From: Xylographa opegraphella
Lineage: Eukaryota
Assembly: GCA_022813865.1 (NCBI GenBank)
Contig: JALDZX010000062.1
Coordinates: 1 to 64,000 of the forward strand
Direction of reading: 5' to 3'
DNA: 64,000 nucleotides
Each line of letters begins with the position of its first letter. The stretch's first letter is position 1. The notes below the pieces were generated by a model. The model made no database searches. It had not been told where the DNA came from and worked only from the letters and a program-made list of their open reading frames with translations. Positions 1-64,000 of the stretch are shown here, in pieces. The position numbers and the translations under genes were made by a program.

Positions 1-1517
1 TAGAACTAGCCTTCAGGTATTCCTTTATGCCTACCAGCAAGTGATGCTTCTACCAATTAACAACCTTCGACGTTACCTTACGCAGCGCGATTTTTTACGC
101 AGTGATTTTTTTATCTTAAACGATTTCTGTGTAAGGAATTTCGTTTGCGTAAAGATTTTTTAGGCCTAGTTCAATAGTTGAAACAAACTTTATACTATAT
201 ATCCTATGCTTAACATCTACCAAGGCACGACGGCGACTTGAACAACGCCATTACGCAAATTCTGGTATAGACTTAATGCGGTCTAGTGTCCCACTATGGC
301 GAGCTAAAATTAATCCATGCTTACGCAGCGCGGTTTGCTTACCTGGGTGCTGAAGGTGCCTATTGGCGGACGGATCATTTCCTGTGTTTCATCAGTGGGG
401 TATTTTGTCCGTGAGTATACCTCAGTAGAATGTCTGAGTCTCTTCAGATTGAGGCGCCTGACATACCTGTTCGACGACCAACGACCTTTATATGGGAGGC
501 ACAGTATTGTGCATATCTTTCGCTTTATTACACACGTCACATTGTTTCACTATCGGCTTCTTCGCCGTGCTCTGTTCTCAAAGCAAATTGCTGGGCAAGG
601 GCATAGTATGCCAAGGACACATGAGCCCTACAATTTATCGACACTTAAGCTTCTTGGGAAGATTTGAGGATAAGATGGTAGTCGAGCCTTGGAAAGACCC
701 TCCGCTCATGGGGCACTTCTCCCGAACAAGGCGGTAAGAACTCGTACAGCGAGCGAGGGACTCTAGGATACTGGATCAAGCAGCAGCGGTCAAGCAGTTG
801 TGCCACACTGGCGGGGAATAACAGGCTGCCACCATTGTTGATACTGAAGTGTGGACATGTGGTTGGAGCTAGCTGTCAACAAAACTCAGCAATTCAACCT
901 ACGAAACAAGCGCGCTCGAAGTGTACATAGTAAGGTATGTCCTGAGTGTCCTGCGGTGGCTCGCGTGATCACCATGAGCGACCTCATGGTGGCTGTTGGT
1001 CTGATATGATACATCAATATCCCGAACCAAGTCTTTGCCCTTAAGTCTTCGATCACCTAACCCCATTGATCCCCTCGACAAGCACATCTTCACCGCCAGA
1101 CTCGCTGCTCCTTCCTTCACTGTCTCGACAGTCTGATTCTGTACGGCAAGCCCTTGGAACCACCGACATCTTTGATAGCCGTGTAGATCTGTAAGGATGA
1201 GTTTGATACTGGACATGACGCACCCCAACACATCACTTCCATGCAGTCCGCATACATGTCCCGCGTTCTTGGTGCGACAACGACTTAGCCGCTGCTCGTT
1301 CACGTACGATAACCTACCCGAGGGTGGTACCGTATCTAATGTTGTGTTGGACGTGCTCTGTAATATGCTTTACGTCTTCGTTCTACTTCAATAACTTCGA
1401 TTCTACGGGCGAAGCAGAAGTTCTCTACCTTCGACGTATAAGAAACTCGTCGGTCTCCGCCTGTATTGTGCTTATTAGACTTGCTAGGCTTTCCTGCTGA
1501 CCTGCTGTAGGCCCTCT

Positions 1518-2682
1518 TCAATCCTTCCATGCCCGGTATACGCTCCGGCTCCCAAAGACCTCCCCTTTCCGCAATCTACACATGCCTCGCCACTCCTCTC
1601 GCCCCGGAGCATTTACATACCGACTTGGTTCCACACAGATCCCGCATCTCTTTCCTCTCTTTTCGACTCTGGCGCCGTGACTCGTCTCACACTCAGGAAC
1701 GTCCACAAACCGACCGCAGTAAAACTGAAATGCTGGCTCGGTGCTGTCGATTTCGAGGTGTAAGCCCGTATGCGGGTGGTGCATGGTGGCGATGGTTTGC
1801 AAAGACTGGGAGCGTGTGTCAAGAGGAATAGAGGCGGGGTCGGCGTTCATGATGAAGCAGTCGTCCGGATCGGGCTCCGTACCGCCAAGTGTGAAAGGTG
1901 TGTTGGGCGTAGAGGGGAGGGAAGGGTACGCCGAGATTTTGCCGGTAGGAATGCCGTCGGGCGTGATTTCTTGGTACAAAGTCGTACCCAGGGTGCAAAT
2001 TGTGCCCTCGACCGTCGAAGCCGGGAGATTGAGATTGAAATAGCTAAGAAGGGTGTATGAGTTCAGTATACAAACGTATACTAAACTCTTCACCGCCGGT
2101 CATTTGATTCGACCACCCAAAGATCGCAAGCCCGTGGAGGGATTCCGACTTGCGCGAAAAAAGGAGAGGAACATCATACCTGTGATTTGTTACCCCGACG
2201 ACCGTCTCCTCGCACTCATCCCCGACCAGCTCGACCTCATACTCCACCTCCAGCACAGTCTTTCCCTCCTCCATTCCCGCCACATACCATACCCTCGCCT
2301 CCACCGTGCCCGGGAAGCCCTCCTCCCCGTCCTTGCTGACATGCCTGAAGAAGACCCCCTCCTTCCCCCTCCTCTCGACCTTCTGCGGTCCCTCCCACGT
2401 CCTCTTACCCCACCCGGTCGGCCCGCCATGCAAGCTGTGCGCCCCGTCGTTCGCACTCAAATGGTAGGTCTTGCCATTGAGGTTGTGCAGCACGGCCCCC
2501 TGAATGCGGTTCGTCGTGCGTCCCACCGTTTCGCCGAAATGCGGGTGCGGGATCCGGTCGTAAAGGACCGCGTCGGGGAAATTCTGCACGATGTTGTGAC
2601 CGGCGACATTGAACTCCTGGATCGCGGCTCCGCGGGGGAGAAAGGTGAAGGCCGACTCGGCGTGAGGGCCAGAGCCGGACAT
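1518..2682 (-). CDS. Aldose 1-epimerase (galactose mutarotase family), 2 exons (2682-2180, 2043-1518)
   Basis: Motifs GETVGRTTNRI, SLHGG and EGFPG; splicing the GT..AG intron 2179-2044 restores TNHSYFNL; C-terminal STEPAFQFY and GICVEP motifs. Confidence 0.93.
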
Positions 2683-3551
2683 GATGCGGGATCGGTACTG
2701 GACCACGAATGAGGTAAGAGGGGATTCGGAGGCCGGAAATAGGAAATGCTTTGTCAAGCTGATCAGACGGCTAGGCCGAGCAGGGTGGTCGGATGATATT
2801 GGGGCCGCCTGGAGGGAGATATTGGAGAGGTGTGGATTAGCTGGATGGTAGGAAAGTGATCTGTCACTGGGCTGATGCTGAGTGGAGGCTGACTGTGCAG
2901 CTCTGAGAGGACTCGCATTGCAGCTCTGAGTTCTTATACGACGAGTAGTCTGCAGTCGCCGTCATGCTTGGCCAAATCAGCTCCGCAACTGGTGGGGTTT
3001 AGGCTATTGGCAGATGTGGGTGGCGGCACGGACTCGACGGCGCCGAGTGCCGAGCTCAGACTTCCGCCGTATCCTGCTTCCGCGATCAGGCATATTCGTA
3101 TCATGAATTGCGACGATCATACGCGCTATCAGAAAGAGCTCGTCGGGGCTGAACCGAAACCGGGTGTTAGGTACACTGAGACTTTATCGGTTTACACTTC
3201 TACTCCATGCGTCTTGACAGACGTTGGTTCCACATATTTGATCGCACTCGACGGTTGAGGACTATGCAAAGATCATTGACCGTCGGGTTGAGCAACGCCA
3301 GAACCTGTATGCGCCGTACTCGGGTATATGCTCCTCTGAATATGCTCCGACACCGACCGCCTACCTTACCTACCCAGATCCTGACACAACTATACATCCA
3401 AGGAGGCCTCAGACTGGTCAAAGCTTGACAAACGCCACGTCCGAATCGGTCAAGGTTGGACCACCAGAGGCCGAGCCAGCGGCCCACTTCGCAAGGCCGT
3501 GATATGTCGTAACTCGGCGCACCTATGTTCGTATGTGATGCCCGTCTCCAT

Positions 3552-4549
3552 TTATTGCGTTCTCGTGCTCGAAAAAGGGTTTGACGCTTCACATGCCCAG
3601 TCGGACATCGATAGGGTCCCGCTCGAGGCATCAAGACCATCGTAAGCTGTGAAGCATTCCTCGGGAGGTAAGCCGTCAAGATTCATGAAGGAGCTCCAGT
3701 CTTCCGGGTGTGGCATGGCTGCATTCGAATCCTCATCCGTCACCCAATCGCTGTATCCGCTTTGCCATTGAAGTGTCGGTGGACCTGAGTGATTTATGTT
3801 CTGAACGGGAGGCCATTTTCGTCCAGATCCACTACGGGTAAATTGAGAATTTGTGGGGCTCTGCAATGGCGGGGTTGGAAGTTGATTGGGAACGAAGGAG
3901 CCATTGTACAACAAATGAGGCCCATTGGACGCGCACCACGACACAGTTGACTCCCGATCACATTCCGATTCTACAGACGGTCGCCTTTGCATCATGTCCG
4001 CACCTTCGCTCACAAGTTTCTTCATCATTTCGTCGGTATCCTCTTCAAAACTGTCGAGCTTGCATTGAGGCTCGAGCTGGAGGACGCCTAGGGTCGCGAG
4101 GATATCGTGGGTCAATGGTCGACCGGTAGAGCAGTCGTTGAGTGGAGGACCTTCCCAGTGCTGGTCCTCAACCAAGCGCCTGTAAAGAATTTGCAGTCCA
4201 TTGACCAGTTGTGTTTGTTGATGTTCCAGCATCTCGACATATCTGAACGAGCAGGTAAGCAATCTTATAGTGAAACGATACCAGGGGCCACGTACCCTTT
4301 AGGATATATCTTGTCGTGAGACTTCTTGCGTTCCCCAAAGACGCAGATCGTGTTGTCTGACCGGCACCGACTGCACGGAGTGGTGCCATCACACTAAGGC
4401 ATCGGTCAATGTGCTGTACAGAGCATCGCCTCTGGGGTATCGTCACCAACCTTTGACTTCTTCAACCGGCAGCGATCACAGGCTTTGCAGACGCGCTTTC
4501 GCACATTGGCATCCCCATCCAACGGCGGAGTTGCTTGACGAGTCGCCAT
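3552..4549 (-). CDS. Zn(II)2Cys6 transcription factor, Fcr1 (fluconazole resistance protein 1)-like, 3 exons
   Basis: Spliced product MATRQATPPLDGDANVRKRVCKACDRCRLKKSK|CDGTTPCSRCRSDNTICVFGERKKSHDKIYPKG|YVEMLEHQQTQLVNGLQILYRR contains a complete C6 cluster followed by a coiled coil. Confidence 0.9.
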
Positions 4550-7500
4550 TGCGGTGCTATGGCGCAGAGGAAGCCGAGGGCGACGGGATTGGAGTAGCTT
4601 TTAAATGGGCCCGAGAGCTTCGTGCACCTTAAGGTTTGAGTGCCTGGAGGTAGGTGGGGGAAGCTTACAGCAGAAAGTTGACTAGATTCTTGAGTGGGTC
4701 AATATGATGAAAATAGTCATCATCGGCGGGAGTAGAGCTCGATTGTATGCGGTGATGTTACACCATCGTAATCGACGTGCAAAAAGTGATCAACTGGCGT
4801 AACAGAATATTAAATGGAAAGCGAGGGAGGGGGGAGTGGGCAGGCCCCCCCCCTTTTACACACGAGGACGGAAACGGATGAGATAAGAGGAAAGGTCTTG
4901 CACCGGGTTGCAAGATGACAGGCAGGAGCACGAAGACAATTTTGCTTTTCGGCGGTGGGCACAAGGGCGCCGCGTGAGCATGCAAAACCGACCAACGAGG
5001 AAGGGGGCGCCAGCGACGACGGCCGTTCGGCTTTAAGAGATGGGGGTGACGGAAGGGCAGGGTGAGTATAATCGTTTGAAGCGGAAGCTGGGTCTCTCGG
5101 GCCAGGCACGGTCATCGTTTGTCGAGCACGATGGGGAGCCACCAGGATCCCAGTCCGAGGCCGCTGCTCGAGCCAAGGACCGCCACCAAAAAGGGTGGGC
5201 TGGCACAATGGCGTTACGCTCGTGGCATTCGAGCACTCTACGAAGTATTAGCCCGGACATGAGCTGCAAACGAGAGGTGACAGAACAGTAGGTTTGCATG
5301 GTAGCAGAAAGGGAGGGGGTTTGAGTGGGCGGGATGTAAAGGCCGTCGACTCCGACGTCAAACGGGAGCGTGGTGAGAGGGTGGGAGAGAGAGAGGGAGG
5401 GGGGGACTGTGGGCGCTATGGCCGTCAGCAGGAAAAGCTTCGAGTGGGAGTTGGACAGGATTCGCAGCAGTCGGACCACGGCAGCGACCTAAAGCCGAGA
5501 AGCGCCCCGTCACCGTCAGTTTGTAACAGCACGAATCCGAATCCGCATCCGAGAAGCGGCCGAGCATGGCATGATAGTCAGCTTGCCAGAGAGCAGCAAG
5601 CAGCAAGCAGCAAGCCGCGAGCAGCGGGCAGAGAAGTCCGCCGAGTGCCTTTCATAATTCGTCGTCCATCGCGGTTGATTACCGATCTTCCGCTGAGCCA
5701 TTTAACATGGGGCCGGGGGCCGGGGGCCGAGGGCCCAGGATTGAAGGCGCCTTGCTTCTCTTGGTCGAAGGATGACGGAGCGTTGGCTGGATACACGGCA
5801 CCTCCAAGTCGAACGGACATTACATAAGTCGCATGTCAGACTCGTCTCTTTTGCTTGTCTGAACGTCTCTCGGCCACAAGCCGCTACTAGGTAGTCATCG
5901 ATTAATAAGTATGACTATTATCACCTACCTCACCTTGCCCTGGCTACCTTACCTACCTCCCTACCTTACCTTTACATACTTTAGTACTTACCTTACTTTG
6001 GTAAGGTAGTCGTCGCTTCGGATCTTGGGAAGCGGTTTTTGAACACACTGCCGAGTACTACGTGTCAAGGATGAGGTACGGTAGGGTAAGTATCCTGCGA
6101 GCCTACCTACCGAGCGAAGGTAGACTACCCTAAGGTACTCTGGCCTACACCCGAAGGCGGGTGAAATAGTGCGCCAGCTTACTCATCGCCCCAGCATGAG
6201 TGAGTCTCTTGAGGTAAGGTACCTTACCTTATTCATCTCCATGGCAGGAACTTTGGTCCTGCTCTTGCTCGGCCCCATCCTCGGACGGGGTTTCGATGTT
6301 GGACTTTGTTACCTACCGTAGGTATACCGTATGGAGTATCATGTCCAACCTCTGCTTGCGTAACGGATATCGCTCTGATGCATTTCCGACGTCAGTCGCA
6401 CCCGTGCGATGGGTATCTTGCATCTGCCCTTGAAGTGTGCTGGCTGCTGACCCGCTAATGAGTAGTCGCCACGTAGGCGTAGCATCCGGTTCACCATTCG
6501 GGCTTACAGCTAGACTCCTTCATAGTAGACTACCTTATATTCCTGCCGCAGGCATGTAAGGCAAGGTACCTTAGGGAGCCAGATCTGAAGCTGATCGAAC
6601 CGCACGTCTTGCATAGCACGCTCATGTACTCGTCCATGCCGTCACTCATTCTGTGTCCCGCGATCGCTGGTGCGAAATGGTGGACGGAGCCAGGATGGAG
6701 ATGCAGTGCAGTTTCACAGTACGAAGTAACGCTTCCACTCCGTTTCGAATACTTGTGACCCGGTCTGGTCTCACCCATCCATCATACCCGAAGGAGCCAT
6801 CTCCGGCGGATAGCTGCTTTTTCTGCAGACTCACTTTGTGCCATTGCTTGAGGGTTCGATTATGCGCGTCACCGCTCGCATCGCCTTGTGCCGGTACCGT
6901 ACTTCTATCGTTTGCGGTCGCAAGTCCGCACGTCATTCGCGCTTCCCGCTGCCATAGACAATTGGCATAGCTCGTTCCCCGAGTTCCCCTTGTCTCGAAA
7001 CCCTTGTCGGCAGGTTCAATGTTAACGAGCCTGGCTGCATTATTCATCGTTCTCCAACTGGAGCCGAGAGTAGGCTTTCCGTAGAAAGCTCCATTGTTCT
7101 ACCGAGTAGTATCATACCGCGCTGCGACGCCATCCAAGCTTTTGCATCCTTCACGATTGTTGCTGTCCCTCGCAGGGAGTCCCTCTGGTGCCTGGGCTGA
7201 GAAATCGATTGGTCCGCCAAGCCGACCAAGAACTTCATTGTGTCACAAGATGTCAGAGCGGAGACCGCTGTTAAATAAATGGTAACGCGAGCTTTGTGGG
7301 GTCACTGGGTGGGGCTGTGGAAACAGACCGCAGAAGAAACGATGTAATGATGATAGAGGCTCGGAGATACTTCCGAGGAGCAAGACTTGGCAGACTATGG
7401 ATAGTCTAGCGCCCGTCCAACCACAGCGGTCCAAGAGCTCGGAAGGATGCACACTACCTGACCTACGACCTTGCTAGGTATATACCTTACTTGTACTTGG

Positions 7501-8047
7501 TAGTACCTGCTTGGTAGTACCATAGGTAAGGTAAGGCAGGTAGTGCAGTACTGTGTGAATGCGTAGGGCGACTTGAGCTGGATTCCAGAGCTGTGCACCA
7601 ATCAGACCATAATATACAGCATACCTTATGCAATTCAACTCGTAGCGAAGTAAAAGCTACGTACTTTAGTAACATTGGCACAACGGACCGCCTTTATGCA
7701 TCCGTAACCTCCGTAGTAGGATATCGCTCCCTCGGTCGTCCGACACCCTCGCCTGGACTAGCCCCCTTGGGCTCTTTATCGGAGCACGCTAAACCGTAGG
7801 CTAAGATAAGGCAGACGAATCCCACAGCCAGCACAATTGGGTGCCGTTCAGATGCTTGTCGACCATTATTCTCACGCACTCATCACGCATAGACTCCTTC
7901 GGTCGCGTGAATTATTGAAACGGTCATGTTCATGCTAGCCCTGACGTCTTCACACCTTGTCCCGCAGACGCCGTTGGGCAGCTTGACGCGTACGGCATAT
8001 CTTTGTTCCGTTACTGTTGCGACCCCACGCCCGTGAAACCAACAGCT

Positions 8048-9784
8048 ATGGCAGAACGCGCTCAAAGAAGCCTCGGCCATGCGTCCAGGTCCAATCACTC
8101 GGTGAGTCCTCGCTCGAGCGAAGATTCTCTGCGCCCGGCAACAAGTCGATCTCCCTCCATCCACCTCAAGTCTATGCCGAGCCCCACTGCTGCCCATCGC
8201 CATTCCTTCAGTGAGCAGTTACGCGGCATGCCGGCCTCGCCCCGCTCCAGTCGCCAGTTTTCGTTGTCTTCTGCCGGGGTCCAGGATCTCATGAACAACC
8301 CTCCGAAAGCTGGAGCTGCAGATCCGGCCTTCGTCGGGCGGGACTGGCACGATATCGCGGTTGGGGAGCTCGTGGATGCTGCTGAAGTGCGCTTTGTGGA
8401 ACTCGATACTGGGGTTGAAGATGCTACGAATGTGAGAGTTATGGAGCATAGATCCTAGAGCTGCCAAAATATCTAACATTCATTCACAGCTGTTGATGGA
8501 TTCGGCGTCTACTGTACTCCTCATCCGCTCTACACGGAACGATACATCGGCGATCGGCACCTTTGACTACAGAGATCTTAACCAATATCTCCTCTTCGCT
8601 ACCGGACGCCTGCGACCAGACGAAGAGCACCTTGCTTTCTATCAAGACCTTGCAAAGAAAGCTCAGCAGGGCCAAGAGATCCCTGTCAGAGATGCAAAAG
8701 CTTTGGGCAGTAAAGAACCCTTTGTGGTGTTGCCACATACTGCGAAACTGACCACAGCCGTCGAGACATTTGGAGGTGGTGTTCATCGAATTGTCGTTGC
8801 GAAAGAAGGAAGCGACGAAGTTACAGGTATTCTGAGTCAATTGAAACTGGTCAACTTTCTTTGGGAGAATGGGCGTAGCTTTCCAGTCATCGACCAGTTG
8901 TATCCACAAACCATCAAGGATTTGGGAATTGGCTCGCAGCATGTTATATCCGTCAAGTATGTAATGATGACCTACCTTGCTCAGAGTAGATGGACACTGA
9001 CTTCCGTCAAGCGGTGATAAGCCTCTAAAGGAAGCTTTGGCTCTGATGGATAAAGAAGGCGTCTCGTCTCTGGCCGTCGTTGACAACCAACTAAACGTCG
9101 TGGGAAATATCTCGACTGCGGATGTCAAGGTATGTGCGGAGAGTTCTTCTTTATGAGTCCCGACTAATGGAAAACAGCTCTTGACGAAGTCGAGCTCCGC
9201 TCCTCTGCTCGATAACACATGTATCCATTTCATCTCTGTTATCCTCTCAACACGTGGTATGAATGATGGCAAGGACTCTTTTCCAGTGTTCCATGTCAGT
9301 CCGTACTCCACATTAGCCCACACGGTCGCCAAACTGTCAGCAACGAAATCTCATAGGTTCTCTTTACTCTAAGAATTCATCTGTTGCCAAGATCAGTTCT
9401 AACATATAATACAGAATGTGGATCGTCGACTCCCCCTCTCCGTCGTCGTCTGGCCCTCCTACTCCATCTATACCGTCTGCAGTCTTGCACAATCCGCTCC
9501 ACGTTGCTTCCTCTCCACAGGCCACGCCGTCGTTTATCTCTGCCTCCGCCTCTCCATCAGTGTCGGCTTCCTCACTTCCTGGTGCCAGTATGTCTGGCCG
9601 CTTGTCTGGTGTCGTGTCTCTCACCGATGTTTTGAACCTCTTTGCTCGTGCTAGCGGCCTCAATCCGAACGACCCAGCCGAGACAAGACGCCATCGACGG
9701 CGGTCGAGCAGTTCTTCCCTCGTAAGAAGCAGTTTGGAATCCGCAAGAAGCTCCAGTGTCGACGTTTCCAAGATATTGCGGTAA
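8048..9784 (+). CDS. SDS23: Sds23/Moc1-family CBS-domain protein, 5 exons
   Basis: Ser-rich N-terminus, then [65 protein letters not shown] and [20 protein letters not shown]; introns start near 8432, 8957, 9130 and 9357. Confidence 0.9.
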
Positions 9785-10736
9785 CCAACCAGTGGCAGCC
9801 TCTACATATGCAACTATACAAGCTGTCTACATCTTGAGATGTACGAGTGCAGTTCTGGACGGTTCAGTGTTGAGTTTCTCTTTCTTATCTCCAGTGTAAA
9901 CGTGCATATATACCTGCGAGTCAGAGCGCTTTAGCGGAGCACGATTCATAGCAAGACATAACGTTCCAAGACTGTGAGTTTTGCGAATGGCTATCAAAGA
10001 GGGGCTGTGAGATGAAGAGGGGATGGATATGGACGCAATGTAGCGAACCGTCTTTCAAATTACATATGCAGCATCCATACCCGAGATGCGCTGCAAAGCC
10101 TAAGTCATCTTTGCATAGCATATCGAGGAGATTTTGATAGTATCTCCGAAATAGGACTCCTTTTGTCCTTGTATAAAAACTGATGGTTTTAATCCCACAA
10201 GAACCGTGGTCATTCATGAAGTTCACAAACACATGGCTTTCAAATTGCTCCTATCACACGCACCTGCCCTTGCTTTGAGTGCCGTGCCCCTTGTGAGGTG
10301 ACTCTCTACTGGATTGGTGCTCGGCGATTTACCTTAGATTTCCTTTCCAAGCTCGTAGGGTTTGATAGACGTTGTGGTAATTCCACTCACAACTTGTACA
10401 ACTGGTCGTCTACCATGGTCTTCGACAAACTCATTTCCCGTCACTCGTTGACTTTAGAGGCAACCAATCTCCCGTTTTTGCTGTACTTGTGTTGAGCAAT
10501 ACCCTGTCAGGCCGTCGATTCACTGGCGCTGAAATTGCATGCAATATCGCTAGCAGGCAAGCAATCCCGCCTTCACGATACTTAAAAGCCTCATCGTCTT
10601 CGCCCACTTTGCTTCTTTATCCTCCAGCAAAATATTACAATCTGCTTCGATCCAAGAGGTTCTCTTACTTTGTCTACTGTCTCACCTCTCGCTCAGAACA
10701 GTGTTTATCAGTCTAGATACGTCAAAGAACGCTTCG

Positions 10737-12816
10737 ATGAAGGGTTTTACTTTCCTGCTCGGCACGAGTGTCTTGCTCTGCGGTTATCTCACAGGGGCAG
10801 CTCCAGTGACGGTGAGAGAGTCGGCCACAGAACCGCCACAACTGTGAACAGTGGCTGACTATTATATTAGAAAGCAAGTTCAACTGGCAGCCTTGTGGAA
10901 CGCATTGCTCTGGCAGCATCCCAGGATGTAAGCTCATCCACCGCGGCTGTAACTTCCCCAGAGAGATACTGAAATTTAGCACAATAAGGCTGGTTGTCTG
11001 CCTGTTGGAGCACTAGCAGGTTCCAGCGAGCGGTGTTGCACTCGTATTGCTTATGATGGTGTCTGCCAGCGTGTCGATGAGCTCGAACAGGTAACGCCTC
11101 CTAACCACAAGTCTACCTCATTTTTTATCTGCAATGCTTTGTGGCAGAACAATCATTACTGATCTCTAGAAACCAAGACTGGATGTCTGCCTAGGGGTAC
11201 ATCAACGGGAAACGCAAAGCTGTGTTGCTCTCAATTTACCAAGTCTGGCATCTGCGAACCTGCCCCTAGCTTCGCCGAGAAACGCGACGAGGCATGTGTC
11301 CCATCTTTATGTAGCAAAAATCATGCCGGTGTTGCACTGACCATGTCCAGACCGTTTGTGCAGAAGTCGGTTCCAAGTCCTCTTCGAAGAATAAATGTTG
11401 CTCTGGTTACGCCAATTTAGATGGCACATGCCAGCCTGTCCCAGTGCGTACTTTGGCCGCAGTACCATAGGCTAGTGTTTCCGTTATGCTGACTGGTCTA
11501 GGCTATCTGTGTGCCAAATTATGCGCCAGTATCCGCCACTGAACCAAGTTGCTCCGCTTGGCCCGTCAACGGTATCTGCGACCCCTTTCCGCCATCTGAA
11601 ATCAAACGTGATGAGGTATGCACTGATCGCTTTAACGGGTGGAGCCTGCCAGATCATTGACCGGGTATAGGACGTGTGTGTATCTCTCGGAATGAGGATT
11701 TCTTCGGAGAAATCATGCTGCGCACCATTATCTAACCAAGGTGGCTACTGTCAGCATGTTCCAGTACATGACCCGCCTCGTAAATCGCAAGAAGGCATAC
11801 TGATTATGTCCAGAACCCGTGCATACCGGACGGCTTGCCCCTGTCGTCGTATGCGGAATGTTGTTCCTATTTTCAGTACTTCGGTATCTGCTTACCTCAA
11901 CCTACGAACCCCACTCTTGTAAGATTTCTGAACCATTCAACCACCTTACGGCCGCGGCATGTATCTTATGGCCTAATATTTTTGCAGAAGCTACTTAAGC
12001 GGAATGCCGATCCGGTCGAGACCGGATGCTTGATAGCTGGGCGTCATACCCGTTTCGAGGAGCATTGTTGCTCGGGTAATGCTGAACTCAGCATCTGCCA
12101 GCCTATTTCGGAGCCTTGTGCACCAATTGGCGCTACCAGTGGCCCGAATGGGCCATGTTGTTCTGCTTTCTTTGAACTTGGCGCTTGCCAACCTTATCCT
12201 TCAATTGATTCCAGTGAATCGGTAAGCTACCTGCGCTCCGTTGTGTTAGCTTGTGGTGGTAAATTGTCTTATTTTGGCTGATACGCTGTAGCACAAGAAC
12301 TATAAAGCCTTGAGCCGCATTGCCCTAGGCTTCCAAGAGCCGTGCTCTCCAGGCTCTGCAGACCCTGCATGTACTGGTTTGCTCAATGTACGAGATCATG
12401 AGAACGGCATTCCACCAGCCAATGGTCCAATTCACTGCTCAGTAGAGGGAGGAGAGCACACATGTGGCACTTCGACCGACATCGAGAGCCGCATGGTTTC
12501 ACCATCCCACCCTATGTCACCCGAAGACACTCCCGCGGTAGGACCATGTGCTGAAGGTTCAGCAGATCCTGCTTGTGGTGGCTTGCACGGTGCACCCATT
12601 CTGGAGAATAGATTCTGTCCTTTGCACTCCACGTCTCCCGGCTGCACTCTACCAGGAAAGCTAAACGATGTGATCATCACAGATTCTGAGAATCACAACA
12701 TGATCACAACACCTGCAACCGAAGAGACTTGTCCCTTGGATATGGATGGAAATCCAGATTCCGGGTGCAACGGTGCCGTGCCAATTCCGGTTCATGCTGG
12801 AGGCCAGCAGTTATGA
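10737..12816 (+). CDS. Secreted Cys-rich multi-repeat precursor (~503 aa; Kex2-processed repeat protein-like), 10 exons: 10737-10811, 10871-10927, 10989-11090, 11178-11291, 11351-11443, 11502-11615, 11671-11763, 11814-11918, 11988-12221, 12292-12816
   Basis: Signal-peptide-like MKGFTFLLGTSVLLCGYLTGAAP. Every exon length is a multiple of 3 and the introns have CTRAY-type branch sites. Eight C-x12-CC-x8/9-C repeats (one has SC in place of CC), KR sites (EKRDE, IKRDE, LLKRN) and C-terminal C-x8-C loops. Confidence 0.82.
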
Positions 12817-13012
12817 AAAATCCGAAGGTAATCTTACGTTTCTTCACAAAAATACTCGCTTGATTGGATACTCTAACCCTTCTCTTCACAGCGGGCCAAT
12901 CCTTGAACGCCGAGCGAGCTCGATTAGACAAATTTGCATTCGTATTCAGCCTCAGAATTTTTGGGACTCATATGTTGAATGCGATTCTTGCTTGGAAAGA
13001 TCAAAGGCAAGC

Positions 13013-13075
13013 GGTTTGTAGATATTTAGCTTTGGCTGCAGGTTTGTAGATATTTAGCTTTGGCTGCAGGTTTGT
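13013..13075. repeat. Perfect 28-bp tandem duplication (ggtttgtagatatttagctttggctgca x2 plus a partial copy)
   Basis: Read directly from the sequence. Confidence 0.9.
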
Positions 13076-15304
13076 CTGGCTAGGTAGATACTCATCTGCT
13101 GCTGATACGTAGACCACGAAATGAAAAGTTGAACAAGCTGGATTTGACACAGTGACACTATACGAAAAGGACTTGAAAACATGAGCATTGAGTGCTGGGA
13201 CTGTTCGGCACCAGAACTGGCCAACTAGAATGCTTCCAACGCCGTCCGTAAATACTGGATCCCAAAATTCGATTTTGAGGCAATTAGTCAATTTGGATGA
13301 TCCAGTCCGAACTGGCCAAAAAGTTCAGTATTGGTATTGCAACCAACGCATATTCGTACTACCCAGCGTGCTCGTTCCTCTTGCCCGCATTTTGAATCGT
13401 ATTCCTTTAAGTCGTTGCAAGCTCGAATCAAACCCACATGACCGGAATTCGCGATATCGTTCTCGTAATGGAAAAGCCCGATAAACTAGCTACAAGTGGT
13501 AATCGAGAAATCTTGCAATGGTTGCGCCTTACGAGCTAGTGGCAGACAAAGCTTCGACCGAAACAATCAAGGATCTTTGTTCTACAGAGATATGAAGTAG
13601 AGCGGTATTAAACAGGTTCCAGAATAGGCACGAAACGACGAGCTTGTTTGCAATCAAGTCAAGGATACCACAGCGATTCCCATACTCGCTTTTCAGACAC
13701 TGTTTTTCTGTTGCGATTCTTTCTCCTCGACATGCTCGAGCTTTGTTTCAATTGCTGCGACACGCTGCTTGCATATCCTCAACGGCGCGATGATGACGTC
13801 GAGAGGATTGTCCATCAGGAGTATCCACATCATCCTATCAGGAATGCACTCAACTCTGCCTGGACACACTTGAGCGCGTCGATGATACTTTCATCACATT
13901 AGAAATGATATCGTACAAACTTATTCACGAGCCAGATGGTTTCGAAAGTGATTGGGCTCCAGTGCTTGAATAGATGCTTTACTTGCTCGTCGGAGTAGTC
14001 TGTATTTCAATAACTGGAGGCAACAAATAGGTTGATCACACATAAGACTGGGCTCACTAGTAACGAAGAAGTTCCCTAAGAATCGGCGATACCATGGAAA
14101 GACTTCACTGCGTAGTCACTGAAAATCTTGACCGTAGCACTTAACTTGCCACTTTTAGCTATGATTTGTGACAATCCTCTGGCAGTGCACTTGTTAGCGG
14201 TGGGCAGAGATCATAGTGGTTGCTCACTTGGCTGTTTATTTCCTGTAACGGATGTGCGATTATAGATTCCGAGTGAGCTTCTTTTCATGTGTAAGATCGG
14301 ATGTCGCGAGACGAATTTCTAATCTCGAATTGTACACTCATGGCTTACCGTGTCTCCTGCTAGATAACGACAAACATGAGTAAATGCTGTGGTGTGGTCA
14401 CCTTTGAGATATAGAAGGGTCTTTCGGTTCGGAAAACGCTGTACAGAACGTTATTTCAAGTCCAGTGATAGATATAGAGCACATAGAAGTCAATACAACT
14501 GTCAGAGAACAAGATACAGATATAAATAAGTACACGACGGCCAGCTACGCAATGTAATCTTGACGAAGCCTTTTTTCAAATCGCGTGAAATATTGCTGAG
14601 CTGAAGAATCCTAGCCGCTCAATCGTCCGCCATAAGAAAGTTTAATGGCCCACCTTGGACCTGCTCAACAGCTATTCCGCCAATAGAAGCACGACTATAT
14701 TGAGTAGCTGCTCAATCTGAGCCTGATTTCGGGAGTCCGGTGCCTTTGACATACAGCTGTAGTATGGCCATTGAGGACGCTCGATTGTACTTAATGTCGA
14801 CTTCACCCTCTGTCATCGTGTTCGCCGATGATATTCCCAAACTGATTGGCTCAGAATCCTTAGTAATTCCTTTTTCCGTTCATATTATTGCTTTCTCGTT
14901 TGCGAAGGCCTGAACATTATTCAATGGCGCAGCTTTGCCGCCAGAATTCATTGCTGACCACTTCGTGATCCACTCAGCTTCGTTAAATATTCTTCTAGAA
15001 GAGGATCACAGAACAATTTTGCCAGCTTGAGGGTGCCAATACAATCCGAAAGACCATGTAGGGTACCTAGTCTACAGACGACATTGAAGACATTGTAGCG
15101 GATGAAAGCGTAATTACGATAAGCCGAGGGCTGCCCAGCAAACAGTACAAACACTGGTACAAGGCCCGAGGCCCAATCGAACGATACCGAGAGAGTGAAC
15201 AAGCACGACGCTGATGATCCGGCAGTCATTCCTTTATGATGAATTCACGAGGAGTAAGATTAGAAGGAACAACTCTGTGATATCTGACCAGATCCGAGCG
15301 CCTC

Positions 15305-16537
15305 ATGAATCCTACGATCTCCCTACCCGGTCAACATGGAGGGTCCCAAAACATCGGTGGAGCCACGCTGAATGAGAGGCAACAGGCAATCCGCATGCCC
15401 AGGTTCTTCAAGCGGTACGACAGCATTCATCGAAGCTCTAGCGCTCAGGGCTAGCATATAGAATGGGCCTCTGGCGGTCAAGGCTTTTTCGAAACTAACG
15501 TACATCAGGTTGTTCAAATTCCCACAGATGGACTTCGAGATGGCTGTTTGGGAGATGACCAGCCTTCTCTTTGCGCCGAAGAAAGTCTTCAGATCGATAT
15601 ACTACCAAGTCAGGCACATTGTTTCCCTTCGAATCTTCAAGTAGCTGATGGTTCAATCCAGAAACGTAGAGACTCCCAGTTCTAGGATACTGATACCGCA
15701 AGACTGACAGCCTGCCTACTCAGAAACCAAAAACACCTGGCACCGCCCGGATCCTTCTTTCACTTATCTCCTATCCTTTTTCATGCTCCTGACTGGCCTA
15801 GCCTGGAGCATAGCCACCACGTACTCACCGGCTGGCATCATCCGCCTTACCCTGATCTATGTCTTCGTACACTTCCTCGCGACTTCTTTGCTTGTCGCCA
15901 CAGCTGCCTATTTTTTCGTGGGACGCCTGCTTGGACCAGGTATAGCTGGCCTGCCAGGACGCAGGCGACAGCAGGGGCTGTTAGTGCGGACGGAGGATAG
16001 GGAGCAATTGGAATTCGGGTACTGTTTTGATGTGAGGGCTGTGTGATGAACAGGGAAAGGAGCAGAAGTGCTGTTCAGATTGCTGATACGGATCACAGGT
16101 AGCAATACGAGCGTTCTTCCCAGTGTGGGTACTTCTATATGTGGTCCAGTTTCTCTTCTGGCCTTTGATATCTACGAGATACTGGTCTGTGCAACTTGTT
16201 CTGTGCTCGAACGCTGGGAGTTCACTAATTAATGCCAGGATATCTCTATTGTTTGGGAACACACTATATTTGGCGGCACTTGGGTATTACTTTGTAATCT
16301 CATTCCTTGGTTACAACAGTATGTACAAGATCTCCATTTTCGTAGGTACGCTACCCTCCGCTGATTCATCTCACAGCACTTCCCTTTCTTCACCATACCC
16401 AGTTCCTCCTCTCACCACTATTTGTATGTGGTATTCTGTGGTTCGCATCATTGTTTGGTGTCAACATCCCACATTTGGTCGGTCCGCTGTTCAAACTCGG
16501 AGCTGGATCGCCCGAGATATTACCTGTCACCCAGTAA
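15305..16537 (+). CDS. GMH1: UNC-50/Gmh1 family Golgi membrane protein, multi-exon with a 4-nt micro-exon (15662-15665)
   Basis: Spliced product RMPRFFKR|LFKFPQMDFEMAVWEMTSLLFAPKKVFRSIYYQ|KQ|TKNTWHRPDPSF ... LEFGYCFD|VAIRAFFP ... FLGYN|TLPFL matches the UNC-50 family. Confidence 0.9.
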
Positions 16538-16706
16538 CCTCTATAGTTTGAGCGGGTTTGATTTAGCGAGGCGTCCAGTTAGTGATAACCTAGCCACAAG
16601 CATCAAAAATAAAAATAGTAGCCCAATGTGCTGAGGCAGAGCTTCTATCGATCCACAGTCACACAGCACAATGGTAGTCATGCCCTCCTGTCAAATCGTC
16701 TTCGAC

Positions 16707-17735
16707 TTAGTCCTTCGGGGGAAGAATAAGAACATACTCCCTCGTGCTATCTCCAAACTTCAGCACATCACCACTCATCAACTCCACATACCTCCTCTCC
16801 GGCACTACCTCCCCGTTGACCCTAGTCCCGTTCGCGCTCTCCAAATCCAGCACGTACGGCTTCACATTCCCCATCCTTTCCCCAAACTCATCCTTCTTCT
16901 CCACATACCGGAATTGCACCACCGCGTGCTGCTTGCTGCAGCTCGGGTGCTCCGTCACATAGTCAACCACCGCGCTCTCCCGTCCGAACAACCAGCAACT
17001 GCGCGTATGCAACGGGAGTGTGTCGAGGGTGGCGGTGCCCTTGAAGACGTAGAGGCGCCACCGGGCGGAGACCGGAGGGAGCCGGGCTTCGGGGGGCTCA
17101 TTGTATTTGAGAATGATAGCTGTGTTGGCGACGGTATTGGTTTCCGCGGCGAGCAGGCCGGAGGGCGCGAAGTCTGGTTTTTGCTTTTCGGTCGTAATGA
17201 GTGTGGTCGACGGAGAGGCCTGCTCGCCGTTGTAGGCTGCTTGTTGCGAAGGCAGGGGCGCTCCTGAGCGCCTTGACGGGATGGCTCTGCGTGTTGAGGA
17301 AGTAGAGCGTTCCCTGATTTCGCGGCGGTGCGAGTGAGAACGCCTTCTGCCCCGTCCAGTAGGCGAGTGTGACAGATCACGAAAACGCGGGGTGCCTGAA
17401 AGGAAAGGAGGTGTAGATGGTCGCGAACGTTTCGAGCGGTGTTGTCGGTCTTTGTAGTATGGAATTGGTTGCTTGGGACCCTTGGAGGAGTATGGAGAGG
17501 TGGAGCGTTGGCCGTGGCTATACGGCCTGCGTGGACTACAGGAACGAGAGTTTCCGCTATAGTGGGAACGTGGAGGACGATCATACTGTTTTTGTTCTTG
17601 GGCGTTTTCTCCTCTGCGGTCTCGATCTCGGTAGCTGTCTTGGTCACTCTCACGTTGACGTCGAGCTGTCGCGCGGGAGTATGAACGTTCCCTTTTGTAG
17701 CGATGATTGCGATGGTTCGCTTGTCGGTCCTCCAT
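16707..17735 (-). CDS. PML1: FHA-domain splicing factor Pml1/SNIP1
   Basis: Arg/Ser-rich N-terminus; KPDFAPSGLLAAETN, LKYNEPPEAR, WRLYVFKG, HPSCSKQHAVVQFR, PYVLDLESANGT and FGDSTREY. Confidence 0.92.
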   Translation of the reverse strand: MEDRQANHRNHRYKRERSYSRATARRQRESDQDSYRDRDRRGENAQEQKQYDRPPRSHYSGNSRSCSPRRPYSHGQRSTSPYSSKGPKQPIPYYKDRQHRSKRSRPSTPPFLSGTPRFRDLSHSPTGRGRRRSHSHRREIRERSTSSTRRAIPSRRSGAPLPSQQAAYNGEQASPSTTLITTEKQKPDFAPSGLLAAETNTVANTAIILKYNEPPEARLPPVSARWRLYVFKGTATLDTLPLHTRSCWLFGRESAVVDYVTEHPSCSKQHAVVQFRYVEKKDEFGERMGNVKPYVLDLESANGTRVNGEVVPERRYVELMSGDVLKFGDSTREYVLILPPKD

Positions 17736-18410
17736 GGCCACGAGTAAAGTATTCGTGCCTGGGCAAAAAGATTTGTTTGAGGGTATAGTGCGACTTGTTT
17801 AATGGTGCGGAAGGCTTCCGCAAAGCCCAGAGTCTAATTTAAGAAGCTTAAGGTATATTTCATGTGAATATACTTATTTAATGCGTAGTTCGAGCCGAGC
17901 TCCTTGTCAGTACGGCTATAAGACGACCTCACCAGGCTAGGACAAGGCCTGAGCCCTTGACTTTGTGGCTTTGATCGAAACATGAGGCGTAGGATGTAGG
18001 ATCCTAAAGGAAAGCGAAGTGCTGGTATAAAATGCTTTCAAGTCTTCTCCATTGGGATTCACTACCAAACTGGCGAATTGCTTACGTCTCAGCTGGTCAG
18101 CCGTTCTGCTCGCACCCTTTATTGATTAACCGCGTTGTAAAGTTCCTAATTGTAGGTACATATTGGGTCGGTCGTTCCAATTTTGACAGGCAAGGGTTTC
18201 ACGGCTCTTTGATTTTGTCAATAGGACACATCGTGCTTCTACTTGGGGATAGTAGCACAACTCAACATCATACACAAAAAGATGCTTCTTTTGCCCCTAT
18301 GAATATCCGGTGATGGGTTGTGGAATCATGCGACTTCGAACCGTTCTACACCCATACGCTCCGTACATAAATCCTTTGCTGCGAGTGAATAGTTTGAAAT
18401 CTTCTGTGGA

Positions 18411-21400
18411 CTACGTCGCAATTATGCTATCCTTCCTCTTAAATGACTTACTCCCTCTGCAGTAAGTTTCGACTTCTTCGTCAGTCGGCCATCCTCCCCA
18501 GCCCTCCATTTGCCCAATCAACATGCAGACCCTGTCGATATCACCCTCAGCGGCGTATCCCCGCACAACCTTGTTTTGCTCTTCATTAGCTGCAACAAGC
18601 TTGAACCAGCTTCCATCCATGAATGCACGTGCAGCTATCAAACAACGCCTCATCAGCTCTGGTCCATTCCGAAGCTCGTCCGCAACAGCCTTCAGCTCGG
18701 GTGCGAAATGTACCATCCATAGTATGAGAGCATGAAGTCCATTGTAGTCACGACTCAATCCAAGTGCCCGAATCAAGGCATGTAGCTCCGCTGGCGAAGG
18801 CACTTCCAGTAATCGCGGCAGAAGTATGCTAGGATTAATTGGATTATCCAGCTCTGGCTTGGACCGCAGGCGCTCTGCAGTGCCCTTTCCCAAGTTCTCA
18901 TCGCCCAAGTGAGATAGAGCGAGTCGTTTGAACATAGCCTTTAGCGTGTGCGATCCATGATACAGGACTTCCTCTGCTTCACGCCGACTACAGTTCCAAG
19001 CCTTCAAAGCGCCTTTCGACGAAATATGTGATACTGCCGAATTGCCTTTTGTCATGCGGATTTGTCGACGAGGCTCAGCTAAGATTCGCTCCGCAGCCAC
19101 GAACGCCTTCTCGAAGCCGATGCATATTTTGTGAAAGCCTTCAAAGTCAAGATCTATCCCAGCTGCTTGCATTTGACCCACCACTCGCAACATTGCACCC
19201 CATGTGACAATCCTCTCGCCGTAGATATTTTCAGCGGGATCGTCAAGTCGAAGCCTGACTTTAGAACGCGTCAATGCTGACAGAAGCGAGTACCACGGCG
19301 GTCGATATGACGGTTTGCAAGCGTATACAAGGCGGAATGCTTGCATTAGTGGACTCATTGAATGCGCTGATTGCTCAATGGATGTGACGTAGCCCTTACT
19401 CATATCGACTACATGGCCGAAATCAACAGATCCAAACCGGGATAACAGTCGTATATAGGAGGCGAAGATCAAGTCTGGTATCTGCTTCAAGATTCCCCGC
19501 TTTAGACTGACTGCTGCTTCTTTGCACTCGAGAAGTGTGTTTATGACAATTGGTGACAAATTACTCGACCTCAAGTATTTGAAACCCTCCGACAAGGATT
19601 CCGCATGACTGAGTAGAAAAGCTAAGCAACGTCCTGAGGGCTGAATTCGAGTGGATACCATCATAGCAAAAAAGTCGTCGACGCTAGGTGGTAATGTACG
19701 AATGTATATGCCATCCCTCGGGTCCGTAGGAAGGTCATTAACTTCCTTGCCTTCCCCAGAACGTTCAGCAGTAATACGATCGACAATTGTACAAGATGAC
19801 AGAGTCGCTTTCATCTTTGCTTCTTTCCGGCGACGCTTGACGTCAAAAATGAGTTTCTCAAGCATTGCATAATACACAGCTTGAGACGGAGCGGCCTTTT
19901 GATCTTGATAAGCCAAAAAGCATGCCCAGCTCTCATGAAGAGTCCTCGTGGCTCGGATTCGGGCCGCCCAAATATGGCTCTCAAGTTCGGCATCTTTACG
20001 AGACACGTTTCTGCCGCGCGCACGGTTTTGGCCGGTTAATCTGCTAGGTATTGTACGAGTCTGTATTGTAGGACTTCGGTCGCTATCCCATCCAGAAAGA
20101 ACTTTGGCGGCACCTTCCCAAGACTGGGGTCCATAGCCTGCTTCACTGAATCTTGACAACGACTCGTTCGCACGGCTAATACCTGATTCGATGCCTACAT
20201 CGGCATCAATACCTAGCTTTTCTTCTTTCCATGGTGGCCATGATTTCGCCTTCATTCGAGCCCATTCACGCTCCTGTATGGTCCTCCGATGTGCTAGCTG
20301 TACACGGACTACTGCTCGGTATCCCTCTTTATTTATCGTTAAGGCAGGCTCGAAATCATTCATCCTCGATATGATGTTGAATTGAGCTCGTTGATGGTAA
20401 GGTATCGCCCTGTATGGATGTTGTGATGATGGGAGTGATAGTAAATGTAACACTTTGTTGTATAGAAAGCTGAGACGTGCGGAAGTGATCTCATTGAGGG
20501 TAAGCGGCTCGTGCAAAGACTGGCCGCCTCTGGTAGGGTGGATCTGCGTGGTAATCATTGTACTAATGCTTGTAAATGCTGCTGGCCACAACTTCCGAGC
20601 ATGCCGTAGTAGACGAATGACTATAATTACAATTGTAGTTTCTGACATTTTCTGATATAAATTTGCATTTTCAACTGGTCCCTTGAAACATCTCTTATAC
20701 CGCTGGCTCTGCGGTACTCTTTGTTCGATCAAATCTCGGATAGCCAGTACTTCACGTGAAGATTCAGTTTTGCCTAACCTCTGCCAAGCATGCACAACGA
20801 GAAGTCTCAATGCCTGCGTTGTCATTTGGGTACGACGGAGTACAAATAAGAATACGAACGTTGGTATGTGACTGGCTGTATAAGTTGATAACTCATTACT
20901 CTGACTTGACACTGCGAAAATGCGGAGAGCTACCTCCAAAGACGTTTTAGCAGTGAGAATCCATGCCCATACTTGCACGTCATTCGGGTCGTAGCCCTTG
21001 ATTCGCAGATATGCTATCGTTGTATCATTGAATACCTGCAGGATGACTTCATCTGAAGCGTCTCGCAGATTGATAACGACCTCATCGTCCGAGTCTTGCA
21101 CATAATTAGGATAATGAAGCAGGTCCAGGTATCGGGTCAAGATTAGCTGGAGCGTTAGATGAGGTGCTTTGGTACAATGCACCGGGGGATTTTCGGCGTC
21201 TTTGCTTGAGTATTTTTGGTTGCGACGCGATAGCGTGCTAGAACTCTGCCAGTTCGAGGACAGTGGCGGTGTATGTGTATGATCCAGCTTGTTCTCGTAT
21301 TTTCCAGGAATCGCTGACCTGTACCCGCCCCGTTCCAAGGCTGCTGTTAGGAGGTCTGAAGGGCTTTCAGAGACACCTTTGCTTCTTGTTGTGTTTATCT

Positions 21401-21701
21401 GCAGATTAGGTCGTGACCTGCCCGCTTGCTCTTCGGCCTGCAGTATTTCCTGACAAGGCCGTCCAAGCTTCTGCTCTGGTTCGACGATGATGCCACGTCC
21501 GGAATAGTACCGTTTCCAACGCCCCACGGTCGCCGTTGGCATCCATATTATAGACGTTTTGCTCGTCCAATGCCAGCGACTCTGAAACTGCGATGTGACC
21601 TGACAGCAATGCAAGTACTTGCTCGCTGGCTGTACTATTCCGGTCAGAAACTTAGCAGTACTCGTTGCAGATAACTGCTCCCACAGAAGCTGCCGTTGCA
21701 T
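18411..21701 (-). CDS. Uncharacterised 1096-aa protein, probably mitochondrial and helical-repeat (PPR-like)
   Basis: Long uninterrupted ORF with a basic, Ser/Thr-rich N-terminus; helical segments such as PSQAVYYAMLEKL and PSPAELHALIRALG resemble degenerate PPR motifs. The function is inferred only. Confidence 0.7.
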   Translation of the reverse strand: MQRQLLWEQLSATSTAKFLTGIVQPASKYLHCCQVTSQFQSRWHWTSKTSIIWMPTATVGRWKRYYSGRGIIVEPEQKLGRPCQEILQAEEQAGRSRPNLQINTTRSKGVSESPSDLLTAALERGGYRSAIPGKYENKLDHTHTPPLSSNWQSSSTLSRRNQKYSSKDAENPPVHCTKAPHLTLQLILTRYLDLLHYPNYVQDSDDEVVINLRDASDEVILQVFNDTTIAYLRIKGYDPNDVQVWAWILTAKTSLEVALRIFAVSSQSNELSTYTASHIPTFVFLFVLRRTQMTTQALRLLVVHAWQRLGKTESSREVLAIRDLIEQRVPQSQRYKRCFKGPVENANLYQKMSETTIVIIVIRLLRHARKLWPAAFTSISTMITTQIHPTRGGQSLHEPLTLNEITSARLSFLYNKVLHLLSLPSSQHPYRAIPYHQRAQFNIISRMNDFEPALTINKEGYRAVVRVQLAHRRTIQEREWARMKAKSWPPWKEEKLGIDADVGIESGISRANESLSRFSEAGYGPQSWEGAAKVLSGWDSDRSPTIQTRTIPSRLTGQNRARGRNVSRKDAELESHIWAARIRATRTLHESWACFLAYQDQKAAPSQAVYYAMLEKLIFDVKRRRKEAKMKATLSSCTIVDRITAERSGEGKEVNDLPTDPRDGIYIRTLPPSVDDFFAMMVSTRIQPSGRCLAFLLSHAESLSEGFKYLRSSNLSPIVINTLLECKEAAVSLKRGILKQIPDLIFASYIRLLSRFGSVDFGHVVDMSKGYVTSIEQSAHSMSPLMQAFRLVYACKPSYRPPWYSLLSALTRSKVRLRLDDPAENIYGERIVTWGAMLRVVGQMQAAGIDLDFEGFHKICIGFEKAFVAAERILAEPRRQIRMTKGNSAVSHISSKGALKAWNCSRREAEEVLYHGSHTLKAMFKRLALSHLGDENLGKGTAERLRSKPELDNPINPSILLPRLLEVPSPAELHALIRALGLSRDYNGLHALILWMVHFAPELKAVADELRNGPELMRRCLIAARAFMDGSWFKLVAANEEQNKVVRGYAAEGDIDRVCMLIGQMEGWGGWPTDEEVETYCRGSKSFKRKDSIIAT

Positions 21702-22336
21702 TCACCAAGGGTTAAAGATGGATACTCATTCCACAGTCATAATGCTCTGTCCTGGCTTCATGAGATAGTCACCACATTGTCGTTCCCTATCCGTACCTCC
21801 GTAGACATTATTGTTTGCTTCCCGAAGGATCAGCACCGATCTGATTAGCGCCGGGAGTAGCCGGACCGGTCGAAATCTGTTGCAACTTGCTTGGGCCTTA
21901 GGAACCTTTCTTTAGAACAACTCCTAGATTCCAGAAAGGGTCGATTCTCGCTTGACCCGCGCGATATTCGCAAAGTTCAGAAGGCGGCGCTGCTGCTTCG
22001 CTGGGTCGGTGGGCCTTTTGACTCTTGACCTCTGTCGATTGTAAAAGATCTTGATCACCAAATCTGTCTACTCCTTTGCGACGTCGTGACAGTGTTCACA
22101 CCGGACCTCCAAGATGTGGTTTCCAGCGCATGCTCTATCAGTCTGACGATCAAAAACCCGGCAAACGATTTCGTTTTGGAGCTTCAAGCAGATTGATGAC
22201 CAGTGAGTACGACCATAAGCGACCTTGGGTGAAGCCAGAGCACGGGCTCCGCATCTGGAATCAGAAACAAATGCAAGCTGATATACCACGTTAGCTATCG
22301 CGAATTTGAGCGCGTTAGAACTAGGTAGTAATCGAA

Positions 22337-25160
22337 ATGTCGGTTACGAAAAGCGCCCCGGCTCGGACGTTCGATGGGGAGGAGCCGATGGGCGGTAGGG
22401 ATGCGGTCCACAGTGTTAGCAAACGCAAGCGCTCACAAGATAGCGAAGAGCAGGGTAGTAGTTTTGGCGGAAGATATCATGAGAGAGCGGAAGATGAGAA
22501 AAAGAAGAGAAAGGATAAATTTGATGAATTACTCATTGACCTACTTGAGGTCATGCGAGCGTGAGTTCATTCCAAACATGCGTATTGCGGAGCACCGAGA
22601 GAGCTAATGGACGCCGTCATTCAGGCGCGATACGACTCTTTCCGTATTTGAACTCCCTATACCCTTTACTGTGAGCGAGGAGCACTCAGCAAAGCGCATC
22701 AAGCTTTCAACGACTCAGACTGCAGCATCCATTGCATCTCAGATCGAAGCACATGCTTACAATCATATTGAAGAACTTGTCACAGATGTCGAATCTGTTA
22801 CATCCTCCATCATCGAAAATAAGCAAGATGCGGAACTGAGTAATGGTAGCATGCAGTATTGTGATAATCAGATCAAGGTACATCAGGTGGCCGCATTTAA
22901 AAAGCAGTTGGAAGATATAATACGACGTGAAAAGGCTCAGGATTCCGAGTTACTCACGGCGATATCAAATGGCAACACCTTTCCCGAAGACTCAAGTAAT
23001 ACTCAAGAGGAGGCTAAGATGCCCTCACCGTCGCTCGGTGCTGAAGTCCCAGGCGGGACAGTATTAACATTATACGGTAGCGCACCGACACCAAAACAGT
23101 TGTTCTCTAGTCTACAGGAGGTCGTGAGAACGAAATCTTCAAAAGCGTCCCAGACCTCATTACAGAACATTGGACTGGAAAACGAATCGTTCGTCATCGA
23201 AGCTACTTCTTTCACGCCCCCTTTACGAGAAGCGGCGCTTCCAAATGGAATTTCTACAACGAAAATTATTCCAGTCCACAGTGAGAAGGCCGTTGATGGT
23301 AAAGGACGTCCTCTGACTTTCGGTGATGTATTCGCACCGCCTTCGAATGTTCCTCCTTTGAACCCTCCTAAGCAGTCGCGGCATACAGCAACTCGAAGCC
23401 AATCCGTAAACTGGTACCACCCAGGTGAAGTCCCTACTCCAGCCAGATCAAATAGTACTCGGAAGACTTATACCGTTCAGCCACTGTCCACAGGCCAGTG
23501 GCTTGCCTATAACGTTGCGCCTTCGCTAGCTCAATTATCTACACCAGGCGAAAAACGCAAACAGCGAGATCGAGCTCTTAGTGTAGGCGAGTCGAAGGCC
23601 GCCCTACCAGAGGAGACTCTCATAGCACACCAACAAGCAAAGGATGATGCGCTTTTCAAAAGTGCATACTCAAGTTTTGCTCCTGATCATGATGACGCAG
23701 CAGCGGTTGTGCCACAGCAACTCAAAAACAGACTGTGGTGGAAACGACTTGGTGTCAAGAAATATGAGAGTCTTTTGAGCCAGGACGATCCAGACAACAT
23801 GGAAAATCTGATACCCTTTAATGAAATCCAGAACGCCAACGAAGACGAGCTATTCAAAGAGGCTGTTGAGTGTTGGGAGCCGGAAGAAATCCCTGCCGAT
23901 TTTGACAATACGAAGAAGCATTCAATCATTGCAAAGCCAGATGACAAAGATGTGGAAGAGATTTTGAGCAATGTTTCTGACCTTCTAGAAACAATGGACT
24001 CATACCAACGTGTGAGAAACCTCTCTCTCGCAGGTAATGCACGAACAGTTGCCAGTCAAAATGCACAGCTCACAGCAATGACTGGCAGCCCAACGTCACC
24101 CTCATCTGAGGAATTTGACATGTACAAGATTCTCGAATCTCAGTTGATTTTAATCATATCATCATTGCCACCTTATGCCGTGGCAAAGCTGAATGGCCAT
24201 CATCTGGACGCATTGAACATTAGTACCAGGATCCAACGGGAAGGTAAGAATCACAAGGGCACGATGGAAGACTATGATTTCGTTCCTAAAGCTAGACCGC
24301 CGGTTCCAGCTGCAGCTACCGGCTCTCCTGCACGTACTGCACCTCAGATCAATGTGTCCGGAAGATCTGGGAACTACCAGGCGTCTCTAAGTACTCCAGC
24401 TCAACGTGTGGCTTATGCTTCATCCGCTAGACCAAATGCACCAACAGCGACCTATCCGACTCATCAATATAGCAATAGACCAACACCAACTGCAAGCCAG
24501 TACGGTTCCTACAGTGCGCAACAACCAGCCGCCCGGAATTCTTATTCTGCACATCAGTATGGAACACCGATGTCTCAAACTCATGCCAATCAATACACCA
24601 ATGGCAACCGTCAATATCCTGCACAGGGATATCACGGAATACAGTACAATGGCAGTCAAAGTTCGGCATCTCCAGGACCTGTGCAAGGTTCTCAATACCA
24701 AAGGCCCAGTCAGCCCGGGTACCAACAGCGTGCTCAGAATTCCCAATCATATGGCTACGGTCTAACATCATCCACCGCTAGGAGTGCATCCCCTCAGCAT
24801 CCAGCAGCGGCGTATACTGCTCAAACTCCTGGTCGAGCGGGATACACGGCACCAGCCACGAATTACGTTTCACCTCGTTCCCAACTCCCTCATGCACCAC
24901 CATCGAGCACAGCCAGCGCTTCCCCACTTCCGGCAACGAACGGTGTGGCTGGAACGATAGGCCAGCAGCTGGGTCTCAGTGCGGAGGAGCAAGCAGTATT
25001 GATGCTTCGCAATAAAGAAATGCTCCAGCGAAATGTGATGCACAGCCCTAGGCAAGAATCCGACACTTCGCAGCCGACGCACGGACAGGAGGTCGGCCAC
25101 AGTAATGGGACGAGCGTTCAGCAGCCAAATGGGACCGTAGCAGACCCGGCAGGTCCATAA
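22337..25160 (+). CDS. Uncharacterised, probably nuclear protein with a Q/Y/P/S-rich C-terminus; intron 22561-22624
   Basis: The GTGAGT..CAG intron joins the 22337 and 22671 ORFs in frame; basic NLS-like stretches (KRKR, KKKRK); globular motifs LTLYGSAPTPKQLFSSLQ, AYSSFAP and LPPYAVAKL. Confidence 0.8.
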
Positions 25161-26103
25161 TGCCCTAGGGAAGCAGGCACCGTATAACAGATCTTTCTTG
25201 TAGTCGCGGAGTCTTCCTTTGTTGATGGTCACGATTCAACCCATTGTGGTTCACGGCGGCCATCGGGTGATCATCTGGCCTCTCGGCGATTGAGAAAGGT
25301 GATGGATGAGGTTAAATGTGTGGGACTTTGCTTTGTAATTTAGTGGCATTTGTAGCATAATGGAATACAGATGATGGTCGCCAATGGGATTTGTACCTAC
25401 ACATAGTAGCAGTGAAAATGATCGTCGCACGCCGGATTCCGGATGTAGACTGGTTGGACGGCCGGGCGTTTTGGGCGGACCTAAAGGTGCAAGGAGCACA
25501 GAGGAAACGTATCACGTTCATCTTGTATGCGTCGACAAGTCATCGGTAAGCGAACTAATGTACGGAGTCCGCAAGACCGCCAATGCCATCATCGCGGTGC
25601 AGCAACTTGGCGATAAGCTGCCATTCCGTGATGCGGCCTACTGCAGCAAATCCCACGTTCTCAGCCAATCTCTCACGCTCCTGCTGAAGAAGCGTTCAAG
25701 CCGAAGCAGGCGAGACCTCTCTGCGCACTGTTGATGTGGCAGGCTAGGATAATTGCGAAGAGCTTTCTCGTCCTCGCTGTGCCATGTTTCAGGTCGCCTT
25801 GCTGCTACGGCGGGTGTCATATTCGTTGGTCCTGGCATTTATGCTATCGTTCATGAATATGATTGTCATTTGATCATCTTATTTCCTCCTTCTAATTAGT
25901 TCTACTGTCCTTCATTTTGTTTGTCGCTTGTGCTGTGTAACCTTGGGCATCAACCCCGGTGTTTCTGCCCATCCAAGTCACGTCAGAACTGACACGGCTC
26001 CTTTCTTAAAATAAGGTTAAGTCGCTACGATACGATTGCTTCCACGATCACGAAATCGAATACAACATTATTGAACCCTAACGTTGTCATTGTGCTGCTC
26101 GGC

Positions 26104-27737
26104 ATGGCGTCCATCATCAATCGTAGCTCCCGCTCCAGACGGATGCCCGTCCGGAAAAGACCATCGGAGGCCTCCATGTTCTCCATTCTCACTCACAACT
26201 CAAATGGCTCGAACGGTTCGAATACTACTGTGACACCGCAGTCCATTGCAAAGGTCAGGCAGCCTTCCTCGAAGCCGGTGGCTTCTCGGAAATCAGCGGC
26301 TACGCGGCCAACAAAGAAGAAGGCTTCACAATCGGCTCCAATCATGCCACCGGTGGAAGAGCGACCAAACGTCTTTGAGTTCATAGTCGAAGATGAGGAA
26401 GAAGGGATCGGGCGCGGTAATGCAGTCGAGCTGGATGGGGCTCAAACTACACAGTCTGTACGCATTAGGACCACATCTATATCATCAAGCTCCTCTGCGG
26501 AACGGACATACTATACAAGGTCAAGATCCACACAAGACGATCGACATCACCGCTGGAATGAGCGGAGCTTCCCCTCTGGGAGTTCTTTCACAGATTCGGG
26601 CATCTCCGTACGTTCGAGCAGTCCCGAACGAGATTCTTCTGCCATCCGTCACAAGGTCTTGGAACTTCCGGCCGATAATGGCAACTGCAAGGAAGTCGAA
26701 GACGGCGGACCAAACGATTACACTGATCGTTTTGCTACAAGTCCAAGGGTGCTGGAACCATTCGATGGCGGCCCTGAAACAAGCCCGGAGGTATTCTATC
26801 GGATGCCATCTCGACCAAGCTTTCAGGACGACGGGTTTGATGTTTCTATTGGTCAACTACCATCTCGCAGGAGCAATTGCATTGTCGACGAGATACAAGC
26901 TAAAGCTCATGCCACAAGTGAGGATAGTGTACGTTTCGACCGCAATGGTCTTGCGTCGCATATCTCCTTAGATCGTGCAGCGGGGCTCAAGCCTATCTAC
27001 CGCAAATTCGAGAAATTAAATAATCGAGCGCTACTACATTTGCAGAGTGAAATTTCTGGACTGGAAATACAGCTAGAAAATGTAGACAAAGTATTTGCTG
27101 ATACCAGCAAAGCCAGCGAGTCAGGGGCGAGATCTGCCGATGTGGCCAGTTACAATCCACAGCGCCTTCAATGGCAACGCGCAGAGCTTATGCGTCAGAT
27201 ATTGACGAATCTGGAACGCTACAGTGAGTTGACGTTGCGGAACTTATCACGACTTACTGAATGTGAGCAGACAACGCTTTATCATCATACAGCCGCTTAT
27301 CCGAACACGTTGGTACTGCATCGGAGAAAGATATCTGTTCTTATAAAGAGTGGATCAATCAGGACTCTTTGCTGATAGCTGCACGAACTGCCTTTCACAA
27401 CCACCACGAAGACTTGGTGACCATAGTCACCAAGAATAACTTTAAGGCAACCAGTTCTGAGAAATCAGCGGCCGTTACAGGCTCCACTTTATTGATAACC
27501 ATAGTAGCCTTCAGGATAATGCCACAATTCATTTCTCGTCTTGTTTTCGGAATCGTCATCGGACTTGCCATGTCTTGCTCCGGAATACCATCGACTAGTA
27601 TGCATAGGCACTGCCTCCGAGAATACGGACAGCGCGCATTCTTGTAAGTATGGCTCTTGGTGATGCTAATACATGCTGATGTACGATGAAACAGATATGC
27701 GTGTATAATGGTTGTCCTTGCAGTGGCCATTGCTTAA
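26104..27737 (+). CDS. DUF6594-like membrane protein with a disordered N-terminus, 3 exons
   Basis: PIYRKFEKLNNRALLHLQSEISGLEIQLE motif and C-terminal hydrophobic helices; introns at about 27224-27270 and 27645-27694. Confidence 0.75.
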
Positions 27738-28674
27738 ATCCTATATTGTCTTCGTTCAGACGCGAAAAGACCGCAGGCTTGACAGGACTGTGGAGACGTC
27801 CTTGCTCATGACCAGTTATTAAAGTGTAGGAGCGTTCTCGAGCCCAGGAGTCCGGTAGCCAGGAACGTGCGAGAATCTGGAGACTGGTACTTGCAGCTTC
27901 TCAGTAACCGGTAGCTTGTAAGTGTGACAGTCCGAAATAGTTCAAGCCTCTCTTCCGCACCCTGCAGTATAGGAAAAGAATAGGGAGAGAAATAACTAAT
28001 ATTTGTCCAAGCAGACAGTCTGATGCCGCACGCCGGAGTTCGGTCCTCACAAATGCCAGAAGTGGTAAGAGGAAGTGCCAAGGTAGAGACGACTGTGTCC
28101 GTGAGAAGCGCCGGGACACAGCCACATGAAACACTAAGCTGTTTGTAGCACTACACACTAGTGGCTGCCCGCCAATGAGGCGGCTCCCTTAGCGCCGTGT
28201 GGGCGGAGCGGGTTTACGTTCCGCGGCTGTGCTTCCAAAGACTTGTCCATCGGCGCCTGAGTCTCGGCGCTAATGCTGTGTCACTCGAGTGCGACATTGG
28301 AACACCGCCACCATTATCGTAGATACGCCGTTCGGGTCGATGATCTGTCCGTTAACTTATGTGGCACGATTCGGGAACATGCTTACCGTGGTGTCCTTGT
28401 GTGGGACATGACAGTGTCTAGGCTGAGGCTCGGCCACAAGGAACCTGACCCTGGCCTACCAGCAATGATTGTGCCATGCAAGTCACCGAAAGTCTTGCTC
28501 CAACAAAAAGCAATCTGACGGAATGTTTCGCCCTCTCGCTCTGCGGGAGCACCTTCTTATATATGCAGGCCTGCTCCACTGCCTTTCTTTCAGGTTCCAA
28601 CAGGCGCTTGTCTCGACAACTTGTCCCAACACCCATTATCCTGCTCCTGTCGTTACTACTACTTTCTAGCAGCA

Positions 28675-29801
28675 ATGACGGTACGATATGTCCGGCAATC
28701 GTTCGATCCCTCCTGTCCTACTGGTGGCACTTTTGTCGCCTGTGATTACGGCTCCATGTTCGTAGGATGTTGTACCGGCGACAATCCATGCGCCGATACC
28801 GGCTGCTCGGCCGGAGACCTTCAACCCGCAAGCTTTGTGCCCAGCGCCTACGGCACATTCTCCGATCAACTATGCAACGCCGGGAGCCAGTGGTTCACCT
28901 GCGTTGGCACCAACCCTTCGTTCCTGGGTTGTTGTCAATCGGATGCGTGCGCGTCCAATGGCTGTCCAGCTCAGGATCTGACGCCTGGAATCCTTCAATC
29001 GGTACCAGCACTAAACTCGGTCTACGATCCCGTTCCGAAGCCCAGTACAACGTCTCCCGCGGCAACGTCATTCACGAGTGCGCCAGTGTCTATTTCGATG
29101 ACAACCAGTGTCCCTACATTGCGAACATCTACCACTGGCGTTTCCAAATCAACGGGCACATTGGCCGGAGCCGCCGCCAGCTCCAGCCCTTCTCCCGAAA
29201 CCGACACCTCGCAAAACTCCTCCGGTTCCCATACAGCAGCCATTGCTGGCGGAGTCGTCCGCGGTGTCGCTGTACTTGCCTTCCTTCTCGCCATCCTGCT
29301 CTGGTACTGCCGTCGTAATGTGCGCGCCTCCCGGCGACATATGGACGATTCTCGAGCTTTCTCCGGTATGGCGGGCCTTGCTGCCAGCGATAAAGCCTCT
29401 CACCCCGAAAAACCTTCCCCATCTGGTAAGTCCCCTTCGGCTCCAGGCTCACTTATATTGCTATGTCCTTGTGCTGATCATCTATAGTATACGCCTACCG
29501 AACACCCGACTCCGTAAAACCACCCCAATCCGCCGCTACATCGTCGCCCCCACCTGCGTATCACTACCATGCGAAGCTACATAATGAGTCTTCACCCATG
29601 CCGTCGTTCCAGGGGTTGCCGTCACGGCCGCAGTCGTTTCATAGGATAGGAATTAGAAATCAAGACGAATTGCATATGGGCGAGACAGAGCGGTTCGTGA
29701 CGGTTTCGCCGGCGCTATCGGCAAGGAGTCCGGTGCCGTATCGGGACGTGGACTTGTCGGAGCTGGATGGTGTGGGTGGGAGTGGAAGTGGAATAAAGTA
29801 G
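28675..29801 (+). CDS. Single-pass membrane protein: two Cys-rich repeats, Ser/Thr stalk, TM helix and cytoplasmic tail; intron 29426-29488
   Basis: CPTGGTFVAC..FVGCC..NPC..GC is repeated as CNAGSQWFTC..FLGCC..AC..GC; TM segment AIAGGVVRGVAVLAFLLAILLWYCRR; the spliced tail contains PPAY and SELDG. The start codon is uncertain. Confidence 0.78.
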
Positions 29802-31076
29802 ACAAAAGCAGTTTGGCATTCAGCTGTTCATGTGTGTGGTCGGAGACATAATAACATCTCACTAATCCTGCAAGATGCCTATATGTTTGGCTGGGATACC
29901 CTCGCCGTTACTTCACAAATGATCGTCACGAAGTTGTAAGCGCTACAGATAAGAAGTCCAGGCACTTTAACGAATTCCTGTTCTTGCCAACATCGCCGAT
30001 GCGAAACACTCTGCTGAAGACTTCATTCGCGAAGCGAGGCGTTCTGATACTTGTTCACTCGACACCACTGGCCAAGTGCAAGTGCCCAAGAGGCTTCAGT
30101 GGTACGGAGTCCTTCAGCAAGGGTTGACTAGGTTACATACGACGCACTTCAGTATACGTTTTGCTCTGCAACCGTTTCTGAGCCAATGCCACCAGTCACC
30201 CGTCCTCTGGATGTCAATGCACCGTAGTCGAACGAAGAACGACTTTTACAACTGGAAATAAACGTCCGTTGGAGATTAGATCCCTTGAGGTGATCTCCTT
30301 ATGAACCTCGTACTGAATCCAAGCATCCACCGCCACCGCTACCGCGAATGTCCCATTGAGAAGCCGTGGCCTCGCAGAGTCCCAGTATTCCATCACCACA
30401 CTCCAAGTCCGATGTGATTGACAGCTCGGGGGCCGAGCTTGAGAACTGAGGCCATGTTCAAAAAAACTTGCAGTAATTGAGAGGGTACCCAAAGCGGTTT
30501 CAGGCCGACTGTTCAGAGCAGCGGTATTAGGGCAGTTCGTCGACCCGTGGCACCGTTATTGTGCAAGTCAAGTGTAGAGATTGAGACTGTCTCGGCTGTG
30601 TCTTTCGATGGCTGAGTCGAGTTCGACACACCATTCAAGCGCTTGTGCGGATTTGGTGACCCCCCACGAGTTTTCGGGGACCCAGAATTTCAGTCGCATA
30701 CCTAGGTACGGACGTATAGGCACAGCTGGAAACGTGCTGATGCACATTTCCTGGGCAAGTGGTCGAGCGGAGTAAGCGGGACTGGGAGTAATGGATGATG
30801 GTAAGTTGATTGGGCTAGCCACTCCTTGAGATTATGAATGACAATGCAAGCGCGGGAAATTCATCGTCTGTACTGGGGCCAACAAGAAGACATTTCTGGT
30901 TGATTTTGAAATCCGCGGACGAGCTTACTCGTGATACAAGATACTGTCATCACTGTATAAGAATATCGGACATTTTATACATACATGCCGTTGAGATTCG
31001 TTCCATCATGGGCCCCCCTGCTTTTCTCTACCCAATTCCTCCACCCGTATTATTATGTGCTCTGTTTCATCACGGT

Positions 31077-32232
31077 CTAGAGAAGTGTGTCCCCTAAGGC
31101 ACACCTGACAAGTGAGCACCCAGCCCGTATAGTTTCCTGCGCTCCTACCGCCTCCAACGACGGGTTAACCTCCACCAGGTCCATAGCCACGAGGCTCCCC
31201 GTCTCATGTACACACTCGGCGATATAGTCTCCTTCTCGGAGTGTGAGACCGCCACGTACCGGGGTGCCGGTACTCGGAGCCCATTGCGGGTCAAGCCCAT
31301 CCACGTCGAAGGAAAGATGGATCGGGGTCTCGAGACCAATGTAAGTGAGGGCAAGTTCCATCACGCGACCGATACCGTGCCTGTGTAGATTGAATATGAG
31401 CAAAGTGACCCAGCTGTGTTGGAAGCCAGACGTATATGAAGGAAGGGAAATGAAGCATGGCCGGAGGAGAAGTACCTGTCTATATCATGCATGCTGAAGG
31501 CTTTGATGCCATGCTTCCTCAGTATTTCCTTCTCACCACGGTCCACGTCTCTTAGTCCAATGTACACAAGCTTCTTCAAGCCAAGCACTCCTCCCCCCTC
31601 TTCCTCTGAACGCCCTCCTGCTTTTCCTAACCATCCGAACACATCATCTTTGTCTTCCTTCGCCAGACCCGTCAAGAACGCTACCGGCATGCCATGGATG
31701 TTCCCACTCGCGCTTGTCTCCGGTGTGTTGATGTCCGCGTGCGCATCTACCCAGATGACAGCTATATCTCGACCCAGTCGCTCCTTGATAGCTCGGCTGG
31801 TGCCCGCGATCGTCCCGATGGCGATGGAGTGGTCACCACCGAGTGTAAGGACGAGGCGACCAGCAGACGCGTGGCTGTAGACTTCGGAAGCGAGGGCCTT
31901 GGTGACGGCCGAGACCGTTCTGGGGTTCTTCATGTTCCGATAAGGGGCATCCGATTGCGGGATGAGTGAAGAAAATGTATGAACTTGGTTGTCATGGTGG
32001 ACATCGTAGCCCAGGTCTACGGAAAGCTGCGTGAGTAGCCCAGCATCGATCAGTGCTGTCGGAGCAGCATCCACTCCAGATTTGCCCTAATACAAGTCTT
32101 AACATGAGAGGGTACACTGGTAGGCGATAGTTTGCAAAATCCCACCTGTCCACCAGAAAAGCCAACAGCGACAACGCCGAGTTCGTTAGGTTGAGACAGA
32201 AATTTCGGAGTAATGGTCGAAGGGGATGTCAT
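31077..32232 (-). CDS. CAR1: Arginase, 3 exons
   Basis: Mn-binding motifs [23 protein letters not shown] and [11 protein letters not shown], plus [11 protein letters not shown] and DLVEVNP. Confidence 0.97.
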
Positions 32233-32990
32233 GCTTGAAGCACTTTGGCAAGTTTTCCAGCTAAAGGCGGTGGATTGAATTATGATGTCTGCACACTATC
32301 GACAACTGATATGTCAAGCCACCGGCTGTGTGAGTGGAGCGCGAATAAAAAGTAAGGACGGCAAATACTGATCGAGCCAGGAGACTGACACTTGTAGTGA
32401 GCGACTGAACGAAAGGCTAGGAAGGAGCGCCGATTAGAACAAGAGGGACGGATTCTTGGGAAAGGGAAAGGAGCGAGGAGCCACCGCACAGTGGGTTGGA
32501 CACGAGATCAAAAAGATGCTCCGGTGGTGGGACGCTCGCGAAGAACTGCACTTCGGGGAAATGGTTGTTCCGGAGCCTAGAGCTCTAAGTGCAGGTCCCA
32601 CGACGTTGCTTCCCCAGAGGACAAGTTTAGGAGGTCGAGTGGATCACGCGATAGCTGCCCATTACACATAGATTCCTACGGCTTGGATACTACAAATTGG
32701 TCGCAGGCGATCATTCCATCCGGTGCGGTGTGAACGATAAGCATGAGCATGCCCGGTATTTTAGTACAAGAGCGAAGCATGAGCTTTGGTAACGGCAAGA
32801 TGCGGCTACGGATCTGAAAGCCGTTGGCTCTATGTCTGCCCAAATCTCACGGTCCGCCAGATGCAGAACACGGTCTACAGTATATTGCGAGGTCACCCAT
32901 GAATTCCTAGCCGAATCCGGCAGTCTTCATGAACCACGAAAACTCCATACTTTGGCCGGTGTCAATGCGAAGGGTGAGAGCCATCCGACT

Positions 32991-35086
32991 TCAATTATTG
33001 CCCCCACATATTCCGGCGGGGAACGTCCCCGGCGGAAAGCAGCTCAAGTCGAAAGTGCTGTCGATATAATAACTACCCACCTTGGTATCCGCCGGATTCG
33101 TGTTGAAATTGAGCTGTAAGCCAGGGCTCACCACACTGTCGCCTCCGTTGTCGTAAGCAACCGACTGTGTATCTACAGATAGTGTAAGCCTTGTGTGAAT
33201 CGTAGCAAAATCAGAACTAACAATCATTAACATCCATTCCCTGGATTCCGATCGTCGCGGCACCTCCCCCGCCAGTAGGCGAGAAATAGTAGAAGTTGAT
33301 AAGCCCGGGCGTGCTCGCATTGTAGTTGATCAGGTATTGGTACACAACTGGTGGCGTACTGTCATCCTCCAGCAGCCATTCAACAGAGAGCGAATCGCCG
33401 TTGTCGATCTGATAGTAAATGCCTTGATTGTCTGTTCCCGAACATTGCATATACTGCCAGAATACATAAGCCGTGCCGGGAAACGCTGCCAGGATCGGGA
33501 AGGGCTGCGGACCGTACGCGTTGTCGAAGCTGCCTTCGGTTACGGAGGCATTACTCCCGATTGTGAGGAGCTATAGGCTTGTTACGAAAGAGATTATTCA
33601 GGAGTAGTTCTACAAACTTACACCGTTCGTGGTTACCGTTATCTCTGTGTCACTCTGCGTATATAATGACATTGTGAACGGAAGAGAAATGCCGAATTGG
33701 TCTTCATCGTCTGGTGTACTGATTAGAGCCGTGGGGCTAGAGAGCTCGAGCGCATAAGTAGTGGTAGAGCCGGAAGACGAGCTCGACGTTGCAACCGAGG
33801 CGCTTGACAATAAAGGCAGAGTGGCCGAGGATGGTGAGGTTGAGCTAGAAGAGATCGGGGAGATAGGAGATGAAGAGATAAATGATATAGTGGCTGTGGT
33901 TGAGGTAGTTGTGGTTGTCATGATTGTTAGAGGGATTGGTGGTATTATTGTACTGGATGAGACCTCAGAGTGGGCCGAGGTGCTACTGGAGATTATGGAG
34001 CTGGACGAGCTCGAAAGGGAGGGCGAGCTAGCGTCAATAGCAGAGCTTGAGAAAGCAGACGAGGTTAGGGAGGTTGACAAAGCCGTGGAGACCAACGAGG
34101 TCGTAGTGTTAGAGGGGGTCAACTGTATACTGGAAGATGATGAGGATAAAGTACCGATACTCGTTCCAATATAGCTTGATATATTAGTGACAGGCTTGGA
34201 TGTCGATGATTGAGGTAGTGTCGCGGCCGTCTTGCTGCTGCTTGACGCAGTGGTCGTAAGAGTAACAGAAACTATAGTACGCTGGGAGCTGGTTATGCTG
34301 CTCGTCGCCATTAGCGATATTGGGGTGGTTATTGTTGTACCATGGAGGACGCTACTCGAACTGAGTAGAGAGATGGCCGTAGATGAGACAATGACAGAAG
34401 TAATGCTAGTCGATGTGGTAATGATAGATTCGAGACTCGTAGACAATGAAGAGGACGCGCTTAATGATCGAGACGCCAACGAGGATGAGGACATGGAGTG
34501 TCCTGTTAAAGCGCTTGTGGGCCGGAATACCAAGAATGACGATGACGAGGGATCCAACAGCGATCCCGACGGAGATCCAGAAATACCGATATCAAGACCA
34601 GACGAAGCAGAAAACCCTGGATCAAAGTTGCTGGCGAGCGAATTACGAGTTTCTGACTCCCCAACATTTGGGGCTGCGCTACTCATCACTCTCAGCTGCT
34701 GTTGCAGTTGAGTATTGGGATGATTCTCAAAGGGTTACTTACATGCTTGCAACGGCTGGCATGGTGACTTGGGTCTGGACACTCGGGATACCAGTGCTGC
34801 CCAGCATCGTCCCCGTTTGAAGTGTGCCCAACGGGACTGTGCCACTCAAGGAATGATTGCAGTCAAGGCAGATGCGTGTCATAATTGATGATACCGTGAG
34901 CGATTTTGTTAATTGAGGGGAAGTACTCGATCCGATGACATCGGCAGCAGCACCGGAGGTGGTAGGTAGTGACCCGTTACTTGTTCCACAAGCTCCAATG
35001 GGCACTCGAACAGTGACGGTGGCCGTTTGAACCATGGCAACATATGCGAAGAGGTGCATCAATCTCCCGAAAGGAACTCGATGCAT
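32991..35086 (-). CDS. Secreted or surface Ser/Thr-rich (mucin-like) protein with a C-terminal globular beta-rich domain, about 4 exons
   Basis: Hydrophobic N-terminus, a Ser/Thr tract of about 350 aa, then DDEDQFGISLPFTMSLY..ITVTTNG, QGIYYQI, LSVEW and ATIGIQ (reminiscent of NIDO-like domains). Introns were inferred from GT/AG sites. Confidence 0.7.
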
Positions 35087-35663
35087 TGCTGCACGTCACA
35101 GGAAAGGAGTGAGAGAGTGCTTTAGTGATATAATGATTCGATAAATTACTTGCCATCGGACACCTTGAGAGCATGTCCAATGCGGTAGATCATGGCCCGT
35201 AAAATCTTGCAGACAGGAGAGCGTAAACATGATATGGTCGCAAGAGCCTTTCTGGTATGTGCTTGCGGGAGGGGAGAAGGAATGTGTAATTTCCACTGTG
35301 AGAATATAAGTATCTAATACCAGTCACCACGTCACAAGAACTGACCGAATATCAGGAGACCGTACTCGGAAGTAAGGAGGCATTGCTGCTGCGATGTGTC
35401 GTAAAACTCGGGTTTTGATCGCCGTTGCAGAGTCGGCATGAATTCATTTGCGCTAGCCCGATGCGAACTAGATAACTAGGGTTCAACCCCTTGCCTGCCC
35501 TGTCCTCTCGTGACACACTGGTAGAACTTTTCAAACTTGTCTATCAGCGAAAAAGCTGAGGGACAGCGCCACAACGCCATGCGGGAGGACAACTCGTACA
35601 GAAGCGAAAACACATTCTCCATCATCGCATCAAATAGAAATGGCATATCTATGTCCTCTATCC

Positions 35664-38600
35664 TCATTGTCCCCATCGGACCTTCTCTCTCTCCAACTCT
35701 CTTCTCAATTCCTCCGCCGCCGCCCTTTCCTCTTCCAGCCTCTTCCTTGCCCCACTCCTATCAAGTAAGCGTGCTTCCCTCTCCGCCTTCAGTCGCCGCT
35801 CGAGCTCTTTCAGCCGATGTATCCATCTTTGCTGACTCGGTTCGAGCGGTTGGCTGTAAGCCTGTGGCGTTTCCGGGCCTTCCCCGCTTCGTACCTCGAC
35901 CGCAGAGCTGGAGTGATGTCGGACCAAACCAGCAGGAAGAGGCCCTCGGGAGCCGGAGACGCCGCGTTCCGAGGAGGAGTTCTTCGAATCCGGTCGAGAT
36001 GCTCGTGAATGCATATCCTGCTTGTGGAAAACACCGAGTTCGGCTTTTAGCATGCGATTTTCGCCACGAAGCTTGGCAATCTCAGGAGCAGCACTTGCCG
36101 CTCCCGAGACACGGCTGATTTGGACTGCTGACTCAAGTCGATCGAGCCTCTTAATGCGCATATCTAGATTATGCTCGAGAGCTTGAAAGTCCTTCATTAG
36201 GTCGCGTTCGATTCCCCGTATGCGACTCCGAAACCCACTCATTAAGCCTTCGACCGTCTTCACTGCTGAAATGAGATTCTTGCTGAAGCCGGGAAGCATG
36301 CCGGAGACAACTTCAACGGTCGGTAGATGCCCGCTCACGAGACTATTTTGATGTTGCCAGTCCTTCCCACATATCGATGCTAGGCGATGCCAAACGGCGA
36401 GCAGCAAGTTATTTCGCTCGAGAAGCTGGTCCTTGTATTCTTGTTCCATTGCAGCAAGCTTTCTCCGATCAACTTGCCGTGCTGCTTCGAGTTCGGTGAT
36501 ACGTGTATCTTTCTGCGATACTGTTCTGCTTGTATGTTGATGGCTCTTCTGCCATTGCTCGTGCTGAACTTTATCCGCACGGCGGCCAGCGCGCTCCTTT
36601 TCTAGTAGCTCAGATAGCTTCTTGGACTCCAGACCATGACTTTCTAGCAGCGCATCTCTTCGATACAAAAGGCGCTCTTTCTCGGACAACGAGTGTCTAG
36701 CGCTGTCAAGGTCGCTAGACGTGCTTTCGAGGTCTTTTTGTAGTTGGGAAATCGCCTATGCAGGTTTAGTTTAAAATGGCACCACAAGAATTTGTTACCA
36801 TTTGAACTTACAGATAAAAATGTAGATTTAGATCCCGTTGCATCGCCAAGCAGTTCACGAAGGCTGCTTTCAATGTCCATGTATTTTCCTTTCCAGGCCG
36901 CAAGATCTACTTCACAGGACTCAAGAATTTTCTTGAGTTCTCGTATCTCATCCTTGGCACTTGACAGTTCTCGGTTTATATCATTCATCATTTTCTGCAC
37001 TTCCTGCTTTTCTTTGCTACCTATAACCTCTCGCTGGTGTCTCTCTTCCGCAAGTCTTATTTCAAGGTCGTTGTTGTGGTCTTTCTCGCTATTAAGATTG
37101 CTTTGAGTGGCCTTGATAGCGCTTTCGAGATCACCTATTTTTATCATGCAGCCATCTTGCTCTTCGCGGAGAAATGCACATTCGCCCTGTCGAGACTCAA
37201 GCTCCACGACAAGCTTTTCATTCTTGCCATTAACTTCCAGCAGCGATTTTTCAAGTGTTTCCAGCTCCCGATTGATGTCTTCATTTTCCAATTCAACCTC
37301 TTGTATCCTTCGGATCTTGGTCTGCACTTCAGCTTCAACCCGGTTCAGTCCCTCACTGAGCATTCGTACTTCGTTTCGCAAAGTATCAGACTCCTCATCT
37401 CTGCTCGCCAACTCACTTTCGAGCTTCTCCAGCAGCTCGTGCTTCTCGCCAATCTCGGCTCTCAGTGAACTAATGTGTTGTTGTGCTTCGTCCTCCAAGT
37501 CCTTGAAATTCGATTCTGCATCTTCATGTAATTCGAGTGCCTCATCCCGTTCCTTTTGCATCGTTAGTATGTCTTGTGTGGTCTGTTCCATCTGTTCTAA
37601 TAGTGCTTCGTGCATCTGCTCTAATTTTTGGAAGTCTTTTTTTGTGACATCAAATTCCGCAAGCTCGTCCAGAAGTCCCTCCATTTGAGCAACGAGATCC
37701 TGGTTGGAAAGTTTGAGTTCCGACATCTGATCACGAAGCTCGCCGTTCGTCGTCTCAAAAGCTTCGCGTTCAGCATCACTCATTTGTGTAATGCGGGTAG
37801 CTTCACTTGTCCGAGACGCGGATCGACGATGTGTCCTAGATGCTGAGCGCTCAAAGATGCTGTCACCTGTTACAGATCTGGAACCACCTCTACGGCGTTG
37901 CCCCATTTTCAGATCTTCTATCTCTTGATACAAGCGCTCCTTCTCTCGATTTCGTGAAGTCAGCATAGATGTTTGAGCTCCAACTTCACGTCTCAGTTCG
38001 TCATTTTCGTGTCTGAGCTGCTCTACAAGTGTGCTGCTAACTGCGCTCGTGACCCCATTGCGCTCAGCATCATGCGCGTAGCCATTTACTTGTGTAGTGC
38101 TCGAAGAGACGTGGTGCCTGCTCGCAGTATTGTAACCACTGCCTGGTTGATTGTAAGATATGGTTGACACCGCATCTGCTTTCATTCGCCAAAGCTCTTC
38201 GTGTAGCTGCTTGTTATCTTCGTCTGCTTGTTCTCGGCGTGCAGTCTCGGTCTCGAGAAGATCTTTCCACATATCCTATACCCACTGTCAGCAGATGTAC
38301 AGAAGTGAGAACCAAAATAGAAACACCCACAACTTCTTCACGTACACCGATATCGCTTTCTCCCGCTCTTCTCTCGCTCATACTTTTCACCAACTCAGCC
38401 AGGTGTCGTTTCTCGCCATCTTTAATGGCACCCTCTTGCCGTAGTTTTTCGATCTCAGTCTCATAAGTCTCACTTCGTTCACGCAGGAAGGTGACTTCAG
38501 TTTGTAATTCATGAGTCGTTGCACCGTCTTTTGGTTGCTCTGAGTCCATCACCTGATCTCTTGTTCGAGCTGCCTTGGATTCTTCCATTTCCCGCAGCTT

Positions 38601-40184
38601 AAACTCCAGTTCTCGCACTAATCGCTTCTGTTTCCGAATCTCCTGCGCAGCTTTATACTTATCTGTCCGAAGCTCTACGTTCTCCGACATGATGGAGTTC
38701 ACCCCCTCTTCAGAGCGCTGATTGATGAGATTACTCATAAATTGAATCTTCAATTTAAGGTCCCAGTTCTCTTTTTGGAGTTTATCGATAGTGCTACTCT
38801 GCTCCTTTAACGTAAGATTCTTACCGCGCCCTGTAGCGGGAGTGGGTATTGCGATTCGTCTCTCTGGAGATGACGCATTGCTCTTGTTCCAGTGGCCACG
38901 GGCTATGCTTTGCTTTTCGTTCGGCCTCAAGTGGTGCCCTTTTACTGTATTGCTAACGCTCTCTGAAAATGCGCTCGCAGTTCTAGGAGTGTGAGGCAGT
39001 GAAACTTCTTCTGATTGCAAGGCCTGGTTAGTCAAAAAAGATTGCTCTTCCTCTGGGAACGACCCAAGGCCGTCAAGAGCATTATTGGACGGCCTCCGTC
39101 TGTCCTCTCCGTCGCTTAGAGCCGATATTCCAGAAGCCACACTTCCAAGACTAATAGATCTTGAGAGCCCCGGTTGGATCCGGGAAGATGTCGAGCTGCC
39201 AAACGGTACAGCCCCACCAGTCTGCAATGCATATTCAGCCCCTAATGTTATATCGCTTGCAGCCTCGGTAGATGTTGTTATACGAGAGGTGTAGGAGGAA
39301 TACGACGACCTCTGGCTCCCATAACGACTAGTATTGTATTTTGGCCTTCTCTTGGGGTCTTGCAATGAGCCTGGTTCATCTTCATCGATGTCTCCATCGG
39401 CGGCCTCTTCAACATCTTCTGCACTCCTAAGCTTGGTCGGTGTGGGTGATCCAGCTCGCGACGAAGTTCGTGATGTTACTTGAGTATTCCTGGGAGTAGT
39501 ATCTTGGCAATCAGATTGCTTATTTTGCTCGCCGAAACTTTTGGATGGGCTCTCCTCCTCTGCTGTCTCATATCCGCCTATAGACGCAATTGAAATCACA
39601 CGAGAGACTGTGCGCGCAGCGGCTGCCGCTGTAGGTGAAGATGACATGGTCTCAAGCGAAGAAGTATTTGCATGATCGGCGCTTGTCTCAGGAGAGCTCT
39701 TGTATGAAGCCAGTTCCTCTCCCGCCGGGGCGGGGGTCTGATAGAACTCTGGCGGAGTGCTTGGCAGTTCGTGGTCATCCTCGGGGTCACTGATCGCAGG
39801 GGAGCCACCAGCTATAACCGAGCTTGAAATGGGTTCTGGCTTGCGTTTCTTGTCCATAGTACTGGTTGTACCTGATGAACCTATAGGAGATAGTTCCGGC
39901 ATGAAGCTAGACTCCACATCCATCAATTTCCTCGCCATCTCCTTCTCGTCCACTATGCTGTCGTTTCCCGGCATCAGCACTCCTCCATCCTCGTTCCAAA
40001 TATTGACCCTATTGTGGTTCTGATCGGCTTTGTCTGTGATAGTCGAATCTCTCTCGTGATTGGGTTCTAAATCAGCGTCGTCAAACTCTATCTTGATTGG
40101 AGATAGCTCATCATCGGTATCAAATCCGCCGGGGACTTTAGAGTGTTGCCTTGGCCGCTGTGGTCGTAATGGAGATGATGCCAT
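35664..40184 (-). CDS. apsB: Microtubule-organising centre coiled-coil protein ApsB/Mto1-like, 3 exons
   Basis: Centrosomin CM1 motif LTLKEQSSTIDKLQKENWDLKLKIQF, long coiled coils, and C-terminal WIHRLKELERRLKAEREARLLDRSGARKRL (Mto2-binding/MASC type). Confidence 0.85.
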
Positions 40185-43048
40185 TCTGAGTGCGCGTACG
40201 ACTCGATATCGGTGCGGTCAACGCGTACTTTTCCAATTAGAGATGGTGTACCTTACTTAAAAAATGAAACATAGAGAGTTTGCCGGTGAAGAAGTCCAAT
40301 GAACGCGTGGAATAGAAGAGTTCCACCGTCCTTCCAGTACAGACATATGTTGATGGCTACACCCAGACTTTCAAACACCATGGCATCTTGAGGCGAACCC
40401 AATTAACGGCACCGGTAAGTCGCACAACACTGAGAGGGAACGACCAATATATGGCTTGAAGCAGATGTAGGTAATAAAAGTTAGTCGTTCTCCCGTTTTC
40501 GATCTCGAGCTCAACTTCCTAGTTGTTCTATTATGGATTAGCGTCAAATGCCGCCATGTGGCTTTTGTGCGCGTAAACAGCTAAGGCGCGAGGGTACCTA
40601 AGGTACGGTACCGTAGGTAAGGTATTCTTCACTGCAGCCATGGGTCCGGTCCTTGCAATCTCGAGTTTTTGAAACTGTATACTCCATATCTTGATCTCTT
40701 TGTACGATCAATACATATGCCCCCGAAACATTAGGACTATCTACACTATCACGGGCTCTCCTAGAGACATAGCGCGCATCCATCAATAACTGGATGCAGG
40801 TCTCTGCACATCGGCAGAGCCATGCCTTCCTGTTAATTGTGTTCTCGAGAGAAAGTTGTAAATCCGAATTGTACTTTACTTAATGCTTGATAACATACGT
40901 TCTATGAATTTGACCACTATATACAAAGACCTCATGATGTATCTGAAGGGCCATATAAGTGCCTTTGAGCCTCCTTTAACGGTCTCTCGACCGGAGTCTT
41001 GATTTTTATTGCTCATGGTGCTATCAAATGATTTATGATATACAATTATATTAGAACACTCACGGTAGAGAACGAGACGCTGGGTCAATGGGAGATGCAC
41101 GGCATATTCTAGCAAATGCACAATACCGCAAATACACAATACCACAATGTCCTTACAACCAGGAGATCATGATCTCTTGGATACAGCATAAAATGCTGTT
41201 AGCAGATCCATCTATACACCTTGCTGTTGATGCTATACTTATTGAATTTCTTTGTATGAGAAACTATACAACCAGCTATGCGAACTCATAGAGCTGGGAT
41301 CGTACTGCTGAGCAACGTATAGCTAAAAGTCAGTTGCGGAGAAGTTTCACGTTGAGTAAAAATCCCAACGTCAAACGTGCTGTGGTGCTGGATCTGCCAA
41401 CGTAGGACGTCTGACTCCGTGCAGTGGCATGTTATGGATCGTAGCAGGTGATTTCCATTGTGTCTACATCAGGCGGCCCGAGCTCCTTTCCGGCGTTGTA
41501 GCCTGGAGAGACTAACATTAAAAGCTATCGCTCGACGTTGGACTTTGCAGTCATAACCTTGACTCTTAGCTCACTCCTCGATTTAACGTCGGCGGCTTTA
41601 TTTATATCGTTGTTACTACCTCTTCAAATGATCGTGCCTGTCCTTAGTATAAGTACCAAGTCCTGATCTTGCTTTCCTGCGGCACAAGCCCGTCAATCGG
41701 CTGTTTGGGGAATTCAATCACAGGAATTGTTGTTGGTAGGAAAGAAGTCTGATACTTATCCAATCACGAACCGGCATGGCCAGGGCGGTCTGCACTAATC
41801 TGTTCATGCCAAACACTTGTTGCAGGCTGCCCCATGCGTCGAGCTTACAAGAAGGGTCTCAAAGAAGACAGTGCCCTTGATGTTCGAAGAATAGGAAGCT
41901 TATGATGAATGACTGAGGCTTAGGAATGAGAATTTGAGGCAGGAGTATGGGACTTTGATGACGAGGGTGACAGCAGCACAAGTTAACAAGAAGTCTTAGT
42001 CCCATGATAGATGCTACTTCCAGTAAGGTACTTGGGCAGTGTCGATACTGTCACACTTTCCGATGGTTCGTAACATGCCGATTTTAACACATGGCATTTG
42101 AGCTGAAGCACCTACACCGCCCTCAACAACTACCTCGGAGGTCGCCAGGACGCTTCGTCTGTGGACAACAGCTCGAGTAGCCACTTGCAGCACCCTGTGT
42201 CTGCATTGTCATTCCACGTGTGTAAACACATCGTCACGACGCAAGCCATGCGCGACGGACTGGAAACGCCCTCGGAAGCAGCTAAGCCTATCAGAGCTAC
42301 AAAAGATGCATGCCGTTCGGTTGCGCCGAAAGCACGAGCCAGACTGGAGGAGCCAAACGGGCCCAGGCCTAGACAACGGGACGGGTCATGGGCGACAGGA
42401 GACCGTCTACGGCATGCCAGAGCACGTCAAGAATCTCTCTAGGACACAATCAATGCCTCTGGACTGGGAGGTGGGTGCACTGGAAGCCAATGAGAGCGAC
42501 CGGGCGCACGATGGCGAAACGGGGATGAACGAAAGTGGAACAAGCATTCGACGGCATCCCCAGACATGAAGCACTCAAGCTTCGCGCAATCAGAAGATCT
42601 CCCGCACTCATGTAATAATATTGAGCTCCTTCGGACTGAGCATCTATGACCCTGACTGCATGGGTGTGCTGCTTCTCAGCTAGGAGGCAGGGTGTAGCAT
42701 ACAGTGGTGACGGCTGCGGTCCATCGACAGGTTCATAAGTATCAGTGAAGACCGTCACGAAAATTTCGGCCCCTATTCTCTGAAATTGTGCCCATAAACT
42801 ACCTGTTGTACATAGCCGTCTTTCGCGTTCGAGTCGTCCGTACACGTTGTTGATACCCCTTGTGCTTTGTTCCGGTGCCTTTGTTTTTCTCTTCACTCCT
42901 TCAACCGCGCGGACCGACTGACCCCACATCCAAGCGCGGATCTTTCCTCGGACCTATTGAGCAAAAACCCCATTCCGACATCTTTTCACATCGATCAACC
43001 GCATCGACTTCCATTTTTGCCGCTCTTATTCTTGTTCTCCGACTCAGT

Positions 43049-44710
43049 ATGGCCTTCCCAGGTGCCGGAGCTTATGGGTCTCAGCAGCACCCGCACCAGA
43101 ACAACTATCCGCCCGGTCCACCAATGCCAATGTACGGCCAAGGCTTTCCACCCCCTCAACAACAACCATTTCCGTAAGTCTGCCTGTTTATGCTGCCTTG
43201 TATGTGCGTGCTTACTGACATAATGTAGCCCACAGGGATATGCTCCGTTCCCCAGTCAATCTCCTCAGTATCCACCACAATCTCCACCCCCTCCGCAAGG
43301 CTATGGTTACCAGTCACCTCCTCCTCCAATGTACAATAACGGATACCAGCAGGTTTGTCCTCTCACAGAACATAAACTGTGTGTCACCGCTCAATTTTCA
43401 TAGCCGCCGCCTCCAAACTATGGGTATAACCAACCGGGACCACAAGGAGGTCCTCCCCCTCCCCAGTATGGTGGGCGTCCTCGTAAGTCCCCTGAATGGT
43501 CTATGAGACAACCTCGTCTGAGGCTTTCTAGCTATGCCGAACGTCAATTCAAATTCCTATATTCACGGAAACCCTAATGCACCTCCACCACCACCACAGG
43601 CGATGCAAAGTTTCGGCAATGGAGCTCCCAATAATTATGCTTACCAATATTCCACTTGCACCGGAAGTCGGAAAGCTCTGCTTGTCGGCATCAACTATTT
43701 TGGGCAAAGAGGACAACTGAGAGGCTGCATCAATGATGTGAAGAATATGTCTACGTACCTCAACAATCACTTCAACTACAAAAGGGAAGACATGGTTATC
43801 TTGACTGATGATCAACAAAACCCTATGAGTCAGCCTACAAAACAGAACATTTTACGCGCGATGCATTGGTTAGTTAAAGACGCGAAACCGAACGATTCGC
43901 TCTTCTTTCACTATTCAGGTACGTCTTCCGGTCCGACGCCCTGCTGACGTGGCTAACCCGTTCAGGTCATGGGGGACAGACACCAGACCTGGATGGCGAC
44001 GAGGATGATGGTTATGACGAGGTCATTTACCCCGTAGATTTTCGAGTCAACGGGCATATCGTCGATGATGAAATGCATCTAATAATGGTGAAGTCGCTTC
44101 CGCCCGGTGTGCGCTTGACAGCCATTTTTGACTCATGTCATTCTGGTTCCGCCCTCGATCTTCCTTACATTTACTCCACACAGGGTGTCCTCAAGGAGCC
44201 CAACCTTGCCAAGGAAGCCGGGCAAGGTTTACTTGGCATTGTTTCTGCGTATGCACGCGGAGACATGGGCGGTATTGCTTCAACCGCTATGGGATTCTTC
44301 AAGAAAGCGACAACCGGGGATACAGCGTACGAGAAGGCCCTACAAACCAAGACCTCTCCCGCCGACGTGATTATGTGGTCGGGCAGTAAGGATGAGCAAA
44401 CCTCGTATGATTGTATACCATCATATCAACGACCTCATGTACTGATCAGATCCTAGACAAGACGCCCAGATTGGTGGCGAGGCTACTGGTGCTATGTCGT
44501 GGGCGTTCATCACTGCGCTGAAGAAGAACCCACAGCAAAGCTACGTACAACTGCTGAACAATATTCGCGACGAATTAGCCAGCAAATATACGCAGAAGCC
44601 GCAGTTAAGCTGCAGTCATCCTTTAGGTATGCTTCACTTTCTCCCACTGCTTCCTGTTCGCTATCAGCTGACGCATTCGTGTAGATACAAATCTACTATA
44701 TGTAATGTAA
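43049..44710 (+). CDS. MCA1: Type I metacaspase, multi-exon
   Basis: P/Q/Y-rich prodomain; [24 protein letters not shown]; catalytic HYSG|HG and FDSCHSG; ends [19 protein letters not shown]. Confidence 0.96.
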
Positions 44711-45262
44711 AGACGGGACTAGAGGGCTTGGTCATTCTGGGAAGGCAATGGTGGATGGGCTTAATTGAGCGGATATGGGCAAGCGTCTGGGATCAACTTA
44801 GGCGGGCGGCGTCTATGTAATGTTGCAAAAGCCTTCTAAAGAGCATGCATCTGTGTCAACTACGACATGTAATTACTTACAGTATTTTGAAACAAGCATT
44901 TCACCCGGTTGACGGTCTCAAAAGCCACTGTGTAAAATGATGGATGTGGTGCACTCTGTGCACCGAGTACCTCTCTATGCGTAATCTGCCCAATAAGTAG
45001 GACAATGGTGAACGAGTCCCTCTGGATCGCACATGGGAGTTAATGTCGATTACATCCTGCTGTTACATGCATGAAATGATAATTGGACCTTCCACTTCCG
45101 TAGAGGGAATAGAATGAGAGCAGGAATTCTATACCTGATGCTTGGTCGCTATTGGTTCGGAGTATCGGCAACCGGCACACTACCCTGGCTCATATTGTTA
45201 TCAAGGGTACAAAAAAACTGTGGAAACCGCAAGTCGAGGTATTCCATGTCCAACATCTTACA

Positions 45263-48200
45263 ATGCGAGCACACCCCTTGAGGGTAAAGTATTCTCTGAG
45301 CCATTATATGTGTAGTAATTTAGCTGATTTTCGTCAGCCACTCTCATCACAAGGTCTCTGTATCATTTGCGCCACCCGCTTACACTTTCTTCCACTCTCA
45401 CTTTTCCGTCAAGAAGCATCAGCAAGGAGGCTTCTACAGTCTTCTACACGAGTACGAAAACCTGTTGGAGCTGCGGCAGTGGTACAAGAGAATGAAAATG
45501 GGGCGCAGCATGTTGAAACCGTCTTTCACCGAAGACCGTTGCGCGGGGCGCCAAAAACTACAAGCCCTCCACGGTTACCATGGAGAATGCTCAAAGAAGA
45601 TCGCAACATCAACGCAGAATCTGCTACAAGAAATCGGTACGATAGATCCAGCGGCACAAAGCGATTAGTGTTGAGGGAACAGGGAGACATAAAAACGACA
45701 GGAGTCCTGAACTCGAACAATAGTTTTGAGAATGCTGCGGGTGAACGATGTGGAACCGGATCAAAGGCGCAGCCTGGTGAAGCAGACACACCCTTAAGCA
45801 ACACCAGCTCTTCACCGGCCCAAAACCCATATGCGTCGAATAATCCTTTGAATTCTGGAACGGGTTGGAAGAGTAATGCGTCTGTCGAACTGACACCGGA
45901 AGAAGTCAGGCTGAAAAAGGAGCTTTCCGAAACGAATCCGGTAACGCCGAAACAAAACCTTTTCACAAAGTATGAGCCACGAGAAAGGCCTTGGCCAGAA
46001 AAGGGGCTGGAAAGGCGCCGGGAGGCAAGCAATCGAAGTTTAGACGAGATACTGCGGAAGGTGGGCACTACGAGCCCGAGTACCCCAGACGGACTTGCAC
46101 AGGAGAGATATGGTAACTACAGGTGCCATGACTGTGGCCGGTGGAACAGCTACGAAAGAAATAGAGTCTGTTTCAATTGTCGAGCACTACCAGATAGTGA
46201 TGTTCAGGCCCGTGGCGACTCAGAGTTTCCTGTGGGTGATCAACTTGTGCTAAGGAGGCTCGGTCCTTGGGACTGTGACTGTGGTACGACCAACTATCCC
46301 TCCCGAAGGGCATGTCATTCTTGTGGGAAATATAGGAATCTATCTCAGATATCGTCACAAATCGAAAAGATTGAGGATGGTGTCGCCTTGAAGGATGTGA
46401 TATCTGGTATCCGAGATGACAGCATTGAGACGGCATGGCAATGGAAACATCTTAGACGACGGACGATTGCCGAGAACAATGTAGAGCTGCAAGTCGGGCA
46501 GGAAAGTCAAGATTATACTGGCAATGGCGACTCAAATTCGGAAAACCGTCGGATTGTGTATGAACGTGCCGAAAGACTGCAGAGAAGTCAAGACGGCAAT
46601 TTTGTGGGATTTACCGCCTCTCAAGATCGTATATCAAGCGCAAAACAAGAGCCACCCGGGATCATTTCCCCCTCTTTGGAGCAATCTAGCTTGACAGACA
46701 GAAAAGCTACAACATTTGTAAAGAATGAAAATAAATTTGAGCAACAGCAAAAGTGGTCAGATAAACTTGAAAGGTCAAATGATTCTTCCTCTGCACGTAT
46801 AGTCGAGCCAGAATCGCGGGTAAGGCAAACTGGTCACCAAGCTCCAGCGCCGAACCAGAAAGTGATCGAGGCGAGTGAAGAGGCAGGACCCATTGCCAGG
46901 AGGTATAGAGGTCTGGAGAATGCGCCTGACCACAGTCGTGCCAGAGATAGACGACGTGCTCAACGCATTACACGTGATTCTGGCGACGAGTACGAAGACA
47001 TTGACGAAGCGACTGTGTCTCGAATCGAGCGCAAGCGTCAAAGGAAGAAAGAGAAGCTTCCGGATAGATCGGTGGGCACGCCCACCCCAATCCTTCTTCC
47101 AGAGTTTATCAGCATTGGGAACCTAGCTACCGCTTTGCGCATTCGAGCGGATGAGTTCTCATTGAAGATGCGGTCATTGGGATTCGACGAAACCAACAAT
47201 GATCACATACTAGATGCTGAGACGGCAGGACTGATCGCTTCGGAATTCAATTTCGAACCTATTGCTCCCCAGAAAGAAAATGCTATTGAAGATCTATTCG
47301 CCCTTCCACCTACCGAAGACAAAACATTCCTTCTTCAGCGACCACCCGTAATCACAATTATGGGTCATGTTGATCACGGAAAGACGACTCTGCTGGACTG
47401 GCTTCGCAAATCGTCTGTCGCAGCATCGGAGCACGGTGGTATTACTCAGCACATTGGGGCGTTTACGGTCCCTATGCCATCCGGGAGGATCATCACTTTC
47501 CTAGATACCCCGGGACATGCTGCTTTCCTCAGTATGCGACAAAGAGGTGCAAATGTGACAGATATTGTGATCCTTGTCGTCGCAGCAGACGACAGTGTAA
47601 AACCACAGACCATCGAAGCGATTAGGCATGCACAAGCTGCCAAAGTACCTATCATTGTGGCAATCAACAAAATCGACAAGCCTGATTCAGATGTTGAACG
47701 GGTGAAGCAGGACCTAGCACGACACAATGTAGATATCGAGGACTTTGGCGGCGAAACACAAGTTGTTTGTGTCAGCGGTAAGACAGGTCAAGGGATGGAG
47801 GAACTCGAAGACTCCGCTATTGCACTCGCCGATATCTTGGATATGCGTGCTGAAACTGATGGTCAAGCAGAGGGGTGGATACTGGAGGCCACTACCAGCA
47901 GAGCAGGTCGTGTGGCCACAGTGCTGATTCGTCGGGGCACAGTTTTTCCCGGCTCTATTCTTGTCGCTGGTACAGCATGGACTCGAGTACGAAGTTTGCG
48001 CAACGAGGTTGGAGTTTCAATATCATCAGCAGGTCCAGGTACACCGGTCGAGATCGATGGATGGCGCGAACAACCCGAAGCTGGCAATGAGGTACTCCAA
48101 GCGCCAGACGAACAGCGTGCCAAGTCCGTAGTGGAGCTTCGCCTTGCACGGGCTGCAAAGGAAAAGATGGTCACTGATGTCCTCGCCGTCAACATGGCCA

Positions 48201-49115
48201 GACGGCTTGAACAGGAGAAGCGTGAGCATGAGGAAGCTGTCTCTATCGATCCTTCCTCCAACAGGAAAGATGTTGTTCCTCCACAATCTAATGGTATCAT
48301 CGAAATTCCCTTCATCATCCGTGGTGACGTCTCAGGCTCTGTTGAAGCGGTAGTAAACTCCGTCTCGTCACTCGGCAATGGCGAGGTTCGACCCACAATA
48401 CTTCGATCCGCCGTAGGTCCTATCGCGCCAACGGACGTCGAGCACGCGGCTGTGGCGAAAGGACATATCATCTCCTTCAATACACCTGTCGACGGCACCA
48501 TCAGACGTATGGCTGAGACTGCTGGGGTGTCTATCTTGGATCAGAACATCATCTATAGACTTACAGATGATGTAAAGGCTAAACTCGAAGCAGCGCTGCC
48601 GGTTGTATTGACGACGCGGGTCGTCGGCGAAGCGGAGGTTGCCGAGGTTTTCGAAATCAATGCGAAAGGGAGAGTAATTATTCGGGTTGCGGGCTGTAAG
48701 GTCCGTAACGGGGTAATCAGTAGGGGCACGAATATCCGGGTTTTGAGGGATGGAGAGGTAGTCTACAATGGTACGTTGGTGCTGCAATCCTATTCCTTTG
48801 TGATGTGCTCTTATTCGCTGCGTCATTCCCTGGCAAGACATTCGTTTTCTCTTTGTTAAAGTTTGTGTATGGTAATTCGGATTTGATGTGTAAGGTTTTC
48901 GATGTCTACATTGCTTCAGACCAGTTCCATTCTTACAGAAAATCACTAACTTCATATTCACAGGCCACCTTTCCTCTCTTAAGAACCAGAAGAAAGACGT
49001 CATGGAAATGCGCAAAGGTGGCGAGTGCGGTATGGGTTTTGAAGGCTTTTCTGACTTTAAAGTTGGCGACCAGGTGCAGTGCTACGAAGATAAGAGCGAG
49101 AAGCGGAGTCTGTAA
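45263..49115 (+). CDS. IFM1: Mitochondrial translation initiation factor IF-2 with a long N-terminal extension; introns 45284-45337 and 48771-48963
   Basis: GTPase motifs GHVDHGKTT, GGITQHIGAF, DTPGH and NKID; also GDVSGSVEA and VAGCKVRNG; the spliced end reads SSLKNQKKDVMEMRKGGECG. Confidence 0.95.
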
Positions 49116-49819
49116 CGTGACGATTTACCCGAACATGAGATCTCAAACTGTCCACAGGGCACCAAGGCAGATAGGAAGATCATCAACAGAGAACGACGAA
49201 ATAATCAGGGGTAAACCAACATTCAATAAATAGGCTACACTGTGAATCTTGGAGGCATTTCTGCAAGTTTGATAATGCAAGCATTCAGGCCCGAGTTGGT
49301 GCGTGCTGTGTATGATATGACAACGGTCATGTGGCATATTGAAAATGGAACAGCGCCAGAAAGAAGCACGACCTGGCATAGCGATGTTGATGGTGTCAGA
49401 GCAATCTAGTGATCAATTACCTGGGACTATAGTTCTTAGAAGCCTAAGAAGTCTTCGCTCCGCTCTACTTCATTTAGGACTTCGTTACTTGGAACGTTCC
49501 TGAAGTAACGTGTCGTGCTTAAAGCGATTCATATTGGCTTGCGGTTCATAAATTCGCGAGAGCGGCTACAGCGTGTGCTGATGAAAGCATTTATGATACC
49601 GCCAGGACACAATGACTCGGAAGGCATGCTGCCGCGGTTTTCCGCTTTTCCCAAGCCGTGAAATGGCTTCTTCGCCTACTGCACCCTACAGCCTGTAGCT
49701 TACCATGGCGCTTCAGCATCCTCGTCGGCAAATCGTCGCCGATGTTCACCTATTGTCATTCTTGTCTGCGAGTGGCTTTCAGCCCCATGAGGCTGGCAGC
49801 GAGCTGCGGATGAGATGTT

Positions 49820-50555
49820 GGTTACGAGTGGGGACATGAAAGATAGCACAACCTCTGGGAACGTAGAACCACCTGAAAACGTCGGCGATTTCGAGGCACA
49901 ATATGCTTATTCGGAATGACCGCAGGCTCTATGTTATAAATGACCTATTTATAGCAATTACCTGTTAAAAAGTCTGGTCCCTCTTGTCCCGTTCTCTTCA
50001 GGTCGATATGCCCGATTCCATACGCGGCATCAACCAGACTTAAGACTCTCTAAATTGTTTATAAGCGTCTACTAATGCCTCCCATGGCATCCGGACTTCA
50101 GGGAAAGTAAGCACAGTATCAAACATGGCGAGCTTGACCTTTCTTCCCCCATTCTCAACCGCTTCTACCGTCTCGCGAAATTTATGTATGACTTCTTCAT
50201 CCTCCACTGGATACTGAAGAAGAATACAGAGGCTTTCTGCCGGTGTTCTCTCACACATATTGAATTGTCTTCTCGCATGTACCATAGGCAGTACTGAAAT
50301 GCAATATCACATCTCCTGGTTCATACATAAGGCTCCTCAATACTGTATTGACACCTGTCGTTGCATTCGGCACAAAACCGACTTCATCCGTGCTCACGCC
50401 AAGAAATGGAGTTATTGCAGCACGAGACTCAATCAATAGTTCAGGGAGGGTGCAACTTATAAAAGGGTCCGGTTGAGCTTCGATCAAGTCATGCAAGGCG
50501 CATTGATGATCCCGAACAACAGTCGGGTATGTTCCATATGAGACATGGTTCAGTG
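49820..50555 (-). pseudogene. Decayed class V PLP aminotransferase/C-S lyase (Egt2/LolT-like)
   Basis: Motifs LNHVSYGTYP, FVPNATTGVNTVLR, LVDAAYGIG and NCYK|WFYVPR are split by frameshifts near 50255 and 50050; the intron donor at the PLP-Lys codon reads AT instead of GT. Confidence 0.8.
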
Positions 50556-53006
50556 ACGAGCGCAGTTCGTTGGAGTCTAGCTTGGCTGTGTTCAAGGGTT
50601 TTGAGACTGCGAAAGATACCGGTGTGAATCCTGATAATGAGCTGGATCAGTCACACGAGGACGCGCACGGAGGCTTCACATTGAGATCTAATTCGAATGC
50701 CCATGTCCACGCTGAAACAGTGAGTCACTCTCTGAGCGTCGACTCACGAATATGCCGGAAAAGAGGCAGCAGTGCTATCATCGCCATGGACAGGGTGCAA
50801 AGAAGACACTTTCGGTGGTTATCTGTAGAACAAACAGTCGAGACAGCAGAGGGTGTGGGAAGAGTACTCCGATGGCCGGCTAAGGTTTGCCGCCGATACG
50901 GAGGAGGTCCGTCACTCATGAAATACAAATGATAATCCTGGGGCAAGTCTTGCTATCCGACTTTGTCTCGCACAGCCACATCTGCCGTCTTTCTTGGAGG
51001 ATTAGCGGAACTGGTGAACAACCCGACAACAACGTCTTTCTACTCGGTCCCCTTTATCTATCACCAAAATCACGCATGCTTACAGTCCCAATCACAAGTC
51101 CACCAATTCAACCCCGTATACAATATCACATGTGCAGATTTTACGGCTACCATCATCGGTGCCCACACCCGTGGAGCTGCCCCAATGCCTCCAGCCAAGA
51201 TTACTGGGCCCACTGGCTTCTACCCTGCAGCGGCCGGGCCAGGTGCGCCGTCTGGATCGAGCAGGGGAGCTGCAGATAGAAGGACTGGAGATTAGCGACA
51301 TGAAGCGTACCCTCATGGCCGTCAGCGCCGAGGCAGGCACCGCGCTTGAGATCATGGAGGCACGCGACCTTTATTCCGAGAACGACGGAGGCTCAAATAC
51401 ACGAAGAAATTGGGCGGCTCCGAGCCCTGGTCGACATCCGGGACCGCATAGAGTATATTCTGACGGAGCTGGTAGCGACCAGGGAGAGGGCAAGGACGCG
51501 ACGGTTCGTGTGGGAGATGCTGGCAGGTATGCCTTGATATCCCGCTTCCGTGATTGCGGCAATGATCTTCCAGGAGTATGTTGCTGACCTGCCTTGGCAG
51601 TTCCCGGTGTTCGTGCTTTGGCAGATATGGAAGCACAGATCAGGTCAGGCGAATGCATGACGTGAGGGTGGGCAGAGGGAGGGAAGCTGGTAGGTAAGTC
51701 TTTTGCTCCGTTCAACGCATTTGTGGGGTACGTAGTGTGTTCGAAATATATAATCTAGTTAAACAACGATCGCTTTGAACGAATGTCCAAACGTAGAAAA
51801 GGCTGTGAGGCGTGAGACTTTGCTGTCATTTGGTTTTGCTAACATCGCCCACTATCTAGTTACCTACCTAAGAACGACACTACTATGTAGGAACCTCAGT
51901 AGAGCTACCCTTCACTAACAGATTGCCAACGGCTGGGTAGTTGCCGACTCTTTCTACATGGACTTCACTTGTGCCATGCTCCGCTCGCTCATGCCTTGCC
52001 AATTAATGACATCTTTCATAAACATCCTTTGTCCTCGTTCTCCCAACCGTCCAGCGGCTTTGATGTTGGGACAACTGCCACAGCCAGCGAATATTAACGG
52101 CAGTCTGTTAATTTCGGGTTTTACAGAGTCCCGGACATCACACTCGTCTCTCGAGACACGTATCTTGGGATGTGGTGATATGTTGTCCATTGGTCGTTGT
52201 TATTCGCCCTCCATGGCATTAAGCTGAGGATGCAAAGAAGCGTCGTTGGGAGAGGATTCTTCTGATCGGGTCCTGCGGTGACCGAAGCTCTGCTTTGGGT
52301 CCGGTCGTGCGCTCTGATTGGCTGCGTGCCACGTCAGTTTTCTTCGATGACCGATTACTGTACAGAATACTAGCTTCCTCCTAGCGTGTATCCGATCCCG
52401 GCCCGGCGCCGGCCCGATCGTGTCACTCGACGCTTACCACCTCTGGCTAGCTTTAGGTCCACGGACTCGGCTGTTGCCGGACAGCGAGACGGCGAGTCGA
52501 GGCCTTCTCCATCCCACCTACATCGTTGCACCCACATGCAACCGGTAGCAGTGAGCCATCAGGAACACTTTCTGCATTTGCATGGGTGCTTTGCTTGACT
52601 GCTACTCCTAGTCGTACATGCAGACTACTGATGTCTCCAAAGAATCACCCATGGAGGGGAGTCTTCTAGCTTCTTTGGCCACAACCTTGACGCTACTCTT
52701 CTGTCTCGCAAGTATCAAGGTGCTTGCACGACTGGAAGCAACACACAAGGAGTGTGCTAAGCACCATCAATACGCCCGTGATCTACGCCCAACCGGCTGC
52801 TTCCGTCTCTTGCTCCGGCAAAGATAAGAGAGCTTGGGACTGATGTCCTCGAATGACGCGCCCTATAACCATGCTTCTTTATCTTGCTTTCGGTTTTGTA
52901 CCCTGTGGTCCGTTTGTTGATTTGTCGTGAATACTGTTCTTGCTTATTTTTTGTTCCGTATAATGGTTTGATGGTAGAGCAGTCTAAATATTTGCCCAAA
53001 TACAAC

Positions 53007-54871
53007 ATGTCTATGTCTTCGGATCCTGAGAAGACCACGGCGTATACGACTTCTGATCCGATCACGCCCGATAGCTCCAGCGGCGATGAAGGCTATGTAC
53101 TTGACGCGCATGAACTGGGTGGCAACAGCACACTGAAAACTACACCCAATGGAAGTATCATTTTGTGAGTCAGAGCATACAAAACGTACCCATCAACAGA
53201 GTTCATTACAGCCAGGCGTCCGCAGCCAAGCGATAGCCCGGACGATCCTCTCAACTGGAGTCAGTGGAAGAAGCACGTCCTTCTACTTGTGATTTCGGCC
53301 ACAGCGTTTCTTCCAGACTATGGCGGAGCTCTGGGCGCAGTGACTCTGATTCCCCAAGCCCTGGACTGGAACATGACACAAGAAGGAGTTTTGCAAGCTC
53401 TCGTCGGGAATGTCTTCGTCATGTACGTATAACTGGGGACTTCATCCTCCTACCCGTGTATCGCGTACACGAAGCAAGTTCAAGCTGTTGAATATGACTC
53501 CAAAGCAACGCAACTTTATTGCATTCCTACTATGACCTACTAACCGGACATGTTCCAGCGGGGCAGGTGGACTCTTCAGCGTTGCATTCATGGCATATTT
53601 CGGACGCCTTCCAGTCCTATTTTGGTTTACCTTTTGTGCTCTTTGGTCGGCCGCATTTTGCGCAGGGGCCGTGAACTTCACGCAATACGAAGCAGCACGT
53701 GTACTCAGCGGTTTCTTCTCGACAGTGGCCCAGGGCGGCGGCTTAGTGTTCATCAATGATATATTCTTCGTTCACGAACATGCCCGCAAGATTAATGTCT
53801 GGTCGTTCTTCATTGTCTTGTCGCCATACTTGGGCCCACTGCTGACGGGCTTTATTATTGCCGCAAGCACATGGCAATGGGCTTTTGCGCTGTACGTCCT
53901 CATGACCGGCTTGTGTCTGATAGCTATAGTCTGCTTTGGTCAGGAGACATACTATGACAGGAGAATCCCGCCGGAATCACAGCCACTGCGCAAGTCTCAT
54001 CTCCAACGACTGCTCGGAATTGAGCAGTACCGAACGCGCCTTACAGGTAATACGTTCTCGCAGGCTATGATGCGACCCATCAGAGCGATATGCAAACCGG
54101 TTGTCTTCATCAGTACCATCTACTACACGCTCATCTTTGCGTGGGTTGTCGGTAATACTTCGATTCCTGGCTTCTACTGGAAACAGCGACTGACTGGCGC
54201 CATAGGGATCAACACCACTCTCAGTATCTTCCTTCAACCGCTCTACGGATTTGGACCCCGCCAGATCGGTAAGCATCATCCTCCACGCTCACCCCATACT
54301 CCCTCCCATGCCGCCTATTAACCCGCTACCTCCCCCCGTTCCAACAGGCTTCTTCTACTTCGCCCCCATTGTTGCTACCATCCTTGGCGAAGCCAGCGGG
54401 CATTGGCTGCACGACTCCATCGCCGCGCGCTGTATGCGCCGCAACAGCGGCCGCCTCGAAGCCGAAGCCCGCCTGTGGGTCATCTACATCGCCACCCCCT
54501 TCATGGTCGCGGGGCTCGTGCTGCTCGGCTTCGCGCTGCAGCACGGCTACGCCTACATGGTCGCCGCCCTCGGCTGGGGCCTGTACGTCTTCGGCATCAT
54601 GATCGCCACCGTCGGCGTCAACGCCTATGTCCTCGACGCCTACCCGGAGACCGCCGGTGAGGTCTCCGCCTGGCTGAACTTCGCCCGCACCACCGGCGGC
54701 GTCTTCGTTACCGAGTGGCAGGTCCCGTGGGCGACCGCCGTCGGGCCCGCCGTCGCGCTGGGCACCCAGGGCGCCATCACGGCCGGGGCCTTCGTGCTCG
54801 TTGTGCTGTTGCAGCTGTACGGGAAGCGGCTGCGGCATTCGGGGGGCAGGCTGAACTTTCGCACGAATTGA
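53007..54871 (+). CDS. MFS transporter (DHA1-like), multi-exon
   Basis: PQPSDSPDDPLNWSQWKK, YFGRLP, IFFVHEHARKINVW, LSPYLGPLL and EAEARL motifs; multiple TM helices. Confidence 0.88.
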
Positions 54872-55350
54872 TGGATTTTGGGGGGTGGGTTCAACGGTGT
54901 GGATGAGAGGGATGTGGGGCATTTGTGGATAGGGGCTTGGTGGTTGGACTCGCCGTGCTGTTGTGAGGTACATTCTACACGTCTGTGGAAATGAAAGCGC
55001 TTGACGGTGCTCTTGTCGTCTCTCTCTCTCTCTCTCTATATGTGTGCAAGTGTGTATCTCCCTCACCTGGAGTTTGTTGTCGATGATGCGAATTTCGGGA
55101 CACGAACTTTACTACCAAGTGACAGGATTCAACGCTCTTGTGGATATAATCCTTGGCTCGTATCATATCTTGCATTTGATGGTCGTAACGCGTGGATGCC
55201 TCCATAAGCCCAGGCACACACTCCACCCCTTTAGCCACGTATACCTAGAGGGTCCCATCCCTAGTCCTACACCCTTGCCAAGATATACATATAGTGAAAA
55301 CACAGTATACAATCCCCACTTTCCCGACCGATCTCGCACCCCCCCAAAAC

Positions 55351-58300
55351 TCAATAGGCAAAGATCTTCTTCAAACCCTCCACCGCCGCGTTCCGGATCC
55401 TCGCCGCCGGCACCGGGCTCCTCTCCCTGACCCTCCTCTCCCTCTCCTTCCGCTCGCTCTCTCCCCTCCGCGGCACCGCTGGCCTCTCCTTCTCTTTGCG
55501 TTCACTCTCCCTCCGCTTCCCTTCCGGCCTGTCCCGCTCCCTCTCCTTCCCCTTCTCCTCCCTGCGCACCCTCCGCTCCCCATCCGCGCGCCTCTCGCGT
55601 CGAACATGCCTTACCTCGCTTTTCTCCCGCTCCTCGAGTCTCTCTCGCTCGCGCTCCTTGCGCCGCTCCTCCTTCCTTCGCATACGCGCCTCGTCTTCCA
55701 CTCTCTCCCTCGTCCGTTTCGCTTCCTCTTCTTCAAGCCTTGCCTTTTCTCGCTCCGCCACGATCCTAGCTTCGGCTTCCTGCTCTTTTTCCCTTTGTCT
55801 CCATCGCTCTTCCCGCCGCGCCCGCCGTGCCTCGTCCTCTTCGTGAGTGCCTTCCTTCCTCTCCTTGTCCCTTTCTCTCTCCCGATGCGAGCTTCTTCTC
55901 GTCTCCACCACTGGTCGGTCGACGATTCCCACCGCCTTGCCAAGCCCCTTCCAGAATGGTAGCCTGGCCTCACTCTGTGCTTGTGCCTGCATCTTCGGCC
56001 GCGCCAAAGATCGTGAACCCTCTGCAGCTGGCGCGTCCTTGTAGCTCTGGCTCCGACGATAGCTGGACTTCGGCCGCTCGTCAGCGTCCTTGGAAGTCAG
56101 AGTCGAGGAGCGCTTGCTGCGCACATCGCTTTCGCGGCGTTTGCGCTCGGGGCGCTCGGGCTTCTCGAGACGAGTGACCTCGCCGCTTTTGGTCGAGGAG
56201 CTCTTGCTGTAGCGACGCTCGCGCTCCCAGCCAGTGCGGCGGCGGCGGCGTTCCGATGTTGGAGAGGGAGGTGCAGAGAGCGGGGTTACATCGTCACCGG
56301 GAGGGCCGTCGATGATGGCTGATTCATCGAGAGGCACAGGGTCTGAGACTGAAGGTGACTGGATAGCATCGTCCACGATATTCGAAGGTTCCGCAGCGGT
56401 AGTTTCTTCGGCTGTCACCGCCTTCTCCTCTGGGATAGATGCTTCTTGCCGGGCAGTTTCTGCTTGTGGAGCAGTCAAGGCCTCTTCGACAGCCTCAGTG
56501 GATTGCGAATTTGGTACAGGTTCCAAAGTGCTTGGCTCAGCAAGCTCTTCGACGATTAGAGGAGCGGTAATTACTTCTGGTCCAACAGGAGAGAGCTCGA
56601 CTTCGGCAATAGATATGGCAGCTTCAGTAGGCGGCCCATCATCGATAGGACCTGTCTTCGTAGTCTCTTCAAGATCTGTCCTTGTAGGCTCAGAGGAAGT
56701 GGGTCCGATATTGTCCTTCTCGACGGGGAGATCATCAGTCGAAACAATTTCTGAAGCAGAGATTAAAGTGGCACCCTCGCCACCCTCGATCGTTGGAGCT
56801 TCGTCGGGAACCACTTCTGTAACCGTATCATCCTTAGAATCGGGAGCGGGAGCAAGGTCGGTCATGATAGCTTCTTCCACGATTGCTGGCTCATGGACGG
56901 CTACGCCTTCAGTAGGTACCGGGTCATCAGCGGGTGCCGACTCGTCAGTAACTATTGGTTCTACGCTTGCTGGGTCTTCGACAGGTGCCGCTTCTTCGAC
57001 AGGTGCCGCTTCTTCGACAGGTGCCGCTTCTTCGACAGGTGCCGCTTCTTCGACAGGTGCCGCTTCTTCGACAGGTGCCGCTTCTTCGACAGGTGCCGCT
57101 TCTTCGACAGGTGCCGCTTCTTCGACAGGTGCCGCTTCTTCGACAGGTGCCGCTTCTTCGACAGGTGCCGCTTCTTCGACAGGTGCCGCTTCTTCGGTAC
57201 TCACCTGTTCTTCAAAAGGATTGCTCTCCGTCTCTGCTGGCGTGTCGACTGGAAAATCACCAGGTACTGGAGTCTCTGTACTGGATTCTGACTTGATATT
57301 ATTGTCGTCGACTATAGGCAGACTCTCCTCCAAGGAGGCAACGTCGTTGATTACAGTGGTAACATCACTCGCAGCTGGTTCTGGTGATGTACAGACCGCT
57401 TCGGAATTTCCCTCGGGCTTGTCATCTTCGGACTCTACTGCGGTCTCGATAGCTCCAATGTCGGGCGTATCAGGTTCAGCCTTTGCAGTAGCGTCGGGTT
57501 CTCCCTTAGATTCGATATCACCGATTGTGGACGCAGACTCTTCTATAGAAGGTACCTGGTTGCTTGTGGTAATGTCTTCGCTCACAACGGATTCGGAACA
57601 TTCAACGATTTCTTTCGTACCCTCGTCTTGCACATCGGGTTCTTTTTTCTCCTCAGCGTCAGGGTTTGGGATTGATGTTTGCGCTGCGTCGTCCACTTTC
57701 GAATCTTCGTTAGCAGCAGGATTCGCTTCTGCAAAAGATTCCTCGCTAGGAATCTCTTCCGCTGCAGAAGGTACAGATTCTGATTGTACAACCTCATCGG
57801 ATACTGAACCCTCAATTTTGATTTCCGCAGGCTTTTCAACTTCCACAACGTCTGGCGATGGACTGTCAACAAGGACCTCCGAAGCAGCTTGTTCGCTCGG
57901 TTCTAGAGTTTTGGTCTCGGCAGTACTCGCTTCAGGCGGTGGCTCTTCTGCTTCTACAGTTCCTGGCGGTTGTTCTGCCTCTCCACTTGCGACTGTTAGA
58001 GGAGCTTCTGGTTCGACTGCTTCTATTACTGTCTCGCTTGGCTCTTTGATAACTTCTGCAGGTGGCTCTGATGGTAAATCGTCTGCTTCAACGAATGGCT
58101 CGCTTGAGCCTTCGGCGACCGCATCTGCCGTCGGCACTTCAGCTTCGACTATTGGCTCCGTAGTCGAAGGCATTGACTCGTCAACGGCTTCCGGTATAGG
58201 CGCTGGGTAAATATCCTCTGATGGCACGTTATCCTGCTCTTGGGGAACTTCAGGAGCAGGTGGTGGAGGTGACAATATAGCCTCCTTTCCTTTCTTTGAC

Positions 58301-59312
58301 TTGTCTTTCTTCTTACCCGATAATTTCTCCGCTTTCACTTTACTTGGTAACAGCTCAGTTTTCTCCTTGCTTCCTTTCTCCTTCTCCATCTTGTCCTTAC
58401 CAGCTTGCTTCTTGACCATCTTAAGCTTTCGAGACTTATTCGCCTTGTTCTTTCCAGGTAGTAGTTCTAGGGCAGAGGCGGCTATCACTTCCGGATCGAA
58501 ACTCACAGACTTTAGAGGTGGAGGATCGGTAGGAGCTGTTTCACTAGCTGTTTCCGTTGCAGCTACCACTTCACTCACAACGACCTCAACAGATGCAGCG
58601 GGCTCGATAGGCTCTGGAGGTGCCGCTTCCAAGGGTACTTCATCTGTGGAAGCGGACGGCTGTTTTCGTTAATATATATTCACAGTCCGTAGAACAAACA
58701 TAGATGATCATTCACTCACCTCTGAATCAGTTGCCACAACTACCGGCTCAGATGGATTAGCTTCGTCAACTGTCGGTTCAACTGGTGGATCTTGAACGGC
58801 TTCTGTGTGGTCGACTTCTGGTTCATCCTTCGGGATGTCGACCACTATGTCTTCCGTCGGCGGATCTTGCTGTTGCTCTTCACTCAGCGTGCTCTCGCCT
58901 CCAGGCTCATCCGGGACAGTTTCAGTGTCCACTAGCTCCGGTTCAGGTACTGGCTCACTCTCGGTTGGTGCAGAAACTTCCGTTACTTCTGTTTCACCTG
59001 ATCCATTTTCAACGGCCGGAGGCTCAACCGACACATCTTGGTCGCATCTCGTCAACAGATGTGTATGATATGGAATGAACCTGACATGAGATGCTTACCA
59101 ACAGTATCGTTTAAATGATCTTCACTAGGCACCTCCCCATCGGAGTTTTCCACTCCTGGTGCTACTGGTGGTTCGAACGATGGCGGAACAATTTCTTCTG
59201 CGGGAGGTGGAGTTGGTGGTTTCCAAACGGGTACGTTAGTAAATCGTAAGGAATCTTGATTAAAAGTCTGATATTGAAATACTGAGGGCTTAGCATACGA
59301 AAAGGCCGGCAT
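55351..59312 (-). CDS. Large acidic, Pro/Glu/Ala-rich low-complexity protein with an Arg/Glu-rich C-terminus, at least 3 exons; start uncertain
   Basis: 1093-aa ORF plus upstream ORFs 58708-59055 and 59052-59324 of similar composition, separated by short GT..AG introns. Confidence 0.72.
56975..57196 (-). repeat. Coding minisatellite: 12 perfect 18-bp units encoding EEAAPV
   Basis: tcttcgacaggtgccgct x12 plus tcttcg, read directly on the + strand. Confidence 0.97.
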
Positions 59313-60432
59313 CCTGATTAGCAACTCCCTTGAGTTGAGGTTCAGAGCTAAGTTCTAGTGGGAGGAATTGCTGCCTCTTATTCTTCCGGCGCATCGTGCC
59401 CAACTAATATACCATTGAGCCCAAGTACGAAAGGGAGGGTCAGACGAATAATCAGGATCGAAGGACGGGCACGGAGCAGAGAACAAATACTCGCGAAGAT
59501 CCGTCATCAGGGTCGTAGATATGCTGTACACCACCTTTACATTATTGGAAACAAAGGCAGCAAATCTGAGCAGATCAAGCCATGGAAGCAGGGGACGGGT
59601 TTGGAAACAGCATTGAGTTCTCCACCCTCGTACTCTGAGCAAGCAGCGTCCTTGAGCAATCCACAATGTCATCGACCAATGATAGCAACGGCTCTTACCA
59701 ACTGGAGCCACGTCAAATAGGAAGCTTTAGAGGGACTGCCGTCTCAGGCGATGTATGCAGCCGATGCATCATCTCGTTCCCATGCATGCCGAGCCAGAAA
59801 CAGTCTCTCGACTAACCCTGGCATTGGCTGGATGCGCGAGAAAGAGATGTCTGAGTGGTGCCTGACATTGACGTGAAGAACACCATGGGAGCTTGCGGTG
59901 CATTAGACTATCGTTGATGCCCAACGATCTTTGCCCGCCTCACTCTAGCAGCTGCACCAGCAACCTCTTGCTTGGAGGAGCATGTGTGCTTCACGATGAC
60001 AAAGTGAGAGAGTTGTAAGCCCTGCTGAATGCCCAAAATCGATGGAGTAAGGCCCTCGATTGACGATAGTCTACAGACGATGGCTCGAGATGGTGATGAT
60101 GTTTCCCAAGTGCGCGCTTCGCTTGTCGTCGATGGCTCGTTCCGCATCCTCCCGCGTCCCCCCGTATCCCTTGCTCGTGTAGTCGCTCTTGTGGAGAACG
60201 GAGGTACAGGAGCATAAATGTATCTGCTCGCGGAAACGAACGCAAGCTGCGATATTTACCATGTGATCATTAATCATGCACGCAATCTAGTAATGCGTGA
60301 TGTGGCTGCAACGCGGTACCGTTGGTAGGTTCAAGCATCCAATCAATCCAGCTATGCTAAGTGACAGTCGTTGCCCTAAACAAACACTCCGCCGCTATGC
60401 ATGGACTCATGGGCTCATGAACTGCATCCCAT

Positions 60433-62278
60433 TCATCTCATCTTCTCATCCATGGCAATCCTCCAACGGGGACCATAGTGCCGCATTGACCACACCACGA
60501 TGCTACTAGCCATAGCGATCGCCCCCAATCCTGTGAACAGCCAGCCGTTCCCGATAGCCTCAATGAGAGGTTGAGCCACCACGCCTCCAATGCAGGAGAA
60601 GATGTTGCGCACAAAATTGTTCACTGCGACGCCAGAGGACGCCTTCCGAGGCATAAACTCTGTCAGCATCGTCGTGGCCATTGCGAAGATAAGCATGCTT
60701 CCCACCCCAAAGAAGAAGTTGGCGATCAGCTGTCAAATCAGTCAGCCAATCACACAAGCATACCGGAAGGTCGCGGAGAGGCAACGTCTGTCGTCTGATG
60801 TGCATGTGAAAGCAGCACGATTGGAGACTTACCGGCACGATCCAATATACATGCCTCTCGGCAGTCCAGCCATACCAAATCAACGCTGCCGGATACATGA
60901 AGGCAGCTATCCATGCATTCTCCCTCATCCGATCTTCGGGCCTATACACAAGTTTGCCATTCTCGTCATATCTTCCAGCTTTCTTCGCCTCGCGAGCCAT
61001 TATGGTATCCGTCCATTTCCCCCCCAACAGGCTTGCTAAGACATAGCCAATGGAGTTCGGAATATACGTAAGGCCAACCTCAATTGTAGTAAAGTTGTAA
61101 GGTGGCTGAGCAAAGGTTGATTCCAGGCTGATATTGAGGATGTAGAGCGAACCGAAAGTGATGGAGGCATAGTACACCGTGATGAGTACGGCGGGAAAGC
61201 GAAGATAGAGAATGATTTCCAGTGGATCAATGAACGCCCTCTTCAGCATTTTGATAGTTTTCTTCGTCTTAAGATGCGCTTTCTGGCGTGAGTTTATTCT
61301 TCTCAAAGGGGGCCGCTTTCCTTCATCGGCTTCCACGTCGACACTGGCATCTGAAGCAAGATCTTTACGAACCTTGAGGGTTTCCGGAAGTGCAAAAATG
61401 AGAAAGATCAGGATTACGAGACCAAAGATTGCCAGGAACCACTGAGTACTCCGCCAGCCCCAAGCGTCGGCGAGAGCGCCACCGATAATCGGAGCAAGTA
61501 ATGGCCCCATCAGGGGACCCAAATAGAACACGCCCATGGCACGGCCTCTTTCCCTCGGTTCCCAGATATCTGCTATTGTTCCGGCACCCACGGCTTGCAC
61601 ACTGGCTGCAGATCCTCCTACAAGTATGCGCATCACGATCAGCATGGCAATATTCTTGGATTCGGCCGATACGATATTGAATACAAGGAACAGAGAGAAC
61701 GATGAGATATAGATTGTCCGCCGTCCAAGTGTCTCCGAGAACGACGACCACCAAAGAGGAAATATTGACATCGAAAGCATGTACATTGCAACAGAGAGAT
61801 TCGTGATTGTTGGCGTAGTATCGAGATCCTCGGAAACTTCAAGTAGAGATGCTGATTAAAGTCAGTATCTAGATATATTTCGGCCTCGACATCCCGTACG
61901 GAAAAATATGGCACTGCCAATTGGTGCAGCGACTGCCGCCAGAGCTACCACGAAGGTAATGAACCATTTTGACCGCCGTGGATAGTGCTTCGGCTCTTCC
62001 ACTTCGGCCAGTATAGCGAATCGTGCAAGCAATCCTCTTCGTTGAGATCTCGGCGTCTTTACGGCCGCCGGTGTTACGGAGACGGCGTCTGAATCATGGA
62101 CTTGTGCTTCCACATCTCCCTCTCGGACCTCCTCAGCGCTTGCAGTTGGACTTGAGTCCGCGGGCGGAGACACCTGGATCTCCTTACTGCGATATGAATC
62201 ATCGTTGATGGGAGTCGAGGGGTTGGAGCCATCCTTTTCGTCCAGTGGCTGGAGAGATTTCTTACAGATGTCTGCCAT
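60433..62278 (-). CDS. MFS drug:H+ antiporter (DHA1; Dtr1/Qdr-like), 3 exons
   Basis: WWSSFSETLGRR, VQAVGAGTIADIWEPRERGRAMGVFYLGPLMGPLLAPIIGG, WGWRSTQW, LPETL, PEDRM and NNFVRN. Confidence 0.92.
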
Positions 62279-63215
62279 ATGTACCTAGAAACGGCAAACT
62301 TTAGTAATCAAAGTCTTATCATTGGGAAATCCCTCGCATTGCTGACTTATTTCGCTGGTTGCTACCAGAGCCAGACTATTTCTCCCCACTGTATACTAAA
62401 GCGAACAATACCATAGGCACGAGGTAGTGGAGACGAGGAGCGACAACTCGGGGATTGGGTAGTCGGTGGAACGACAAGGTGAGGTTCGGATCCCAAACCT
62501 CTCCATGGCTGCACCGCGATAATTCGCAATCATTCACCTGTACTGGCGTGAGCGGAGAGCGACTCGAATGAGTGCCGGGAAGCCGAGTAGGGTTTCGCGC
62601 TCTCTAGGTAAGCATGCCGTTTTTGCCGCTGACGTATCCAGCAGAGACTAGTGGATCAGCCGTAACATTGCGGAGTTAGTGTCCTAGTGGATAGCAGTTC
62701 GCCGGTTAAGAATCTCCTCCACACTCAACCTTGCACCGATCTGTCGAAGGTAAACCAACATGCTCTTGTCACGTGCCACACAGACTCTCTCGTCCCGACA
62801 TTCGATTTTCTGTATATTCTTGGCTGCACGCGGCAGGGCAGAATATAGATAAGTACGCACTGTTTGTATGTCATAGCACGGGTTGGGTTAAATCTTTCCA
62901 CCGAAAGTGTCAAGTTAACGACCGTAGGACAACAATCGATCCAAATAGTTGCCCTTGTCTCAGTAGCTGGCATGACCGGGTAATAACGAGATGCTCAGAG
63001 TGATGTTTGGGAGTGCATTATTAGTATCGCCAAGTGATATGATATGCTGGTCATTTACCGTTCGGGCTTAGCCTTGCTGTGTAATAAATCTTCGTATCAT
63101 AGATTGGTAAATACGAATTCTTCACGTTCTGATACTTCTCCTTTTCAGTAGAACTGGATTCCAAGCGTCACGGTTTCAGTGTGTTGTCCTTTGTCTTTTA
63201 GTAGATTATAGAAAC

Positions 63216-64000
63216 ATGGCCGCTCCTGAAGCTGGCCGTCTACAGCAGCTATTCTCAGGGCCTGTGGCCGATAACCAAGGTCGCTGGTCTCAGCTATGGG
63301 ATGCTGGTGACTTTTTGCCTTTTGATAGGGGTTTTCCAAACCCAGCCCTCGAGGACTCCCTAATCCAACGTGAAAAGTTCCTGGGAACTGCTACTCAGTA
63401 TGCGGATGGTAGCAAGCATACCACGAGAAAAACGGCTCTCGTTCCAGGTTGTGGTCGCGGCTACGATGTGCTTCTACTGGCCAGCTTCGGATACGACTCT
63501 TACGGCTTAGAGATCAGTGAGACGGCCGTGCAGAGATGTAAGGAGGAATCTGTGAAGAACGGGCATAAGTATCCGGTGAAAGATGAAGGAGTCGGTGCCG
63601 GTCGAGTAGTATTCATTCATGGTGACTTTTTCGACTCAACGACTTGGAAAGGAGACGTCGATTCTCTAGGATCTGAAAGAAAATTCGATCTGATCTATGA
63701 CTATACGGTACGAAGTCCTCCCGGCGACTCTCTCATGCCGGGGTATAAAAGTAGTGGCGACCTGAGCCTGTAAACTAAAACATCTTGATAGTTCTTGTGT
63801 GCTCTCCACCCTAGCATGCGTCCGGCTTGGTCGAAGCAGATGAGAAGCCTCTTAACGACGAAGGGCCGTTTGATATGTGTTGAGTTTCCTAGCTATAAAT
63901 CACTCTCCGCTCCGGGACCTCCCTGGGCTTTACGACCAGAGATTTACCTTGAACACCTTGGTCACCCCGACAAAAACCTTCCGTATGGTGAGAACGGGGA
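63216..64000 (+). CDS. SAM-dependent thiol/halide methyltransferase (TPMT-like), runs off the end of the window
   Basis: WSQLWD, LPFDRGFPNPAL, ALVPGCGRGYDV, GLEIS, GDFF, FDLIYDYT|FLCAL and GPPW; intron at about 63707-63791. Confidence 0.9.

Follow-up and report, generated by a model that had tools for sequence, protein, structure and literature searches.

A ten-exon fungal gene predicted to encode a secreted precursor of paired four-cysteine modules

The gene at 10737-12816 (+) of the window, the whole 64,000-nucleotide stretch that was analysed, was spliced by hand into 10 exons with a 506-codon open frame, giving a protein of 506 amino acids and 42 cysteines. Our preferred reading, to which we assign a probability of about 0.45, is that this is a real, lineage-restricted gene of filamentous-fungus type, whose product is a secreted pre-pro-polyprotein that a Kex2-type protease cleaves into four two-module mini-proteins. 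What the analysis shows is the structure of the gene, the repeat, the spacing of the cysteines, where the KR sites lie and that known relatives are lacking. Secretion, disulfide pairing, cleavage and any activity are predictions from the sequence, and roles in extracellular binding, defence or as an effector are guesses.

Gene model and splicing

All exons lie on the forward (+) strand. Exon 1 (10737-10811, 25 codons) opens with the first ATG in frame (10737-10739), encodes a signal-peptide-like N-terminus and is followed by a GTGAGA donor. Exon 2 (10871-10927) encodes a short Ser/Thr/Ala-rich putative pro-region with the LxxR motif LVER (10892-10903), a candidate cleavage site. Modules 1-6 occupy one exon each: module 1 (Cys-to-Cys 10995-11066) lies in exon 3 (10980-11090); module 2 (11184-11255) in exon 4 (11178-11291), followed by a Pro-rich linker, KR site 1 (11280-11285) and a KRDE end; module 3 (11357-11431) in exon 5 (11351-11443); module 4 (11508-11579) in exon 6 (11502-11615), again with a Pro-rich linker and KR site 2 (11604-11609); module 5 (11677-11751) in exon 7 (11671-11763); and module 6 (11820-11891), with a Pro-rich linker, in exon 8 (11814-11918). 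Modules 7 (12027-12098) and 8 (12117-12188) stand together in exon 9 (11988-12221), with no intron between them, downstream of the LLKR motif of site 3 (KR 11997-12002) and the residues NA-DP. Exon 10 (12292-12816) encodes a 174-codon acidic tail, rich in Pro, Gly and Ser, that comprises an internal repeat besides five C-x8/11-C loops, and ends with the TGA stop (12814-12816); another intron may lie past this stop, at 12828-12891, in which case the 3' end would shift. The original prediction of a spliced ten-exon frame of about 503 residues is borne out by this model, and the signal-like N-terminus, LVER and the eight module strings that it listed are identical, letter for letter, to the exon translations.

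The nine introns are 50-87 nt long and all in phase 0, and all exon lengths are divisible by 3. Seven of them contain a CTRAY branch motif whose branch A lies 9-15 nt short of the 3' end; among 5,000 random window segments the share is 9.4% (0.094). The two other introns have no well-placed CTRAY. Codon usage favours the proposed frame, whose log-ratio (+0.035) exceeds those of the other frames (-0.126 and -0.309); the introns score about -0.3, like non-coding DNA. Rfam gave no match in 9500-14000, and TRF detected no tandem DNA repeat within the gene.

Two introns depart from the usual splice signals. Intron 4 requires a GC donor (GCATGT, at 11292), at a place where the paralogous exon 6, with the same KRDE end, is followed by GTATGC. 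Intron 3 requires an AAG acceptor (11177), 8 nt past a TAG (11169); the 3' boundary of exon 3 is uncertain, as the GTAACG donor can be exchanged for a GTGTCG donor upstream, in CDS phase 1, combined with the TAG acceptor, which preserves both modules. Automated splice enumeration returned no model when CTRAY was demanded in every intron, and 348 models with other donor and acceptor filters, none of them with all modules because the filters barred the GC donor and the AAG acceptor.

These irregular sites could also mark a decaying or silent locus, a recent pseudogene or never-expressed relic whose open frame is a remnant. Such a reading would likewise fit the missing cysteine of module 4, a codon-usage score no higher than the lowest values of the window's housekeeping ORFs (+0.04 to +0.34), and the lack of a predicted protein for this gene within the protein collections searched. 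The tail exon has a single relative, P0004, from another assembly, which is 60% identical (90/149 aa) with one in-frame one-residue gap; it has two cysteines replaced and one new cysteine, and its reading frame differs near the stop of the window gene, which also fits a relic. The same comparison speaks against decay in that the tail stays in frame in a second assembly. So do the 506 stop-free codons over 10 exons, the nine splice-site pairs all in phase 0 with branch motifs in 7 of 9, and the retention of 31 of the 32 module cysteines despite an identity of 22.6% elsewhere in the modules. GC-AG introns are moreover a recognised minority class. We regard a relic as distinctly improbable and retain the reading of a real gene.

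The cysteine module and its duplication

The protein carries eight copies of a module with the framework C-x12-CC-x8/9-C. Exactly 12 residues separate the first two cysteines in each of the seven complete modules. Module 4 has three cysteines instead of four, Ser replacing the first C of the CC pair through an AGT codon, one base from TGT; the mature protein therefore has an odd number of cysteines (41). Leave-one-out profiles were run against 1,872 sequences, namely the held-out module and 1,871 window ORFs outside the gene. The held-out module ranked first in 8 of 8 cases, with E values from 3.4e-10 to 3.1e-3 (1.6e-07, 9.2e-09, 3.4e-10, 0.0031, 4.7e-04, 3.5e-06, 1.2e-04 and 4.2e-08 for modules 1 to 8), while the best background ORF stayed at 0.11-0.28; no further copy of the module was found elsewhere in the window. 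Together with the splice model, these profiles substantiate the claim of eight repeats of one cysteine framework in a multi-intron gene.

The modules are 23-45% identical in pairwise comparison and 22.6% identical outside the cysteine columns. The description of the loops between the cysteines as hypervariable is right as far as this low identity goes and too strong otherwise: the comparison involves old paralogues only, and positions P, G, S, G and QP are conserved besides the cysteines. Nor is the cysteine frame fixed, as had been proposed, since module 4 is one cysteine short and two tail cysteines are replaced in P0004.

The arrangement of the exons suggests that the gene grew through old duplications of a two-exon, two-module unit with phase-0 intron borders. 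Exons 4 and 6 both run to 38 codons and exons 5 and 7 to 31, and the two sets (4+5 and 6+7) share their endings, KRDE closing both exons 4 and 6. Odd modules are slightly closer to odd ones (34.4% identity) and even modules to even ones (33.6%) than odd to even (30.1%). DNA similarity reaches z-scores of up to 5.1 between modules 3 and 5 (exons 5 and 7), 4.0 between modules 2 and 4 and 4.3 between modules 4 and 8. The spacer within a module pair measures 6 residues in three of the four pairs.

Relatives and database searches

A profile of the module was compared with 1,835,955,588 representative proteins and gave three matches at E<=0.001, with one true carrier, P0003 (profile E 2.5e-4). The two other matches, P0001 and P0002, were dismissed as low-complexity tandem repeats without the cysteine frame. 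P0003 is a 196-aa protein from an assembled read set and forms a singleton cluster. Five modules follow one another in it, with the C-x12-CC spacing seen here and the common positions C-[ILF]-P-x-G and CCS-x-[FY], and tblastn against the window places it best on the module region (E 0.004). It differs from the present protein in having no KR, linkers of 2-5 residues, a signal-anchor-like N-terminus, a Lys-rich composition and no tail. Because it lacks KR and begins with a signal-anchor-like N-terminus, the module can apparently also be used in an uncleaved array. A search for relatives of P0003 itself returned none, and scans of bacterial and archaeal genomes with P0003 and with the tail gave no relative of either.

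Other searches left the module without a named family. Pfam gave no match to it, Toxin_18 appearing at a non-significant E=1.5, and the module profile had 0 matches among PDB sequences; the tail likewise had no Pfam match and 0 PDB sequence matches, and exon 9 matched three unrelated PDB sequences only (E 1.4-5.9). The ORF running through exon 8, intron 8 and exon 9 yielded 244 candidates in a word-index homology search against longer proteins, none at E<=0.01. In the ESM Atlas, the best score for exon 9 was 0.76 (a viral MGF 110 cluster), and P0003 had no usable match, both below the 0.9 lead level. The titles and abstracts retrieved from the literature name no comparable Cys-rich Kex2 tandem-repeat or knottin-type fungal protein. 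As far as these sequence comparisons reach, the four-cysteine module appears to be previously undescribed and to represent a new small family of Cys modules that is all but absent from the databases. Fungi commonly have orphan secreted proteins rich in Cys, which makes the find less surprising.

Predicted structure of the module

AlphaFold2 modelling of exon 9 with a seven-row paralogue alignment gave a pLDDT of about 80 for module 8 and below 50 for the module-7 half; exon 9 alone gave an unusable model (pLDDT 47). An alignment that included P0003 split module 7 and was set aside. In module 8, a β-hairpin is predicted at exon 9 residues 61-63/66-68, between the CC pair and the last cysteine. 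Foldseek returned six weak matches for the module model, five of them spider knottins (E 1.1-9.8; best probability 0.18), topped non-significantly by the double-knot toxin DkTx (PDB 6cuc, 5irx). The model may thus bear a weak resemblance to spider knottins. For the toxin- or venom-like character proposed earlier, these matches and Pfam Toxin_18 (E=1.5) are the leads, all of them non-significant.

Membership in the inhibitor cystine knot (ICK) class was rejected: it requires six cysteines and three disulfides, one of them threading a ring, whereas the module has four cysteines and no significant Pfam or Foldseek match. In the disulfide-directed β-hairpin (DDH) fold, an antiparallel hairpin is braced by two disulfides, paired I-III and II-IV (PMC11891777). 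For the module, the model places a predicted hairpin after the CC pair and ahead of the last cysteine, at a pLDDT of about 80 and with Foldseek E values of 1.1 or worse.

Secretion and processing

By hydropathy and residue inspection, the N-terminus has a Lys at position 2 and a hydrophobic core of about 16 residues, followed by the small residues T-G-A-A-P; Kyte-Doolittle 9-residue means reach 2.26. LVER occupies aa 33-36, and the ten residues before it are rich in S, T, A, G, K and P. The 506 residues contain only three [KR][KR] dipeptides, all KR (aa 116, 185 and 258), each 10-15 residues past the last cysteine of an even module. They share a homologous linker position with Pro-rich and acidic surroundings. 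Site 3 is an optimal LLKR, with Leu at P4, and the NA-DP that comes next is a Ste13-type signature of the XA/XP kind (definition in PMC6339444). Cleavage at KR in silico gives four two-module units of 95, 69, 73 and 247 aa.

This count bears on the proposal that the precursor releases a cocktail of eight separate peptides, which finds no support: with three KR only, one per module pair, four two-module units are predicted. Every module does look like an independent unit, and six of the eight have an exon of their own, so that single-module peptides are conceivable, on condition that a non-dibasic protease cuts within each pair. The spacers between paired modules are short and without K or R, hence without any mono- or dibasic site, and the dibasic sites all fall between pairs. 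We consider the release of eight peptides very improbable.

The same gene could also encode a secreted protein that stays uncut, an intact modular extracellular or wall-associated protein of eight disulfide domains with a Pro/Gly/Ser-rich tail, its KR sites being buried, unused or incidental. This would agree with P0003, where a signal-anchor-like N-terminus precedes five of the same modules and the stretches separating these have no dibasic site, and with the abundance of P, G, S, A and T in the tail. The KR sites are only three, none follows the fourth pair, and shuffling leads one to expect 1.78 dibasic sites anywhere in the protein from composition alone. Against these points, all three sites (3/3) lie in the homologous linker after even modules, in Pro-rich and acidic surroundings, and one is an optimal LLKR; there are also 0 N-glycosylation sequons (NxS/T) and no hydrophobic C-terminal signal of the GPI type. 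The persistence of KR could nevertheless reflect inheritance from the duplicated unit and not selection. An uncut protein is in our view unlikely, though a serious candidate, and we continue to favour cleavage into four mini-proteins.

Proposed mechanism and significance

In the favoured reading, the signal peptide would be removed first, probably after residue 22. In the ER, the chain would then fold into eight small C-x12-CC-x8/9-C modules in a row, each most likely an independent two-disulfide unit with a β-hairpin between the CC pair and the last cysteine. That the module is an independent fold is suggested by P0003, because its five modules are an odd number joined by linkers of 2-5 residues, and by the pLDDT of about 80 obtained for module 8 with paralogues. 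In the Golgi, a Kex2-type protease would cut at the three KR sites, which lie in exposed Pro-rich linkers, and maybe also at LVER. Four different two-module mini-proteins would come out, three of about 7-10 kDa and a fourth that carries the 174-aa Cys-loop tail.

A bolder version, quite unlikely in our estimate, would make of this one fungal gene a venom-style library of four bivalent, 'double-knot'-like mini-proteins, each composed of two knottin-related two-disulfide hairpin modules. A phase-0 exon for each module would allow exon duplication and shuffling to diversify the set, and the targets would be receptors, channels or cell surfaces of other organisms.

If the gene is expressed and processed as proposed, it would widen the concept of repeat proteins processed by Kex2 (KEPs), which covers short peptides, linear or cyclised, so that it takes in folded two-domain mini-proteins with multiple disulfides, and add a new small Cys-module family. 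The module-per-exon, all-phase-0 layout would provide a clean case of exon duplication in a fungal secreted protein. The locus also illustrates a blind spot: ORF-based protein catalogues miss genes whose coding sequence is split into many exons of 30-40 codons, and of a relative they contained just the long final exon. Any practical value, as stable disulfide scaffolds or through bioactivity, is speculative.

Comparison with known systems

KEPs have been defined by a signal peptide, no TM segment, at least four fragments after cleavage at KR/RR and three or more similar motifs that lie between these sites and span at least 15% of the sequence (PMC6339444). Here, three KR sites give four fragments, the module pair is present in all four of them, as judged by leave-one-out profiles in place of that paper's FIMO step, and the module exons 3-9 account for 288 of 506 codons. 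The view of the precursor as a Kex2-processed polyprotein thus stands in so far as LVER fits LxxR and the protein, its signal peptide being a prediction from hydropathy, formally qualifies as a KEP in silico; what changes is the product, module pairs and not eight peptides. With KEPs such as the α-factor precursors and Ustilago maydis Rep1 it shares a putative N-terminal secretion signal, KR-separated repeats that yield at least four fragments in silico and far exceed 15% of the length, and an XA/XP signature after one site. It differs in its unit, a 69-95-aa pair of disulfide modules in place of a short linear peptide, in repeats that are only 23-45% identical, in nine introns with modules in separate exons, and in a large non-repeat tail. 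Reported KEP repeat units span 3-352 aa (PMC6339444). The main text of that survey limits Cys units to two-Cys pheromone-like peptides, and the main text of PMC7329392 has 0 occurrences of cysteine or disulfide, so that a multi-disulfide unit of the present kind is absent from the main texts of both.

KR-separated repeats behind a predicted signal peptide also recall the ustiloxin-type precursors (PMC7329392), and hence the precursors of dikaritin-type or other fungal RiPPs. The units of 69-95 aa are too long and Cys-rich for short cores, and neither DUF3328/UstYa nor another tailoring family matched any of the 222 ORF translations of the window (25 nested ORFs left out), in line with the earlier remark that no DUF3328/UstYa gene was seen in the window. 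The neighbouring genes with matches are housekeeping genes, and no tailoring-enzyme family was found nearby. A RiPP precursor, the least credible of all the readings, was rejected.

Polyhydrophobins offer another parallel, each module pair (C-CC-C-C-CC-C) being then one eight-Cys domain, like those strung together in Claviceps tri- and pentahydrophobins. Multi-domain hydrophobins do exist (PMC12375992), and the cysteine order equals that of hydrophobins in three of the four pairs (1, 3 and 4), pair 2 having seven cysteines. Neither PF01185 nor PF06766 matched at E up to 10 in eight exon translations, among them the complete pair in exon 9, and there was no hydrophobin among the PDB sequence or Foldseek matches. 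The units have GRAVY values of -0.23, -0.25, -0.13 and -0.32, against values mostly between 0 and 1 for hydrophobins (PMC12375992). The gap between C4 and C5 is only 6 residues in three pairs, and P0003 has an odd number of modules (five). On these grounds the reading was rejected as hardly credible. What the protein has in common with Claviceps CFTH1 and CPPH1 (PMC12375992) is the design of a presumably secreted fungal protein with several Cys-rich units per chain and C-CC-C-C-CC-C per pair; it is set apart by its hydrophilic character, the absence of a Pfam hydrophobin match, the short C4-C5 spacer and the odd module numbers elsewhere.

Effectors with a Kex2-processed pro-domain (K2PP) are recognised by an LxxR, KR or RR motif that, beyond the signal peptide, falls in the first half and comes after a disorder-prone stretch of more than 4 residues (bioRxiv 10.1101/2020.05.27.120113). 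LVER at aa 33-36, after its 10 S/T/A/G/K/P-rich residues, corresponds to this pattern as a predicted cleavage site. Like SnTox3, ToxA and SIX1/4/6, the protein has a predicted signal peptide and then, ahead of its first Cys-rich domain, a short stretch prone to disorder that closes with LxxR; unlike them, it has a pro-region of about 14 residues and further internal KR between repeats, and it is related to them neither in sequence nor in fold.

From the ICK/DDH peptides and DkTx, finally, the protein differs by four cysteines in place of six, by its fungal origin and by delivery as a polyprotein with introns between modules. The likeness lies in the small module, in the CC pair followed by a predicted β-hairpin that ends in Cys, and in the tandem pairing of such modules.

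Gene model and splicing

The gene lies on the plus strand at 10737–12816, opening at the first ATG of its frame and closing with a TGA. Splicing by hand, with short fungal-type introns assumed, gave a frame of 506 codons over 10 exons, all of a length divisible by three, so that each of the nine introns (50–87 nt) is in phase 0. Seven donors are GTRNGN-like or near to it, intron 3 starts with GTAACG and intron 4 uses a GC donor (GCATGT); the acceptors are YAG, with AAG at intron 3 as the sole exception. A CTRAY branch motif whose A lies 9–15 nt from the intron end is present in 7/9 introns, as compared with 9.4% of 5,000 length-matched segments drawn at random from the window (6–35-nt range). 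A codon-usage measure, for which ten long window ORFs served as the training set, gives the proposed frame +0.035 per codon, versus −0.126 and −0.309 for the other frames and about −0.3 for the introns, a low value beside the housekeeping ORFs (+0.04 to +0.34). Antisense ORFs across the gene are all shorter than 100 aa, and neither RNA families nor DNA-level tandem repeats were found within it. Its expression is so far a prediction, and a silent or decaying locus takes a share of the probability that remains beside the readings weighed below.

The encoded protein begins with a signal-peptide-like N-terminus (exon 1), recognized from its hydropathy: Lys is its second residue, about 16 hydrophobic residues form a core, and small residues come next. 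A short stretch rich in Ser, Thr and Ala and ending in LVER follows (exon 2). Exons 3–8 carry one cysteine module each and exon 9 carries two; exon 10 encodes an acidic tail of 174 aa, rich in Pro, Gly and Ser, with five C-x8/11-C loops; it also repeats internally (z about 5, a score reached by 1/500 shuffles). The tetrapeptide R-I-A-L occurs twice, after LVE in exon 2 (10901–10912) and after ALS in exon 10 (12316–12327), that is, at both borders of the module array; a second processing motif, monobasic in this case, is one possible meaning, and a chance recurrence of four residues another.

The tail has a sole relative, P0004, an ORF-type protein of 171 aa encoded on a 155-kb contig of another assembly, with 60% identity across 149 aa and one in-frame gap; P0004 has other residues in place of two tail Cys and one Cys that the tail lacks. 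The similarity runs past the stop codon of the window, changing reading frame and back within ~60 nt: P0004 is open across the stop region (12805–12891), and its extra residues fit the other frame (12813–12860) and then frame 0, both window frames terminating at TAA 12874–12876. The two genomes would thus differ by two small indels near the stop. The contrast between 149 frame-kept codons and frame switching beyond the stop speaks for coding constraint on the tail. Owing to these frame changes and to an intron-like segment at 12828–12891 (GTAATC ... CTAAC ... CAG), the exact C-terminus and 3′ structure of the gene are uncertain. In its 3′ flank, a perfect 28-bp unit is repeated 2.2 times (13013–13075, TRF score 126).

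The cysteine module and its pairing

All eight module strings quoted in the original prediction were found in the translation of the spliced exons. The spacing C-x12-CC-x8/9-C holds for seven of them, and in module 4 a Ser (AGT) replaces the first Cys of the CC pair; with this module one short, the mature chain contains 41 Cys. Other recurrent positions are Pro +2, Gly +4, Ser after CC, and a Gly in front of the last Cys with Q-P behind it. Identity between modules is 23–45%, and 22.6% when the Cys columns are removed. Chance does not explain the repeat: in leave-one-out profiles 8/8 held-out modules ranked first among 1,872 sequences (E = 3.4e-10 to 3.1e-3; best unrelated window ORF, E = 0.11–0.28). 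No further copies were found elsewhere in the window.

The modules are arranged in pairs. Exons 4 and 6 share a length of 38 codons and a KRDE ending, exons 5 and 7 a length of 31 codons and a final CQ-x-VP motif, and odd–odd and even–even comparisons are slightly closer than odd–even ones. Within a pair, the last Cys of the odd module and the first Cys of its partner are separated by 6 residues in three cases; the first pair has a spacer of 10 residues in the chosen model and of 6 with an alternative intron 3. The full protein contains only three dibasic dipeptides, all KR (aa 116, 185 and 258), against 1.78 expected anywhere in it from composition alone; each sits in a Pro-rich linker downstream of an even module, the third as LLKR followed by NA-DP. 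Taken together, these features suggest an ancient four-fold duplication as the origin of the gene, the duplicated unit having two modules and a putative Kex2-type site at its boundary.

Relatives and genomic neighbourhood

No Pfam family matched the exons, the only sub-threshold rows (E up to 10) being Toxin_18 (E 1.5), MSSP (E 3.5) and NHL (E 0.22), all far below the cut-off. The PDB sequences gave nothing meaningful, a word-index search against longer proteins returned no relative and the ESM Atlas no lead. A module profile run against 1.84 billion representative proteins had three matches at E<=0.001, two of which were discarded as junk repeats. The remaining match (E 2.5e-4) is P0003, an unnamed 196-aa singleton from an assembled read set, with five modules of the same C-x12-CC spacing (overall C-x12-CC-x8-11-C) that keep the common C-[ILF]-P-x-G and CCS-x-[FY] positions. 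It has a signal-anchor-like hydrophobic N-terminus, an odd number of modules and no KR site. In a tblastn search of the window with P0003, the module region was the best match (E 0.004). P0003 is the sole evidence for the module outside the lineage of the gene; among 5.8 billion proteins it is itself without a relative, and bacterial and archaeal genome DNA held no relative of P0003 or of the tail.

The neighbours with matches are of housekeeping type: aldose epimerase, UNC-50, an FHA protein, arginase, Mto1/centrosomin-like proteins, a mitochondrial-type IF2, MFS transporters and a metacaspase (Peptidase_C14, 43522–44817, plus strand), the last spread over three ORFs and presumably divided by introns. 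The ~8 kb upstream of the gene (2900–10700; GC 0.51–0.56; ORFs up to 288 aa) contains 47 ORFs of 70 aa or more, none of which matches Pfam, and may hold other unannotatable or intron-rich genes. The GC maximum of the window (0.596), with strongly negative GC and AT skew, is at 54000–58700, overlapped by a 1,105-aa minus-strand ORF (55351–58668) without a Pfam match.

Proposed processing

In the reading that we prefer, with a probability of roughly 45%, the gene encodes a predicted secreted protein cut by a Kex2-type protease into four two-module units. The signal peptide would be removed, the eight modules would fold independently with two disulfides each, and cutting at the three KR sites would yield products of 95, 69, 73 and 247 aa; LVER may be an additional site, in which case the first product would be about 81 aa. 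LVER fits LxxR, described in the text of bioRxiv 10.1101/2020.05.27.120113 as the junction motif of Kex2-processed pro-domain effectors. By the in-silico criteria in the main text of PMC6339444 the protein qualifies as a KEX2-processed repeat protein (KEP), a class whose repeat units span 3 to 352 aa according to the same text. That the same protein is left uncut appears rather unlikely, and the release of eight single peptides falls, like a silent locus, within the remainder.

A polyhydrophobin, with one hydrophobin domain per module pair, would account for the Cys order of the pair, which is that of hydrophobins, and multi-domain hydrophobins exist, as stated in passages of PMC12375992; we reject it on the absent Pfam match, a GRAVY of −0.13 to −0.32 versus the 0–1 given there as typical, the C4–C5 spacer of 6 residues and the five modules of P0003. 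A dikaritin RiPP precursor is likewise rejected: the units are far too long and, in agreement with the original prediction, DUF3328 matched 0/222 window ORF translations, a set outside which fall 25 ORFs (85 aa or more) that lie within three long ones.

Predicted fold and comparison with known systems

Fungal repeat proteins that are secreted, rich in Cys and equipped with Kex2 sites are an already known kind. Orphan Cys-rich secreted proteins are numerous in fungi, and this gene is one prediction among many of them. In the literature that could be searched we found no description of the Cys module, of its pairing into a two-module unit or of a phase-0 architecture with one module per exon, and no comparable protein, as judged by titles and abstracts. 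In the main text of PMC6339444, without its supplement, the only Cys-bearing KEP peptides mentioned are two-Cys pheromone-like ones, and the main text of PMC7329392, again without supplement, mentions neither cysteine nor disulfides.

AlphaFold2 gave an unusable model of exon 9 alone (pLDDT 47). When it was rerun with the six single-module exons aligned, every one of which fell on module 8, that module reached a pLDDT of about 80 and module 7 stayed below 50. The model of module 8 contains a β-hairpin between the CC pair and the last Cys, with its turn at the conserved Gly. Of the 6 PDB matches that Foldseek returned with E<=10, none reached E<=0.001; five are knottins of spider venom, headed by a tandem 'double-knot' toxin (E 1.1, probability 0.18), and the remaining one is a vaccinia protein. 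For this predicted model, the knottin resemblance is a lead rather than evidence. The four-Cys frame of the module would correspond to the knottin frame minus its second and fifth Cys, and it is compatible with the disulfide-directed β-hairpin, described in the text of PMC11891777 as having two disulfides, I–III and II–IV.
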